Shown here piece after piece: positions 1 through 64,000 of a stretch of 64,000 bases of DNA. The stretch lies in contig JBKAGP010000001.1 of the NCBI GenBank assembly GCA_046290465.1, forward strand, positions 5,344,001 to 5,408,000, given 5' to 3'. Source of the DNA: Planctomycetota bacterium. GTDB taxonomy: Bacteria > Planctomycetota > UBA1135 > UBA2386. A model generated the notes under the pieces. The model was not told where the DNA came from, ran no database searches, and worked only from the letters and a program-made list of their open reading frames with translations. The stretch's first letter is position 1, and every line of letters starts with the position of its first letter. Position numbers and translations under genes: made by a program.

Positions 1-993
1 CGCAGCGACGCGCTTCGGATCGGGCATGTAGAGGTGTTCGAGGGAATAGGGGAACGGGGTGTCGAAGCCGGCGACGCGCACGATCGGGCCTTCCATGTAC
101 TCGATGGCCTTCTCGGCGATGATCGCGCTCAGCTCGCCGCCGAAGCCGCCGGTCTTCGGCGCTTCGTAGACGATCACGACGCGGCCGGTCTTCTTGACCG
201 ACTCGAGGATGGTCTGCTCGTCGAGCGGCACCAGCGTGCGCAGGTCGACGATCTCGACGCTGCGGCCTTGCTCTTCCTGGGCGAGATCGGCGGCCTTCTG
301 GCAGACCGGCACCATCGCGCCGTAGCACAGCACGGTGACGTCGGTGCCCTCGCGCGCGATGCGCGCCTTGCCGAGTTCGACCGTGTGCTCGCCGAGCGGG
401 ACCTCGTCCTTGGCGTGGCGGTAGATCGCCTTCGGCTCCAGGAACATGACCGGGTCCTCGTCGCGGATCGACGAGATCAGCAGGCCCTTGGCGTCGGCCG
501 GCGTCGACGGGATCACGACCTTGAGGCCCGGCGTGTGGCAGAAGTACGCCTCGGCCGACTGGCTGTGGTAGTGGCCGCCGCGGATGCCGCCGCCATACGG
601 CGAACGGATCACCATCGGGCACGTGTATTCGCCGCCGGAGCGGTACCGCATCTTGGCGGCCTCGCTGACGATCTGGTCGAAGCCCGGGTAGATGAAGTCG
701 AGGAACTGGATCTCGGCGATCGGCCGCATGCCGTAGACGGCCATGCCGACGCCGGCGCCGAGGATGCCACACTCGCTGAGCGGCGTGTCGAAGCAGCGGT
801 TCTCGCCGAACTCCTCGTAGAGGCCCATCGTCGTGCCGAACACGCCGCCCTTCTTGCCGACGTCTTCGCCGAAGACGACGACGCGGTCGTCGTTGGCCAT
901 CTCGACGCGCATCGCGTCGTTGATCGCCTCGAGCATCGTCATGACCTTGGTGCCGGTCTTGCCTTCGCCCGCCTTGGTGTTGGTAGCAGTCAT
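1..993 (-). CDS. 2-oxoacid (pyruvate/branched-chain) dehydrogenase E1 beta subunit, 3' end runs off window
   Basis: Absent from ORF track because it is open at the edge. Manual translation from ATG 993: MTATNTK...MTMLEAINDAMRVEMANDDRVVVFGEDVGKKGGVFG...FDTPLSECGI...EIQFLDF...GGHYHSQS. Follows E1 alpha. Confidence 0.95.
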   Translation of the reverse strand, partial: MTATNTKAGEGKTGTKVMTMLEAINDAMRVEMANDDRVVVFGEDVGKKGGVFGTTMGLYEEFGENRCFDTPLSECGILGAGVGMAVYGMRPIAEIQFLDFIYPGFDQIVSEAAKMRYRSGGEYTCPMVIRSPYGGGIRGGHYHSQSAEAYFCHTPGLKVVIPSTPADAKGLLISSIRDEDPVMFLEPKAIYRHAKDEVPLGEHTVELGKARIAREGTDVTVLCYGAMVPVCQKAADLAQEEQGRSVEIVDLRTLVPLDEQTILESVKKTGRVVIVYEAPKTGGFGGELSAIIAEKAIEYMEGPIVRVAGFDTPFPYSLEHLYMPDPKRVAA

Positions 994-1123
994 GTTCTGT
1001 TGGGTGGGAGGGCGGGGTCGCGCCGCTCCAGGGTCAATGGTGTGTGGACTCGTGGATGTTGCTTCCCGCGGAGCGACGACCAGGATGATCTCTGGCCGAC
1101 TCGACCGCTCGCGGGCGATTCGG

Positions 1124-2236
1124 TCAGAGCGGGAAGTGGCCGACCTCGGCGCCGATGCCGCCCTTCTCGACGAGCTCGTGCAGGTACTTCTTCTGGTCCT
1201 TCAGCTGTTGCGTCGGGTTCATGTAGACGTCCTCGAACATCGTCTCGGGGCCGACCGGCGGCATCGCCTCGGCGACCTTGACGGCCGCGGCGATCTCCTC
1301 CTTGCTGCCCTCGACGCACTCCTTCTCGAAGTCCTCGCTCCAGAGCTTCTTGTGCTTGAGGTAGCGCTGGAAGCGCGCGATCGGGTCCTTCTTCTTCCAG
1401 GCCTCGAACTCCTTCTTGTCGCGGTAGCGGTCGGCGTCGTCGGACGACGAGTGCGAGGCGATCCGGTAGGTCACCGTCTCGATCAGCGTCGGGCCGTCGC
1501 CGCGGCGGGCGCGCTCGACCGCTTCCTTGGTGACGCGGTAGACGGCGAGGATGTCGTTGCCGTCGACGCGCACGCCCGGCATGCCGTAGGCGTCGGCCTT
1601 GATCGCCATCGACTCGCTCGCGGTCTGCTTGTCGTTGGGCACCGAGATCGCCCAGCCGTTGTTCTCGCAGACGAACACGACCGGCGCCTTGTAGACCGCG
1701 GCGAAGTTGAGGCCGCAGTGGAAGTCGTTGCTCGAGGTGCCGCCGTCGCCGCAGTAGGTCATGAAGACCGTGTCGTCGCCGCGGGCCCTGGCGGCCATGC
1801 CGGCGCCGGCGGCCTGGCTCAGCTGCGTGCCGATCGGCGAGCTGATCGAGACGAAGTTCGCCTGGCGGAAGCTGTAGTGCACCGGCATCTGGCGACCCTT
1901 GCTGGTGTCGCCCGAGTTGCCGAACCACTCGGCGATGATCTTCTCGTACGGGATGTCGCGCAGCAGCAGGATTCCCGGCTGGCGGTAGGCTGGGAACAGC
2001 CAGTCGCTGTCCTGCAGCGCGTAGGCGGTGCCGAGGTGCGAGGCCTCCTGCCCGGTCGACTGCAGGTAGAAGCCGATGCGGCCCTGACGCTGCAGCGCCA
2101 GGCCGCGGTCGTCGAGGGCGCGCGTGGCGCACATCAGCTTGTAGAGCCGCTTGAGCTCTTCCGGCGGCAGGTTCGGGTCCTTGCCCTTCTGTGCCTTGCC
2201 GTCCTTGTCGAGGATCGTCAGTAGTTCGAGACTCAT
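1124..2236 (-). CDS. 2-oxoacid dehydrogenase E1 alpha subunit (TPP-dependent, PdhA/BkdA type)
   Basis: RQGRIGFY..GQEA; TPP motif GDGGTS...CENNGWAIS; HSSSDD loop. ATG 2236 overlaps the lipA stop (ATGA). Confidence 0.95.
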   Translation of the reverse strand: MSLELLTILDKDGKAQKGKDPNLPPEELKRLYKLMCATRALDDRGLALQRQGRIGFYLQSTGQEASHLGTAYALQDSDWLFPAYRQPGILLLRDIPYEKIIAEWFGNSGDTSKGRQMPVHYSFRQANFVSISSPIGTQLSQAAGAGMAARARGDDTVFMTYCGDGGTSSNDFHCGLNFAAVYKAPVVFVCENNGWAISVPNDKQTASESMAIKADAYGMPGVRVDGNDILAVYRVTKEAVERARRGDGPTLIETVTYRIASHSSSDDADRYRDKKEFEAWKKKDPIARFQRYLKHKKLWSEDFEKECVEGSKEEIAAAVKVAEAMPPVGPETMFEDVYMNPTQQLKDQKKYLHELVEKGGIGAEVGHFPL

Positions 2237-3225
2237 GATTCGTTTCCTTCGGCCAGCTTGGATGGTCGATCCTGCCTGGCTTCCTCCGCCTTGCGTTGGC
2301 GCAGCAGCCCTTCGATGTAGAACTCGGCCGCCTTGTAGCTGGACCGGACCAGCGGACCGGACGCGACGTAGAGGAAGCCCTTGGTCATCGCCCGTTGTTG
2401 CAGTGCCTGGAAGCGCGCCGGCGTGACGTGCTCGCGCACCGGCAGGTGCAGCATCGACGGACGCAGGTACTGGCCGAACGTCACCACGTCGACCTCGAAC
2501 TCGCGCAGGTCGTCCATCGCCTGATCCAGCTCGCGCTCGCTCTCGCCGAGGCCGAGCATCAGCGAACTCTTGGTCACGACGTCGGGGCGGATCCGCTTGG
2601 CCATGCGCAGCGTCTCGAGCGAGCCGAGGTAGCTGCAGCGGTGGTCGCGGACGCGCGCCGTCAGGCGCAGCACGGTCTCGATGTTGTGGGCGTAGACGTC
2701 GACGCCCGACTCGAGCACGGTGCGGATGCTCGACTCGCGGCGCTGCAGGTCCTCGCGCTGGGTTTTGTCGGTCGGCAGCCAGTCGCCGACCAGCGCCTCG
2801 ACCAGCATCTCCGGCGCGCGCCGCTTGATCGCGCGGATGGTGTCGGCGACGTGCTGCGCGCCGCCGTCCGGCAGGTCGTCGCGGTCGACCATCGTCAGCA
2901 CGACGTACTTGAGCCCCATCGCGACGCACGACTCGGCGACCTTCTCGGGCTCCTCGGCGTCGACCGGCACGCCCTTGCTGTGCGTCTTGACCGCGCAGAA
3001 GCGGCAGCCGCGGGTGCAGGTGTCGCCGAGCACCATGAACGTCGCCGTGCCGCCATCCCAGCACTCGCCCATGTTGGGGCAGCGCGCCTCCTCGCAGACC
3101 GTGTGCAGGCCGCGGTCGCGCAGGGTCTTGGTCAGACGCGCCACGGTCGGACCCGAGGGGATCGGGACCTTCAGCCAGTCGGGCTTCTGCCCGGGGGTGA
3201 TGCGCTTGCTGTGGATCGACGACAT
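2233..3225 (-). CDS. lipA: lipoyl synthase
   Basis: KPDWLKV; CEEARCPNMGEC; radical SAM CTRGCRFC; HNIETV; GQYLRPS; C-terminal VRSSY. Confidence 0.97.
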   Translation of the reverse strand: MSSIHSKRITPGQKPDWLKVPIPSGPTVARLTKTLRDRGLHTVCEEARCPNMGECWDGGTATFMVLGDTCTRGCRFCAVKTHSKGVPVDAEEPEKVAESCVAMGLKYVVLTMVDRDDLPDGGAQHVADTIRAIKRRAPEMLVEALVGDWLPTDKTQREDLQRRESSIRTVLESGVDVYAHNIETVLRLTARVRDHRCSYLGSLETLRMAKRIRPDVVTKSSLMLGLGESERELDQAMDDLREFEVDVVTFGQYLRPSMLHLPVREHVTPARFQALQQRAMTKGFLYVASGPLVRSSYKAAEFYIEGLLRQRKAEEARQDRPSKLAEGNES

Positions 3226-3357
3226 TGCGGGGTTGCGCCGCAAGCCGCGGACACCGCGGCTGAAGGCCAGGGAGAGTAGGCAGCCACCCCGGGGAAGGCC
3301 AGTTAGATACCCGCAAGTATGCAACGTCGGATCGGGCGGTTGCGGCACGATCACGCC

Positions 3358-4422
3358 ATGCACAGCCGCCTTTGGGGCCCGCTCGGGACCCGCCTGTCGA
3401 CGCGCTTCGCGACCCTGCTGCTGCCGGTGCTGTTGGTCGCTCAGGATCCGGTGGAGTCGGATTCTCGGGCGGCTCCGGTGCCGGTCGTCGACCGCCTGGT
3501 GGCCGCGATGAAGGGCTGCCTGCGGGTGCCCGAGCCGACCACCAATGCGGTGCGCCGTGCCACGGGTGCGTCGCTGTTCGACGGCTCCTACGACTGGCAC
3601 TCCAACCTGTTCGCGCACTGGGCGCTGCTGGTGCACGCCCGCCGCAGCGGCGACGAAGAGCTGGCCCGCGGGGTGCTCGCGCCGTTGACGCCGGCGGCGC
3701 TGCAGCAAGAACGCGAACGGCTGGCCAAGGTGAGCCAGCGTCGGCGCGCGGTGTTCCCGTACGGCGAAGGCTGGCTGCTGCAGCTGCTGGACGAGCTCGA
3801 ACACCATCGCGAGGTCGCCGCGTCGACGCGGGCGTGGCGGCGGGAGATCGAACTCGAGGTGCTCGCATGGCTCGAGGCGCGGCCGTTCCCGGGCATCCCC
3901 GAGCAGCGGCGCAAGGGACCGTTCGCCGGCCGCAGGTTCCTCGGCTCGTATCGCTCGTGGGCGTGGAACTGGTACCAGCTGGCGCGCAGTGAGCCGATCG
4001 GCGAGGGCGTCGCGGCGCGGCTCGAGAAGCTGTTCGCCGACAAGCTGATGCCCAACGCGGCCGGCATGCTCGCGGAGCGCGAGCTGACCGTCTACGAGTT
4101 CCTCGACGTGCCGGCGATCGCGTTCCTGGTGCACGACGTCCGGCCGCTGCCGCAGGCGCCGAAGCTGCCGGAGATCGACACCGGACTGCCGCTGCCCGAC
4201 CAGGTGACGCTGCGCGACACGCACTCGCTCGGCAAGTGGATCTCGCGGCTGTGGCCGCTGGCGATCGCGGCGCGCACCGATCCGGCCGCGCGCGAACGGC
4301 TCGACCGGGAGCTGGCGCGCTACCTCGCGCGCGAGGACCTGTGGAACGGCGACTTCACGGTCATCCGCCACTGGATCCCGCAGTTCTTGTGGTTCGCGAT
4401 CCACCTCGCCGAGCCGAAGTAG
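3358..4422 (+). CDS. secreted DUF2891-like protein
   Basis: Signal peptide. [24 protein letters not shown] and C-terminal HWIPQF resemble DUF2891 motifs. Alternative start at 3319. Confidence 0.7.
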
Positions 4423-4603
4423 CGCTGAGCGCGTCGGGCAGGGGCCTTGGACCGTCGGTGCCATCGATGGGCGGGGCCGCCTGTGGCCGTCGACGCCGGG
4501 CGTGGCCGGCTCCGGCGCGCCGCCAGCTGCGCGGTCGGGTCGTAATCTTGTGGCGGGTCCGGGCGCCGCGTGCCGCCTGCGACTCCAGAGCCACGAGATC
4601 CCC

Positions 4604-7111
4604 GTGTTCCATACCCGCACCTCCGTATTCTTCGCCCTCGCCATGCTGCTGGGGCTCGCCGCCGCGCTGCCGGCCCAGGTCGTGACCCTCTCGGGGGACG
4701 TCTACGACGGCCAGATCGGCCCGCTGCAGAACGACACCTTCCACTGCCAGAACATCCGCGTGCCGCCGGGGCAGACGCTGACGCTGTCGGGCGTCAACCT
4801 GAAGTTCCACGACAACCGGTCGTTCACGATCGAGGGCACGGTCGACGCCAGCCAGGGTGCGTTCCTGACCTCGGTGCACGACGACGCGGTCGGCGGTGAC
4901 ACCAACGGCAACGGCGCGGCGACGGTGGCGCAGGCGGGTGACTGGCAGGGCGTGCGGTTTCCGAGCGGTGCGACCGGCAGCTCGATCCTCAACGCGTCGA
5001 TCCGCCACGCCGGTCGCGGCGGCAGCCCGGCGCTGCGCATCAACAGCTCCTCGGTCGAGCTGTCGATGACCAACGCGGTGATCGGCGACTCCGACGGCGT
5101 CGGCGCCGAACTCGGCAACTCGCGGCCGATCTTCAACAACCTGCTGGTGGCCGACTGCGCCGGCGTCGCGATGACCGGCTCGTTCGTGATGCTCGACCGG
5201 GTCGTCAACTGCACGGCGTGGAACTGCGCGGGCGGCAACTACATCGAGCGGCGGACCGCGCCCGGCGGCCAGCCGCAGTGGCCGCTCAACGGGCCGGCGG
5301 CGCTGACGTTCGGGCCGCAACACACGCTGGGCGGCACCGGCGTGATGGTCGTCAACGGGGTCGTCAACGTGCCCGCGGGCAACCATCTGACGCTCGACCT
5401 TGGCCTCGACTGCAAGCTGACCGCGAACGGCGCGTTCCTGATCCGCGGCGGCTTCGAAGCGATCGGCACGCCAGCGGATCCGTCGGTGTTCACGTCGCTG
5501 CGCGACGACACGGTCGGCGGCGACACCAACCTCGACGGCGCGGCGACTTCGCCGGCGCCGGGCGACTGGCGTTCGCTGCGGTGTGACGCGGCGACCGGCG
5601 AGTTCGGCTTCGTCGACGCGGAGGTGCGCTATGCCGGCGGTTCGCTCAGCTTCGGCGGCGGGGTCCTGGTCGGCACCGGCCGCTGTGACGCGCAGCGGCT
5701 GACGGTGCGCGACACGCTCGGCTTCGGCATCGACTTCGGCGTGACCAACACGTCGAGCCCCAACCACTCGTCGGTCGTCGACTGCACGTTCGTCGACCTG
5801 ACCGACGCGGGCATCCACGACGCGCCGCTCGACGACCTGCCCGACCATCGCGGCAACCAGGCCGTCGGCACGACGCCGGCGGTCACGCAGGTGCTGCCGC
5901 TGCTGCGGCGCGACACCGTGGTCGGGCCGGCCAACCTGGTCGCCGGGGTCGCACACATCGCCGGTTCGGTCTCGGTGCCGTCGGGGCTGCGCCTGACGGT
6001 GCTCGACGGCAGCGCCTGGAAGTTCTTCAACGGCACGTCGATCACGACGCAGTCCGGCATCTTCGAACTGCTCGGCACGCCCGACGCGCCGATTGTGTTC
6101 ACGTCGCTGCTCGACGACACCGTCGGCGGTGACACCAACGGCGACGGTGCGGCGACCATGCCGGTGGCCGGCAACTGGACCGGCGTGCGCATGAACGGCT
6201 CGACCGCGTCGCGCGCCGTGCACTTCGACGTGCGCTACGCGACGACCGGGGTGCAGGTGCAGTCCTCGCAGGGCGTGCTGCGTGCGGCGCGCGCGCTGCG
6301 CTGCCGCGACGGCTTCTCGCTGTCGGCGCACCAGGGGCCGCTCGACAACCTGGTCGCCGCCGACTGCACCCGCGACGGCCTGCGGGTCTCCGGCAGCGGC
6401 TACGACGTGCGGCACGCGTCGGTCGCCGGCTGCGCCGACGCCGGCATCGACGCGACCGGCTTCTCCGGCGCAGTGCGCAACTCGATCGCGTGGAACAACG
6501 TCGGCGGCAACTTCGTCGGCATCACCGCGAGTTCGGTGTTCGACTCGTGCGGCGACTTCGCCGGCCAGAACGGCAACCTCGTCGCCAACCCGCAGTTCGC
6601 CGATCCGCTGGTGCTGACGCTGTCGGCGTCGTCGCCGTGCGTCGATGCGGCGGGTCTCGCCGCCGCGGTCCCGGTCGCGACCGACGTGGTCGGCAACTCG
6701 CGCGTCAGCGCACCCGGCTTCGGCCCGACGGCGCTGCCCGACATGGGCGCCTACGAGGTCGTCGGCTGTCGCCTGCTGGTCGATCGACCGGTGCCGCACG
6801 TCGGCGACACGATCACGTTCGGCCTGCTGCCCGGCAGCCCGGCCAACCACGGCCTCGGCTTCGTCGGCGCGGGCGTCGGCCACGTCGGCGGCCTGGCGCT
6901 GCTGCAGCCGTACGGGATCCTCAACACCGGCTTCCCGCAGCTGATCACGCTCGGCTTCGGGCCGAGCACGGCGGCGGTGCACTTCGCGGTGCCGCCCGAT
7001 CCGCTGCTCAACGGCTTCGAGATGTCGGTGCAGGGACTGCTGGTCCCGATCCCGTTCCCGGCGGGCGGCAGCCTGACCAACGTGGTCAGGCTGCGGGTGG
7101 TCGGGCCGTAG
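4604..7111 (+). CDS. secreted parallel beta-helix repeat protein with choice-of-anchor-Q-like motif and C-terminal beta-sandwich domain
   Basis: Signal peptide ending LPA|Q; three TSxxDDxVGGDTNxxG repeats; SSPCVDA...DVVGNSR...PDMGAYE motif. Start GTG 4604 or ATG 4643. Confidence 0.75.
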
Positions 7112-7153
7112 GCGCGCCCGCAACCGGTTGCGTCCGGGATCGCAACGCCGGGC

Positions 7154-8878
7154 TCAGAACGAGCCCAGCGTGCCTTCGATGCCGTTGCTGGTGATCGCGC
7201 CGAACGTGTTGACCGCCGGGTTGCTGAACGTCGCGGCCTGCGTGAACAGCTTGGAGCCGATCAGCGCCGCCGGCGTCGCCGGGATCGCCAGGTTGTAGGC
7301 GTAGGTCGAGCCGGTCGGGAACCACGGGCCGAGCACCAGATCGAGGTTGGCGCGCAGCTCACAGCCGGGCATGCCGAGGAAGCCGAGGTCCGGGATCGCC
7401 GGGTCGGTCTCGCCCCAGATCGTCAGGCCGAACACTGTCGTCGCCGGGATGTCGACGACCTCGAGGTCCCAGCTGCTGCCGAGCACCGGGTTGGTGACCG
7501 AGTCGAGCGACAGCGGGATGATGTCGGTGCTGCCGGTGATCAGCGCCGGCGTGGCCGAGATGTCGACCGCGCCCGGGTCGGCGCTCGGGCCGGCCGGCGA
7601 GTAGCCGACGAGCCAGTCCTCGGGGTTGGCGAAGCCGACCGTGCCGAAGCGGATCGCCCAGTCGCCGGTGATGACGTTGTAGTCGATCTGGATGTAGCAC
7701 GGGTCCTGCGTGTTCCAGCCGTTGACCCCGTCGTAGGTGACGCGGGTCTGGCCGGTCGCGACGTCTTCCTCGTAGGTGACCGTGCCCGACTGGTCGGGCT
7801 GCAGGTCGGTCCACGTGTAGACCGCGCCCGACGGGTTGTTGAGCAGCTCGTTGACGTTCGGCGTGAAGCCGTTGCTGTTGCCGGCGCCCATCGCGAACCA
7901 GCCGTTGGAGCCGACCGACATGCCGAGCGTGCCGGCGGCCACCTGGCCGTCGTCGGGCAGCGTCAGCACGGTGCCGCCGGCCGGATCGATGCCGCCGACG
8001 GGCAGCGGGCCGGTGCCGGCCGCGGTCAGCACCAGGTAGCCGGCGCCGGTGTTGGTGCCGGTGATGTCGGTGTTGGTCAGGTCGAACGCCGCCGTGTCCA
8101 TCTGCTCGTAGAACGACGTGAACTCACGGATGCAGCCCTGGCCGATCACCTTGGTCGCCGCCTGCACGCCGAAGTTGCACGCGACGATCGCGTAGCCGCC
8201 GTTGGCGTTGGACTGGTTGCTGAACGTGATCTCGGAGACCGCGTCGCCGACGAACGCGCTGAGGTCGATGCGACCTTCGGTCAGCGACAGGTTCTGGTCG
8301 GGGCTGGCCTGGTCGGTGCCGCCAGTGCCCGGGTAGGCGCCCTGGAACCAGTCGGGGCCCGACAGGGTCGCGGTGGTGGTGGCGCCGGTCAGGAACGTCA
8401 CGGTCACGTCGAACGAGCCGCCGCCGTTGCTGATCTGGTAGAGGAAGCCGAGGCTCGAGCCCGGCGTGACGACGATCGGCGTCGCCAGCACGGTCTGCTG
8501 CGGGCCGGTCTGGTCGACGACCGGCAGCCACGACGGCTGGATACCGATGTTGTCGCCGTCCGGCGTCGGATCGAACGCCCAGATGCCGCCGGCGACCGCG
8601 TTGCGGTTGCCGAGGTGCACGATGTCGAGCACACCCGGCGTCGCGACCAGGCTGTAGTTGGCGAGCAGCGGATCGCTCGGGATGCCGGCCGAGAAGTCGA
8701 GCGCGCGGTCCGAGATCGAACGGAAGCCGTTCGGGTCGTCGGGCAGGCCGGCTTCGCCGGCGTGGATCATGCCGTTGAAGTTGTAGTTGAGCGGGACGGG
8801 AGTGCTCTGCGCGGTGGCCGCAACCGTGGTGACGGTTGCGCCGGCGAGCAGCGAGAGCGAACGAAGGAAGCGGGTCAT
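7154..8878 (-). CDS. secreted hypothetical protein with conserved-looking C-terminal domain (..LGMPGC..IP..LIG..FTQ..TSNG)
   Basis: 574-aa ORF with typical codon usage, signal peptide ATA|Q and Gly/Thr/Asn-rich extracellular composition. Confidence 0.8.
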   Translation of the reverse strand: MTRFLRSLSLLAGATVTTVAATAQSTPVPLNYNFNGMIHAGEAGLPDDPNGFRSISDRALDFSAGIPSDPLLANYSLVATPGVLDIVHLGNRNAVAGGIWAFDPTPDGDNIGIQPSWLPVVDQTGPQQTVLATPIVVTPGSSLGFLYQISNGGGSFDVTVTFLTGATTTATLSGPDWFQGAYPGTGGTDQASPDQNLSLTEGRIDLSAFVGDAVSEITFSNQSNANGGYAIVACNFGVQAATKVIGQGCIREFTSFYEQMDTAAFDLTNTDITGTNTGAGYLVLTAAGTGPLPVGGIDPAGGTVLTLPDDGQVAAGTLGMSVGSNGWFAMGAGNSNGFTPNVNELLNNPSGAVYTWTDLQPDQSGTVTYEEDVATGQTRVTYDGVNGWNTQDPCYIQIDYNVITGDWAIRFGTVGFANPEDWLVGYSPAGPSADPGAVDISATPALITGSTDIIPLSLDSVTNPVLGSSWDLEVVDIPATTVFGLTIWGETDPAIPDLGFLGMPGCELRANLDLVLGPWFPTGSTYAYNLAIPATPAALIGSKLFTQAATFSNPAVNTFGAITSNGIEGTLGSF

Positions 8879-9023
8879 GTCGGCACATCATCCATCGCGA
8901 CGCGCCCTGCGCACAAGCGTGCAATCCCCGGGCGATCTTGGGACAGACGGAGCGCCGCATCCGCGTCGGTCGCCGAGGCGGTAACACGTCCACGCCATCG
9001 GGCGGAACGTCCCGGTCGTTCGG

Positions 9024-11165
9024 CTACGACATCCGCCAGGCGTTCCAGAACGACAGCAGGCGGTTCTGCAGCCAGCCACCGAGCAGCTGCACGCGCGCCG
9101 GCAGCAGCACCCGCGCGGTCAGGCCCGAGCCGCGCGCGTCGAGCGGCACCGAGTCGACCTCGAGCATCACGTGCAGGTACGGCCGGTCGGCCGCCAGCAG
9201 CTCGCCGCTGGTCCGGGTCACGTAGAGGTCGCCGCCGCCGAGCATCGTCAGGGCCGGCGGCACCTCGAAGCGCGACGCCGACGCGCGGATCTCGCGCACC
9301 ACCGCGCGCACCGAACGGGTCGGATCGCAGCTCCAGCGCACCTCGGCCTCGCTGTCGACCTCGAGCCGCGCGCGCGACACATCTTCTTCGGTCAGCACCA
9401 TGCGCAGGTAGCGGTGGCCGCTGTGCACCTGGAACAGCTCCTCGCCCTGTTGCACGAACCGTCCCGGCAGACGGTCGTGCAGCGGGCTCGCGATGGTGCC
9501 GTCGGCGTCGGCGCTGAGGCTCAGCGAGTACTGCCGCGCCTCGAGCTCCTTGACGCTGGCGGTCAGGTACGAGATGCGCGCCTGGTGGATCGCCGCCTGG
9601 GTCGGATCGTCGAGCTCGATCGCGTCGAGGCCTTCGCGTTCGGCGTCGAGCTCGCCGACCAGGCGCTGGCGCCGCATCTCGAGTTCGGGGTTGTGCAACA
9701 CCGCCAGCTGGTCGCCGGCTTCGACGACGTCGCCGTTGTGCACCTCGAGCTGCTGCACGAAGCCGCCGGTCGGTGCGCGCACCGACTGCCGTTGCTGCGG
9801 GTCGAGCACACCCGGCGCGACGATGCTCCACGAGATCGGCACCATGCCGCCGAGCAGCGGCAGTAGCGTCAGCGTCGCCAGCGCGACCAGCCGCGCGCGG
9901 GTGCGGTAGTCGGCGGTGGCCTTGCCGTTCCACAGGTGGATGGTCAGCGCCAGCACCGGCTTCGCGATCAGCGCCCACGCGAACACCACGCCGAGGAACA
10001 TGCCGGCCGCCGGCCACTGGGTCATCATCAAGCCGGTCAGCAAGAACGCGAGGGTGACGCGGTAGACGAACGCGGCGGGGCCGTAGATGCCGTAGAGCAG
10101 CCGTTCGGACGCTGCGTAGCCGTCGGGTGCGCGCGCCTTGCCGAGCGCCACGCGGTTGGCCCAGCCGTTGAGGAACGACTGCGCGCGCTGCTGCAGGTTG
10201 AACACGCCGACCAGGTCGCTGAACAGGAAGTAGCCGTCGTACTTCATCAGCGGGTTGACGTTGAACAGGATCGTCACGACGCTCGCCAACGCGATCACGT
10301 TGAAGGCCAGGTCGTGCACGAAGCCCTCGGTCGTGCCGGCCCAGACCAAGGCCGCGATCGCCGCGACGAAGGTCTCGAAGTACATGCCGCCGAGCGCGAC
10401 GACCGCGCGCTGCCGGGCGCCGGGCAGCTTCCACGAGGCGCCGGCGTCGACGTACGCGCACGGCGTCATCATGATCATCTGCACGCCCATCTCCGGCACC
10501 GACGCGCCGAACCGCTTGGCGGCGTAGGCGTGGCCGAACTCGTGCAGCACCTTCAGGCCGATCAGCGCGAGCCACAGCACCGGCAGGTTGGCGAGGGCCA
10601 GCAGGTTGCCGGTCTCGGCGAACATCTCGTCGAACCGGCCGAGGCACTTCCAGCCGACCAGCCCGAGCAGCGACAGCCACAGCAGCAGGCCGGGCCAGCC
10701 GAACAGCCAGCCGGTGTAGCGCAGCGTGCGATCGAGGAACGCGTCCGGGTTGCCGACCGGGATGCGGTGGCTCATCAGCATGCGGTACCACGGCCCGCTG
10801 CCGCGCGCCTGCTTCTCCAGCATGCGCTGGTAGGTCTGGTCGCCGCCGCTGATCGGCAGGTGCAGCAGGCCGATGCCGTGCAGCCACAGCACGAACTTGT
10901 AGAAGCCCTGGCGATCGTCGTCGTCGTCGTCGAGCACGTCGTCGCGGACCAGCTGCGCGTAGCACTCCCCGAGCGTGCGGTGGCGGACGATCGCGGTCAG
11001 CACGCGGTAGTCGGCGCCCCGGAACGCGTGGTTCTGGAAGCTGACCGGGTCGTGCACGACGTAGCGCACGCCGCCGCGGGTCTGCTGGCGCGTGAAGTGC
11101 AGGTCGCTGCGCAGGCCGACCCGGAGCGGGCCCAGCACGCGTTCGGTTCTGCTGGTGTCCGTCAT
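9024..11165 (-). CDS. PqqD/RRE-like domain + M50 (site-2) metallopeptidase + HlyD-type membrane fusion domain fusion
   Basis: HEFGH (10530-10544), NVNPLMKYDG, several TM helices, lipoyl-like VRAPTGGFVQQLEVHNGDVVEAGDQL and a coiled coil. ATG is 2 bp after the upstream stop. Confidence 0.88.
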   Translation of the reverse strand: MTDTSRTERVLGPLRVGLRSDLHFTRQQTRGGVRYVVHDPVSFQNHAFRGADYRVLTAIVRHRTLGECYAQLVRDDVLDDDDDDRQGFYKFVLWLHGIGLLHLPISGGDQTYQRMLEKQARGSGPWYRMLMSHRIPVGNPDAFLDRTLRYTGWLFGWPGLLLWLSLLGLVGWKCLGRFDEMFAETGNLLALANLPVLWLALIGLKVLHEFGHAYAAKRFGASVPEMGVQMIMMTPCAYVDAGASWKLPGARQRAVVALGGMYFETFVAAIAALVWAGTTEGFVHDLAFNVIALASVVTILFNVNPLMKYDGYFLFSDLVGVFNLQQRAQSFLNGWANRVALGKARAPDGYAASERLLYGIYGPAAFVYRVTLAFLLTGLMMTQWPAAGMFLGVVFAWALIAKPVLALTIHLWNGKATADYRTRARLVALATLTLLPLLGGMVPISWSIVAPGVLDPQQRQSVRAPTGGFVQQLEVHNGDVVEAGDQLAVLHNPELEMRRQRLVGELDAEREGLDAIELDDPTQAAIHQARISYLTASVKELEARQYSLSLSADADGTIASPLHDRLPGRFVQQGEELFQVHSGHRYLRMVLTEEDVSRARLEVDSEAEVRWSCDPTRSVRAVVREIRASASRFEVPPALTMLGGGDLYVTRTSGELLAADRPYLHVMLEVDSVPLDARGSGLTARVLLPARVQLLGGWLQNRLLSFWNAWRMS

Positions 11166-11167
11166 CG

Positions 11168-13036
11168 CTACAGCCAGAAGTTCAGGTGCAGCCAGTCGGT
11201 GATGCGGTGCGTCAGCACCCACCAGGCGCTGCGCGAGCCGGCGTCGATGCGCGCGGTGCCCTCCATGCCGGGCGGCAGCAGGCCGAGGTCGATCTCGACG
11301 TCGGCCTCGCCGAGGAACACGTTCTGTTCGTCGACGATCGTGCTCGACGGCGCGATCGCCAGGTTGTCGAGCTGGTAGCCGCGGTCGGGTTCGGCCGCCG
11401 GCGCGAACTCGGCGCGCACGCACTCGTTGGCGGCGAGCACCATGCGCTCGGGAATGCGCAGCTCGATCGACGCGCGGTCGTAGCGGGCCAGTTCGAACAG
11501 CGGCACGCCGAGTTCGAGGCGGCTGCCGAGGCGTTCGCGCAGGTCGCCGTCGAGGATCAGGCCGTCGTGCGGTGCGCGGATCTGCGCCTGGGCGATGCTG
11601 GCGTCGACGATCGCCAGCTGCGCTTCGAGGCTGCGCTTCTTGGCTTCGTTGACGCGCACCTGGCCGGCCTCCCGTTCGCCGACCGCCTGATCGATCAGCG
11701 CCGCCAGCGACTCGATCTCGGCGTTCAGCTCGGCGCGCTGCAGGAAGTCGTCGCTGGCGTCGATCGCGGCCAGCAGCTGGCCCTCCTGCACGCGGTCGCC
11801 CGGCCGCACGAACAGCTCGGCGAGCACGCCGGCGCGCGGGCAGGCGATCGTGCGCCGGTCGGTCGCCTTGACGGTGCACGGCACCGTGAACGTGTGGTGC
11901 AACGTGCCGAACGCGAGCCATCCGGCGAGCCCGAGCACGGCCGCGATCAGCGTCAGCGCGCGGGCCGGGCCGCGCGCGAACAGGCGCCGCACGTTTTGTC
12001 GCACCAGGTCGAGGGCGTGCTGCCGCAGGCTGCGGTTGGCGGTCAGCGACAGCGGCACCAGCGCGGCGTAGCCCGACAGCTCCTCCTGCATCAGCACGAC
12101 CTGGTCGCGCGTCAGCCGGGTGCCACCGCCCTGGCTCATCGAGACCACCGCGACGATGCGGTCCGTGAACCGCAGCGGCAGCGATGCGACCGCGTTGCCC
12201 TGGTGGCGCTGGCTCCACTGCGCGTGCAGCCGGCAGTCGTCCTCGTCCTCGCCCTCGCCCTCGCTGTCGCGGCCGCGGCAGACGATCGGTTCGCCGCGGT
12301 CGACGCATTCCTCCATCGCCGAACGGATCGCCAGCACGCCCGGGTTGGACGGCCGCACGTGGTCGACGCCGCTGATCGCGGCGACCTGCACGGCGCCGCG
12401 CTGCACGAAGCCGACGGCCGCCATCTCCAGGCCGTAGCGCGATCCGAGGTCGCCGAGAATCGCGTGCGCCAGGCGCATCGGGTGCTCGGCCTCCTCGGAC
12501 GGCCGCATCTCGCGCCGTTCGGCGCTGCGGCGGATGCTCGAGCCGCCCTGGTCGAACAGCAGCGAGACGTAGCCGAGGATGCCCTCGAGCTGCGCCATGA
12601 TCTGCAGGATGTGGGCGCGGTCGCACGGCGGCAGCACCAGCGCCGCACCGCCGGACGGCTCGGCGCCCTGGTCGTACATGACGACCGTCAGCAGCAGCAG
12701 CGCGTTGCCACCGGGCTTGAGCCGGACACAGCGCGCCTCCTCGCTGGAGACCGACTCCCACAGCGCCTGGTTGATGCGGTCGCGGTCGTCGGTGTCGATC
12801 TGGTCGTCGTCGCCGCTCCACTCCTCGGACAACACGTGCATGCCGAGGCGGGTGTGCACGACCGCGTAGAGGGCGCCGAGGCGCCGGCAGATGCGTTGCA
12901 GGGTCTCGGCCAGCGCGCGGTTGCCGGGGCGGTTGGCGAACAGCTCACGCAGTTCGCACTGCAGCGCGGTCAGGCTGGTCGCCGCGGCCGTCTTCTCGCT
13001 GGTCGCGACCTGGGTGTTGTCGTCGGGGGTGTGCAA
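11168..13036 (-). CDS. GAF-domain-containing HlyD/efflux periplasmic adaptor protein
   Basis: N-terminal GAF-like region (AMEECVD...VASLPLR..IVAVV), one TM, IACPRAGVLAELFVRPGDRVQEGQLL, coiled coil, IRAPHDG. TTG start with GAGG SD. Confidence 0.85.
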   Translation of the reverse strand: MHTPDDNTQVATSEKTAAATSLTALQCELRELFANRPGNRALAETLQRICRRLGALYAVVHTRLGMHVLSEEWSGDDDQIDTDDRDRINQALWESVSSEEARCVRLKPGGNALLLLTVVMYDQGAEPSGGAALVLPPCDRAHILQIMAQLEGILGYVSLLFDQGGSSIRRSAERREMRPSEEAEHPMRLAHAILGDLGSRYGLEMAAVGFVQRGAVQVAAISGVDHVRPSNPGVLAIRSAMEECVDRGEPIVCRGRDSEGEGEDEDDCRLHAQWSQRHQGNAVASLPLRFTDRIVAVVSMSQGGGTRLTRDQVVLMQEELSGYAALVPLSLTANRSLRQHALDLVRQNVRRLFARGPARALTLIAAVLGLAGWLAFGTLHHTFTVPCTVKATDRRTIACPRAGVLAELFVRPGDRVQEGQLLAAIDASDDFLQRAELNAEIESLAALIDQAVGEREAGQVRVNEAKKRSLEAQLAIVDASIAQAQIRAPHDGLILDGDLRERLGSRLELGVPLFELARYDRASIELRIPERMVLAANECVRAEFAPAAEPDRGYQLDNLAIAPSSTIVDEQNVFLGEADVEIDLGLLPPGMEGTARIDAGSRSAWWVLTHRITDWLHLNFWL

Positions 13037-13050
13037 CCGTTCCTCGGGTC

Positions 13051-13434
13051 TCAGCTCAGGTCGACGGGGTGGGCGAAGCGGAACCGCAGCTCGAACGACG
13101 TGTCGCTCAGCATCGTGCAGCGTTCGCAGACGGCCAGCGCCGGCGGCAGGTCGGTTGTGGCGCGGTCGAAGCGCAGCTGGAACACGCTGCCGACCATCAC
13201 CGGCTTCGGTGCGATGCCGGACAGGCCCTGGTCGCCGGTGTCGCCGGCCTGCAGCTCGGTCTCGGCGCCGTCTCGGTCGCAGGCGTTGGCCGCGTGCACC
13301 TCGACGCGCATCGGCCTGCCCGGCGCCTTGGCCTCGCGCAGTTCGGCGACGTTGGTCGTGCAGCGGACCTCGAGGTCGTCCAGCAGCGCGTCCTGGGTGT
13401 CGTTCATCTCCGGGTGGTTGTCGAACTGGTGCAT
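13051..13434 (-). CDS. PilZ-like small protein with degenerate motifs
   Basis: 127 aa; GDTGDQGL and a beta pattern ending CERC...FELRFRF resemble a PilZ barrel. SD GAGG; packed in the operon. Confidence 0.6.
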   Translation of the reverse strand: MHQFDNHPEMNDTQDALLDDLEVRCTTNVAELREAKAPGRPMRVEVHAANACDRDGAETELQAGDTGDQGLSGIAPKPVMVGSVFQLRFDRATTDLPPALAVCERCTMLSDTSFELRFRFAHPVDLS

Positions 13435-13442
13435 GGCGTTCC

Positions 13443-14297
13443 TCACTTGCCGGACGGCGCGCTCGGGTCGTAGGCCGGGGCCGGCTCGATCAGCATCTTG
13501 AGCCCGGTCTTCCAGTCGTGGTCGGGGTTGGCGATCGACGCGCGCACCATGAAGCTGTGGCTCGACGCGTTGGCCTTGGGCGACAAGAACGTCACTGTCG
13601 CGATGCGGGTGTCGGTCGGTCGACGCGCCGGCGCGACCAGCACCCGGGTGCCGACGCGGAACTCCTGCTGCTGCTGGATCGGGCACTCGAACTCGATCCA
13701 CAGCGGGTCGAGGCACATCACCTCGACGACCGGCACGAACTTCTCGACCGCTTCGCCGGCCTGCTTGTAGCGCGCGGTCACGACGCCGGCGAACGGGCTG
13801 TGCACGCTGCGCTGCGCCAGCCGTTCCTCGGCCTGCGCCAGCTGGTTGTGCGACTGCTTCTTGTCGAGCGTGGCCTGCTCGAGCGCCAGTTCGGCGAGCG
13901 CCAGCTCGTGCTCGTACTTCTGCACGTCGTGCTCGCTGCGGATGTCCTTCTCGAGCAGGTCGCGCATGCGTGCCGCCTGCTGCTGGCAGTGCTGCAGGCT
14001 GACACGGGCGCGCCGTTCGAACAGGTCCGAGTCGGCGAGGCGCCGCAGCCGCTCGACCTCGAGCTGCTCGAGCGTCGCGTTGAGGCGGAAGACGACGGTC
14101 TCTTCGGTCACCTTGTCGCCGGCCTGCACCGCCAGTTCGACCAGCTTGCCGGCCTGCTCGGGGGAGACCAGCGCGACCTTGCTCGGCACGGTGATGCCGA
14201 CCAGCGAACCCGGTGGCGCCACCTCGCGGCGGGAGCCCGATGCGCTGGCGAACACGGTCGCCAGGCCGAGCGCAGGGAGCAGCAGTTTGCAGGACAT
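13443..14297 (-). CDS. efflux RND/T1SS periplasmic adaptor subunit (membrane fusion protein)
   Basis: Signal or anchor, SPEQAGKLVELAVQAGDKV, coiled coil, VHSPFAGVV, C-terminal WKTGLK. Confidence 0.88.
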   Translation of the reverse strand: MSCKLLLPALGLATVFASASGSRREVAPPGSLVGITVPSKVALVSPEQAGKLVELAVQAGDKVTEETVVFRLNATLEQLEVERLRRLADSDLFERRARVSLQHCQQQAARMRDLLEKDIRSEHDVQKYEHELALAELALEQATLDKKQSHNQLAQAEERLAQRSVHSPFAGVVTARYKQAGEAVEKFVPVVEVMCLDPLWIEFECPIQQQQEFRVGTRVLVAPARRPTDTRIATVTFLSPKANASSHSFMVRASIANPDHDWKTGLKMLIEPAPAYDPSAPSGK

Positions 14298-14376
14298 CGT
14301 GCCAGGTCATCGGACTTGGGGGTGTCCCTGGTGCAGGGGAACGCCGCGCGCGCCGCCAGGCCCGATGGCACCGGCG

Positions 14377-17300
14377 CTACGAGTCGCGCTTCCTGCGGCC
14401 GGTCTGCGCGCCGAAGAACGCGAGCAGCGCCCCCCAGATGCGGCCGACGCCGCGCGCGCCCTGCTCCTCGTCGGTGTTGGCCCGTTCCTGCTGCGACTCG
14501 ACGTGCTCGTCGATCGACAGCGAGCGGCTGGTCATGCCGACCGGCTCGACCTGCACGGTGACCTCCTGCACGACGCGTTCGCCGCCGCTCCAGACCTCGA
14601 CCTCGAACACCAGCTCCTCTTCGACGAACAGCTCCGGGGTGCGGATCCGCAGCATGCCGTCGGCGCCGGACGCGTCGAGGTCGACCGGCGTGCCGGAGAC
14701 CTGGGTCCAGCGCGCGTCGGCCAGCTCGGCCGCGGTCGCCTCGGCCGCCGCGCGGGCGGTCAGCTCGATCGCGTCGCCGGCCTCGACCAGGACCAGGTCC
14801 GGCAGCTCGATGCGCGTGCCGGCGGCGGTTGCCGCCGCCGCGGGTTCCTCGAGCAGGTTGGCGTAGTAGCTGTCGAGCCCGGCCTCGGACGCGTCGCCGG
14901 TCAGGTTGGAGGACCGCAGCTCCTCGTCGCCCGCGGCCGTGTTGTCGCCGGCGTCGTCGCTGGTCGCGCCGGCGTCGGCGTCGAGCGTGACGCTGGCCAG
15001 GAGGCCGGGGGAACCGTCGTCGTCGCTGCGGTCGTCGAGGTCCAGCGAATTGCCGGCAGCGGTCGCGAGCATGTCGTCGAGCCGGTTGCTCGCGCTCGAC
15101 TGGATCGCCTCGCGGATGCGGTCGGCGGCCTCGTCGCGTTCGCTCGTTGCGGCATCGACGGTGTCGCCGCCCGAGGCATCGTCGGTGGTGGTCGGCGCGG
15201 GCTGCGGCGCCGGCGTCGCGGCGCTGGCGGTGGCCGCCTGCACCTGCACGTTGACGACCTGAATCGTCGCCCGGTCGCCGTCGAACACCTCGACCTGGAA
15301 CGTCAGCGTCGTGTCGACGTCGACCTCCGGCGCCTGGAAGCGCAGCTGCGGCTGGTCGTTGGCCGGCATGCGCGCGGTCGGGCCGCCGACCTGCGTCCAG
15401 CGGAACCGCAGCGGGTCGCCGTCCGGATCGGCCGCGTTGGCCTGGATCACGCCCGGCGCGCCGGAGGCGAGGTCGGGCACGCCGTCGATCGTCACCTGCG
15501 GGCCGACGTTGGGCGCGACCACGACCGTCACGGTGTCGAACGCCTGGTTGGTGCCGTCGTCGACCCCGGCCACGAACGTCAACACGGTGCCCTCGGGCAG
15601 GTCGGGCGCGGTGAACGTCGGCGCGCCGCTGTCGCCGTCCTGCAGGTCGACCGACGGCCCGCCGATCTGGCGCCATTGGTAGCTGAGCGTGCCGTTCTCC
15701 GGGTCGCTGGCGCGGGCCCGGAGCTGCACGTCCTGGTTGCGTCGCACCACCTGGTCGTCGCCGGCGTCGATGCGCGGCGCGTCGTCGTCGGCCTGGATGC
15801 CGAACGTGACCAGATCGGTCGAGCTGTTGACGCCGTCGCTGACGGTCAGTTCGAACTGCACGATCGTATTGCGCATCGACTCCGGCGCGCGGAAGCGCGT
15901 GGTCGCGCTGTCGGCGTCTTCGAGCTGCACCGTCGGCCCCTGCACCTGACGCCACGAGTAGGTCAGCCCCTGGCCCTCGGGGTCGGTGCCCGAGCCGCGC
16001 AGCACGACGACGTCGCCCTCTTCGACGGTCGCGTTGCTGCCGGCGTCGGCGGTCGGGGCGTCGTCGTCGCCGCCGACGGTGATCTCGACGGTGTCGACGC
16101 TCGACACGTTGGTGCCGTCGGAGACCGTCAGCTCGAACGTCAGGCTGCTGCTCGAGGTCGTTTCGGGCGCCGTGAACGTCGGCTGGGCGGCGTTGGCGTC
16201 GCTGAGCGTGACGGTCGGCCCGCCGGTCTGCACCCACGTGTAGGTCAGCCCCTGGCCTTCGGGATCGCTGCTGCCGAGCCCGTTCAGCGTGACGACGTCG
16301 CCCTCGTCGACGCTCTGGTCGGCGCCCGCGTGCGAGCTCGGCGCGTCGTTGTCGGCGTTGACCGTGACGGTCACGGTGTCGACGCTCGAGACGTTGGTGC
16401 CGTCGCTGACGGTCAGCTCGAACCCGACGCTGGTGTTGCTGATCCCTTCGGGCGCCGTGAAGGTCGGCTGCGCCGCGTTGGCGTCGTCGAGGGTCACGGT
16501 CGGACCGCTGACCTGCGTCCACGTGTAGGTCAGGCTCTGGCCCTCGGGGTCCGTGCTGCCCAGCCCCGTCAACGTGACGACGTCGCCCTCGTCGACGATC
16601 TGGTCGGTGCCGGCGTCGGCGGTCGGGGCGTCGTCGTCGGCGTTGACGGTGACGACGACCCGGTCGGTGGTGAAGTTCTCGCCGTCGCTGACGGTCAGCT
16701 CGAACTCGAGCGACGAGTTGACCAGGCCTTCGGGCGCTGCGAACGTCGGCGCCGACGTGGTCGCGTCGTTGAGCGTGACGCTCGGGCCGCTGACCTGGGT
16801 CCAGTAGTACTTCAGCTCGTCGCCGTCGGCGTCGAAGCTGGCGCCGCCGTCGAGCGTGACCTCGGTGCCCTCGGAGACCACCTGGTTGGCGCCGGCGTCG
16901 GCGACCGGCGCGCTGCCGGTGTCGCTGTCAGCCACGGCAGCGGCCGCCATGTCGCTGAATTGGATCGACGCGATGCCGGTGTAGTTGATGACGAAGGACG
17001 TATCCTTGTCGATGCTGACCGTGATCGTCTTGCCGCTGATCACGGCGTCGGTCGAGGCGTAATTGGACAGGTCGATCGTGTCGGTGCCGCGGTTGCCGGC
17101 GACGGTGTACTCGGCGCCGGCCTGCGGGTTGGAGAACACGAACGTGTCGTCGCCGGCGCTGCCCTCGACGCGCTCGAAGCCCAGGATCGTGTCGGTCCCG
17201 GCGGCGCCGGTGTCCTGGGGGTTGCCGTCGGTCAGGTCGACCGTGACCCCGCCGTCGAAGCCCACGTAGCTGAGCGTGTCTGTGCCCGCGCCACCGTCGA

Positions 17301-17739
17301 GGCGGTCGTCGCCGGCGCTCGCGTAGACCATGTCGTCCCCGCCCCCGGCGTCGATGAGGTCGTCGCCGCCGCTGCCGACGATCGTGTCGGCATTGTCGGA
17401 GCCGGTCACGCCTTCGATGTTCTGCAGGGTGTCGCGGCCCGCCGAGCCCGTAACCGTGCCGGCCCCGAGGTCGACCAGTACCGTGCCGCCAGCGCTGGAG
17501 TAGTCGACGATGTCGATCCCGTCGCCGCCGTCGAGCACGTCGTTGCCGTCGGCGCCGACCAGCACGTCGTTGCCGCCGAGGCCGGCAAGGTTGTCGTGTC
17601 CGTCGGTGCCGGTCACCGTCTCGTCGCCGTCGGTGCCGGTGATCCACGTCGCCGACAGCAGGATGCGCGGCTCGACGGTCTCTCCGCCGAGCGTCGGCTT
17701 GTCGTTCTTCTTTGGCGTCTGGTCGTCTTGCTTCGTCAC
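14377..17739 (-). CDS. large LEPRxLL-leader, RTX Ca-binding and PKD/Ig repeat surface protein (putative adhesin, 1120 aa)
   Basis: GTG 17739 with GAGG SD; ETVEPRILLSA; GGxGxD repeats; six PKD-like repeats plus one degenerate; acidic linker; short hydrophobic plus basic C-terminal tail. Confidence 0.88.
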   Translation of the reverse strand: MTKQDDQTPKKNDKPTLGGETVEPRILLSATWITGTDGDETVTGTDGHDNLAGLGGNDVLVGADGNDVLDGGDGIDIVDYSSAGGTVLVDLGAGTVTGSAGRDTLQNIEGVTGSDNADTIVGSGGDDLIDAGGGDDMVYASAGDDRLDGGAGTDTLSYVGFDGGVTVDLTDGNPQDTGAAGTDTILGFERVEGSAGDDTFVFSNPQAGAEYTVAGNRGTDTIDLSNYASTDAVISGKTITVSIDKDTSFVINYTGIASIQFSDMAAAAVADSDTGSAPVADAGANQVVSEGTEVTLDGGASFDADGDELKYYWTQVSGPSVTLNDATTSAPTFAAPEGLVNSSLEFELTVSDGENFTTDRVVVTVNADDDAPTADAGTDQIVDEGDVVTLTGLGSTDPEGQSLTYTWTQVSGPTVTLDDANAAQPTFTAPEGISNTSVGFELTVSDGTNVSSVDTVTVTVNADNDAPSSHAGADQSVDEGDVVTLNGLGSSDPEGQGLTYTWVQTGGPTVTLSDANAAQPTFTAPETTSSSSLTFELTVSDGTNVSSVDTVEITVGGDDDAPTADAGSNATVEEGDVVVLRGSGTDPEGQGLTYSWRQVQGPTVQLEDADSATTRFRAPESMRNTIVQFELTVSDGVNSSTDLVTFGIQADDDAPRIDAGDDQVVRRNQDVQLRARASDPENGTLSYQWRQIGGPSVDLQDGDSGAPTFTAPDLPEGTVLTFVAGVDDGTNQAFDTVTVVVAPNVGPQVTIDGVPDLASGAPGVIQANAADPDGDPLRFRWTQVGGPTARMPANDQPQLRFQAPEVDVDTTLTFQVEVFDGDRATIQVVNVQVQAATASAATPAPQPAPTTTDDASGGDTVDAATSERDEAADRIREAIQSSASNRLDDMLATAAGNSLDLDDRSDDDGSPGLLASVTLDADAGATSDDAGDNTAAGDEELRSSNLTGDASEAGLDSYYANLLEEPAAAATAAGTRIELPDLVLVEAGDAIELTARAAAEATAAELADARWTQVSGTPVDLDASGADGMLRIRTPELFVEEELVFEVEVWSGGERVVQEVTVQVEPVGMTSRSLSIDEHVESQQERANTDEEQGARGVGRIWGALLAFFGAQTGRRKRDS
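15240..16912 (-). repeat. six tandem ~95-aa PKD/K319-like domain repeats within the adhesin (approximate bounds)
   Basis: Recurring APxADAGxDQxVxEG..DPEGxxLTYxWxQxxGPxVxL...FELTVSDG. DNA-level similarity is visible around 16087 and 16373. Confidence 0.85.
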
Positions 17740-17753
17740 GGTCGGTCCTCGGT

Positions 17754-20458
<2,705 letters not shown>

Positions 20459-20462
<4 letters not shown>

Positions 20463-21436
20463 CGCCTGGCCCTCCGTCGCTGCAGCTCCGGCAGCGCCGA
20501 GCCGAGGCTGCGCGACAGCGGCGCCAGCGCGCTCTCGGCGCACGGTTCGCTCAGCGGTCGGCCCTGCAGCTGGTTGCAGGCCTTGCGCAGGGCGACGTCA
20601 CGGTGTTCGCGCACCGGTCGCAGCGACTGGATACGCAGGTTGCGGTCCAAGGCCCAGCGCAGCGCGTGGCGTTCGATGTCGCGGGTGCCCTCGGTCCAGG
20701 CGACGCAGCCGAGGAACGTGTTGCCGCTGTCGTAGGCGTACAGCACCCTGGTCTGCAGCGTCTGGTGCACGCCGCCGCGATCGAGTTCGACCGGCGCGGT
20801 GCGGCTGGTGAAGCGGGCCGCGGCCGGGAACAGGTCGAAGCCGGTGGCCCGGTCGTGCAGCTTCTCGATGTCGTCGCGCCAGACGGTGTCGAGCACCGCC
20901 AGCGTCTTGGCGGCCGAGCGCAGGGTCGTGCGTTCGAGCGCGCCGAGGTCGGCCTTGCGCGGCTCGCCGCGGTGGCGGGCCAGCAGCTTGACGAGGTCCT
21001 GGAAGTCGGCGCTGGTGAGGTCGTCCGCGAACCGGCCGCGCTCGAGCGACTTGATGTTGCGGTTGCGGCCGCGCAGGTAGCGGAAGCCGACGATCCGGCG
21101 GTCGAGCGTGACGTGCCAGGCGACCTCGGTCAGGCCCCAGTCGGCCTCCTCGGTGCGGCGGTAGACCAGGCCGACCGGGCGGCGGCCGCGGAACGCGACC
21201 AGCAGCGTGTGCTCGCCGAGTTCGTCGAAGTGCACCTTGAACGGCAGCAGCCGCTCGATGCGCGCGCGCGCCTCGAGGCCGACGTCGCGCTCGATGCAGC
21301 GGTAGGCGTCGGCCTCGGGGAACGCGCGGAACACGATGCGTTGCATCTGCTCGCGCTCGCGCTTGCTCTGGGCGGGCAGCGCGGTCGCGGTCGCCACCAG
21401 CGCGGCCGTGGCGGCGGCCGCGAGCGTGCGGGCCAT
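20459..21436 (-). CDS. secreted protein with two tandem FMN_bind/RnfG-like domains lacking a flavinylation motif
   Basis: Signal peptide LPA|Q; internal duplication FRAFPEADAY / FDLFPAAARF. Fold assignment is by eye and tentative. Confidence 0.55.
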
Positions 21437-21515
21437 CTGACGAGTGAACGAAACCAAGGTATTTCCCTGGCTTCGAATCGGTTTGTGGCCGGAGCAGGTT
21501 TAGCCGGCCCGGGCG

Positions 21516-22286
21516 TCAGTTCGGGACGTTGTCGGACCCGTCGGTGGCAGCGGCGTCGTGCCGTCGTCCGTCCCGGATCCAGACACCGTCGACCAGCAGC
21601 TCGTGCGGTCGGTAGTCGGCCTTGTAGTGCATCGTTGCGGCACCCTCGACCCAGAAGCCGAGGTAGTAGTGCGGCACGCCGCGGCGCGCGGCCTCGGCGA
21701 TCTCGACCAGCACCGAGTGCACGCCGATGCTGCGGTGGCGTTCGTCCGGATCGAAGAAGTGGTAGACCGACGACCACGAGCGCGAGCTGCAGTCGAGCAG
21801 GCTGACGCCGACCAGCCGTGCGTCGACGAAGTAGCGCGCTTCGAGCGTGTCGACGACGCGGTCGTAGAACGAGGCGCGGAACTCGTGCTCTTCGTCGCTC
21901 TGGGGCGTGCCCGGATGCTGTGCATGCAGGTAGCGGCGGTACAGCTCGAACGACGCGGAGGTGAACTCCGGGACGCCGAAGCGCACCGTCACGTCGCGGT
22001 TGCGACGCAGCACGCGGCGCTGGCTGCGGCTCGGCCGGAACGTGTCGGTCGCGACCCGCAGCGGCACGCAGCGGCGACAGTCGGGACAGTCCATCGCGTA
22101 GAAGATCTGGCCGCTGCGGCGATAGCCGCGGTCCATCAGATCGTGGTAGAGCTCCGGTGGCAGCGTCTCCGCCGCAAAGCCGTACTGGCGCGCGCTGCGC
22201 CCCGGCAGGTAGGGGCAGTCGTAGAGCGGCGTGCGCGGCAGCTCCTGCCGTTCGAGCCAGCTCAGGAAGGCGCCGTCGTCGTGCAT
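21516..22286 (-). CDS. ate: arginyl-tRNA-protein transferase family (Ate/Bpt aspartate/glutamate leucyltransferase)
   Basis: CPYLPGR, GYRRSG, CPDCRRCVPLRV, SVYHFFDPD, YYLGFWV, MHYKADYRP. Confidence 0.92.
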   Translation of the reverse strand: MHDDGAFLSWLERQELPRTPLYDCPYLPGRSARQYGFAAETLPPELYHDLMDRGYRRSGQIFYAMDCPDCRRCVPLRVATDTFRPSRSQRRVLRRNRDVTVRFGVPEFTSASFELYRRYLHAQHPGTPQSDEEHEFRASFYDRVVDTLEARYFVDARLVGVSLLDCSSRSWSSVYHFFDPDERHRSIGVHSVLVEIAEAARRGVPHYYLGFWVEGAATMHYKADYRPHELLVDGVWIRDGRRHDAAATDGSDNVPN

Positions 22287-22362
22287 CGGCGGCCACGGTA
22301 ACCGACGTTTCTTTGCACTGTGCGTTTGTCGCCGGCTCGCGTTGACGTTCTGCTAGTGCGCG

Positions 22363-24186
<1,824 letters not shown>

Positions 24187-24246
24187 CGCCGTTGCGCGCG
24201 TCGGCCCCCTTGCCGTGTCCGGGCCGGCGCGCAGAATGGAGCCGCC

Positions 24247-26193
24247 TTGAAGGAACGTCGCTACGTGCTGGCCGGCGCGCTCGTCGCGCTCGCGCTGCTC
24301 TTCCTGCTGCTGTGGTGGGGTGAGGGCGAGCCCGGCCGGCCACCCGCCGAGGAGCCGGACGCGCAGGCGGCGAGCCGTGCGCAGCCGCCGCCACCGGCGC
24401 CGCGGCCGCTGGCGGCCGAGCGCGAGGCGCTGGCGATCGAGCGGGTCGAGGACGAGCCGGAGCCGAGCGAAGAGCTGGCGCCGGACGAACTCGACCATCC
24501 GTTCGCGTTCCGGCTGCGGCTCAACCTGCGCGGCCGCTTCGGCGTGCCGGTCGCGGACGCGACCGTGTTCGTCGCGCCCGAGCAGTGCGGCTTCACGCGT
24601 TGGCCGGAGCCGTCGACGGGGCGCGGCCAGGTCGACCTGCGCTGGCGAGGCCGTCGGCGCACGATGGTGGTGACCGTCGCGGTGCTCGCGCACGGCGTGT
24701 TGCAGCCGATGCGACGCGTCGAACTCGAGCACGACGTGCCGCGCCAGCTGGCGCTCGGCGTGCGCTCGATGCAGCAGTCGGTGACCGCGCGGGCCAGGGT
24801 CGCGAGCCGTCGCGACCAGGACGTCGAACGCGACGCACGGCTCGTGCGGCGCGAGCGCGAACGGGTCAAGCAGGGGCGCATGGAGCGGCTCGACGAACTC
24901 GACATCCTGTGCGGCCGATCGATGCTGATGTTCGGGGCGTTCCGGTGCGTCGAGTGCCACGAGCCCGGCCGGGTCGGCGGCTACCGGGCGCTGTCGTCGG
25001 CCGGAGCGATGCGCACCGGGCTGCATCCGCACGCGGTGTTCCAGGACCTCGGGGCCCACCAGCGCGACGAGCGCGGCGTCGAACGCGAGCGGCGCAAGCT
25101 GGCGCGGCAGCTGGTCGCACAGGTGCAGCAGGAGTCGTCGGATCGCCGCGGCGGCACGCCGCGCGGTGGCTACGTGGTCGGCGTCGTGACCGACCTCGAG
25201 GGCCGGCCGGTCGAAGGCGTGCCGGTCGCCAGCGTCGACGAGCACGGCGAGCTGGTCCGCTCGACGCTCAGCGAAGAGGGCGGCCGGTTCCGCCTCGGCC
25301 CGTTCGAGACCGGACCCGTCAGCGTGATCGCGGCCGGCGGCCGCGCCGGCTTCGCGGCGACGCGGCTCTCGGTCGTCGCCGGGCAGAAGACCGAGTGGAC
25401 ACCGGAGCTGCGGCGGTTCCGGACCGTCGCCGGCACGGTGCGGGACGACCGGCGTCGGCCGCTCGAAGGCTGGTTCGTCGAACTGTCGCGCGACGAGGGC
25501 GAATGGGCGGCGGTCGCCCAGACCGATCGCGAAGGCGCGTTCGCGGTGCACGGCGTGCCCGGCACGGTGGTCACGTCGGTGTGGCCGCGCGACGCCGCGC
25601 GCGGCATGCCGGTGATCTACGGCACCGCGGCGATGGTCGACGCGCAGGAACTCGAACTGATGCTGCACCGCGACGTGCCGACGCGTGCCCGGCTGCGCGC
25701 ACACGTCGGCGTGCCGGCGGCGCTGCAGGGGGCGCGCGTCGACGCGCGGGTGCTGCAGGTCGAGACCGGGGTGGTCTCTCGCCTCGCTCCGGTCGGCCAC
25801 GAGGACGCGTTCGAGCTGCGGCTGCTGCCGCCCGGTGCCTACCGGCTGCAGGTCGGCGCCACCGGTGCCGGCTGGGTCGAGACCGGCGACGTCGTGGTCG
25901 ACGGTCGCGGCCTGTGGGACGTCGGCCGCATCGAGTTGCCGCGGCCGGGCCGCGTGCAGGTGCGCTGCGTCGGTGGCCTCGAGCCGCTGCGCGAAGGCCA
26001 GTTCTCGTTCTACCGCCGCACCGACGACTGCGACGTGCTCAGCCGCCATCGGCTCGTCGACGACGCGTTCGAACTGCCGCCGGGCGAGCACGTGCTGGTC
26101 TGGAACGACGGTGGTCGGCGCCGCGCGGTCGGCTTCGAGATCGTCGCGGGCGGCGTCGCCACCGTGGTGCTCGCAGCCGCTCGTTCGCGCTGA
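24247..26193 (+). CDS. membrane-anchored carboxypeptidase-regulatory-like domain protein with one CxxCH motif
   Basis: N-terminal TM; repeats GVVTDLEGRPVEG and GTVRDDRRRPLEG; CVECH at 24946-24960. TTG start is uncertain. Confidence 0.7.
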   Translation: MKERRYVLAGALVALALLFLLLWWGEGEPGRPPAEEPDAQAASRAQPPPPAPRPLAAEREALAIERVEDEPEPSEELAPDELDHPFAFRLRLNLRGRFGVPVADATVFVAPEQCGFTRWPEPSTGRGQVDLRWRGRRRTMVVTVAVLAHGVLQPMRRVELEHDVPRQLALGVRSMQQSVTARARVASRRDQDVERDARLVRRERERVKQGRMERLDELDILCGRSMLMFGAFRCVECHEPGRVGGYRALSSAGAMRTGLHPHAVFQDLGAHQRDERGVERERRKLARQLVAQVQQESSDRRGGTPRGGYVVGVVTDLEGRPVEGVPVASVDEHGELVRSTLSEEGGRFRLGPFETGPVSVIAAGGRAGFAATRLSVVAGQKTEWTPELRRFRTVAGTVRDDRRRPLEGWFVELSRDEGEWAAVAQTDREGAFAVHGVPGTVVTSVWPRDAARGMPVIYGTAAMVDAQELELMLHRDVPTRARLRAHVGVPAALQGARVDARVLQVETGVVSRLAPVGHEDAFELRLLPPGAYRLQVGATGAGWVETGDVVVDGRGLWDVGRIELPRPGRVQVRCVGGLEPLREGQFSFYRRTDDCDVLSRHRLVDDAFELPPGEHVLVWNDGGRRRAVGFEIVAGGVATVVLAAARSR

Positions 26194-26205
26194 GCCCGGC
26201 GAGCC

Positions 26206-26835
26206 TCAGCGCCGGTCGTCCGGCGGCGCAAGCACGAACCAGACCGCCTCGTAGAAGCTGCGCGCACCACGGAAGCCCGGCGCGCTGCCCGAGAACCACG
26301 GTGACTCCCAGTTGGCCGTCGTCGACACGCCGAAGAACGGCCGGATCAACCAGCACGTCTGGCCGCCGACGAGCAGCGACGCGAGCAGCCACGACGCGAC
26401 CAGCATGCGCCGCTGCGACCTGGTCGCGACCGCTTCGCCGAGCGCGTGGGTGCAGCGGTAGACGGTCAGGCCGCCGCACAGCGCGATCGCGACCACGTTG
26501 AAGCCGAGGAACGCCGGGAAGCCGCCGAGGTCGCGTTCGGTCTGCGGTTCCATCGTCAGCGACAGGAACGCCACGACCATCCCGAGCGACGCCAGCAGCC
26601 GCGCCGTGTCGCGGAACACCTCGAGCACGATCCGCTGCACGTCGAGGAAGCGCAGCGCCGCGCCGAGGAAGCGCGCCAGCACGAAGTAGCACAGCGCGCA
26701 GATCGTCGACGTCGACAGGATCAGCAGCGGGAACTTTATGAGGTTGCGGATCGCGTAGACCCAGCTGTTGCTCAGCCCGATGCTGAAGCCGTAGGCGGCC
26801 GAGGCCGCGACCAGCAACAGCACGGTCCGCTTCAC
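26206..26835 (-). CDS. polytopic membrane protein (Yip1-like, unknown function)
   Basis: About five TM; KFPLLIL..IC and VGGQTCWLIRPFFG. GTG overlaps the upstream stop (GTGA). Confidence 0.7.
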   Translation of the reverse strand: MKRTVLLLVAASAAYGFSIGLSNSWVYAIRNLIKFPLLILSTSTICALCYFVLARFLGAALRFLDVQRIVLEVFRDTARLLASLGMVVAFLSLTMEPQTERDLGGFPAFLGFNVVAIALCGGLTVYRCTHALGEAVATRSQRRMLVASWLLASLLVGGQTCWLIRPFFGVSTTANWESPWFSGSAPGFRGARSFYEAVWFVLAPPDDRR

Positions 26836-27551
26836 TCGAACATCCCGAGCGTGCTCGCCATCCGATAGCTGAGGAACACCAGCAGGATCTGCCAGCCGAC
26901 CCACAGCGCCCAGTTGTCGCGCAGGACGCGGAAGTCGGCGTCGACGAACAGGCAGCGGTTGAGGTGGCTCAGCGCCAGCAGCAGCGAGAACACCAGCAGC
27001 GTCACGCGCGTCGCGACCCCGCCGAGGCCGCCGTCGTCCGGCATGGTGACCTCGAGGAACCAGTAGATCGGCGCGAACCCGAAGGTGAACAGCGCCGCGG
27101 CCGCCGGGATCACCAGTGCGATCGCGAGGTTCTGCGACCAGTGCAGCTTGATGCCGAGGTAGCTGCCGAAGATCAGCAGCGACGGCACGCACAGCAGCAC
27201 CGAGCCGAGGAACAGCAGCGCGACGTGGCCGACCTTGCCCCAACCGTCGACGAGCCCGTACGGGATCGCGAACAGCGCGCTGCAGGCCAGCAGCGTCGCG
27301 ACCAGCGCGCGCAGGTCGCGGCCGGTCTTGAGGTTCTCGACCAGTCGGCGGCGCTCGCCGAGCACGACGTCGAGCATCCGGTACGGCCGCCGCAGCGACG
27401 CCGACAGCTCGGCGTGCGCGAACGGTTCTGCCGGCGGTTGCGCCGGTCGCTCGGGCCTCGTCCGCGACCGCGCCGGGGCGGCCTGTTGCAGCTTGTCGTC
27501 GTCGCCTGGCGTCGGAGTCGGCGGGGGAGTCGGCGGCGTGTCTTCTTCCAT
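26832..27551 (-). CDS. polytopic membrane protein, probable paralog of the downstream gene
   Basis: About five TM; LLFLGSVLLCVPSLLIF and APIYWF; Pro-rich N-terminus. Confidence 0.7.
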   Translation of the reverse strand: MEEDTPPTPPPTPTPGDDDKLQQAAPARSRTRPERPAQPPAEPFAHAELSASLRRPYRMLDVVLGERRRLVENLKTGRDLRALVATLLACSALFAIPYGLVDGWGKVGHVALLFLGSVLLCVPSLLIFGSYLGIKLHWSQNLAIALVIPAAAALFTFGFAPIYWFLEVTMPDDGGLGGVATRVTLLVFSLLLALSHLNRCLFVDADFRVLRDNWALWVGWQILLVFLSYRMASTLGMFE

Positions 27552-27653
27552 GGCTGGCTTTGCAGGACAAAGTAGGGGCCGGATGACACGATGTCCACCG
27601 GCTCGCTAACAGGCCGCGGTCCGCGGTCGTCCCATCGTGCGGAGGCAACTCGA

Positions 27654-28229
27654 ATGCACAAGACCCTGACCACCGGGCTCTCTGCCCTGTTCGCCGCGCT
27701 GCTGGCCGGCCCGATGTTCCGCCCGACCGCCGACAGCGCGCCGCAACCGCCGCTGCTGCCGGGCCCCGGCGGCGTCGCCGCTGCGGTGACGACGTTCCTG
27801 GAGCGCCTCGACCAGGGCGCCGGCGTCCGCCCCCTGCTCGACGTCAGCGCGCACGATCTCGAGTTCGTGTTCGACGACGGCGCGATGAAGCAGGCCGGCA
27901 AGGGCGATGCGCGGGTGCCGTCGTTCCAGGAGCTGGGGCCGCGGGGTCCGTTCGCCGCCCGCACGACCGCGCAGTTCGCCGCGCAGCTCGGCAAGCTGGT
28001 CGCGACCGACGCCGGCGCCAGCCGCAAGGTGACGACGACCGTCGACCGCATCCGCGCCAACTGCCAGTCCGAGGCCTGCTCGCTCGCGACGGTCGAGTTC
28101 ACCCGCCGCTACGAAGTCGACGGCGCCGAGCCGGTCGAGCACCAGCTGCGCGCCACCGCGCTGTTGCGCTGGGAGCGCAACGAGCTGGGCGACTTCCGCA
28201 TCTACCACTGGCACGCGTCGCGGCGGTAG
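27654..28229 (+). CDS. secreted NTF2/SnoaL-like fold protein
   Basis: GGAGG SD; signal peptide; C-terminal LRATALLR...FRIYHWHAS typical of the SnoaL/NTF2-like fold. Confidence 0.65.
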   Translation: MHKTLTTGLSALFAALLAGPMFRPTADSAPQPPLLPGPGGVAAAVTTFLERLDQGAGVRPLLDVSAHDLEFVFDDGAMKQAGKGDARVPSFQELGPRGPFAARTTAQFAAQLGKLVATDAGASRKVTTTVDRIRANCQSEACSLATVEFTRRYEVDGAEPVEHQLRATALLRWERNELGDFRIYHWHASRR

Positions 28230-28337
28230 GTGGCAGGCCGGGCGCGGCCGCGCCGGCGGCCCCACCGCTGTCATCGGCGCCGGTTTTTCCGAGAATCCGG
28301 GCGCACTGTCGCGCCCGCTCGGCAGAAGCCGTCGACG

Positions 28338-31300
28338 ATGACCCGCTCGCACGAGAACCGATGCTTCCGCCGCTTCCAGCAGACGCGAGATCCGCGCCTG
28401 CTCGGCAAGGTGTTCGACGCGACCGCGCCAGAACTGCTGCGCGTCGCGGGACACCTGAGCAACGGCGATCGCGAGCTGACGCAGGACGCGCTGCAGGCGA
28501 CGTTCCTGACCGCGATCGAGCAGGCCGACCGCTACGACGCCGAGCGCGACGTGCGGCCGTGGCTGCTCGGGATCCTGGCCAACCACGTCCGGAAGGAACG
28601 CCGAACCGCTGACAAGGGGCGGGGCGTGGACGTGGCCGAGGTCGGGCTCGCGGCGGGGGACTCGCCGGTCGCCGAGGTGCAGCGGGCCGAGTTCGGCACC
28701 GCGGCGCGCACGGCGATGAAGCGGCTGCCGTCGCCGTTCCGGGAGGCGATCGTGCTGCACCTGCAGCACGGCCTGACCGCGAACGAGATCGGCGAGGCGC
28801 TCGGCCGTCCTGCGGGAACCGTTCGGACCCAGCTGGTGCGCGGCATGGAGAGGCTGCGCACGCTGTTGCCCGCGGGGTTCACCGCGGCGGCGCTCGGCAT
28901 GGTGCTGACGCCGGGTCCGATCCTGGCGGCGGTGCGGGCCAACGTGCTCGCGTCGCTGCCGGCGGTGGCCACTGCGGGCGGGGCGTCGTCGCTGGTTCTC
29001 TCGGGATGGAGGCTCTACGCGATGACGGCTGCGGTGATGACGTTGGTTCTTTCGTATCTGTTGGCGGTGCTGTCGGCGGATCCGCCGGCGGTGCCCGGCG
29101 AGGTGGCGCGGGCACAGGACGGCGTGCCGGTGGCGGCACGTGCCGCGGTCGCGAGCGAACGCGAACTCGTCGAAGGTCGCGGACCGGCGGCGGCGGAGCA
29201 GCCCGAGCAACAGCGGCCTGCCGCCGGCGAGGACCTGCAGCGCGTCGCGCTCAAGCTGGTCTACCACGACGGCAAGCCGGCCGCGTTCGCGCAGGTGGCG
29301 CTGCGCGTCAACGGCATGATGAAGCGCTGGGACGCCGACGCGCGCGGCCGCATCGAACTCAACCTGCCGTGGCCGGGCTTCTACAACCTGTTCGTCGTCG
29401 GCACCCACATCCAGAAGCCGTTGATCTGGTTCGACGGCCTGCGGCGGCCGCGCGTGGTCAAGGAACGCATCGTGCTCGAAGCGGGCATGACGCTCGACCT
29501 GCGGGTCGTCGACGAGCAGGGCGACCCGGTGCCGGGCGCGCACGTCGAGAGTTCGCACGGCTTCGCGTTCGAGGGCACGATGCTGACCACGGTCGGCCGC
29601 GCCGACGGGCAGGGGCGCTACGTGCACGACCACGTCGGCACGCGCGGGCAGCTGCGGGTCTGGGCGGACGGCTTCCTGCCGAGTCGCATCGTCGACGCCA
29701 ACGGCAAGGTCGGCGAACGCTGCGAGCGCACGATCACGCTGCGGTCCGGTGCGCACGCGGCGCGCGGCGTCGTGGTCGACGAGGCCGGACGGGTCCTGGC
29801 CGGCGCGCGACTGGCGCTGGTGCAGCTCGGCGCGCTGCCCGACGAACCGCTGATGTTCGCCGCCGACGCCGCGGGGGCGTTCCGGCTGGCGACGCTGCGC
29901 ACCGGCCGCCACGCGCTGGTCGGCGTGCACGACGACGGCACGTTGCGCCGCGGGCTGGTCCGGTTCGAGCACCACGGCAAGGGCGACGTCGACGTCGAGC
30001 TGGTGCTGTCGCGCGGCGCGCGGGTCGTCGGCAGGCTGGTCGACGCCAACGGGGTCGCGCTCGCCGGCACCAACGTGGTGGCGCGCGATCGCCCCGAGGC
30101 GATCCGCAAGCTGCCGTTCCTCGAGACCTGGACGCGAACGCAGCGAGACGGGACGTTCGTGCTGTCGTCGCTGGTGCCCGGCGGCTACGAGCTCGAGAGC
30201 GAGCACGTGCCGTCGCAGCTGGTGACGCTGCGCGAGGGCGAGGAGTATCGCTGGGACGCGGCGCGCGTGGGGCTCGAGACGATCTCGCTGCGGCTGCTCG
30301 ACGCGCTCGGCAACCCGCTGGAAGGCTGGATGGTGCACGAGCTGTATCCGGACAGCGATGCGCCGTCGCGGGGCACGATCACCGGTGCCGACGGCCGCTT
30401 CCACGAGCACCACTCGGGCTGGCAGCACCCGGCCGGCACGTTCCGTCGCTACGCGCTGCACCGCCCGCTGGGCAGGAGCGAGGAGAAGTGGCGCGACCAC
30501 AGCCGACTGCCCAACTACCTGACGCCGCCGCTGCGCGTCGGGGTCGAGCACGAGATCCGCGTGCCGGACGCGGCGCGCACGGTGCACGTCGTCACCGGCG
30601 AGGTCGTCGACGCCAACGGCGTCGGGGTCGGCGGCGCCAAGGTGTCGTTCTACTCGGGCTACGGCAACGTGGTCTCGGTCGCGGTCGAGACCGGCGCGGA
30701 CGGCACGTTCCGCCGTGAGGGCATGCCGCCGGGTCGCTACCGGGTCGCGGTGCAGGCGGCCGGCAAGCCGTGGCGTTCGTTCCGCAACCTGGACGTGCGC
30801 GGTGCTGCGACCTGCTCGCTCGGTCGGCTCGAGGTCGGGGACGTCGGCGTGATCGTGGTCGACGTCACCGGTGCTGGCGGCGACGACGGGCTGCGTCTGC
30901 GGCTCGTCGACGAGCGCGGCGACACCCACCGTCTGCGCCGCCAACAGGACGGCACGTGGCGGTCGCGCAGCCTGTTCTTCGGCGACTACGAACTGCAGGG
31001 CTGGAGCGGCACGCTGTGGTTGGCGCCGTCGGCGATCTCGCTGCGCCGGTCGGAGCAGCGCGCCGAGGCGGTGTTCGTCGCGCACCGCGCCTCGACGATC
31101 GAGGTCGAGCTGCCGCACGACCATCCGCGCAACAGCAGCGCCTGGATCGCCGACCTGGTCGCGACGCGCGGCGGCAAGCGGGTGTTCGACCTGCGCGTCC
31201 GGCACCGCTTCCGCGGCGTCTACCGGCAGCGCTTCACGATCGAAGTGCCGCTGCCGCCCGGGCAGCTGCAGCTGGAGTTCGAGGGATGGCTCGGGCGCAA

Positions 31301-31364
31301 GGGCCGCGCGACGGTGACGGTGCCGCCGACCGGGGGCGGGCGATTCGCGGTGCGGATCGAGTGA
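28338..31364 (+). CDS. ECF sigma-70 factor fused to TM segment and extracytoplasmic carboxypeptidase-regulatory-like repeats
   Basis: Sigma2 (QDALQATFL..RPWLLGILAN), sigma4 (LPSPFREAIVL..EIGEALGRPAGTVRTQLVRG), hydrophobic segment, repeated VVDxxGxPxxGA domains. Confidence 0.9.
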   Translation: MTRSHENRCFRRFQQTRDPRLLGKVFDATAPELLRVAGHLSNGDRELTQDALQATFLTAIEQADRYDAERDVRPWLLGILANHVRKERRTADKGRGVDVAEVGLAAGDSPVAEVQRAEFGTAARTAMKRLPSPFREAIVLHLQHGLTANEIGEALGRPAGTVRTQLVRGMERLRTLLPAGFTAAALGMVLTPGPILAAVRANVLASLPAVATAGGASSLVLSGWRLYAMTAAVMTLVLSYLLAVLSADPPAVPGEVARAQDGVPVAARAAVASERELVEGRGPAAAEQPEQQRPAAGEDLQRVALKLVYHDGKPAAFAQVALRVNGMMKRWDADARGRIELNLPWPGFYNLFVVGTHIQKPLIWFDGLRRPRVVKERIVLEAGMTLDLRVVDEQGDPVPGAHVESSHGFAFEGTMLTTVGRADGQGRYVHDHVGTRGQLRVWADGFLPSRIVDANGKVGERCERTITLRSGAHAARGVVVDEAGRVLAGARLALVQLGALPDEPLMFAADAAGAFRLATLRTGRHALVGVHDDGTLRRGLVRFEHHGKGDVDVELVLSRGARVVGRLVDANGVALAGTNVVARDRPEAIRKLPFLETWTRTQRDGTFVLSSLVPGGYELESEHVPSQLVTLREGEEYRWDAARVGLETISLRLLDALGNPLEGWMVHELYPDSDAPSRGTITGADGRFHEHHSGWQHPAGTFRRYALHRPLGRSEEKWRDHSRLPNYLTPPLRVGVEHEIRVPDAARTVHVVTGEVVDANGVGVGGAKVSFYSGYGNVVSVAVETGADGTFRREGMPPGRYRVAVQAAGKPWRSFRNLDVRGAATCSLGRLEVGDVGVIVVDVTGAGGDDGLRLRLVDERGDTHRLRRQQDGTWRSRSLFFGDYELQGWSGTLWLAPSAISLRRSEQRAEAVFVAHRASTIEVELPHDHPRNSSAWIADLVATRGGKRVFDLRVRHRFRGVYRQRFTIEVPLPPGQLQLEFEGWLGRKGRATVTVPPTGGGRFAVRIE

Positions 31365-31415
31365 AGCCCGGCGCTGCCGGTTCCGGTCGGCGCGTCGATG
31401 GTGTCAGATGGGGCG

Positions 31416-31979
31416 ATGAGCTCCACCGACAAGGCGCTGCAGACGCAGCTCGCGAACATCGAGGCGCGCACCGGGAAGACGCTGAAGCAGCTGTTCGCGG
31501 TGCTCAAGAAGGCCGGGCTCGAGAAGCACGGCGAGATGGTCAAGATGCTCAAGGAGGATCTCGGCATGGGCCACGGCGACGCCAACACGCTGGTGCACAC
31601 GTGGCGCAAGCAGAGCGAGGCGCCGACGGCGGCTGCAGGCGACGACCCGCTCGACGCGATCTACACCGGCAAGAAGGCGGAGCTGCGCCCGCTGCACGAG
31701 GCCGTGATGAAGAAGGTCGAGAAGTTCGGGGCCTTCGAGGTCGCGCCCAAGAAGGGCTACGTCAGCCTGCGCCGCAAGAAGCAGTTCGCGATGGTGGGCC
31801 CGGGCACCAAGGGCCGGCTCGAGATCGGCGTCAACCTGAAGGACGCCGAGGGCGACGAACGGTTCGTCGCGCAGAAGGCCGGCGGCATGTGCCAGTTCAA
31901 GGTGTGGCTGACCGAGACCGGCGAGGTCGACAAGGAACTGGTCGCGTTCCTGAAGCGCGCGTTCGAGGCGGCGGAGTAG
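31416..31979 (+). CDS. DUF4287/DUF5655 domain protein
   Basis: NIEARTGK..KHGEMVKMLKEDLGMGHGDAN; APKKGYVSLRRKKQFA. Confidence 0.85.
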   Translation: MSSTDKALQTQLANIEARTGKTLKQLFAVLKKAGLEKHGEMVKMLKEDLGMGHGDANTLVHTWRKQSEAPTAAAGDDPLDAIYTGKKAELRPLHEAVMKKVEKFGAFEVAPKKGYVSLRRKKQFAMVGPGTKGRLEIGVNLKDAEGDERFVAQKAGGMCQFKVWLTETGEVDKELVAFLKRAFEAAE

Positions 31980-31988
31980 CGCTCCTGC

Positions 31989-33404
31989 CTACGCCAGCAG
32001 CGGCCGCACGACCTTGCCGTGCACGTCCGTCAACCGGTAGCGCCGCCCCTGGAACCGGAACGTCAGCCGCTCGTGGTCGATGCCGAGCAGGTGCAGCAGC
32101 GTCGCCTGGAAGTCGTGCGGGGTGACTTCGTTCTCGGCGACGTTGAAGCCGAACTCGTCGCTGCTGCCGTAGGTCGTGCCCGGGCGGATGCCACCACCCG
32201 CCATCCAGATGGTGAACGCGTACGGGTGGTGGTCGCGGCCTTGCTTGCCCTCGAACGAGCCCTGCAGGAACGGCGTGCGGCCGAACTCGCCGCCCCAGAT
32301 CACCAGCGTGTCGTCGAGCAGCCCTCGCTGCTGCAGGTCGAGCACCAGCGCGGCCGACGGCGCGTCGGTGTCGCGGCACTGGATCTCGAGCTGGGTGTAG
32401 AGGTTGCGGTGCTGGTCCCAGCCGGCGTGCATCAGCTGCACGAACCGCGTGCCGCGCTCGACCAGGCGGCGCGCCATCAGGCAGTTGTAGGCGAACGATC
32501 CCTTGCGGTGCACGTCGGGGCCGTACATGTCGAGCACGTGCTGCGGCTCGTCGGAGAAGTCGGTCAGCTCGGGCACCGAGGCCTGCATCTTGTAGGCCAT
32601 CTCGTACTGCGCGATGCGCGTCGCGACCTCCGGGTCGCCGGTGCGCCGAAGGTGGCGGCCGTTGAGCTCGGCGAGGTCGTCGAGCACGCCGCGGCGCAGC
32701 ATGCGGTCGGTGCCGGCCGGGTCCTCGAGGTAGAGCACTGGATCGCCCGAGCCGCGGAACTTCACGCCCTGGTGCACCGACGGCAGGAAGCCGCTGCCCC
32801 AGTAGTAGTCGTAGAACATCTGGCCGCACGACGCCTCCTGGTCGCGCGACGTCATCGCGACGAACGTCGGCAGGTCGTCGCAGCTCTTGCCGAGCCCGTA
32901 CGACAGCCAGGCACCCATGCTCGGCCGACCCGGCCGTTCGCTGCCCGTCAGGAAGAACGTGATCGCGGGCGCGTGGTTGACCTGCGTGGTCTTCATCGAC
33001 TTGACGAAGCACAGCTGGTCGGCGATCGCGGCGGTGTACGGCAGCAGGTCGCTGACCGTCGCGCCGCTCTGGCCGTGCCGACGGATCGGCCGGATCGCCT
33101 GCAGGCACGGCCGCGCCTTCTGGCCGCCCGTCATCGTGCTGAAGCGGGCGCCACCGACGACGCTGTCGGGGATCTGCTTGCCGTGCATCCTCTGCAGCAT
33201 CGGCTTGTGGTCGAACAGGTCGACGTGCGACGGCGCACCGTTCTGCAGCAGGTAGATGACGCGCTTGGCGCGCGGCGCGAAGTGGCAGCCGTCGGGGTCG
33301 CTGCGCAGCAGCGAGCCGAGCGCGGTCGCGCCGAGGCCGACGGCGGTGTTGCCGAGCAGGGCGCGGCGCGTCCAGTGGCGCGAGGCATCGATCGCGGGGT
33401 TCAT
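31989..33404 (-). CDS. DUF1501 domain protein (Tat-like RR)
   Basis: TRRALL, AKRVIYL..GAPSHVDLFD.KP, GWDQH, GEFGRTP, GRDHHP, RLTDVHG. ATGA overlap with the PSD1 gene. Confidence 0.93.
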   Translation of the reverse strand: MNPAIDASRHWTRRALLGNTAVGLGATALGSLLRSDPDGCHFAPRAKRVIYLLQNGAPSHVDLFDHKPMLQRMHGKQIPDSVVGGARFSTMTGGQKARPCLQAIRPIRRHGQSGATVSDLLPYTAAIADQLCFVKSMKTTQVNHAPAITFFLTGSERPGRPSMGAWLSYGLGKSCDDLPTFVAMTSRDQEASCGQMFYDYYWGSGFLPSVHQGVKFRGSGDPVLYLEDPAGTDRMLRRGVLDDLAELNGRHLRRTGDPEVATRIAQYEMAYKMQASVPELTDFSDEPQHVLDMYGPDVHRKGSFAYNCLMARRLVERGTRFVQLMHAGWDQHRNLYTQLEIQCRDTDAPSAALVLDLQQRGLLDDTLVIWGGEFGRTPFLQGSFEGKQGRDHHPYAFTIWMAGGGIRPGTTYGSSDEFGFNVAENEVTPHDFQATLLHLLGIDHERLTFRFQGRRYRLTDVHGKVVRPLLA

Positions 33405-36349
33405 GGCAGGCACAGCACTTCGTCGAGGTTGAGCACGAGCGACGCGACGACCGTCATCGCGGCGAGGTCGTCACGGTCGAGGTCGGCGGCGGGCTGGGCG
33501 GTGCCGACGCCGAGGAAGGCATCGCGGTCGAGGCTGCCGTCGACGAAGCGCGCGCGGGTCGCGGCGAAGCGGCGCGTCAGCACGCGCAGTTCGTCCGCCT
33601 CCGCCGGCCGCGCGGTCGCCGCTCGGAACAGCCAGCCGATGCGCTGCTCGGCGCGGTCGCCGTGCTCGAGGGCGCGCGTCGCGAAGCCGCGCGCCGCCTC
33701 GACGAAGCCGGTCTCGTTGAGCGTGGTCAGCGCGTGCAGCGGCGTGTTGGTGATCGCGCGACGCACGACGCACTGCTGCCGCGCCGGCGTGTCGAACAGC
33801 ATCGTCGGGCCGACGATGCGCCGCCAGAACGTGTAGAGGCTGCGCCGCCGCAGTTCGTCGCCGCTGCCCTGCGTGTAGCGGATGAAGCCGAAGGTCGCCT
33901 CGGCCCAGATCCCGGCCGGCTGGTAGGGGCGCACCGGCGGTCCACCGAGCTGCGGCACCAGCTGGCCGCTCAGCGCGAGCGCCTGGTCCCGCAGCATCCA
34001 TGCCGGCATGCGCCGCCGCGGGAAGCGCGCCAGCGTGCGGTTGCCGGGGTCGGCCGCAAAGCGCTCGGCGGATGTCGCCGCGGATTGTCGGTAGGTCGCG
34101 CTCGTCACGATCAGGCGGTGCATCGCCTTGACGTCCCAGCCGCCGGCGACGAAGCGCTGGCCGAGCCATTCCAGCAGCTCCGGATGCGTCGGCCGTTCGC
34201 CCTGGCGGCCGAAGTTCTCGCTGGTCGTGACCAGCCCGCGGCCGAAGAACGTCTGCCAGGCGCGGTTCGCCGCGACGCGCGCGACCAGCGGGTTGTCACC
34301 GGAGACCAGCCAACGTGCCAGGGCCAGGCGGTCCGGTTCTTCCTTGCTGCCGAGCAGCGGCGGCAGGAACGACGGCGTGCCGGCCTGCACCACTTCGCCC
34401 GGCGTCTGGTAGTCGCCGCGCGCCAGCACGCGCGTGTCGCGCCGCTTGCCCTCGGGCAGCTGGTCCATCACCGAGACGGTGACGCTGCCGCGCAGGAGCG
34501 CGTCGTAGCGCTGCTGCAGCTGCTGCCGTTCGGCCTCGCGCTCGCGGAAGCCCGGCTGGTGGATGCGGCGGTAGTGGCGCTGCAGCGCCAGGGCCTGCTG
34601 CGCATCGCGGTCGGCACGCGGCACCTGCAGGGCGCGCACGACGTCGGCGGCAAGGTCGCCGACCATCTCCTCTGCGACGCGGAAGTAGGCGCCGCCGATG
34701 CCGCCGGTGTTGACGATCTTGAGCAGCAGCCGGTTCTCTCCGGCCTGGAGCTGCACCTCGACGCGCTCCTGGTCGGCCTTGGCGCCGCGGCGCACGTCCT
34801 TGGCCAGCACCAGCTCGCCGTTGCACCACAGCTTGATCGCGTCGTCCGAGCCGAGCGACAGGACCATGCGGCGTGCCGACGCTGCGGTGATCTGCCGCGT
34901 GAAGTAGGTCGTGAACGCGCCGGCCGGAAGGCGCAGGACCTTGCCGTCGACGAAGTCCGGTTCGGGCCGCCAGCCGGCGTCGGCGTCGCCGCGTTCCGGC
35001 GCGAACACCTTGGCGAACATCGCGTCGGTCTCGGCTTGGAACGGCTTGCTGCGGCGCCACGGCGACAGCTTCGCCGCCTGCAGCGAAGCTGCCTGCGCGC
35101 GCACGCGGGCCGAGGCTGCCCGGGCCCAGACCGCTTCGGCGCGATCGAGCGCCTCGTCGGGTCGCTGCAGTTCGGCGGTGAGCTGCGCAATCTGCGCCTC
35201 TACCTCAGCGGCCTCGGCGCGCTGGCCTGCGTCGGGCACGAACCGCATCGACGGCGCGAGCACGCCGCCGCTGCGTCCGCGCCCGGTCTCGGAGCTCTGG
35301 TCGAAGAACGAGTAGAAGCGGTAGTAGTCGCGCTGCGAGATCGGGTCGTACTTGTGGTCGTGGCAGCGCGCGCACTCGAACGTCATGCCGAGCCAGACCG
35401 TGCCGACCGTCTCGGTGCGGTCGAACACGTTCTCGACCCGGGTCTCCTCGGGGATCCGGCCGCCTTCGCCGTTGTGCGGGTTGTTGCGCAGCAAGCCGGT
35501 GGCAAGCCGCTGCTCGTCGGTCGGTGCGTCGAGCAGATCGCCGGCCAGCACCTCGGTCGTGAACCGGTCGAACGGCAGGTTGTCGTTCAGCGCGCGCACC
35601 AGCCAGTCGCGCCACGGCCACGCCGTGCGCGTCGGGTCGTTCTGGAAGCCGTCGGTATCGGCATAGCGCGCCGCCTCGAGCCACGGCCACGCCATGCGTT
35701 CGCCGTAGTGCGGCGACGCCAACAGCGCGTCGACCACCTCGAGGTAGCGCGCCTCGCTCGGATCGGCGACGAACGCGTCGACCTGTTCGGGCGTCGGCGG
35801 CAGCCCGGTCAGGTCGAGGTGCAGGCGGCGCAGCAGCGCGGCAGGTTCGGCGGCGGCGTTGGGTCGCGTACCGTTCGTCTCGAGCCGTGCGAGCACGAAG
35901 TGGTCGATGCCGTTGCGCGGCCACGACCGGTCGCGCACCTGCGGCACCGCCGTCGCCTCGCTCGGGGCGAACGCCCAGTGCACCGACCACTTCGCGCCCT
36001 GCTCGATCCAGCGGCGCAGCAGCGCGACCTCGTCGGCCGTCACCTTCAGGTTGGTGTGCCGCGGCGGCATCACGTCGTCGTCGGCGGCCGTCAGCCGCGC
36101 GATCAGCTCGCTCTCGTCCGGCTTGCCCGCCGTGACGACCGCGTAGCCGTCGCGCGCGCGCAGCACGTCGAGGCGGTCGTCGAGCCGCAGGTCACCCTTG
36201 CGCGCGTTCGCGTCCGGTCCGTGGCACTGGAAGCACCGGTCCGACAGGATCGGCAGCACGTCGCGGGCGAAATCGACGTCCTGGCCGGGCACGGCCGTCG
36301 CGCCGAGTGCGGCGGCGAGCGTGGCGAGCAACCGGCGGCGGATCGGCAT
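33401..36349 (-). CDS. PSD1/planctomycete cytochrome c domain protein (DUF1549/DUF1553)
   Basis: VDFARDVLPILSDRCFQCHG, HWAF, ARYADTDG, CARCHDHKYDP, PTHPELL, TNTPLHAL; PA14-like insert GSDDAIKLW. Confidence 0.93.
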   Translation of the reverse strand: MPIRRRLLATLAAALGATAVPGQDVDFARDVLPILSDRCFQCHGPDANARKGDLRLDDRLDVLRARDGYAVVTAGKPDESELIARLTAADDDVMPPRHTNLKVTADEVALLRRWIEQGAKWSVHWAFAPSEATAVPQVRDRSWPRNGIDHFVLARLETNGTRPNAAAEPAALLRRLHLDLTGLPPTPEQVDAFVADPSEARYLEVVDALLASPHYGERMAWPWLEAARYADTDGFQNDPTRTAWPWRDWLVRALNDNLPFDRFTTEVLAGDLLDAPTDEQRLATGLLRNNPHNGEGGRIPEETRVENVFDRTETVGTVWLGMTFECARCHDHKYDPISQRDYYRFYSFFDQSSETGRGRSGGVLAPSMRFVPDAGQRAEAAEVEAQIAQLTAELQRPDEALDRAEAVWARAASARVRAQAASLQAAKLSPWRRSKPFQAETDAMFAKVFAPERGDADAGWRPEPDFVDGKVLRLPAGAFTTYFTRQITAASARRMVLSLGSDDAIKLWCNGELVLAKDVRRGAKADQERVEVQLQAGENRLLLKIVNTGGIGGAYFRVAEEMVGDLAADVVRALQVPRADRDAQQALALQRHYRRIHQPGFREREAERQQLQQRYDALLRGSVTVSVMDQLPEGKRRDTRVLARGDYQTPGEVVQAGTPSFLPPLLGSKEEPDRLALARWLVSGDNPLVARVAANRAWQTFFGRGLVTTSENFGRQGERPTHPELLEWLGQRFVAGGWDVKAMHRLIVTSATYRQSAATSAERFAADPGNRTLARFPRRRMPAWMLRDQALALSGQLVPQLGGPPVRPYQPAGIWAEATFGFIRYTQGSGDELRRRSLYTFWRRIVGPTMLFDTPARQQCVVRRAITNTPLHALTTLNETGFVEAARGFATRALEHGDRAEQRIGWLFRAATARPAEADELRVLTRRFAATRARFVDGSLDRDAFLGVGTAQPAADLDRDDLAAMTVVASLVLNLDEVLCLP

Positions 36350-36453
36350 GCGCGCACCATAGCGCGGCGGGTCGTCGGCGGCGCGCCGTTGCGGTCGGTT
36401 TCGACTGGGCCGTGCGGGCCGCCGAGTTCGCTGCCGCTGGTGTTGGCGGCGCG

Positions 36454-36987
36454 CTACTTCTTCGTCTCGACGTCGAACCGTTCGGCGAGCGCCACGATCT
36501 GCCGGTACTTCTCGTCCGAGGCCTGGATCAGCAGCGAGTTGCTGCCTTCGTGGCTGGTGACGACGACGCGCTCGGCGCCGCTCGCAGCGGCGTCCTGGGC
36601 GAGGAACTGGTTGAGCGTCGTCGCCATGTCCTTCGCCCGAACGTGCTTCAGGTAGACGACCGAGAAGGCGGGCTGGCGCGGGCCGTCGTTGGCGACGTCG
36701 AGGCGCGCGATCAGCTCGAGCATCTTGTCGATACCGGACGCGGAGCCGTTGAGGACAATCGAGTTGCTGCTGGCGTCGGGGACCACGCGCAGGCGCGGGC
36801 CGCCGCTGGCGTCGTCGCCGGACTCGACCGCCGCGAACGCCTGCAGCGTCGTCGCGAGTTCGGCGGCCTGCACGTGTTCGAGGCGCACGACCTGGATCAG
36901 GTCGGCATCGCGGGCGGCAGGCGGGGCGGTGTTGCAGGCCGACAGGAGCAACGCCGAGAACATCAGACCGGACAGGTAGCTGCGCAT
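36454..36987 (-). CDS. lipoprotein made of two secretin N-terminal (NolW/GspD N-domain-like) repeats, no secretin barrel
   Basis: Lipobox LSAC; VVRLEHVQAAELATTL..DASSNSIVL..LIARLDV and VVYLKHVRAKDMATTL..GSNSLLI..LAERFDV. Confidence 0.78.
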   Translation of the reverse strand: MRSYLSGLMFSALLLSACNTAPPAARDADLIQVVRLEHVQAAELATTLQAFAAVESGDDASGGPRLRVVPDASSNSIVLNGSASGIDKMLELIARLDVANDGPRQPAFSVVYLKHVRAKDMATTLNQFLAQDAAASGAERVVVTSHEGSNSLLIQASDEKYRQIVALAERFDVETKK

Positions 36988-37031
36988 TGGGGGCACGGGC
37001 GGGGTGGGATGGGGGATGGCCCCTGGGACGG

Positions 37032-38210
37032 TCAACGCCGGTTCAGCTTCCATTCGACCTGCACTTCTTCGCCCTCGACGACGTCGACGAACTCGCTCGG
37101 CTCGTTGTAGCCGTTGGCCGCGCGCAGGTAGATGCGGTTGCGGCCGGCGGGCGCGCGGATCCGGAACGTGCCGTCCGCCTGCACCGGCGTGCACTGGCAC
37201 GAGCCGCCGTCGCCGCGGGCCGGCCCGTACATCGCGACGTCGGTCTGCGGACCCGGCGTGATCGGCTTGCCGGTGGTGGCGTCGGTGATGCGGCCGACGA
37301 TGAAGCCGCCGCGCACCAGCTGCACGACGCCGCAGTCGCTGGTCTCGCCGGGCCGCACGTCGATGCCGAGCGCGGCGACGACGGTCCGTTCGGGCACCTC
37401 CGCCCACACCTTGTACTCGCCGCGTTCGAGGCTGGTCAGCGTGAACCGCCCCTGGTCGTCGGTGCGCGTGTGGCCGCGGCCGGCGCCGCGGCTGGTGGTC
37501 TCGACCTGCACGCGCGCCGCCGGGGTTCCGTCGGGGTTCAGCACGCGGCCCGTGATGCGGCCGCCGGGCTGCAGCGCGAAGCGGTGGTGGTCGACGGCGT
37601 CGCCGAGGTCGACCCAGGTGCGGGCGTGGTCGCGGCCGCCGGCCAGCGCCTTGACCGGGATGCCCTCGGGCATGCCGCGCAGCACGAAGCGGCCGCGTTC
37701 GTCGGTCTCGGCGCGCCACGGCAGCAGCGGCTCGGTCACCCAGACCTGCGGTCGCTGCTCGAAGATCGTCGGCCAGATCCAGCCGTGCTGCACCGGCTTG
37801 CCGGTCCTGGCGTCGGTCAGCACGCCGCGCACGTCGACCTTGCGCTTCATCGCGATGTGCAGGTTGCCCGGGTCCATCCGCACGCCGCGCACCGCGGTCA
37901 ACCCGACGCGGGTCCGCGAACGGGCGACGACGACCACCTTGCTGCTGCCCCAGCCGTTGGGGGCGAACCACGGCAGGTCGGCGAACTCGAACGTGCCGTC
38001 GCGTTCGGTGAAGCCCTCGGCCATCATCTTCATCGACACGCGCCTTCCGTCGTCGTGCCAGACCGTGACCCGCACGCGCTCGCCGCGGTGGGCGCCGACC
38101 GCGCCGCCGAGGTCGCACGTCGGCCGTTTCTCCTGCGCCGTCATGGTGGCCGCTGTGGCGGCCAGCAGCGCGAGTGCACGCCACAAGAACGCGATCGATT
38201 CCTTGCCCAT
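37032..38210 (-). CDS. secreted carboxypeptidase-regulatory-like domain protein
   Basis: Signal peptide TA|Q; GVLTDARTGKPV, GRVLNPDGTPA, GRITDATTGKPI repeats. Confidence 0.8.
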   Translation of the reverse strand: MGKESIAFLWRALALLAATAATMTAQEKRPTCDLGGAVGAHRGERVRVTVWHDDGRRVSMKMMAEGFTERDGTFEFADLPWFAPNGWGSSKVVVVARSRTRVGLTAVRGVRMDPGNLHIAMKRKVDVRGVLTDARTGKPVQHGWIWPTIFEQRPQVWVTEPLLPWRAETDERGRFVLRGMPEGIPVKALAGGRDHARTWVDLGDAVDHHRFALQPGGRITGRVLNPDGTPAARVQVETTSRGAGRGHTRTDDQGRFTLTSLERGEYKVWAEVPERTVVAALGIDVRPGETSDCGVVQLVRGGFIVGRITDATTGKPITPGPQTDVAMYGPARGDGGSCQCTPVQADGTFRIRAPAGRNRIYLRAANGYNEPSEFVDVVEGEEVQVEWKLNRR

Positions 38211-38263
38211 GGCGCGCAGTGTAGTCGAATCGTGACGCCCCCGTTTGCCCACTCGCACCTGAC

Positions 38264-40105
38264 GTGACCTTGGAAGACCGCAACCGCCTGCTGCACGAAA
38301 CGCTCGAACGCTGGTTCGGGTTCTCCTCCCTGCGCCCGCTGCAGAAGGAGGCGATCGACGCGGCGCTCGACGGCCGCGACGCACTGGTGGTGCTGCCGAC
38401 GGGCGGCGGCAAGTCGCTGTGCTACCAGCTGCCGCCGCTGGTGCTGGACCGGCTGACGGTGGTGGTGTCGCCGCTGATCGCGCTGATGCAGGACCAGGTC
38501 GACGGCCTGCGGCTCAACGGCGTGCCGGCCGCCGCCGCGCACAGCAACCTCGACGCCGAGGGCCGCCGCGAGCTGCGCGAACTGTCCGAGTCCGGCGAGC
38601 TGCGGCTGCTGTTCGTCGCGCCGGAGCGGCTGTTCCGCGAGGACTTCCTCGAGTGGCTCGGCGGCCGCGACATCGCCGCGATCGCGATCGACGAAGCGCA
38701 CTGCATCAGCCAGTGGGGGCACGACTTCCGCCCCGAGTACCGCCGCCTCGCCGAGCTGCGCGAACGGTTCGAGGGCGTGCCGGTGCACGCCTGTACGGCG
38801 ACCGCGACGCCGCGCGTTCGCGAGGACATCCAGCGGCAGCTGGCGCTGCGCGACCCGGTCGAGCTGGTCGGCACGTTCGATCGTCCGGAGCTGACCTACC
38901 GCGTGCTGCCGCGCCAGGGGCTGATCGACCAGGTGGTCGAGGCGATTGGCCGCCACCGCGACGCGGCGACGATCGTCTACTGCATCTCGCGCAAGGACAC
39001 CGAGACGCTCAGCACGCAGCTGCGTTCGCGCGGCATCGAGGCCCAGGCCTACCACGCCGGGTTGTCGGCCGATGCGCGCACGCGGCTGAGTTCGGACTTC
39101 CGCGCCGAGAAGCTGCACGTGGTCTGCGCGACCGTCGCGTTCGGCATGGGCATCGACCGCAGCGACGTGCGGCTGGTCGTGCACGCCGCGATGCCCAAGA
39201 GCATCGAGCACTACCAGCAGGAGACCGGCCGCGCCGGCCGCGACGGGCTGCCGTCGGAGTGCCTGCTGCTCTACTCGGGCGCCGACGCGGCCAAGTGGCG
39301 CATGATCGTCGAGCGCGGCGGCGCCGAGCACGGCGACCAGGAGTCGATGCAGGCGCAGCTGCAGCTACTCAATCAGATGCAGCGGTTCGCCGGGCGCGCG
39401 CGCTGCCGCCACCGCACGCTCAGCGAGTACTTCGGCCAGGACTACGGCGAGTCTAGCTGCGGCGCCTGTGACGTCTGCCTCGACGAACTCGACCTGGTGC
39501 CGGACAGCATGGTGACCGCGCAGAAGATCCTGTCGGCGGTGGCGCGCACCGGCCAGCGCTACGGCGCCAGCTACATCATCGACGTGCTGCGCGGCAGCAA
39601 GAACGAACGGGTGCGCACGCGCGGCCACGACCAGATCCCGACGTTCGGCCTGCTCAAGGACCTGCCGCCGATGCGGCTCGGCAACTACATCGACCAGCTG
39701 ATCGACGACGGTTCGCTGGTGCGCACCGAAGGCGAGTATCCGGTGCTGGTGCTCAACGAGCTGTCGGCCGAGGTGCTGCGCGGCAACCGCGAGGTCGAAC
39801 TGCGCTCCCCCAAGGGCGGCCTCGACCAGCCGGCGCGACGTCGCCGCCGCGGCGGCAGCGCCGACGAGGGCCGCGCGCTGACCGCTCCGGAGCAGGAGCT
39901 GTTCGACAAGCTGCGCGGCCTGCGTCGCGAGATCGCCAGCAGCCTCGGGGTGCCGCCGTACGTGGTGTTCTCCGACGTCACGCTCGAGGAGTTCGCGCGC
40001 GAACGGCCACAGTCGCGCGCGGCGATGCTCGACTGCAAGGGCGTCGGCCCGAAGAAGTTCGACTCGTTCGGAGAACGCTTCCTGGAGGCGCTCGCCGAAG
40101 CCTGA
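38264..40105 (+). CDS. recQ: ATP-dependent DNA helicase RecQ
   Basis: PTGGGKSLCYQ, DEAHCISQWGHDFRPEY, ATVAFGMGID, QETGRAGRDG, RQC zinc cysteines, HRDC domain. Confidence 0.97.
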   Translation: MTLEDRNRLLHETLERWFGFSSLRPLQKEAIDAALDGRDALVVLPTGGGKSLCYQLPPLVLDRLTVVVSPLIALMQDQVDGLRLNGVPAAAAHSNLDAEGRRELRELSESGELRLLFVAPERLFREDFLEWLGGRDIAAIAIDEAHCISQWGHDFRPEYRRLAELRERFEGVPVHACTATATPRVREDIQRQLALRDPVELVGTFDRPELTYRVLPRQGLIDQVVEAIGRHRDAATIVYCISRKDTETLSTQLRSRGIEAQAYHAGLSADARTRLSSDFRAEKLHVVCATVAFGMGIDRSDVRLVVHAAMPKSIEHYQQETGRAGRDGLPSECLLLYSGADAAKWRMIVERGGAEHGDQESMQAQLQLLNQMQRFAGRARCRHRTLSEYFGQDYGESSCGACDVCLDELDLVPDSMVTAQKILSAVARTGQRYGASYIIDVLRGSKNERVRTRGHDQIPTFGLLKDLPPMRLGNYIDQLIDDGSLVRTEGEYPVLVLNELSAEVLRGNREVELRSPKGGLDQPARRRRRGGSADEGRALTAPEQELFDKLRGLRREIASSLGVPPYVVFSDVTLEEFARERPQSRAAMLDCKGVGPKKFDSFGERFLEALAEA

Positions 40106-40120
40106 ACGGCTCCGGTCGGG

Positions 40121-41704
40121 TCAGCGCGGCAGTTCGTCCGGGGCGAGCAGGTGCGCCCGGATCTCGCCGTAGCCGCCGGCCTCGTAGAGGCAGATCACGC
40201 CGCCCTGCCGCGTCGGCTGCAGGCACGAGTAGGCCGACGGTCCGGGGTCGAGCAGCGACGAGACCGGCCAGGTCCGGCCGTCGTCGAACGAGAGCCGCAG
40301 CGTCATGCGCTGCCGGCCGGTGCGGCTGGCCGGGTTGCTGAACATCAGCACACCGTCCGCGAGCCGGCGGATGCTCGCCTGGCAGATCGGCTCGACCAGT
40401 TCGGGGACGTGGCGCTGGTCGGTCCACGTCCGCCCGCCGTCGCGGCTGATCGCCTGCTGGCGGGTGCGCTGCGAACGGTCGTAGTTGCGCATGTTGAGCA
40501 GCAGGTGGCCGTCCGACCGTTCGACCACCTCGCATTCGTTGACCTGGTCGTCGGGCGACCTGCCGCCGAGCTGCCAGGTCGCGCCGCGATCGTCGCTGTA
40601 GATCACGTGCGAGTAGTAGCGCTTGCTCTGCTGCTCGATGTGGTCGCACGGGATCACCAGCCGGCCGCGGTGCTCGCCGACGCGCAGTTCGATGCCGGCG
40701 CCGGGACCGGTCGCGTACCAGGTCCAGTCGTCGCGTTTGGTGGTCCGGGTGATCTCACGCGGCGCGCTCCAGGTCGCGCCGTGATCGTCGCTGCGCAGCA
40801 GCCAGACGGTTCGGCTGCCCTTCGAGGTCCCTGCGATGATGCGCGACTCGTGGTCGGTCCCGAGGTTGTGCGTCGCCAGCAGCAGGACCTCCCCGGTCTT
40901 CGACACGACCACCGGGCACGGGTTGCCGCAGGTATTCGCGCCGTCGTCCCAGACGACCTGCTGCTTGGACCAGGAAAGACCGCCGTCGCGGGATCGCTTC
41001 ATGACCAGGTCGATGTCGCCGGTGTCGCTGCGGCTCGCGTGCCGCGCCTCGGCGAACGCGAGCAGGTCGCCGTTGCCGGCGACGACCAGCGCCGGGATGC
41101 GGTAGGTGTCGATGCCGGCTTCGCCGGCGCGCCAGACCGGGTAGCCACGTCCGACCGGCTCCGGGACGGGCGCGCCGCCGGTGACGACGAACCGCCGCAC
41201 CTCCATCGTGTCGCGGTGCGGCCGCAACCGGACCGCGCCGAGGTCGCCGCCGTCCTCGGGCACGACCAGGTCGCGTTCGCCGTTCCAGTCGATCGTCAGC
41301 GCGCGGTCCTTGCGCGTCACCGTGAGCCGGAACGTCGCGCCCGCCTTCGGTGCTGCGACGTCGAGGAAGCGCGTCCTGCCGCCGAACAGCGGCCCTTCGA
41401 GGAACGGCTTGCCGCTGCGGCCGCAGAAGCCGACGTGGCTGTCGCCGATCACCAGCGAGGCCGCGGTGGTGGTCCCATCGCGCAGCTTCAGTTCGACGTC
41501 GATGCGCGCTCGTGCCCCGGCCAGGGTGAAGCCGCTGCCGAGCGGCTCGGCGTGCGGCGCGCCGACCAGCACGTCGCCCTGCCGCTGCCAGCCGCGCGGC
41601 AGCCGGGTCGGCAGCGCCTGCTGCGCAACCACCGCCACGGTGACGCAGAGGGCCAGCGACAGGCGGGCGAGCGGGGCGAGGATCGGCGCGGTTTGGATCA
41701 GCAT
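40121..41704 (-). CDS. secreted exo-alpha-sialidase (GH33) with N-terminal beta-sandwich
   Basis: YRIP motif, five Asp boxes ([40 protein letters not shown]), AYSCL, signal peptide. Confidence 0.9.
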
Positions 41705-42408
41705 GTGCCCGCCACGATACGCTGCATCATGCCCGGCACGACCTCGGCGGCGCGCCCGGCGACGAACGTGTCCTCGCGCTCGGCGTTGGCCGGCACCTCG
41801 AGGGCCTGCACCCAGGTCCGGGCGCCGCGGCTGCGCGCCGCGTGCAGCATGCCGGCCGCCGGCCACACCTGGCCGCTGGTGCCGATCGCGACGAACTCCG
41901 TGCAGTCCGCGAGCGCCCGTTCGATGGTGTCGAGGTGGAACGGCACCTCGCCGAACCAGACGATGTCGGGCCGCAGCCGCGGGTGGCCGCACGACGGACA
42001 CGGCAAGAACTCCGGCGCGGTGCGTTCGAGGTCCCGCACCGCGTGGCTGCAGCTCTCGCAGCGCAGCCGCGCCAGTTCGCCGTGCATGTGCAAAGCCTCG
42101 CTGCCGGCGCGTTCGTGCAGGTCGTCGACGTTCTGGGTGACCAGCGTCAAGCGGTCGCCCCGCGCCGCCATCGCGCGCGCGGCGTCGGCGAGCGCGTGGT
42201 GCGCCGGGTTGGGTTCGACCTCGGCCAGCTGCGCACGCCGCGCCTGGTAGAAGCGCCAGACCAGCTGCGGGTCGCGCTGCCAGGCTTCCGGTGTGGCGAC
42301 GTCCTCGGGGCGGTGGCCCTCCCACAGGCCGCCGGCATCGCGAAACGTGCGCACGCCCGAGTCCGCCGAGATGCCGGCGCCGGTCATGACGACGAGGTGT
42401 CGGGTCAT
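41698..42408 (-). CDS. cobB: NAD-dependent protein deacylase (class III sirtuin)
   Basis: [19 protein letters not shown] (YxxR), [14 protein letters not shown], two Cxx[15 protein letters not shown]. Confidence 0.95.
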
Positions 42409-42464
42409 GGGCGCTGTTGTAGCGGAGCGCGACGCTGGTTGCGCGGGCCCCGCCAGCGTGTCCG

Positions 42465-43838
42465 CTACCGGATGTCGAGGTTCTGCTCGACCTTGCCTCC
42501 GCCCTTGCCGATCTCGAACGTGCGTTCGCTGCGCTTGAGCTGCAGCAGCTTCTCGAACGGATTCTCGGCGCCGTCGCCCTCGACGAAGCCGGTGATCTTG
42601 TAGGTGCCCGCGGGCAGCCGCGTCGGCGCGCGATAGCGGCCCTCGGCGTCGGAGCGCACCCGCCACGTCTTCGGCGTCTTGCCCTTGCCGACCACGGTCG
42701 AGATCTGGATCGCGACACCGGCGAGCGGCTTGCCGCCCTTGCGCACGACGCCGTTCACGACCGCGCCGGGCTCGAGGCGGAACGTCAGCTGCACGTCGCC
42801 GCTGGCGGTCACGTGCACGCCGTCGCGCTGCGAGGCGCAGAACTCGAGGTGCCTGGCGCGCAGCACGTACTCGCCGAGCATCAGCCGGTCGAGGTCGAAC
42901 GAGCCGTCGGCGCGCGTGCGCACGGTCTTTTGCGTGTGCAGGTCGGGCACCAGCCGTTCGAGCAGCTTGGCGAACGGATTGTGCCCGGCCAGGTCCGGAC
43001 CGCGCTGCGGGGCTGCGGTGGCGACCTCGGCGCCGGCGACCGGCTTGCCCTGGTCGTCGAGCACGACGCCGCGGACGCGGCCGCCGCGGCTCATCGTGAC
43101 GACGAGATCGACGTCGTCTCCGCCGACGACGAACGGCGCCGAGATCGTGCGCGCGTGCATGCGGTCGGTGACCACGACCACGTAGCGGCCCGGCCACAGC
43201 CCTTCGATCCGCGTGAAGTCGCCTTCGAAGTCGCGCGGATGGCGCGCGACGTCGCGCAGCGTGTCGACGACGCCGAAGCGCTCCTTCGGTGCGTTGCGTT
43301 GTCCGGCCAGCGCGTCCTGGTTCTTGGTCGCCGTCAGCACCTGCACGCGGAAGTCCTGGACCGGGCCGCCATTCTGGTCGAGCACGCGCAGCCGCATCGA
43401 CAAAGGGCCGGGCTCGCGACGGGCGTTGCCGATGTCGTTCAGCGGGATCTCGACGTCGACCTGCCTGCGGCCGCCCTTCGGGTCCTGCTCCTGCTTCGGT
43501 GCGGGTTTCGGATCCTGCTCGTCGGCGGGCTCCGGCTGCTGCACGGTCTGCGCGGTCCCCGGACCGTCGTGCGGGTCCTGCTGCGTGCTCCAGATCGTGC
43601 CGGTGACGGCGCCGATGCCGAGCAGCACCACGGCAGCGGCGAGCAGCGGGCGCGACGTCGTGTGCGTGGATGCGGGCGTCGACGCGAGCTGGGCGGCCAC
43701 GTCGGCGGCGTCGCCGCGGGCGTAGCGCTCGGCGACGGTGCGGGTCAGGTCCGGCGGGGCCGCGTGGCCGACCCGTTCGCGCAGCAGCGCGTCGATCGGG
43801 GCTTCGCCGGGGCGGAGTTGGTCGTGTGGATCGGTCAT
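42465..43838 (-). CDS. putative anti-sigma factor: short cytoplasmic N-terminus, one TM, carboxypeptidase-regulatory-like domains
   Basis: [45 protein letters not shown]. Starts 6 bp after the ECF stop. Confidence 0.72.
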
Positions 43839-43844
43839 CGGATG

Positions 43845-44471
43845 TCAGCGGGTGGTGGTTCGGTCGAGGCCCTGATCGCCAGAACCCGGATCGCCAGAAC
43901 GCAGATCGCCAGAAGCCGGATCGCCAGAAGCCGGATCGCAACCCTGGGCGTCGAGACGGCGCCGCACGCACTGGCGCAGCTTGTCGCGGATGCGGCGCAG
44001 CGCCTGCTTGACGCCGGCTTCGGTCACGCCGAGCGCCGTCGCGGTCACGGCGCGCGGCTCGTCGTGCTCGTAGCGGCGGGCGATCAGGTCGCGGTCGCGG
44101 GCGGCCAGCGTCAGCAGGCAGCGGTTGAGCGCCGTCAGCGCCGCGGCGCCGCCGTCATCGTCGCCACCGAGGTCGACCCAGGCGTGCTCGAGTTCGTCGA
44201 GGTCGTGCCACTGCGGGTGCCGTCGCTCGCTGCGCAGGCGCATCAAGAACAGGTTCTTCGCGGCGCGGCGCAGCCAGCGGCTGGCGTCGGCGTGCGGCAG
44301 TTCGGGGATGCCTTCGTGCAGCGCCGCCAGCAGCGCGTCCTGGCAGTGCTCGTCGGCGTGCTGCGCGTCGCAGCCGAGCGCGCGCAGCCACCGCCAGACG
44401 CCGGCCTGATGCCGTTCGACGAAGGCGTCGAGCGCGGTGCTGTGCGGTGGGGTTGCGATGGCGTGGTTCAT
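43845..44471 (-). CDS. ECF RNA polymerase sigma factor
   Basis: FVERHQAGVWRWL..ADEHCQDALL..RWLRRAAKN; CLLTLAARDRDL..LGVTEAGVKQALRRIR. Confidence 0.88.
   Translation of the reverse strand: MNHAIATPPHSTALDAFVERHQAGVWRWLRALGCDAQHADEHCQDALLAALHEGIPELPHADASRWLRRAAKNLFLMRLRSERRHPQWHDLDELEHAWVDLGGDDDGGAAALTALNRCLLTLAARDRDLIARRYEHDEPRAVTATALGVTEAGVKQALRRIRDKLRQCVRRRLDAQGCDPASGDPASGDLRSGDPGSGDQGLDRTTTR
43874..43940. repeat. 15-bp tandem repeat (about 4.5 copies, GATCGCCAGAASSCR) in the ECF 3' end
   Basis: Units gatcgccagaacccg / gatcgccagaacgca / gatcgccagaagccg x2 / gatcgca; encodes (S/C)-(G)DxxS-like pentapeptides (CDPAS GDPAS GDLRS GDPGS). Confidence 0.9.
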
Positions 44472-44566
44472 GGACGACGGTCCAGTGTCCGCCTTCGCGC
44501 AAAGGGTACGAGAAATCCGTCGCGGGCCCCCTTCCATCCGGACGGGCGATCGCGTCAGGTGCCCCG

Positions 44567-45112
44567 ATGGCAGCGATCCGGTCGATCTGCGTCTATTGCG
44601 GCTCCCAGAACGGGCGCGACCCGGCCTACGTGCAGGCGGCCGAGGCGATGGGCGACGCGCTGGCCGATCGCGGCATCGGGCTGGTGTTCGGTGGCGGCCA
44701 CGTCGGCATGATGGGGCGGATCGCCGATCGCGTGCTGGCGCGCGGCGGGGAGGTCGTCGGCGTGATTCCGAAAGCGCTGATGCGCGCCGAGGTCGCACAC
44801 GACGGGCTGACCGAGCTGCACGTGACCGCCGACATGCACCAGCGCAAGGCGATGATGGCCGACCGTTGCGATGCGTTCGTGACCCTGCCCGGCGGGCTCG
44901 GCACGCTCGAGGAGCTGTTCGAGACGTGGACGTGGCGGCAGCTGCGCTACCACGACAAGCCGATGGGCCTGCTCAACGTCAACGGCTACTACGACGGCCT
45001 GCTGGCCTGGCTCGATCACGCGGTCGCCGACGGCTACGTGCGCTCGCCGTACCGCGACATGCTCGAGGTCGACTGCGACCCGGCAGCGTTGCTGGCCAAG
45101 CTCGGCGCGTAG
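44567..45112 (+). CDS. LOG family nucleotide 5'-monophosphate nucleosidase (TIGR00730)
   Basis: ICVYCGS, LVFGGG..GMMG, MHQRK, LPGGLGTLEE, HDKPMGLLN. Confidence 0.93.
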   Translation: MAAIRSICVYCGSQNGRDPAYVQAAEAMGDALADRGIGLVFGGGHVGMMGRIADRVLARGGEVVGVIPKALMRAEVAHDGLTELHVTADMHQRKAMMADRCDAFVTLPGGLGTLEELFETWTWRQLRYHDKPMGLLNVNGYYDGLLAWLDHAVADGYVRSPYRDMLEVDCDPAALLAKLGA

Positions 45113-45122
45113 GCGCGCGCGG

Positions 45123-46976
45123 TCAGGCCCCGATGCTCGGCCTGCGGCTCAGCGCGCGGGCGACTGCGGCCGACAGCGAACGGCTGGTGAACGGCTTCTG
45201 CAGCACTTCGCTGCCGTCGTCGTCGTCCTGGATCGTGCTCTGCGAAGAGCCGGGCAGGTAGCCGGTCATGAACAGCACCGGCAGGTCCGGCTGGCGGGCG
45301 TGCATCTGCCGGGCGAGGTCGCGGCCGCTCATGCCGGGCATCGTCATGTCGGTGATCAGCAGCGCGACCTGCGGGAGTGTTTCGAGCTGCGCCAGCGCCG
45401 GCTCGGCGCCGTCGAACGGCACGACGCGGTAGCCGAGCGCCTCCAGCATGCGCGACACCGCGGCGCGCACGACCGCTTCGTCCTCGACGACGAGGATCGT
45501 CTCGCCATTGCCGGGCGGCACCAGCGGTTGCGGCACGACCACCAGGGTCTCCTCGGCGACCGCCGGGATCAGCACCGAGAACTTCGCGCCGTGGCCGGTG
45601 CCGGTGCGCACGTCGATGGCGCCGCCGAGCTGCGCGACGATGCCGTAGCACGTCGACAGGCCGAGGCCGGTGCCGGACCCGGTCGGCTTGGTCGTGAAGA
45701 ACGGGTCGAAGATGTGCGGCAGCGCGTCGGCGGGGATGCCGGCGCCGTTGTCGCTGACGCGCATCGCGACGTGCCGGCCCGGTTCGCAGCCGAGCTCGCG
45801 GGCGCGCGCCGGCGTGACCTCCTCGTTGCCGACCTCGACGGTGATGCGGCCGCCCTCTGCGACCGCGTCGCGCGCGTTGACGACCAGGTTGAGCAGCACC
45901 TGCTCGAGGTGGCCGCGATCGGCTCGCACGGTCGGCGTGTCGACGTCGACCTCGAGGTGCAGTTCGTAGGCCTCGCCGAGCAGGCGCTCGAGCATCTCCT
46001 GGGTGGCGAGCACGAGCGCCGCGATCGACGTCGGCTGCAGCTGCACGACGTGGCGGCGCGCGAACGCCAGCAGCTTCTGCGTCAGGCGGGCGGCGCGTTC
46101 GCCGGTGTTCTTGATCTGCCGGAGGTCGGCGGCGAGCTGGCTGCCGGGCTCCGCGTCGGCCATCGCCAGCTCGGCGGGGCCGATGATCGCGGTCAGCAGG
46201 TTGTTGAAGTCGTGCGCGATGCCGCCGGCGAGCTGGCCGATCGCCTCCATCTTCTGCGCCTGCCGCAGCTGGCCCTCGAGCGCCCGGCGCTCGGTGACGT
46301 CGCGCGTGATCGCGAGGTGCAGCAGGTCGCCGTCCGGTGCCTTCGGCAGCGGCACCGCGACCGTCTCCATCGAACGGCGGGTGCCGTCCAGGCCGACGAT
46401 GTCGAACGCGAGTTCGCCGCCCTGGCCGCCGCAGACGTCGTCGTTGAACGCGACGAAGCGCTCGCGGTCCTCGGGGGCGATGATGTCGTAGACGCACTGG
46501 CCGATCGCCTCGTCGCGGTCGTTCGCGCCGATCATGCGCAGGCCGGCCTGGTTCATGTCGAGCAGGGTGCCGTCGCTGCCGACGATCTTCACGCACTCGG
46601 GCTCGGCTTCGATGATCGAGTGCAGGAACGAGCTCTTCTCGGCGAGCGCCCTGGCGGTCTCGTGGTGCGCCGAGACGTTGCGGCCGACGGCGACGGTGGC
46701 GTGCTCGCCGATGCGCGTCAGCTGCCAGCTGATCCAGCGTGAGGACTCCGGCACGTGCGTGTCGACGGTGCGCGTCGGGTGCTGCTCGTCGAGCGCGCGC
46801 AGCGCGGTGGCCATCGCCCTGGCGCCGTCGGTGTCGAAGCAGCACAGCAGTTCGGCCGGCGGTTCGATGCCGAGCATCGTCTCGAAGGCGCGGTTGGCGC
46901 GCAGGATGGTGCCGTCCGGCAACAGCTCGCACATCGCGTCCGCGGTGTGCAGGAACAGTCTCTCGTAGTCGCGCAT
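45123..46976 (-). CDS. cytoplasmic PAS-PAS hybrid histidine kinase with receiver
   Basis: Two [47 protein letters not shown]; receiver [12 protein letters not shown]. Confidence 0.93.
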
Positions 46977-47048
46977 GAAGGTGCTGACCTGATCTGGCAG
47001 GCAACCGATCCGGCGAGGAGACCGTTGTCCGGTCGTGATGATAGCGCG

Positions 47049-48179
47049 TCAGCGCGTTCCGGACAGCTGCCGGAACGCGGCCAGCCGTTCGGCTTCGAGT
47101 TGGCCGGCTTCGACCGCGGCGCGCACCGCGCAGCCCGGCTCGGCGTCGTGTGCGCAGTCCCGAAACCTGCAGCCGTCGGCGAAGGCCAGCACGTCGGGGA
47201 ACGCCGCGACCGCGTCGGACGTGCCTTCGGCGAGGCCGAACGCGCGCACGCCGGGCGTGTCGATCAGGCGCGTGCCGTCGGCCAGTGTCGTAAGTCGCGA
47301 CGCTGTGGTGGTATGCCGTCCGCGACCGTCTTGGTCGCGGACCGCACCGGTGGCGCGGCCGGCGTCGCCTTCGGCAGGCGGATCGAGGCGGTTGAGCAGC
47401 GTCGACTTGCCGACGCCGCTGTGGCCGACGAACGCGACCGTGCGGGTGCGGACCAGGGCCGCGAGTTCCTCGATGCCGTCGCCGCGGGTCGCCGACGCGA
47501 GCACGATCGGCAGGCCGTTCGCGCGGTGCGGGCGCAGCCTGGACTCGAGCGCGTCGCGTTCGTGTTCGAGGTCGCACTTGTTGACGACGACGGCCAGCGC
47601 CGCGCCGCTGCCGTCGAGCGCGACCAGCAGCCGGTCGATCAGTCCGGTGCGCGGGCGGTCGGCGGTCAGCACCAGCGCGACGACGTCGACGTTGGCGGCC
47701 AGCACGCGGCGGCGTTCTTCGTTGCCCGGGTCGGTGCGCACCAGCTCGCTGCGGCGCTCGGCGACCTCGACGACGACCGGGTCGGCGTCGTCCTGCTCGA
47801 ACAGCGTGACCTCGTCGCCGACGGCGACCGAGGTCTGCTGGGTCCTGGCGAGCTCGGGCGCGAGCACGGCGCGACGTTCGCCGTCGGTGGTGGCGACGAC
47901 GCATCGGCCGCGCGACAGCCAGACGACGGTGCCCTGCAGCTGCGCGCTGTTGGGGGTGACCTTTGGCTGGCGGGCCTCGGCCGACAGCACCCGCTCGCGC
48001 CGACGGATCTTCTCGAAGCCGCCGTCGACGTCGGGGTCGCCACGCCGGCGCTTGCGATCGGCCTTGCCGCGAGTCTTGCGCGCATCGGCGATCTGCTGCT
48101 CCTCCTCGCGCGAACGCCAGTGCTTGCTGGCCTTCAGGTAGCGCTGCACGGTGCGCTTCTTGTCGTTGGGATCGGTCAT
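47049..48179 (-). CDS. rsgA: ribosome small subunit-dependent GTPase A
   Basis: LAANVD, NKCD, GHSGVGKS, GRHTT, DTPG, CRFRDCAH..EPGC; basic N-terminal extension. Confidence 0.95.
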   Translation of the reverse strand: MTDPNDKKRTVQRYLKASKHWRSREEEQQIADARKTRGKADRKRRRGDPDVDGGFEKIRRRERVLSAEARQPKVTPNSAQLQGTVVWLSRGRCVVATTDGERRAVLAPELARTQQTSVAVGDEVTLFEQDDADPVVVEVAERRSELVRTDPGNEERRRVLAANVDVVALVLTADRPRTGLIDRLLVALDGSGAALAVVVNKCDLEHERDALESRLRPHRANGLPIVLASATRGDGIEELAALVRTRTVAFVGHSGVGKSTLLNRLDPPAEGDAGRATGAVRDQDGRGRHTTTASRLTTLADGTRLIDTPGVRAFGLAEGTSDAVAAFPDVLAFADGCRFRDCAHDAEPGCAVRAAVEAGQLEAERLAAFRQLSGTR

Positions 48180-49789
48180 CGCTCGCCGATGCACAGCAGT
48201 TCGCGCGCCGTGCGGTGGAACAGCAGGCCCGCAGCGTAGCTGACCGAGTTGGCGGTCCAGGTCTCGCCGAGCGGGCCGAGGTCGTTGATCGCGACGAGCT
48301 GCGGATGGTCGTCCCCGCTGGCGTCGACGACGTAGACGATGCCGGTCGCCATCGTGAAGTAGAGGTGGTCGTTGACGCGGGTCGGGCTGCCGTTGAAGAC
48401 CCAGTCCCAGCCGTCCCAGCGGCTGCGCGGGTCGCCGGTGACCTCCTCGCCGCGGCTGTTGACGGCCTTGGCCGAGAGCTTCTCGCGCCAGCGCAGGCCG
48501 TCGTCGTCGTGGTCGTAGCTGGTCGGCAACTCGCGGTAGAACACGACCGGCGAACGGTCCGTGTCGGGGTCGGGGTCGATCGCCGCGACGCACCATGGCG
48601 CGCCGAGCGTCGGCTTGCCCCACGCGGTGGCGTAGCACTGGAAGTAGACGCGGCCGTTGGCGGCGTGCATCGAGTAGCGGATCGGGAACACGCCCCGTTC
48701 GAGCGTCGTGGTCGTGGCGGCGGGGTCGTCGTGTTCGCGCAGGGAGACGCCGTCGGTCAACGAGATCTCGCCGCGCGGCTCGCCGGTGGCGACGTCGAGC
48801 ACGACCAGCAGGTTGCGCGGCTGCTTGAGCAGCCAGTAGGCGAAGCGGTCGTCCGCAGCCATCGTCTGCAGCGCGGCCTCGTGGTTGCCGCGCGGATCCT
48901 CGTAGCGCCAGACGGCACGGCCTGCGTCGGGGCCGGTCAGCCGCGTCAGCGACAGGCCGACCGGACGTTCGGGCACGGCGTGCGGGCCGCCGCGGCCGTG
49001 CAGCGCGCACGGGCCGGACGCGGTCGTGACCAGCGTCGGCGCGTTGTAGTGGGTCAGCGCGTCCTCGCTGCGCCACAGTTCTGCGCCGGTCGCGGCGTCG
49101 AGGCCGACCAGCAGGTTCCACGGCTTGTCTCGGCCCTCGACGGCGAACGGCTCCATGTGCACCAGCGTGCGCGCGTCCTCGCCGCGGTGCGGGTCGGGGA
49201 CCAGGAACGGCTCGAACTGCTTGTTGAACGGGCCGTCGAAGGTCGGGGTGAACGTTCGTGTCCAGACCTGCGCACCGTCGTGCGTGAAGCAGGTCACGGT
49301 GCCGCCGGCGTTGGTGAACCAGACGTGTTGGTCGTCGGCGCACGGGGACGCGCTGGTCGCGTCCGAGAACGGGTAGCTGTAGATCGACGGCACTTCGCCG
49401 GCGATGCGGCGGGTCCACAGGATCGCGCCGGTGTCGGCGTCGAGGCAGTGCGCGTCGATGTGCTTGCCGACGACCTCGCGCTTCTCGATCGCGTGCGCAT
49501 ACTTGCTGGCGTCGGCCTCGCTCAGGCCGGCGCCGGTCCACGGTGAAAGCGTCGCGACGAACACGCGGCCGTTCTGCACCGCGATGCCGCCCTGGCCGGT
49601 CTCGGGCAGGGGCGTTCGCCAGCGGATGTTGCGTCCGGTCGTGCCCGAGAAGCGCAGCGGCGGCGCTTCGCCCTGTGCGGTCCAGTCGCCGTCGGGCCCG
49701 GCGCCCTGCGGCCAGCCGGTGATCGTGGCGGGGGCGGCGCAGGCGGCGACGACCAGCGGGAGCAGCGAGGCGAGGCGGAGCACGTGCAT
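48176..49789 (-). CDS. PQQ-binding-like beta-propeller lipoprotein
   Basis: Lipobox VAAC; WPQGAGP, NIRWRTPLP, CLDADTGAILW, GLDAATGAELW. Confidence 0.82.
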   Translation of the reverse strand: MHVLRLASLLPLVVAACAAPATITGWPQGAGPDGDWTAQGEAPPLRFSGTTGRNIRWRTPLPETGQGGIAVQNGRVFVATLSPWTGAGLSEADASKYAHAIEKREVVGKHIDAHCLDADTGAILWTRRIAGEVPSIYSYPFSDATSASPCADDQHVWFTNAGGTVTCFTHDGAQVWTRTFTPTFDGPFNKQFEPFLVPDPHRGEDARTLVHMEPFAVEGRDKPWNLLVGLDAATGAELWRSEDALTHYNAPTLVTTASGPCALHGRGGPHAVPERPVGLSLTRLTGPDAGRAVWRYEDPRGNHEAALQTMAADDRFAYWLLKQPRNLLVVLDVATGEPRGEISLTDGVSLREHDDPAATTTTLERGVFPIRYSMHAANGRVYFQCYATAWGKPTLGAPWCVAAIDPDPDTDRSPVVFYRELPTSYDHDDDGLRWREKLSAKAVNSRGEEVTGDPRSRWDGWDWVFNGSPTRVNDHLYFTMATGIVYVVDASGDDHPQLVAINDLGPLGETWTANSVSYAAGLLFHRTARELLCIGER

Positions 49790-49892
49790 GGCCGCGGCAG
49801 CATACGCGGCCAGAGACGATCTGCCGCAACGCACCGACCGTTCGAGCTGGTCCGCGAGCCTTGCGCCCGGAACGGAACTCCCGGAGCCAGGT

Positions 49893-51437
49893 TCACGGAC
49901 GGAGTCTGGCTTGGATGGCTTTGGAGGTGGGGGTGATCGAGAGGCCGCCGAGGGCGGTGCAGCGCAGTTCTCTGGCCATGCTCTCGCTGACCTCGCGGTG
50001 GGCGTCGAGCACCTCGTCGAGCGGGATCAGGTGGTCGTAGCCGGCGAGCGCCATGTTGGCGGAGACCAGGGCGTTCGAGGCGCCGGCGATGTTGCGGCCC
50101 AGGCACGGCGCCTCGACGCGGTTGGCGACCGGATCGCAGATCAGGCCCAGCACGTTCTGCAGTGCGTGGCTGGCGGCCGACAGCGCCTGCGCGGCGGTGC
50201 CGCCGCCGAGTTCGACCAGCGCGGCCGCGGCCATCGCAGCACCGGCACCGGTCTCGGCCTGGCAGCCACCGACCTCGGCGGCGAAGCTCGAGCGGGTCGT
50301 GACGAACACGCCGATCAGCCCGGCCGACAGCATCGCGCGCAGCGTGCGCTCCTCGTCCGCCTGCACCGATTCGGCCGCGGCGAGGCAGGTCGCCGGGAAC
50401 GTCGCGCACGAGCCGGCGGTGGGGGCGGCGACGATCACGCCCATCGAACTCTTGGTCTCCATCAGCGCGGTGACGTAGAGGATCGCCTGGTTGAGCATGC
50501 CGCCGTCGAGCAGTTGGCCCTGGTCCATCATCTGCCGGAAGCGGTGGCTCTGCTGCGGCAGGATGCGGTCGGCGTAGTCGGTGCCGGCCAGGCCGTTCTC
50601 GACGCCCTGCCGGACGATCTGCAGGATGTGCCGCATGCGATCGAGCACCCCGGCGTCGTCGAGGCCGCCGCGGGCGCGCTCGTACTCGAGCGCGAAGTCC
50701 GACAGCGGCCCGGCCTTCGGATCGCGGCCCTGCAGCATCTCCGAGGCGTGCAAGAACGGCACCTCGAGTCCCTGGCGCGAGCGCACCGGCAGCACTGCGC
50801 CGAGGCGCCGCACCCGCTGCACGCCCGGCAGGCCGCGCACGGTCGCGTCGTCGACGAACGTCTGGCCGCTGACGACGACCAGCGCCGGGTCGTTGCCGGT
50901 AGCGAGCACGGCGTCGAAGTCGGCGCGCAGCCGTTCGCAGAGCGCGGTGCCGTCGCCGTCGACCTCGAGCAGCGTCACGTCGTAGTCGCCGAACAGCGAC
51001 ACCGCGTGGCCGTCGATCTCGAGCACCTCGATCATGCCGCCGCCGGTCGAGATCGCGACCAGGCGGTGCTCGACGCCGCCCTTGTGCAGCGTCAGCCGAT
51101 AGGTGTTGGGGTGCGGATCGTGCAGCTCGACGTAGCGGATCTCGAGATCGACGCCGGCCGCGCGCAGCGCCGCGCCCGAGTCGGGCAGCCGTTCGTCGTC
51201 GGCCTGCCAGCCGAGCAGGCCGCCGAACAGGCCCATGTCGGAGCCCTGGCTCTCGTGGGTCGTCGGCAGCGAGCCGTGTGTGTCGAACTCGACCAGCACG
51301 CGTTCGGGATCGCCGCCGCACAGGTCGCGCGCCAGCCGGCCGATGCGCACCGACGCGGCCGAGTGCGAACTCGACGGCCCGCGCATCACCGGGCCGACGA
51401 CGTCGTTGAAGATGCTCGGAGGCAGCTTGGTCGGCAT
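49893..51437 (-). CDS. Fe-S L-serine ammonia-lyase, fused beta-alpha (SdaAB-SdaAA type)
   Basis: GPVMRGPSSSH, HPNT, STGGG, IVAAPTAGSC, GGCQAE, LGLICDPV..VEAPC, ELRCTALGGL. Confidence 0.92.
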   Translation of the reverse strand: MPTKLPPSIFNDVVGPVMRGPSSSHSAASVRIGRLARDLCGGDPERVLVEFDTHGSLPTTHESQGSDMGLFGGLLGWQADDERLPDSGAALRAAGVDLEIRYVELHDPHPNTYRLTLHKGGVEHRLVAISTGGGMIEVLEIDGHAVSLFGDYDVTLLEVDGDGTALCERLRADFDAVLATGNDPALVVVSGQTFVDDATVRGLPGVQRVRRLGAVLPVRSRQGLEVPFLHASEMLQGRDPKAGPLSDFALEYERARGGLDDAGVLDRMRHILQIVRQGVENGLAGTDYADRILPQQSHRFRQMMDQGQLLDGGMLNQAILYVTALMETKSSMGVIVAAPTAGSCATFPATCLAAAESVQADEERTLRAMLSAGLIGVFVTTRSSFAAEVGGCQAETGAGAAMAAAALVELGGGTAAQALSAASHALQNVLGLICDPVANRVEAPCLGRNIAGASNALVSANMALAGYDHLIPLDEVLDAHREVSESMARELRCTALGGLSITPTSKAIQARLRP

Positions 51438-51439
51438 CG

Positions 51440-52465
51440 CTACTTGTAGTGGCTGACGGGGCGCGGCCGGACGCCGAGCTTGTCGTATTGGAAGCCGCCC
51501 TCGAGCGGCTGGTAGTCGCCGACGATCTCGACGTTGAGGTCGGCCGTGATCTTGTCCTCGCGGCCGACGCACCACAGCGCGGCGTTGAGCGTCAGGCGGC
51601 GCAGGCCGGCCGACTGGTAGTCGCGCGCGCTGCCCATCGTGACGTGGAACACGCGCGCCGTCCTGCCGAGGTTGCCGGTCCAGCTGTTGGTCCACGCGAT
51701 CGGCAAAGGCGGCTTCTTCGGGTTGGGTTCGGCGTCCTTCTCGAGCGTCTTCAGCGGCTGGCCGAGCAGCAGCGGCGTGCACGAGGCCGGCAGGGACTTG
51801 CCCTTGTCGAACATCCGGTAGACGTCGGTGGGCCCCCAGACGTCGTCGACCCCGCGCAGGATCGGGTGATCCTTGTTGGCCTCGACGACGATGCCGCGCG
51901 TCGACTCACGGTGCCAGCCGCCGTAGTGGCCGCGGAACGCGCCGCCGAGCACGTCGTCGCCGAAGCGCACCCGCTTGCCGTCCTTCTGGTAGGTCCAGTT
52001 GCCGCGGAAGCCGTGGTTGGCGGTGCGGATGCCGAGGATCGGCTTGCCCGAGTCGAGGTAGGTGTCGAGGTGCGCGAGCTGCTCGTCGGGCAGCTTCATG
52101 AACCGCGTGAACACGATCGCGAGGTCGGCGTCGGCGAGCAGGTGCATGCCGGGAATCGTCTGGAACGCCTTGGGGTCCTTCGGCGGCGCCTCCTCGGTCG
52201 GGTCGACCATGCCGTTGCGCTGGCCGAACAGCACGGTGGTCTCGAAGCCGTGCCGTTCGGCGAGCAGCTTCGCCATCATCGGCATCGACTGCTCGGCGCG
52301 GTACTCCTGCTCGGCGGCGATGAGGACGACGTGCAGGCCCTTGCCGACGCCCTTCGTGCCCTGGTAGTGGAGCCACTGCGGCTCCTGGCGGTCGGCGGCG
52401 GCGTCCTGGGCCGGAACGGCCGCGAGCGCGAGCGCTGCGGCGACGACGGTGCGGAGGGCGTTCAC
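51440..52465 (-). CDS. secreted ThuA-like domain protein
   Basis: Signal peptide PA|Q; VVLIAAEQEYRAE, GIRTANHGF, HPILRGV, PIAWT, RVFHVTMG. GTGA overlap. Confidence 0.8.
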   Translation of the reverse strand: MNALRTVVAAALALAAVPAQDAAADRQEPQWLHYQGTKGVGKGLHVVLIAAEQEYRAEQSMPMMAKLLAERHGFETTVLFGQRNGMVDPTEEAPPKDPKAFQTIPGMHLLADADLAIVFTRFMKLPDEQLAHLDTYLDSGKPILGIRTANHGFRGNWTYQKDGKRVRFGDDVLGGAFRGHYGGWHRESTRGIVVEANKDHPILRGVDDVWGPTDVYRMFDKGKSLPASCTPLLLGQPLKTLEKDAEPNPKKPPLPIAWTNSWTGNLGRTARVFHVTMGSARDYQSAGLRRLTLNAALWCVGREDKITADLNVEIVGDYQPLEGGFQYDKLGVRPRPVSHYK

Positions 52466-53946
52466 TTCGGGATCCTGTTGAGGGTGTAGTGGGCGGTGGT
52501 GTGCACCAGCGCGTCGCCGTCGGCGCTCTCGATCGCGCCGAACGTGAAGTCGTGCACGTGGCCTTCGACCAGCCCGTCGACGACCAAGTGCACGCTGCGG
52601 CCGTCGGCCGACGCGATGGCGCGGGTGACCTTCGGCGTGGTCTCGTCGACCTCGGGGCTGCCGTAGAACTTCTGGTAGTGGTGCGTGAAGCTGCGCAACG
52701 CGTAGTTGTCGACGTCCTGCAGCGTCTTCGGGTCGCACGGTTTGGTGAACGACACGTCGAAGCCGTCTTTGGCGGCCGTGATCTTCAGCACGTCGAACGG
52801 CGTCACGCCGGTCCACTCCAGGCGCTCGAGCACGTAGCTCTTGTTGCCGCGCACCGGCCAGCCGCGGTTGGTGCCGCCGGTGATCAGGTAGCCGCGATCG
52901 GAGAACTCGAGCGCCAGGATGCCGTTGCCGAGCCCTTCGCGGAACGGGTAGCACGCGCCCTGCCAGACGCCGTCGACCTCTTCGGTCGTGGCGCGCATCA
53001 CGATGCTCAGGCTGTAGTCGCCGACGAACAGCTGGTCCTGGAACGGGCCGAAGCGGCCCTCGGTGCGGTCGGGTCGGAACGCGGTGATCGACTGGCCCAT
53101 GCGGCGATACGGGAACACCACCGCATACGGCACCAGCTCGTCGATGCGCTGGCTCTCGGCGTGCAGCCGTGAGCGGTTCTCCGGCTCCTTCGGCCTGGCA
53201 CCGAGCTGCTTGCCGAGCGGCAGGTCGTAGCCCGGGAAGCAGATCGGGTGGCCCATGAAGCCGCCTGGCTTCAGGTGCTTGAGCGAGCACGAGCCGTTCC
53301 ACGGGCCCTGGCTCTCGACGTAGAACATCACGCCGTGCTCGTTCGGCGCGACGCCGCCGGCGCTGCGGATGCCGGTGGCGATCGGGATGCTCTTGCCCTC
53401 GGGCGTGATCTGGAACGCGAAGCCGCGGTAGTCGGCCTTGTAGTGGTAGGACGACGACAACCCGAGCACGACGTAGACGCTGCCGTCGGGCTGCACCGGC
53501 GAGCCCCACGCGAACTCGTGGTAGTGCTCGAAGCCCCAGACGTCGCTGAGGTTCTCGAAGCGGTCGGCGCGGCCGTCGCCGTCGCGGTCGGAGATGCGGG
53601 TGAGCTCGGTCTGCTGCGTCGCGTAGAACGCGCCGTCGCGGTAGCCGAGCCCGAGCACCTCGTCGAGTCCCGAAGCGAACGTCGTGATCTCCGGTCGGGG
53701 CAGCTCCTCGAACGCGCCGTCGACGATCAGGATCTCGCCGCGGCGCGTGCCGATCGCGAGCCGACCCTCGGGCAGGGCGACGAAGCTGCCGCACTCGAGC
53801 GACAGCTCGCGCGGGATCGGCAGCTCGACGATGCGGTAGTGCCGGGCCTCGGCGTTGGCGGTGCCCCAGGTGCCGCCGAGCTCCTGCGCGCCGGCGGCGG
53901 CCGCGAGCATCGCCGTGACCAACGAACTGCGGAACGCGTGCATCAC
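52462..53946 (-). CDS. secreted glucose/sorbosone-dehydrogenase-like beta-propeller protein (PVC type)
   Basis: DRDGDGRAD, YHEFAWG, ATGIRS, QGPW, GPFQDQLFVGD, GGTNRGW, HHYQKFYGSPE. Start GTG 53946 or ATG 53943. Confidence 0.75.
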   Translation of the reverse strand: MMHAFRSSLVTAMLAAAAGAQELGGTWGTANAEARHYRIVELPIPRELSLECGSFVALPEGRLAIGTRRGEILIVDGAFEELPRPEITTFASGLDEVLGLGYRDGAFYATQQTELTRISDRDGDGRADRFENLSDVWGFEHYHEFAWGSPVQPDGSVYVVLGLSSSYHYKADYRGFAFQITPEGKSIPIATGIRSAGGVAPNEHGVMFYVESQGPWNGSCSLKHLKPGGFMGHPICFPGYDLPLGKQLGARPKEPENRSRLHAESQRIDELVPYAVVFPYRRMGQSITAFRPDRTEGRFGPFQDQLFVGDYSLSIVMRATTEEVDGVWQGACYPFREGLGNGILALEFSDRGYLITGGTNRGWPVRGNKSYVLERLEWTGVTPFDVLKITAAKDGFDVSFTKPCDPKTLQDVDNYALRSFTHHYQKFYGSPEVDETTPKVTRAIASADGRSVHLVVDGLVEGHVHDFTFGAIESADGDALVHTTAHYTLNRIPK

Positions 53947-56204
53947 TTGTCCTCCTGGCGGCGGTAGTCGACTTGCAGTTCGGTGCCTGCCGCGGTGGCG
54001 GTCACGGCGACGCGCACCTCGCGGTGCTTGCCGTCCTCGACCAGCAGCAGCGGCGACTGCGCGCAGCGCACCAGCAGGAAGCCGCCGACCAGCGCGGTGT
54101 GCTCGTCGACGAGCTTCAGGTTCTCGTCGCGGGCCAGGCGCAGTACCAGCTGGCCGTCGCCGACCAGCTGCATCGTGCGCTCGAGGACCGTGGCCTCGCC
54201 GTCGCGCCGTTCGCGCGGCGTGTCGGTGATCTGCACGTCACAGCAGGTGTAGCGGAACGACGGCCGCTGCTGCGCGTCGAGGTCGTAGCCGAGCCAGCGG
54301 TCGCCGCGCTCGCGGCGGGTCGTGGCCGGCCAGCTCGCCTGCGCGACGTTCGAGGGCGCGAACTGCGGCTGCAGCGGCAGCCGGGCGCGGCGCCGTTCGA
54401 GCACGTGCGCCTGGCCGCTGCCCTGGCTGGTCCACACCGGCCGCGCGTCGACGAAGCGGCCCCACCAGATCTGGTTGAGCACCAGCGTCTCGGCGTCGAA
54501 CGTCAGGTTGACGCCGCCCGGGTAGCCGACGCTGATGCCGCGCTTGCCGGTGTTCTGCACCGCGCGCCGCAGCATCACCGCTTCGTCGGCGACCGTCAGC
54601 TCGATCGGCGGCCGGCGCAGGCCGCTCGGCTTGCGCACGTTGCGACCCTTGGCGAGGTAGTGCCAGAGCCCGGCGAGCTGCGCGTCGACGTCGCCGTCGG
54701 CGAGCTCGGGGCGGGTCGACGTGCCGCCGGGGAAGAACTGCGGCATCAGCGTGCCCGGCTTGAACGCGAACGGGTCCTTCATGAAGTGCACGAACCACTC
54801 CGGCCGCAGCCGTTCGCCGGTCGAGTGCAGCAGGTCGATGCCGGCCATCGAGCCGCCCTGCTCGCCCGCGAACAGGTGGCACGCGATGCAGCCCATGCCC
54901 TTGTCGCCGGCCAGCTGCTGGCCGAGCTTGACGACCTCGTCGGCCTGCTTGCGGTCTGCGGGCAGCGGTGCGATCGCAACCGGTTCGAGCGTGTCGGTCG
55001 CGGCCAGGTCGTCGGCGAGCCGTTCGGCGAACGCGACGCCGAAGCCCGGCATGCGCGTCTTCAGGTACGGCCGTTCGTGCTGGCCGTGCGCGATCGTGTT
55101 GCCCAGCCACGCGCGCTGCAGCTTGGCGCCGACGCCGGTCAGCGGCGGCGGCACGCGGCCTTCGGGGCCGAGCGTCGGATCATGGCTGTCGAAGCGGTCG
55201 GCGTGCGCGTCGAGCAGGTCGATCTCGCCGCGCACGTGGCAGGCGATGCAGTTGCGCGAGGCGAGCTGCTGGCGGATGCGCGCCTCGCCCGCCAGCGGGT
55301 TGCCCTGCAGCGCGAGCGCCAGGTCCTGGCGCTGCCGTTGGTCGAGCGCGTAGTAGGGCCACGCACCGACCGTGCCCGACAGGCAGCCAGCGCTGGCGTC
55401 CAGTTCGGCGAGCGGTCGGGCCTGCTTGCTGGCAGGACGCGCCGCGTCCTCGAGCTGGTGGCAGTTGCCGCAGCCCAGCTCGGCGAAGTGGGCGCGGCCG
55501 GCTTCGACCGCGGCCGCCGTCGACGGCTGGGCCGGCACCGACGAGGCCGGGTCGCGCAGCAGGTGGTTGGCGAGCGCGTTGGCCTCGGTCGGCGACAGCT
55601 CGAACTCCGGCATGCGCGCCGCCGGCCGCGCCCGGTGCGGCGCCAGCAGGAACGCCTGCAGCGAGGCGATCGTGTACTTGTCGCGCAGGTTGTGCATGCC
55701 CGCCGGGTTCTGGTCGTGGCAGGCGCGGCAGCCGAGCGTGTCCCAGAGCTGCTGGCCCGGCGCGACCGCGGCGGCGTCGGCCGGCACGTCGTCGAGCACG
55801 GCGGTCGCGAACGACTGCAGGTAGCTGGCCAGGGAGTCGGCGGTGTCGCGCGCCGTGCTGCCGTCGACGGCGCGCAGCAGGTCGGGCATCGCGGTGCCCG
55901 GCTCGACGTGCAGCGGCGAGGCGAGGTAGTGGCGCAGGTAGTCGCCGCGCACGCGCGCGCCGACCGTCTGCAGGTCGGGCGCGGGCCGCGCTTCGGCGAG
56001 CCCGTCCGGATCGGCGTGGCAGTTGGTGCAGCCGAGTTCGCCGAGCAGCACGCGGCCGCGAACGATCGGTTCGAACTCGGCTTCGGCGAGGCCGGCGACG
56101 ACCGGGGCGTGGTCGGGGCGTTCGACGGGCGACCCGCAGCTCGTCGTGGGCAGGACGAGCGCGAGCCACGCGGCGCCGTGGCGGGCGATGGACGGACGCG
56201 GCAT
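53943..56204 (-). CDS. pentaheme c-type cytochrome (probable lipoprotein)
   Basis: CTNCH, CRACH, CGNCH, CIACH, CIACH; distal xMP motifs (AMPDL, RMPEF, RMPGF, LMPQF); TTSC lipobox-like. Confidence 0.87.
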   Translation of the reverse strand: MPRPSIARHGAAWLALVLPTTSCGSPVERPDHAPVVAGLAEAEFEPIVRGRVLLGELGCTNCHADPDGLAEARPAPDLQTVGARVRGDYLRHYLASPLHVEPGTAMPDLLRAVDGSTARDTADSLASYLQSFATAVLDDVPADAAAVAPGQQLWDTLGCRACHDQNPAGMHNLRDKYTIASLQAFLLAPHRARPAARMPEFELSPTEANALANHLLRDPASSVPAQPSTAAAVEAGRAHFAELGCGNCHQLEDAARPASKQARPLAELDASAGCLSGTVGAWPYYALDQRQRQDLALALQGNPLAGEARIRQQLASRNCIACHVRGEIDLLDAHADRFDSHDPTLGPEGRVPPPLTGVGAKLQRAWLGNTIAHGQHERPYLKTRMPGFGVAFAERLADDLAATDTLEPVAIAPLPADRKQADEVVKLGQQLAGDKGMGCIACHLFAGEQGGSMAGIDLLHSTGERLRPEWFVHFMKDPFAFKPGTLMPQFFPGGTSTRPELADGDVDAQLAGLWHYLAKGRNVRKPSGLRRPPIELTVADEAVMLRRAVQNTGKRGISVGYPGGVNLTFDAETLVLNQIWWGRFVDARPVWTSQGSGQAHVLERRRARLPLQPQFAPSNVAQASWPATTRRERGDRWLGYDLDAQQRPSFRYTCCDVQITDTPRERRDGEATVLERTMQLVGDGQLVLRLARDENLKLVDEHTALVGGFLLVRCAQSPLLLVEDGKHREVRVAVTATAAGTELQVDYRRQEDK

Positions 56205-56253
56205 GCCGCGGAGCATACGTCCCGCGCGCGCGGACCGTAGGATCTCGGCCACC
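56205..56253. promoter_or_regulatory. putative bidirectional promoter with back-to-back -10 boxes
   Basis: TATGCT on minus (56212-56217, 7 nt before ATG 56204) and TAGGAT on plus (56238-56243, 10 nt before ATG 56254), all in a 49-bp gap. Confidence 0.55.
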
Positions 56254-57210
56254 ATGCGACCGTTGTTTTCGCCGCGTCTGCTGCTGTTGCTGTCCGTTCT
56301 GCCGTTCGCCGCATGCGCTGCGGGGCCAGCGAGGCCGGCGCTCGACGGTCCGATCGCGATCTCGACGTGGCCGTTCGGCCGGTTCGCCAACGACGAGGCG
56401 ATCGCGGCGTTCGCCAGCGGCAGGTCGCGCATCGACGCGATCGAGCTCGGCATCCGCGAGATCGAACGGCGCAGCTCGGATGGTTCGGTCGGCATCGAGG
56501 GGCGGCCCAACGCGGCCGGCTACCCGCAGCTCGACGCCTGCATCATGGACGGCCCCGGTCATCGCGCGGGCAGCGTCGCGGGCATGGAGGGCATCGTCTA
56601 CCCGATCAGCGTGGCGCGCCTGGTGATGGAGAAGTGTCGCCACGTGATGCTCGTCGGCGAGGGGGCGCGCTGGTTCGCGCTCGAGCACGGCGTCGAGTCG
56701 ATCGACGTGTCCGGCTACGACGAGCAGAAGGCCGCGTGGCAGGCGGGCCACCGCCCGCAGGATCCCGACACGCGCGGCCACGACACCATCGCGCTGCTGG
56801 TTCGCGACGCCGACGGCCACCTGGCGGGAGGCTGTTCGACCAGCGGGGCTGGCGGCAAGCTGCCGGGACGCGTCGGCGATTCGCCGATCCTCGGCGCCGG
56901 CCTCTACGTCGACGACCAGGTCGGCGCCGCCGGCGCGACTGGCCTCGGCGAGAACATCATGCGCCACTGCGGGGCGTTCCTGGTGGTGGAGCTGATGCGG
57001 CAGGGGCTGTCGCCGCAGCGCGCCTGCGAGGAGGCGATCCACCGGATGGCGGCGATCGATCCGCGCGGCTACGAGCTGAGCGCGTGCTTCGTCGCGCTCG
57101 ACAAGCAGGGCCGCTACGGCGCGGCGTCGTCGAGCCAGCGGTTTCCGTTCTGCGTCGCGACCGAGCGCGGCAGCGAGGTGTTGCGGGTCGAGAAGGTCAC
57201 GCCGCGTTGA
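56254..57210 (+). CDS. N(4)-(beta-N-acetylglucosaminyl)-L-asparaginase / isoaspartyl peptidase family (Ntn hydrolase)
   Basis: ISTW, LDACIMDG, HVMLVGEGA, autocleavage HD|TI, STSG..K.PGRVGDSPI.GAG, ATGLGE; lipobox-like FAAC. Confidence 0.9.
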   Translation: MRPLFSPRLLLLLSVLPFAACAAGPARPALDGPIAISTWPFGRFANDEAIAAFASGRSRIDAIELGIREIERRSSDGSVGIEGRPNAAGYPQLDACIMDGPGHRAGSVAGMEGIVYPISVARLVMEKCRHVMLVGEGARWFALEHGVESIDVSGYDEQKAAWQAGHRPQDPDTRGHDTIALLVRDADGHLAGGCSTSGAGGKLPGRVGDSPILGAGLYVDDQVGAAGATGLGENIMRHCGAFLVVELMRQGLSPQRACEEAIHRMAAIDPRGYELSACFVALDKQGRYGAASSSQRFPFCVATERGSEVLRVEKVTPR

Positions 57211-57271
57211 TCGACGGCCCGCGCGCACGTGGGATGGTGACGCGGTCGCGCCCGTGCGGCAGACTGCATGC

Positions 57272-58582
57272 ATGCGCATCCCGGCCTCGTCCGTCGTCCT
57301 CGCCTCGTGGGTCGCGTGCCTCGGCTCGTCGGCCGTGGCCCAGCAGCCGGTCGAGACCTACCTCGACGACCAGAAGCAGCACCTCGAAGCGCTCTACCGC
57401 CACCTGCACCAGCACCCGGAGCTGTCGTTCCGCGAGGTGAAGACCGCGGCGCGCATGGCCGAGGAGCTGCGCGCGCTCGGCATCGAGGTGACCGAGAAAG
57501 TCGGCGGCACCGGCGTCGTCGGGGTGCTGCGCTGCGGCGACGGGCCGGTCGCGCTGCTGCGCGCCGACATGGACGCGCTGCCGGTCGCCGAGGAGACCGG
57601 GCTGCCGTATGCGTCGAAGATCCGCGCCGACAGCGCCGACGGCCGCGCGATCGGGGTGATGCACGCGTGCGGTCACGACCTGCACATGACCTGCCTGATC
57701 GGGGCGGCTGGCTACTTCGCCAGGCACCGGGACGCGTTCGACGGCACCATCGTGTTCCAGCTGCAGCCCGCCGAAGAACGTTCGGGCGGCATGAACCGGA
57801 TGATCGACGACGGGCTGCTGACGCGCTTCCCGCGCGCCGACTTCGCGATCGCGCTGCACACGACGCACGACCTGCCGGTCGGCAAGGTCGGCCTGCGCGC
57901 CGGCCCGGCGATGGCCAACGTCGACAGCTGCGACATCACGCTCTACGGCAAGGCCGGCCACGGTGCCGCGCCGCACCTGACCATCGATCCGATCGTGCAG
58001 GCGGCCAAGCTGGTGCTCGACCTGCAGACGATCGTGTCGCGCGAGGTCGACCCGGTCGACGCGTGCGTGATCACCGTCGGTTCGATCCACGGCGGCCAGA
58101 AGCACAACATCATCCCGTCGTCGTGCCTCCTGCAGCTGACGATCCGCAGCTACACCGACGAAGTGCGCGAGCAGATGCTGGCGGCGATCCGGCGCAAGGC
58201 GGCGGCGGCCGCGGCGTCGTGCGGCGCCAAGGCCCCGAAGGTCGAGTTCAGCGAGAGCACGCCGGCGCTGCGCAACCACGCCGAACTGACCGCCAAGGTG
58301 CGCGCCGGCATCGCCTCGGTGCTCGGCGCCGAGCAGGTCGTCGAGGTCGCGCCGGCGATGGTCGCCGAGGACTTCGGGCGGCTGCGCGGCCAGGGGGTGC
58401 CGCTGTGCATGTTCCGGCTCGGCACGATCGCGCCGGAACGGCTCGCGGCGATGCGACGGGCGGGCGACGTCCCGGGTCTGCACAGCGGCGGCTACTACCC
58501 CGACTACGCGTCGGCGCTGCGCGTCGGGGTGCGCGCGCTGGTGGCCGCGACGCAGCGCGCGGGGCGGGCGAACGACAAGTAG
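57272..58582 (+). CDS. secreted M20D amidohydrolase
   Basis: HLHQHPELSF.E, LRADMDALP, MHACGHDLH, QPAEE, GHGAAPH, AEDF, GLHS; signal peptide VA|Q. Confidence 0.93.
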   Translation: MRIPASSVVLASWVACLGSSAVAQQPVETYLDDQKQHLEALYRHLHQHPELSFREVKTAARMAEELRALGIEVTEKVGGTGVVGVLRCGDGPVALLRADMDALPVAEETGLPYASKIRADSADGRAIGVMHACGHDLHMTCLIGAAGYFARHRDAFDGTIVFQLQPAEERSGGMNRMIDDGLLTRFPRADFAIALHTTHDLPVGKVGLRAGPAMANVDSCDITLYGKAGHGAAPHLTIDPIVQAAKLVLDLQTIVSREVDPVDACVITVGSIHGGQKHNIIPSSCLLQLTIRSYTDEVREQMLAAIRRKAAAAAASCGAKAPKVEFSESTPALRNHAELTAKVRAGIASVLGAEQVVEVAPAMVAEDFGRLRGQGVPLCMFRLGTIAPERLAAMRRAGDVPGLHSGGYYPDYASALRVGVRALVAATQRAGRANDK

Positions 58583-58634
58583 GGCCGGCCGACGGCGGGC
58601 CCGCGCACGGCGGTGGTCGCTCGATCGCTGCGCA

Positions 58635-58820
58635 TCATTCGGCGGGATCGCCCGCACAGGTGCCGTTGCAGACTGCGCCGCAGTGCGCACACAGCGCCGC
58701 GAGCGCGGCACGGCCGCAGTGGGGGCAGCGGTCGTCGGCCGGCCGTTTCTCCGGCACCGAGCCACAGTTTCGGCAGATCAGGGCCTCGCCGCCTCGCGGC
58801 GCGTCTGGTTGGGGTTCCAT
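58635..58820 (-). CDS. small Cys-rich zinc-ribbon-like protein (61 aa)
   Basis: GAGG 4 nt before ATG; CRNC, CPHC, CAHC, CNGTC; lies in an otherwise empty gap. Confidence 0.55.
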   Translation of the reverse strand: MEPQPDAPRGGEALICRNCGSVPEKRPADDRCPHCGRAALAALCAHCGAVCNGTCAGDPAE

Positions 58821-58901
58821 CCGCCTCGGCCGGCGCCGGTGGCTGCGCGGACCCGCCACTTTTTCTCGCCACGGACGACGCAGACGCTAGGGTTTCGCCC
58901 C

Positions 58902-59657
58902 GTGAACCTCGTCCAGCGCAAGCTCTTGATGGGTGGGCTGGTGGCTGCGTTCGCGGTGCAGACCGCCCTCGTCTACACCGATGATACGGCTTCTTCGTTC
59001 GAGACCCTGAGCGAGGAGGCGCTGCGCGGCCGCCGCCTCTGGCACGAATACAACTGCCAGACCTGTCACCAGATCCACGGGTTCGGGGGCTTCCTCGGCC
59101 CCGACCTGACCAACGCCGCCCGCCGTCTGACCGACGAGCGCCTCACCGAGGTGCTGACCGTCGGCACAGCGCAGATGCCGGCGTTCCACTTCGACGAGGA
59201 CCAGGTCTACCAGCTCGCGACGTTCCTCGACGAGCTGAGCGTGATGGGGGTCGGCGTGCCGCGTGCGGTGCAGCCGGTCGACCTCGGCGTGGTGCTGGCC
59301 GCGATCGATTCGCGGCTGGCGGAGGCCAGCCCGGGCGAGGCCGTCGCGCGCGGTGCCGGCGCGTTCAAGATGAACTGCATCTCGTGCCACGTGCCGCTGC
59401 AGGCGACGCCGCTCGGCCTGCAGACGGCGCCTGACCTGTCGACCGCGCTGCGGCGCATCGACGAGGCCGCGGTGCGCGACACGATCACCAACGGCCGCCC
59501 CGAGCGCGGCATGCAGGCGTGGCAGCACCTCGGCGAACAGCCGATCGCGGACCTGACCGCGTTCGTGAAGTGGCTGAACGACGACCGTGACGCGATCGCG
59601 GCGCAGGCCGGCGGCGCGGGCGTGGCCCAGCCGATTCCGTGGTGGGAGTACCGATGA
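58902..59657 (+). CDS. membrane-anchored diheme cytochrome c, NorC-like
   Basis: N-terminal TM; GRRLWHEYNCQTCHQIHGFGGFLGPDLT..QMPAF; second domain CISCH..APDLS..RGMQAW. Confidence 0.85.
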   Translation: MNLVQRKLLMGGLVAAFAVQTALVYTDDTASSFETLSEEALRGRRLWHEYNCQTCHQIHGFGGFLGPDLTNAARRLTDERLTEVLTVGTAQMPAFHFDEDQVYQLATFLDELSVMGVGVPRAVQPVDLGVVLAAIDSRLAEASPGEAVARGAGAFKMNCISCHVPLQATPLGLQTAPDLSTALRRIDEAAVRDTITNGRPERGMQAWQHLGEQPIADLTAFVKWLNDDRDAIAAQAGGAGVAQPIPWWEYR

Positions 59658-61015
59658 CCGACGATTTCACCGACGCGATGCTGCAGAAGACCAGCGGCGT
59701 GCAGGTTCGCATGGCGCTGATCTGCGTGCTGGTGACCGTCTTCGGCGGCGCGTTCAGCGCGCTCTACTACATCCCTTCGGTCGCGACCGCGCTCAACGAG
59801 ATGGGCGTGCAGATGACCTCGATGCGTCCGATCCACACCGCGTTCGCGTCGATGTGGATCTTCGGCGCGAGCGTCGCGGTCGCCTACCACTGGATGGCGA
59901 CCAGCCACGACGGCCTCGACCGCGGCGACCTGCTGCGCTTCCGCATCCACACGGTCTGCTGGATCGTCGCCGGTGTCGGCATCTTCGCGACGCTGCTGTC
60001 CGGCATCAGCACGGGTCGCGAGTACCTCGGCTTCCACCCGGCGTTCAGCGCGATCCTGCTGTTCGGCTGGCTGTGCTTCGCCGTCAGCCTGCTCAAGCGC
60101 TTGCGTCACGGCTTCTGGGGCCAGCCGATCTACATCTGGTTCTGGACCGTCGGCACGCTGTACTTCGTCTACACGTTCGTCGAAGGCCACGCCTACCTGC
60201 TGCCCGGCGTGTTCGAGAGCCCGATCCGCGACCTGCAGGTGCAGTGGAAGTCGTGCGGCACGCTGGTCGGCTCGTTCAACTTCCTGATGTACGGCTCGCT
60301 GACCTACGTCGGCGAGAAGATGTCGGGCGACAAGACCTACGCGCAGTCGCCGGTGGCGTTCTGGCTGTTCGGCGTCGGCTGCCTCAACAGCTTCACCAAC
60401 TACGTGCACCACACCTACCACCTGCCGCAGACCGAGGTGGTCAAGTGGGTGGCGTTCATCGTGTCGATGATGGAGATCATCATCCTCATCAAGCTGATGA
60501 TGGACCTCGGCAGGATGTTGCGCGGCAGCAAGGTGCAGTTGCCGTTCTGCGGCCGCGGCGGCTGGTTGACGCAGGCCAAGTACTGGACCGTCGCGATGTT
60601 GACGACGTCGATCATCATCTCGGTGCCGACGTTCAACACGCTGATCCACGGCACCCAGCTGGTCATGGGCCACGCGATGGGCGCGACCGTCGGCATCGAC
60701 ACGCTGGTGCTGCTCGGCACCTCGTCGTGGCTGGTCTACGAACTGCGCGGCGAGGCGATCCAGGCCCGCATGAACGCGCCGATCACCCGCTTCGCGATCC
60801 TGCTGATCAGCGTGTCGCTGGCGGTGCTGGTGATCTGGCTGAGCGTCGCCGGCTTCGCGCACGGATCGAGCCGCTACTATGGCGAGCCGACGCCGGAGTG
60901 GGTCGGCACCAGCCGGCTGCTGCTGCCGGTCGTCGGCTCGGCGCTCGGCGTGGGTCTGGTGATCGCGACGTGGCGATTGCTGTCGATGATGCGCAGCCGC
61001 GCGGCGGCGGCGTGA
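59654..61015 (+). CDS. heme-copper oxidase superfamily subunit I, cNOR/cbb3-related, non-canonical ligand set
   Basis: About 12 TM; RPIHT, GREYL, VQWKSCG, YVHHTYH, SMMEI, HGTQLVMGHAMG. ATGA overlap with the cytochrome gene. Confidence 0.87.
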   Translation: MTDDFTDAMLQKTSGVQVRMALICVLVTVFGGAFSALYYIPSVATALNEMGVQMTSMRPIHTAFASMWIFGASVAVAYHWMATSHDGLDRGDLLRFRIHTVCWIVAGVGIFATLLSGISTGREYLGFHPAFSAILLFGWLCFAVSLLKRLRHGFWGQPIYIWFWTVGTLYFVYTFVEGHAYLLPGVFESPIRDLQVQWKSCGTLVGSFNFLMYGSLTYVGEKMSGDKTYAQSPVAFWLFGVGCLNSFTNYVHHTYHLPQTEVVKWVAFIVSMMEIIILIKLMMDLGRMLRGSKVQLPFCGRGGWLTQAKYWTVAMLTTSIIISVPTFNTLIHGTQLVMGHAMGATVGIDTLVLLGTSSWLVYELRGEAIQARMNAPITRFAILLISVSLAVLVIWLSVAGFAHGSSRYYGEPTPEWVGTSRLLLPVVGSALGVGLVIATWRLLSMMRSRAAAA

Positions 61016-62106
61016 TCTACGCCAACGCTGCCGGCACCAGCTGGCCGAAGCCGCCGGGCGTCGTCTCGGCGGCCGAGCGGGCGATGCTCGCCGAGCCTGC
61101 CGCCAACGCCGAGCTGTATCGCGACGGCCACGCGGCGGTGCGCCGGTTCTTCGGCATCCCGGAGGCCTCGGCAGGACGGCTGCTGCTGGCGCCGTCGTGC
61201 ACGTCGGCGCTGGCGGTCGCGCTGGCCGACCTGGTCTGGAACGAGGGCGACGTCGTGCTGACGTCGTCGCTCGAGCACCACGCGCTGGCCCGGCCGGTGC
61301 AGAAGCTGGTCTGGGAGCGCGGCGTCGTGCACGAGCAGGTGCCGTATCGCGTCGATGCGCCGCTCGACCTCGCGTGGGTCGAGCAGCGGTTGCGCGCGGG
61401 CGCAGTCCGGATGATCGCCGTGACCGGAGCGAGCAACGTCACCGGCGAACTGCTGCCGGTCGCCGAACTCGCGGCGCTGGCCAGGGCGCACGGCGCGCTG
61501 CTGTTGCTGGACGCAGCACAGGTGGCCGGCGTGGTGCCGGTCGACGTCGCGGCGCTCGGCGTCGACCTGCTGGTGTTCGCCGGGCACAAGGCGATGCTGG
61601 GACCGCTCGGGATCGGCGGGCTGTGGGCTGCGGAGCACGTGCGCTTCACCTGCCCGACGGCGACCTGCGAGATCGGCGGCGATCCTGCCGTCGGCGTGCG
61701 CGCGCCGTTCCCCGGCTTCTGCGACCTGGGCTCGGTCAACTTCCCGGCGCTCGCGGGGCTGACCGCGGCGCTGCGCTGGCACCGACAATGCGACGACGAG
61801 CAGCGCGAACGGCCGCGTCGACTCGCACGCCACCTGCTCGACGCGTGCCGCGAACGCGAGGGCTGCCACGTGCTCGGCGGCGACGGCCCGCGCACGGCGA
61901 CGGTGTCGCTGCTGCTCGACCGGGTGCCGCTCGACCAGGCGCAGCAGCACTTCCGCGAGCACGGCGTGGTGGTGCGCGCCGGCACGCACTGTGCACCGAT
62001 GGCGCTCGCGGCGCTCGGCCGGCCCGACGGCTGCATCCGGGTCAGCTTCGGGCCACACAACGTCGACGAGCACGTCGACGCGGTGCTGGCGGCGATCGAC
62101 GCCTGA
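61012..62106 (+). CDS. class V PLP aminotransferase, cysteine desulfurase-like
   Basis: [38 protein letters not shown] (PLP Lys), VRAGTHCAP (catalytic Cys), IRVSFG. GTGA overlap. Confidence 0.88.
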
Positions 62107-62170
62107 TGCTGCCGCGGGGCGACGGCGCGGCTGCGTGGAGACGGCGTTGCCGCGCGGCTACGTTCGCGGC

Positions 62171-62509
62171 ATGGAGACCATCGACTGGAGCGACTTCGAG
62201 CGCGTGCAGATCCGGGTCGGCACGATCCTCGAGGTGCTGCCGTTCCCGGAGGCGCGCAAGCCTGCCTACCGGCTGCGCATCGACTTCGGTCCGGAGATCG
62301 GCGAGCGCAAGTCGAGCGCCCAGATCACGGACCTCTACCAGCCGGACGACCTGGTTGGGCGCCAGGTGCAGGCGGTCGTCAACTTCCCGCCGAAGCAGAT
62401 CGGTCCGATGCGTTCGGAGTGCCTGGTGACCGGCTATGCGCACGAGGACGGCGCGATCGTGCTCGCCGGACCGGAGCGGCCGGTGCCCAACGGGGCGCGC
62501 CTGGTCTGA
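62171..62509 (+). CDS. csaA: CsaA tRNA-binding / secretion chaperone
   Basis: [53 protein letters not shown]. Confidence 0.93.
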
Positions 62510-62620
62510 ACGGCTTCGCTGCTGTCCGCTGCGAGGGCTGCCGGTTGGTCCGGCCGGGCGGGCACCCGGTCGGAGTGCCGTGGCTATGGCAAATCCCGCC
62601 GCGCGGCGTACACCGGCGCC

Positions 62621-63439
62621 ATGTCCATGCGTTCCTGGTCCGTCCTGCTCCCGTCCGCCCTCCTGTTGGCCGCCTGCGCTTCCGGCCCGTCCGGCGCGGA
62701 CGTGCGCGTCGTCACGCAGGAGCTCAGCTACTCGGCCGGCGGTGCCAACTGCACCGGCTACGTCGCCTACGACAAGAACCGCACCGGGCCGCGCCCCGGC
62801 GTGCTGATCGTTCACGAGTGGTGGGGGCACAACGACTATGTGCGGCGGCGTGCGCGCATGTTGGCCGAACTCGGCTACACGGCGTTCGCGCTCGACATGT
62901 ACGGCGACGGCAAGTCGGCGCAGCACCCGAAGGACGCGCAGAAGTTCATGCAGGAGGTGTTCGCCAACATGCCGGCCGGCGTGGCGCGGTTCGAGGCGGC
63001 GGAGAAGCTGCTGCGCGACCATGCGACGACGGACCCGGATCAGATCGCTGCGATCGGCTACTGCTTCGGCGGGGCGATCGTGCTCGGCATGGCGCGCCAG
63101 GGGGCGGACCTCGATGCCGTCGCCAGCTTCCACGGCAGCCTCGCGACCGAGACGCCGGCGAAGCCCGGCGCGGTCCAGGCGCACGTGCTGATCTGCCATG
63201 GCGGCGCCGACAAGATGGTGCCGCTCGAGCAGGTCGCCGCGGTCGAGTCCGAGATGAAGGACGGCGGTGCTCCGAGCGTGCGGACCGTGGTCTACGCCGG
63301 CGCGCTGCACGGGTTCACCAACCCGGATGCGACCGCCAAGGGCGAGCAGTTCGAGATCCCGATCGGCTACCAGAAGGAGGCCGACGAGAACTCGTGGACC
63401 GAACTGCAGCTGCTGCTGGAACGGGCGTTCGCGAACTAG
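62621..63439 (+). CDS. dienelactone hydrolase family lipoprotein
   Basis: Lipobox LAAC; VHEWWG, GYCFGG, SFHGSL, HGGAD, HGFTNP. Confidence 0.92.
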   Translation: MSMRSWSVLLPSALLLAACASGPSGADVRVVTQELSYSAGGANCTGYVAYDKNRTGPRPGVLIVHEWWGHNDYVRRRARMLAELGYTAFALDMYGDGKSAQHPKDAQKFMQEVFANMPAGVARFEAAEKLLRDHATTDPDQIAAIGYCFGGAIVLGMARQGADLDAVASFHGSLATETPAKPGAVQAHVLICHGGADKMVPLEQVAAVESEMKDGGAPSVRTVVYAGALHGFTNPDATAKGEQFEIPIGYQKEADENSWTELQLLLERAFAN

Positions 63440-63455
63440 CGGAACGGGCGCGCGA

Positions 63456-63541
63456 CCCAGTTGGTGCCGTTGGCCCAGTTGGTGCCGCTGGCCTCCTTGG
63501 TGCCGCTGGCCCCCTTGGTGCCGTTGGCCCCCTTGGTGCCG
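63456..63541. repeat. intergenic 18-bp tandem repeat (about 4.8 copies, core TTGGTGCCGYTGGCC)
   Basis: Units start at 63461, 63479, 63497, 63515, with a partial unit at 63533; lies between convergent genes. Confidence 0.9.
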
Positions 63542-63587
63542 TGTGCGCGGTTCGCGAAAGTTGGAGGATGAACCGCGTACCGTACGG

Positions 63588-64000
63588 CTACTTGTCGCCG
63601 CTGAGCCACTTGTCGCGCCAGGTCTTGAGGTTCTTGTTGTTGGGGTCGAGGGTGATGGCCTCGTCCATCAGGTCGAGCGCTTCCTTGCGCTTCTTGTTCA
63701 CGATCAGGATGGAGGCGTGGATGCTCATCGCGTTGGCGTAGAAGGCCTTGTCGGGCTGCTTCGCGTGGCGCTTCTCGACGGCCTTCAGGGTCGCCTTGCT
63801 GACCTTCAGGGCGTCCTTCAGGATCCGCTTGTTGGCCTTGTCGAGGTCCTTCCAGTTGCCGTAGGCAAACCGGCACATGCGCTGGCCCCACTCGACGACG
63901 CGGTCGTCGGGGATGCTCTTCCAGGCCTTGTTGGCGTAGGACGCCGCGTCCTTGGCCTCGCCGCGCGACCAGTGCGCGGTCGCCATCCGGTCGTAGCCCA
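63588..64000 (-). CDS. TPR-like helical protein, 5' part outside window
   Basis: Frame is open to the window end; C-terminal EALDLMDEAITLDPNN is TPR-like; Lys/Ala-rich helices. Confidence 0.7.
   Translation of the reverse strand, partial: GYDRMATAHWSRGEAKDAASYANKAWKSIPDDRVVEWGQRMCRFAYGNWKDLDKANKRILKDALKVSKATLKAVEKRHAKQPDKAFYANAMSIHASILIVNKKRKEALDLMDEAITLDPNNKNLKTWRDKWLSGDK

What the first reader, a model, noticed from the sequence alone, without database searches (positions are those of the whole stretch)
58902..61015. Heme-copper oxidase superfamily enzyme with a rewired active site (NorCB-like, but not a canonical NOR or oxidase)
Seen: H61 (RPIH), GREY, H252/H253, SMME and HGTQ..H340 are retained. 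Helix VI reads DLQVQWKSCGTLVGSF, where cbb3 has DAMVQWWYGHNAVGFF and cNOR has HLWVEG, so the first CuB/FeB His and the NOR helix VI glutamates are absent, with Lys199/Cys201 at that site. The HxH heme pair is H340-A-M342, implying a His/Met low-spin heme. The partner cytochrome has two hemes, whereas NorC has one. Established: six His ligands are near-invariant in O2 and NO reductases, and His/Met ligation usually raises heme potential. The ORF is intact and coupled on both sides, so decay is unlikely. Inference: different chemistry, such as N2O, NO or sulfur-species turnover. I recall a cNOR-related clade of unproven function in superfamily surveys, so it may be catalogued but uncharacterised; I could not verify this.
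Basis: partly seen in the sequence, partly recalled or inferred. Interest (0 to 1): 0.9.

Follow-up and report, generated by a model that had tools for sequence, protein, structure and literature searches.

The report
NorCB-like haem enzyme, rewired site
This gene pair in a marine planctomycete encodes a membrane haem enzyme built like bacterial nitric-oxide reductase but lacking a normally universal metal-binding histidine; it belongs to a published but never tested enzyme family, so its substrate is unknown.

Summary
Window 58902-59657 encodes a membrane-anchored dihaem cytochrome c. Window 59639/59654-61015 encodes a 12-helix NorB/CcoN-like protein. The two genes overlap by ATGA.

Alignments to cbb3 and cNOR show these replacements:
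- the helix-VI CuB/FeB His is Gly207;
- cNOR Glu211 and Glu215 are Gly211 and Asn214;
- the second axial His of the low-spin haem is Met347.

His66, Glu128, His257/258, Glu279 (= cNOR Glu280), His337 and His345 are kept. Lys204 is invariant (115 of 115 close homologues). Cys206 holds only within the clade and is Tyr in Bacteroidota.

The pair is a conserved two-gene cassette (79 of 80 loci) with no conserved third gene. By elimination in one named genome, and by taxon range, it is the Planctomycetota/Gemmatimonadota branch of the family that Murali et al. 2024 call "N2Ored": a cNOR relative proposed, without tests, to reduce N2O. This scan noted the Bacteroidota branch before (e1-2851256).

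The host genome has aa3 and cbb3 oxidases but no nar, nap, nirK, nirS, nrfA, canonical nor or nosZ. Of 51 carrier genomes, 30 lack nirK, nirS and nosZ.

Best reading: a stand-alone, cytochrome-c-driven reductase of a small N-oxide (NO about 35%, N2O about 25%). The substrate is unproven. It is a new member of a catalogued, uncharacterised family.

The parts
58902..59657 (+). Dihaem cytochrome c subunit (251 aa): an N-terminal membrane anchor, a NorC-like haem c domain, and a second class-I haem c domain
   Evidence: Pfam finds Cytochrome_CBB3 twice. Residues 6-110 match NorC 3o0r_C (E 3e-8) and residues 143-229 match CcoP. A homologue lies directly upstream of the HCO gene in 79 of 80 related loci.
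59055..59069 (+). First haem c attachment motif, CQTCH
59376..59390 (+). Second haem c attachment motif, CISCH
59639..61015 (+). NorB/CcoN-like catalytic subunit: 458 aa from GTG 59639, or 453 aa from the more likely ATG 59654, which overlaps the cytochrome stop as ATGA
59834..59836 (+). His66, helix II, axial ligand of the low-spin haem b (by homology)
   Evidence: Invariant; aligns with the RPLH His of cbb3 and cNOR.
60020..60022 (+). Glu128 of GREY, equivalent to the Glu of cNOR GREFLE and cbb3 KEY
   Evidence: Its role as the Ca2+/propionate-site Glu is recalled knowledge.
60230..60277 (+). Helix VI segment DLQVQWKSCGTLVGSF. Lys204 (60248-60250) is family-specific. Cys206 is clade-specific. 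Gly207 (60257-60259) replaces the CuB/FeB His. Gly211 replaces cNOR Glu211.
60278..60280 (+). Asn214, at the place of cNOR Glu215
60407..60412 (+). His257-His258, the retained helix-VII pair of metal ligands
60473..60475 (+). Glu279 in helix VIII, equivalent to cNOR Glu280. It is Ala in the subgroup that has His204/Asp207.
60647..60649 (+). His337 of the HGT motif shared with cNOR
60671..60679 (+). His345-Ala-Met347. His345 is the proximal ligand of the high-spin haem b3. Met347 replaces the second axial His of haem b.

Best explanation
Two translationally coupled genes encode a NorCB-type membrane complex.

Electron entry: electrons from periplasmic donors enter through a membrane-anchored cytochrome c. 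Its first domain is NorC-like. A second haem c domain is an addition of this clade.

Catalytic subunit: electrons pass to a 12-helix NorB-like subunit. That subunit carries a low-spin haem b held by His66 and Met347, and a high-spin haem b3 on His345.

Rebuilt pocket above haem b3: the helix-VI His and both helix-VI Glu of cNOR are replaced by Gly207, Gly211 and Asn214. What remains is His257, His258 and Glu279 (= cNOR Glu280), plus an invariant Lys204 one turn up helix VI. Either a non-haem metal is still held by a 2-His/1-carboxylate set with Lys204 nearby, or the Lys amine itself takes the place of the lost ligand or charge.

Family: the protein belongs to the Planctomycetota/Gemmatimonadota branch of the family that Murali et al. 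2024 list as 'N2Ored'.

Function: I commit to a cytochrome-c-driven two-electron reductase of a small nitrogen oxide at haem b3. In this organism it would act as a stand-alone scavenger or detoxifier rather than as a step of denitrification. Odds: NO to N2O about 35%, N2O to N2 about 25%.

Shown: homology, residue replacements, conservation, gene coupling, and the absence of denitrification genes. Inferred: haem ligation, metal content, proton path and substrate.
For: Fold and family:
- COX1 scores 50.3 bits.
- The model has pLDDT 86.3 and matches cbb3 CcoN and cNOR NorB at TM 0.76-0.80.
- A 65-sequence family profile hits cNOR best (4xyd_A 8e-32, 3o0r_B 6e-24), then cbb3 (4e-22) and qNOR (2e-19).
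- In a quick tree the family is one clade (SH-aLRT 97) next to the single cNOR row (91), with cbb3 and A-type outside.

Residue map.

Conservation:
- The combination K204/G207/E279/M347 is found in 114 of 115 close homologues, 120 of 120 Bacteroidota-type homologues and 54 of 78 50%-identity representatives.
- 17 of those 78 instead carry H204/D207/A279/M347. A carboxylate and a basic or ligand residue are therefore always present, which argues for a working site.

Partner:
- It is NorC-like.
- It is adjacent in 79 of 80 loci.
- It is fused to the C-terminus of the HCO in P0145, P0162, P0189 and P0190.
- The two genes overlap as ATGA.

Identity with 'N2Ored':
- The paper's table lists A 1, C 1, eNOR 1 and N2Ored 1 for SZUA-318.
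- That genome holds exactly 4 COX1 matches. One is A-type (HPEVY), one is cbb3 (QWWxGH/GHVH), one is a third match that I take to be the eNOR, and the fourth is the family member of L054.
- The taxon ranges agree.

Stand-alone role:
- The own genome (94% complete, one contig) has no NosZ, NirK, NirS, NrfA, NarG or NapA over cut-off.
- It has only three COX1 genes: A-type, cbb3 and this one.
- Neighbours are housekeeping genes.
Against: No substrate evidence exists for any member.

Against NO reduction: in cNOR the His207 and Glu211 equivalents are taken to be needed for FeB and for activity (recalled knowledge). Losing both may abolish NO reduction.

Against a nitrogen-cycle role:
- Carrier genomes show no clear tie to the nitrogen cycle. 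NosZ is found in 10 of 50 genomes, NirK over cut-off in 11 of 51 and NirS in 3 of 51. Thirty of 51 have none of the three. These are MAGs of unknown completeness. I gave the tool 50 of my 80 loci because of its limit.
- I measured no background rates for comparison.
- The five nearest relatives searched (G002-G006) have none of the three.

Other weaknesses:
- Many Bacteroidota carriers also have qNOR or cNOR in the paper's table, so a second NO reductase would be redundant there.
- I could not read the model's coordinates, so the position of Lys204 relative to haem b3 is inferred from helix periodicity only.
- The tree has a single, long-branched cNOR row, and the careful search did not finish.
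Confidence: 0.6

Rival explanations
1. It is specifically a haem-based, copper-independent nitrous oxide reductase (N2O to N2), as Murali et al. 2024 suggest for the family. This is nested in the best explanation as its second substrate option.
For: [quoted passage not shown]
- Solitalea canadensis, the present name of that organism (recalled), has one N2Ored gene. S. longa and S. koreensis have none.
- 40 of 50 carrier genomes and the own genome lack NosZ, so the enzyme would not be redundant there.
- The loss of the cNOR FeB ligands fits chemistry other than NO coupling.
Against: - S. canadensis also has nosZ and nosD in the same paper's table, so the old activity needs no new enzyme.
- No member has been assayed.
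- I know of no haem/non-haem site that reduces N2O biologically (recalled).
- 10 of 50 carriers have both enzymes.
Confidence: 0.25
2. It reduces an oxygen species (O2 at low tension, or H2O2/peroxide) as a microaerobic or oxidative-stress scavenger in aerobic, host- or particle-associated bacteria.
For: - Carriers are mostly aerobes with A-type and often cbb3 oxidases.
- Most carriers lack N-oxide enzymes.
- Up to four or five redox centres could deliver several electrons.
- Tyr206 next to the missing His is found in 118 of 120 Bacteroidota-type members.
- In Bacteroidota-type loci, a Crp/FNR-type regulator gene is nearby in 11 of 80 and a HemN-like gene in 5 of 80, hinting at low-oxygen control.
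Against: - The cbb3 cross-linked Tyr position is Ser251 here, and the helix-VI His that carries the cross-link is gone.
- Murali et al. use loss of that Tyr as the mark of non-oxidases.
- The same regulators also control NO and N2O reductases (recalled).
- The organism already has two oxidases.
Confidence: 0.15
3. It is an ordinary NOR or oxidase in which another His restores a three-His site, so the apparent loss is an alignment artefact.
For: - HMMER's alignment to 4xyd_A opens an 8-residue gap in helix VI and puts Asp198 on the cNOR His, which shows the register is not trivial.
- H261 is 115 of 115 in the close clade and H184 is common.
Against: - The ungapped register D-x-x-x-x-W..(H/G) agrees between cbb3 and a MAFFT L-INS-i alignment with a cNOR and three cbb3 genes. 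That register puts Gly207 on the His.
- H261 is His in only 28 of 78 family representatives, and never in 120 Bacteroidota-type members.
- H184 varies (H/N/Y/F/...).
- No other His is invariant.
Confidence: 0.03
4. It is a decaying or non-catalytic relic, for example an electron-transfer or sensor protein that has lost its active site.
For: - Three of the four cNOR FeB ligand or neighbour residues on helix VI are gone.
- There is no conserved functional neighbourhood.
Against: - The ORF is intact and coupled.
- The pocket residues K204, N214, H257, H258, E279 and H345 are invariant or nearly so across Planctomycetota, Gemmatimonadota and Bacteroidota.
- The subgroup change K204/G207/E279 to H204/D207/A279 is coordinated.
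- 392 clusters at 50% identity exist.
Confidence: 0.04

Closest known systems
cNOR, cytochrome-c-dependent nitric oxide reductase NorCB (P. aeruginosa 3O0R, Roseobacter denitrificans 4XYD)
   Same: - It is the best profile match in the PDB (8e-32 and 6e-24).
- The 12-helix fold matches at TM 0.76-0.80.
- Shared residues: helix II His; the GRE(Y/F) Glu; the helix VII His-His; Glu279 = Glu280; the HGT motif; the proximal His.
- The partner is NorC-like and membrane-anchored.
- The gene order, cytochrome then catalytic subunit, is the same.
   Different: - FeB ligands His207 and Glu211, and Glu215, are Gly207, Gly211 and Asn214.
- The second haem b ligand is Met, not His.
- Lys204 replaces a Trp.
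- The partner has a second haem c domain.
- No NorQ/NorD-type or other nor genes lie nearby.
'N2Ored' HCO family of Murali et al. 2024 (PNAS 121:e2316422121; PMC11214002)
   Same: - It is a separate clade next to cNOR in the C-family branch.
- The taxa agree: Bacteroidota, Planctomycetota UBA1135 and SM1A02, Longimicrobiales UBA6960, Woeseiaceae.
- The SZUA-318 genome's fourth HCO is a member of my family.
   Different: - Nothing shows a difference. The paper's readable text does not describe the active site of this family.
- Its statement that gNOR is the first HCO to replace an active-site His does not mention this family.
- Its SI appendix and alignment could not be read.
- This window's protein is from the branch with a dihaem partner, Cys206 and His261.
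cbb3-type cytochrome c oxidase subunit CcoN (3MK7, 8SMR)
   Same: - Helix VI aligns without gaps (D-x-x-V-Q-W).
- The RPLH, KEY/REY, HH and G-H-x-(H/M) motifs and the fold match.
- NCBI's pipeline names family members 'cbb3-type cytochrome c oxidase subunit I'.
   Different: - The CuB His207 is Gly.
- The cross-linked Tyr position is Ser251.
- The second haem b His is Met.
- The partner is NorC-like rather than CcoO plus CcoP.
- The organism has a real cbb3 elsewhere.
nNOR and gNOR (B-family-derived putative NORs, Murali et al. 2024)
   Same: They are precedents for each single change. nNOR has a His/Met low-spin haem. gNOR has an active-site His replaced, by Asp.
   Different: - Those families descend from B-type oxidases and have cupredoxin-type subunit II.
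- This family descends from the cNOR/cbb3 branch, has cytochrome c partners and combines both changes.

Membership tests
Haem-copper oxidoreductase superfamily, subunit I (Pfam PF00115) | 12-helix fold and a profile match | tested here: met
   COX1 scores 50.3 bits against a cut-off of 34.8. The model has pLDDT 86.3 and about 12 long helices. TM is 0.76-0.80 to CcoN and NorB.
Haem-copper oxidoreductase superfamily, subunit I (Pfam PF00115) | Helix II His plus helix X His as axial ligands of the low-spin haem | tested here: not met
   His66 is present. The helix X partner is Met347: 114 of 115, 120 of 120 and 74 of 78 in the three sets.
Haem-copper oxidoreductase superfamily, subunit I (Pfam PF00115) | Proximal His of the high-spin haem (helix X) | tested here: met
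   His345 is invariant in A1 and A2 and aligns to the cbb3 and cNOR His.
Haem-copper oxidoreductase superfamily, subunit I (Pfam PF00115) | Three His for CuB/FeB: one in helix VI and two in helix VII | tested here: not met
   His257 and His258 are present. The helix VI position is Gly207 (115 of 115 and 120 of 120), or Asp in 18 of 78 representatives.
cNOR (NorB/NorC) | FeB ligands His207 and Glu211, with Glu215 nearby (HLWVEG..E) | tested here: not met
   These are Gly207, Gly211 and Asn214. The HLWVEG motif is present in the cNOR of genome G011 used as reference.
cNOR (NorB/NorC) | Glu280 (helix VIII), the GREFLE Glu, and HGT before the haem ligands | tested here: met
   Glu279, Glu128 and His337-Gly-Thr align to them.
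cNOR (NorB/NorC) | Membrane-anchored mono-haem NorC encoded directly upstream | tested here: inconclusive
   The upstream protein matches NorC over residues 6-110 (3o0r_C, 3e-8) but carries a second haem c domain. Bacteroidota-type members have a 138-aa mono-haem partner.
cNOR (NorB/NorC) | NO reductase activity | not testable with these tools
cbb3 oxidase (CcoN) | CuB His207 cross-linked to the helix VII Tyr | tested here: not met
   Gly207 and Ser251 occupy those columns.
'N2Ored' family (Murali et al. 2024) | A distinct clade beside cNOR in the C-family branch | tested here: met
   The profile ranks cNOR above cbb3 above qNOR. In the quick tree the family clade has support 97 with cNOR as sister at 91. 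That tree has one cNOR row only, and the careful search was unfinished.
'N2Ored' family (Murali et al. 2024) | Being the sequences the authors counted as N2Ored | tested here: met
   The paper lists A 1, C 1, ENOR 1 and N2Ored 1 for SZUA-318 sp003248075. The genome holding L054 (record titled isolate SZUA-318) has exactly 4 COX1 matches, and the weakest (62.5 bits) is the family member. This is indirect: the paper's sequences and alignment could not be read.
'N2Ored' family (Murali et al. 2024) | N2O reductase activity | not testable with these tools
   The paper only proposes it. The organism behind the proposal also has nosZ.
NOD / qNOR | A fused N-terminal NorC-like extension of about 300 residues | tested here: not met
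   The protein is 458 aa and aligns only to residues 303-767 of qNOR 3ayf_A.

The most novel reading that the evidence does not exclude
The family is a second, copper-independent biological route for N2O (or another small oxidant) reduction. In it, the classical three-His/Glu metal site of NO reductase has been rebuilt from two His, Glu279 and an invariant Lys204. The Lys would act as a direct, possibly carbamylated, metal ligand, or as a metal-free proton or charge donor. In a sister subgroup the same job is done by His204/Asp207. If so, marine Planctomycetota, Gemmatimonadota and Bacteroidota that score as non-N2O-reducers by nosZ surveys would be hidden N2O sinks.
Probability: 0.2. Interest if true: 0.9.

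Novelty: new member of a known kind. Interest (0 to 1): 0.55.

Why it matters
Nitrous oxide budgets and denitrification gene surveys count nor and nosZ genes. This family is annotated either as 'cbb3 oxidase subunit I' or as 'nitric oxide reductase subunit B', and the residue evidence suggests it may be neither.

It is rare overall: 392 clusters among 1.84 billion representatives. It is nevertheless widespread in marine and host-associated Planctomycetota, Gemmatimonadota and Bacteroidota.

Knowing its substrate would settle whether a haem enzyme without the canonical metal site can reduce NO or N2O. It would also show how far the haem-copper scaffold can be rewired.

The concrete residue map here makes the question directly testable by mutagenesis in culturable Bacteroidota carriers. 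The map consists of Gly207, Gly211, Asn214, Lys204, Glu279 and Met347, plus the coordinated His204/Asp207/Ala279 variant.

Tried and rejected
- Single-sequence search of the PDB gave only a spurious pentatricopeptide hit. Profiles were needed.
- HMMER's gapped helix-VI alignment to 4xyd_A, which puts Asp198 on the cNOR His, was rejected in favour of the ungapped register supported by cbb3 and by MAFFT L-INS-i.
- A substitute His (H184 or H261) was rejected because it is not conserved outside the clade.
- A conserved third gene was sought and not found. The downstream class-V aminotransferase-like gene is in 2 of 80 loci, the M20 peptidase in 9 of 80, and the next most common neighbour cluster in 15 of 80. 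These are housekeeping functions.
- The paper's alignment PDF holds no text, and its SI appendix is too large to read. 'N2Ored' is not a column of Dataset S8.
- Cluster look-up gave almost no names.
- The careful tree did not finish in two 300-s calls, so the quick tree is reported.
- RNA evidence: contigs from three metatranscriptome runs (X18, X19, X20) lie on parts of both genes at about 88-99% identity. They are contigs of relatives, and DNA carry-over cannot be excluded, so this is no proof of transcription.
- The look-up of this scan's findings by sequence found nothing. The look-up by words found one.
- No complex prediction was run, because the pair is a textbook NorC/NorB analogue.
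- Literature searches for any assay of the family found none.
Full report
**What is there.**
On the + strand, window 58902-59657 encodes a 251-aa cytochrome c with two CxxCH motifs (59055-59069 and 59376-59390). Window 59639-61015 encodes a 458-aa membrane protein. Its likely start is ATG 59654, which overlaps the cytochrome's TGA as ATGA. The stop overlaps the GTG of a downstream class-V aminotransferase-like gene as GTGA. In this 70% G+C DNA long spurious ORFs overlap the locus. The frame is nevertheless real:
- Pfam COX1 scores 50.3 bits against a cut-off of 34.8.
- There are 330 homologues with E <= 0.001 among the candidates scored, the best at 86% identity.
- The AlphaFold model has pLDDT 86.3 and pTM 0.88.
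- That model matches cbb3 CcoN and cNOR NorB at TM 0.76-0.80 with 14-17% identity.

No NCBIfam model claims the protein.

**Checking the residues.**
A profile of 31 close homologues (A1) reached only cbb3 CcoN in the PDB (8smr_E, E 6e-4). The alignment in helix VI has no gaps. The family's D-L-Q-V-Q-W-K-S-C-G-T-L-V-G lies on cbb3's D-A-M-V-Q-W-W-Y-G-H-N-A-V-G. This puts Gly207 on the CuB His. G-H-A-M-G lies on G-H-V-H-A-G, which puts Met347 on the second axial His of haem b.

A broader profile of 65 sequences (A2) ranked cNOR first (4xyd_A 8e-32, 3o0r_B 6e-24). Next came cbb3 (4e-22 to 3e-15) and then qNOR (2e-19). It aligned these residues:
- GREY on cNOR GREFLE;
- His257/His258 on the cNOR His-His;
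- Glu279 (S-M-x-E) on cNOR S-A-L-E, the Glu I recall as Glu280;
- H-G-T on cNOR H-G-T;
- His345 and Met347 on H-G-H.

HMMER opened an 8-residue gap in helix VI against 4xyd_A. I reject that register. A MAFFT L-INS-i alignment with a cNOR (HLWVEG present) and cbb3 genes taken from related genomes reproduces the ungapped one. In it Lys204 lies on a Trp, Gly207 on the His, Gly211 on cNOR Glu211, Asn214 on cNOR Glu215, and Ser251 on the cbb3 cross-link Tyr.

**Conservation.**
Among 115 close homologues of 400-560 aa:
- K204, G207, N214, H257, H258, H261 and E279 are 115 of 115;
- M347 is 114 of 115;
- Cys206 is 103 of 115.

Among 120 homologues of a Bacteroidota-type member (3,418 proteins at E <= 1e-30 among the candidates scored):
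- K204, G207, E279 and M347 are 120 of 120;
- position 206 is Tyr in 118 of 120;
- position 261 is never His.

A search of 1.84 billion 50%-identity representatives with the A1 profile found 392 proteins at E <= 0.001, 282 at <= 1e-10 and 150 at <= 1e-30. The family is therefore small and sharply separated from ordinary oxidases. Of the 78 listed representatives of 400-560 aa:
- 54 carry K204/G207/E279/M347;
- 17 carry H204/D207/A279/M347;
- the rest are singletons.

The only His invariant over the whole family are H66, H257, H258, H337 and H345. No alternative His restores a canonical site. The coordinated switch between the two combinations keeps one carboxylate and one basic or ligand residue at the pocket. 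I take that as indirect evidence for a working, probably metal-bearing, site. It is probably a single evolutionary event, so it has no statistical weight.

**The partner and the cassette.**
Residues 6-110 of the cytochrome match NorC of P. aeruginosa cNOR (3o0r_C, E 3e-8). Residues 143-229 match a CcoP haem domain.

A scan of one genome per species found 223 confirmed relatives, of which 80 loci were kept. A homologue of the cytochrome lies directly upstream in 79 of the 80. The remaining locus, L022, starts inside the HCO gene. The downstream aminotransferase is shared by 2 of 80 loci and the upstream M20 peptidase by 9 of 80. After crude ORF clustering, the next commonest neighbour occurs in 15 loci, and the neighbours are housekeeping genes.

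Some distant members fuse the HCO to C-terminal FixO-like and cytochrome c domains (P0145, P0162, P0189, P0190). In 80 metagenome loci of the Bacteroidota branch:
- the partner is a 138-aa mono-haem cytochrome, in 51 loci;
- an AsnC-type regulator lies nearby in 18;
- a Crp/FNR-type regulator in 11;
- CtaA in 9;
- a HemN-like gene in 5.

The second haem c domain is therefore an addition of this clade.

**Is it catalogued?**
Yes. I read the outline, sections 5 and 10, passages, and Datasets S1, S4 and parts of S6 and S8 of Murali et al. 2024 (PMC11214002). [quoted passage not shown] It counts 25 NCBI genomes, 597 IMG metagenome hits and 293 GTDB genomes.

Its tree leaves and species table include Flavobacterium, Cloacibacterium, Phycisphaerales SM1A02, Planctomycetota UBA1135, Longimicrobiales UBA6960 and Woeseiaceae. 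That is the taxon range I find.

One row gives SZUA-318 sp003248075 as A 1, C 1, ENOR 1, N2Ored 1. My locus L054 is a contig titled isolate SZUA-318. Its genome holds exactly four COX1 matches. One is A-type (HPEVY), one is cbb3 (QWWxGH, GHVH), one is a third that I take to be the eNOR, and the fourth, at 62.5 bits, is the L054 family member. By elimination the family is N2Ored.

My quick tree agrees with the paper's placement. The family is a clade (SH-aLRT 97), the single cNOR row is its sister (91), and cbb3 and A-type lie outside. Inside, the H204/D207 subgroup (98) is sister to the rest (98). The careful search was unfinished and there was only one long-branched cNOR.

The readable text does not describe this family's active site, and it calls gNOR the first HCO to replace an active-site His. 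The SI appendix and the alignment could not be read and may hold that description. Six literature searches found no assay of the family. This scan recorded the Bacteroidota branch earlier with the same reading (e1-2851256).

**Context in genomes.**
The window's genome is one 6.59-Mb contig, 94% complete. It has three COX1 genes: an A-type, a cbb3 (QWWxGH and GHVH) and this one. Nothing exceeds the cut-off for:
- NosZ (only a 26-bit CuA-like piece);
- NirK (46 bits);
- NirS (a 29.5-bit fragment of 79 positions);
- NrfA, NarG or NapA.

- NosZ was found in 10 of 50;
- NirK over cut-off in 11 of 51;
- NirS in 3 of 51;
- 30 of 51 have none of the three.

These are MAGs of unknown completeness, and I measured no background rate. 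The five nearest relatives searched have none. The cassette is thus not tied to denitrification.

The paper's argument for N2O reduction rests on Flexibacter (now Solitalea, recalled) canadensis. That species has one N2Ored gene while two congeners have none. It also has nosZ, nosD, nirK, napAB and qNOR, so the argument is thin.

DNA nearly identical to the locus occurs in algal, aquaculture, marine and coral metagenome runs. Contigs from three RNA libraries cover parts of both genes at about 88-99% identity. This is only a weak hint of expression in relatives.

**How it most likely works.**
Shown: a NorC-like cytochrome and a NorB-like subunit are co-inherited, coupled and sometimes fused. 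The ligands for two b-type haems are kept, with Met for His on the low-spin haem. Two of the three metal His and the Glu280 equivalent are kept. The helix-VI ligand set is gone and Lys204 is fixed.

Inferred: electrons flow from haem c to haem b (His/Met) to haem b3. According to the paper's remark on nNOR, His/Met raises the potential by about 150 mV. The pocket above b3 either holds a non-haem metal on His257/His258/Glu279 with Lys204 nearby, or uses the Lys amine in its place. A two-electron reduction of a small oxidant takes place there.

I commit to a nitrogen oxide as substrate, because every characterised close relative is an NO reductase and the retained residues are cNOR signatures. 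My odds are:
- NO about 35%;
- N2O about 25%;
- an oxygen species about 15%;
- other or none for the rest.

In this organism the enzyme must act on externally supplied substrate, because no enzyme that would make NO or N2O was found.

**Verdict.**
It is a new member, from the dihaem-partner, Cys206 and His261 branch, of a published, uncharacterised family. It is interesting because the function is open and testable, but it is not categorically new.

Noticed in passing
window 58635-58859 (-): A 74-aa Cys-rich ORF with three CxxC pairs lies in the gap between the M20 peptidase gene and the cytochrome c gene, on the opposite strand. It has only weak rubredoxin-like and zinc-ribbon Pfam matches, below the cut-offs. 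It may be a small metal-binding protein or a spurious high-GC ORF.
   Followed up: partly
window 63461-63542: An 18-bp tandem repeat, 4.6 copies with 90% matches, lies just downstream of the dienelactone-hydrolase gene and inside overlapping ORFs on both strands.
   Followed up: no
window 51440-56240 (-): A run of typical planctomycete genes: a ThuA-like protein, a DUF7133 protein (494 aa), and a 765-aa protein with several cytochrome c-type motifs and domains. It is shared with only 4-5 of the nearest loci.
   Followed up: partly
proteins P0222-P0270 (representatives): A sister subgroup of the family has His204, Asp207, a third His after the His-His pair, and Ala in place of Glu279. One cluster is named Gammaproteobacteria. 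It looks like an alternative way to build the same pocket.
   Followed up: partly
proteins P0145, P0162, P0189, P0190: These family members of about 800 aa have the HCO domain fused to C-terminal FixO-like and two or three cytochrome c domains.
   Followed up: partly
loci L104-L183 (Bacteroidota-type metagenome loci): Genes for Crp/FNR-type regulators (11 loci), AsnC-type regulators (18), haem A synthase CtaA (9) and HemN-like radical SAM proteins (5) recur beside the cassette. This hints at oxygen- or NO-responsive control and perhaps at an unusual haem.
   Followed up: partly
G011 contig C3 (loci L093, L098): In one carrier genome the family gene (205397-206725) lies about 32 kb from a cNOR gene (172461-173753) and 37 kb from nirS (167127-168299), on the same contig but not adjacent. 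The family gene's match there contains one in-frame TGA.
   Followed up: no
G000:C1:5197122-5198408 (locus L086): The organism's genuine cbb3 CcoN gene lies about 205 kb upstream of the finding. Its open frame is 825 aa, much longer than a usual CcoN, perhaps through a fusion or an upstream extension.
   Followed up: no
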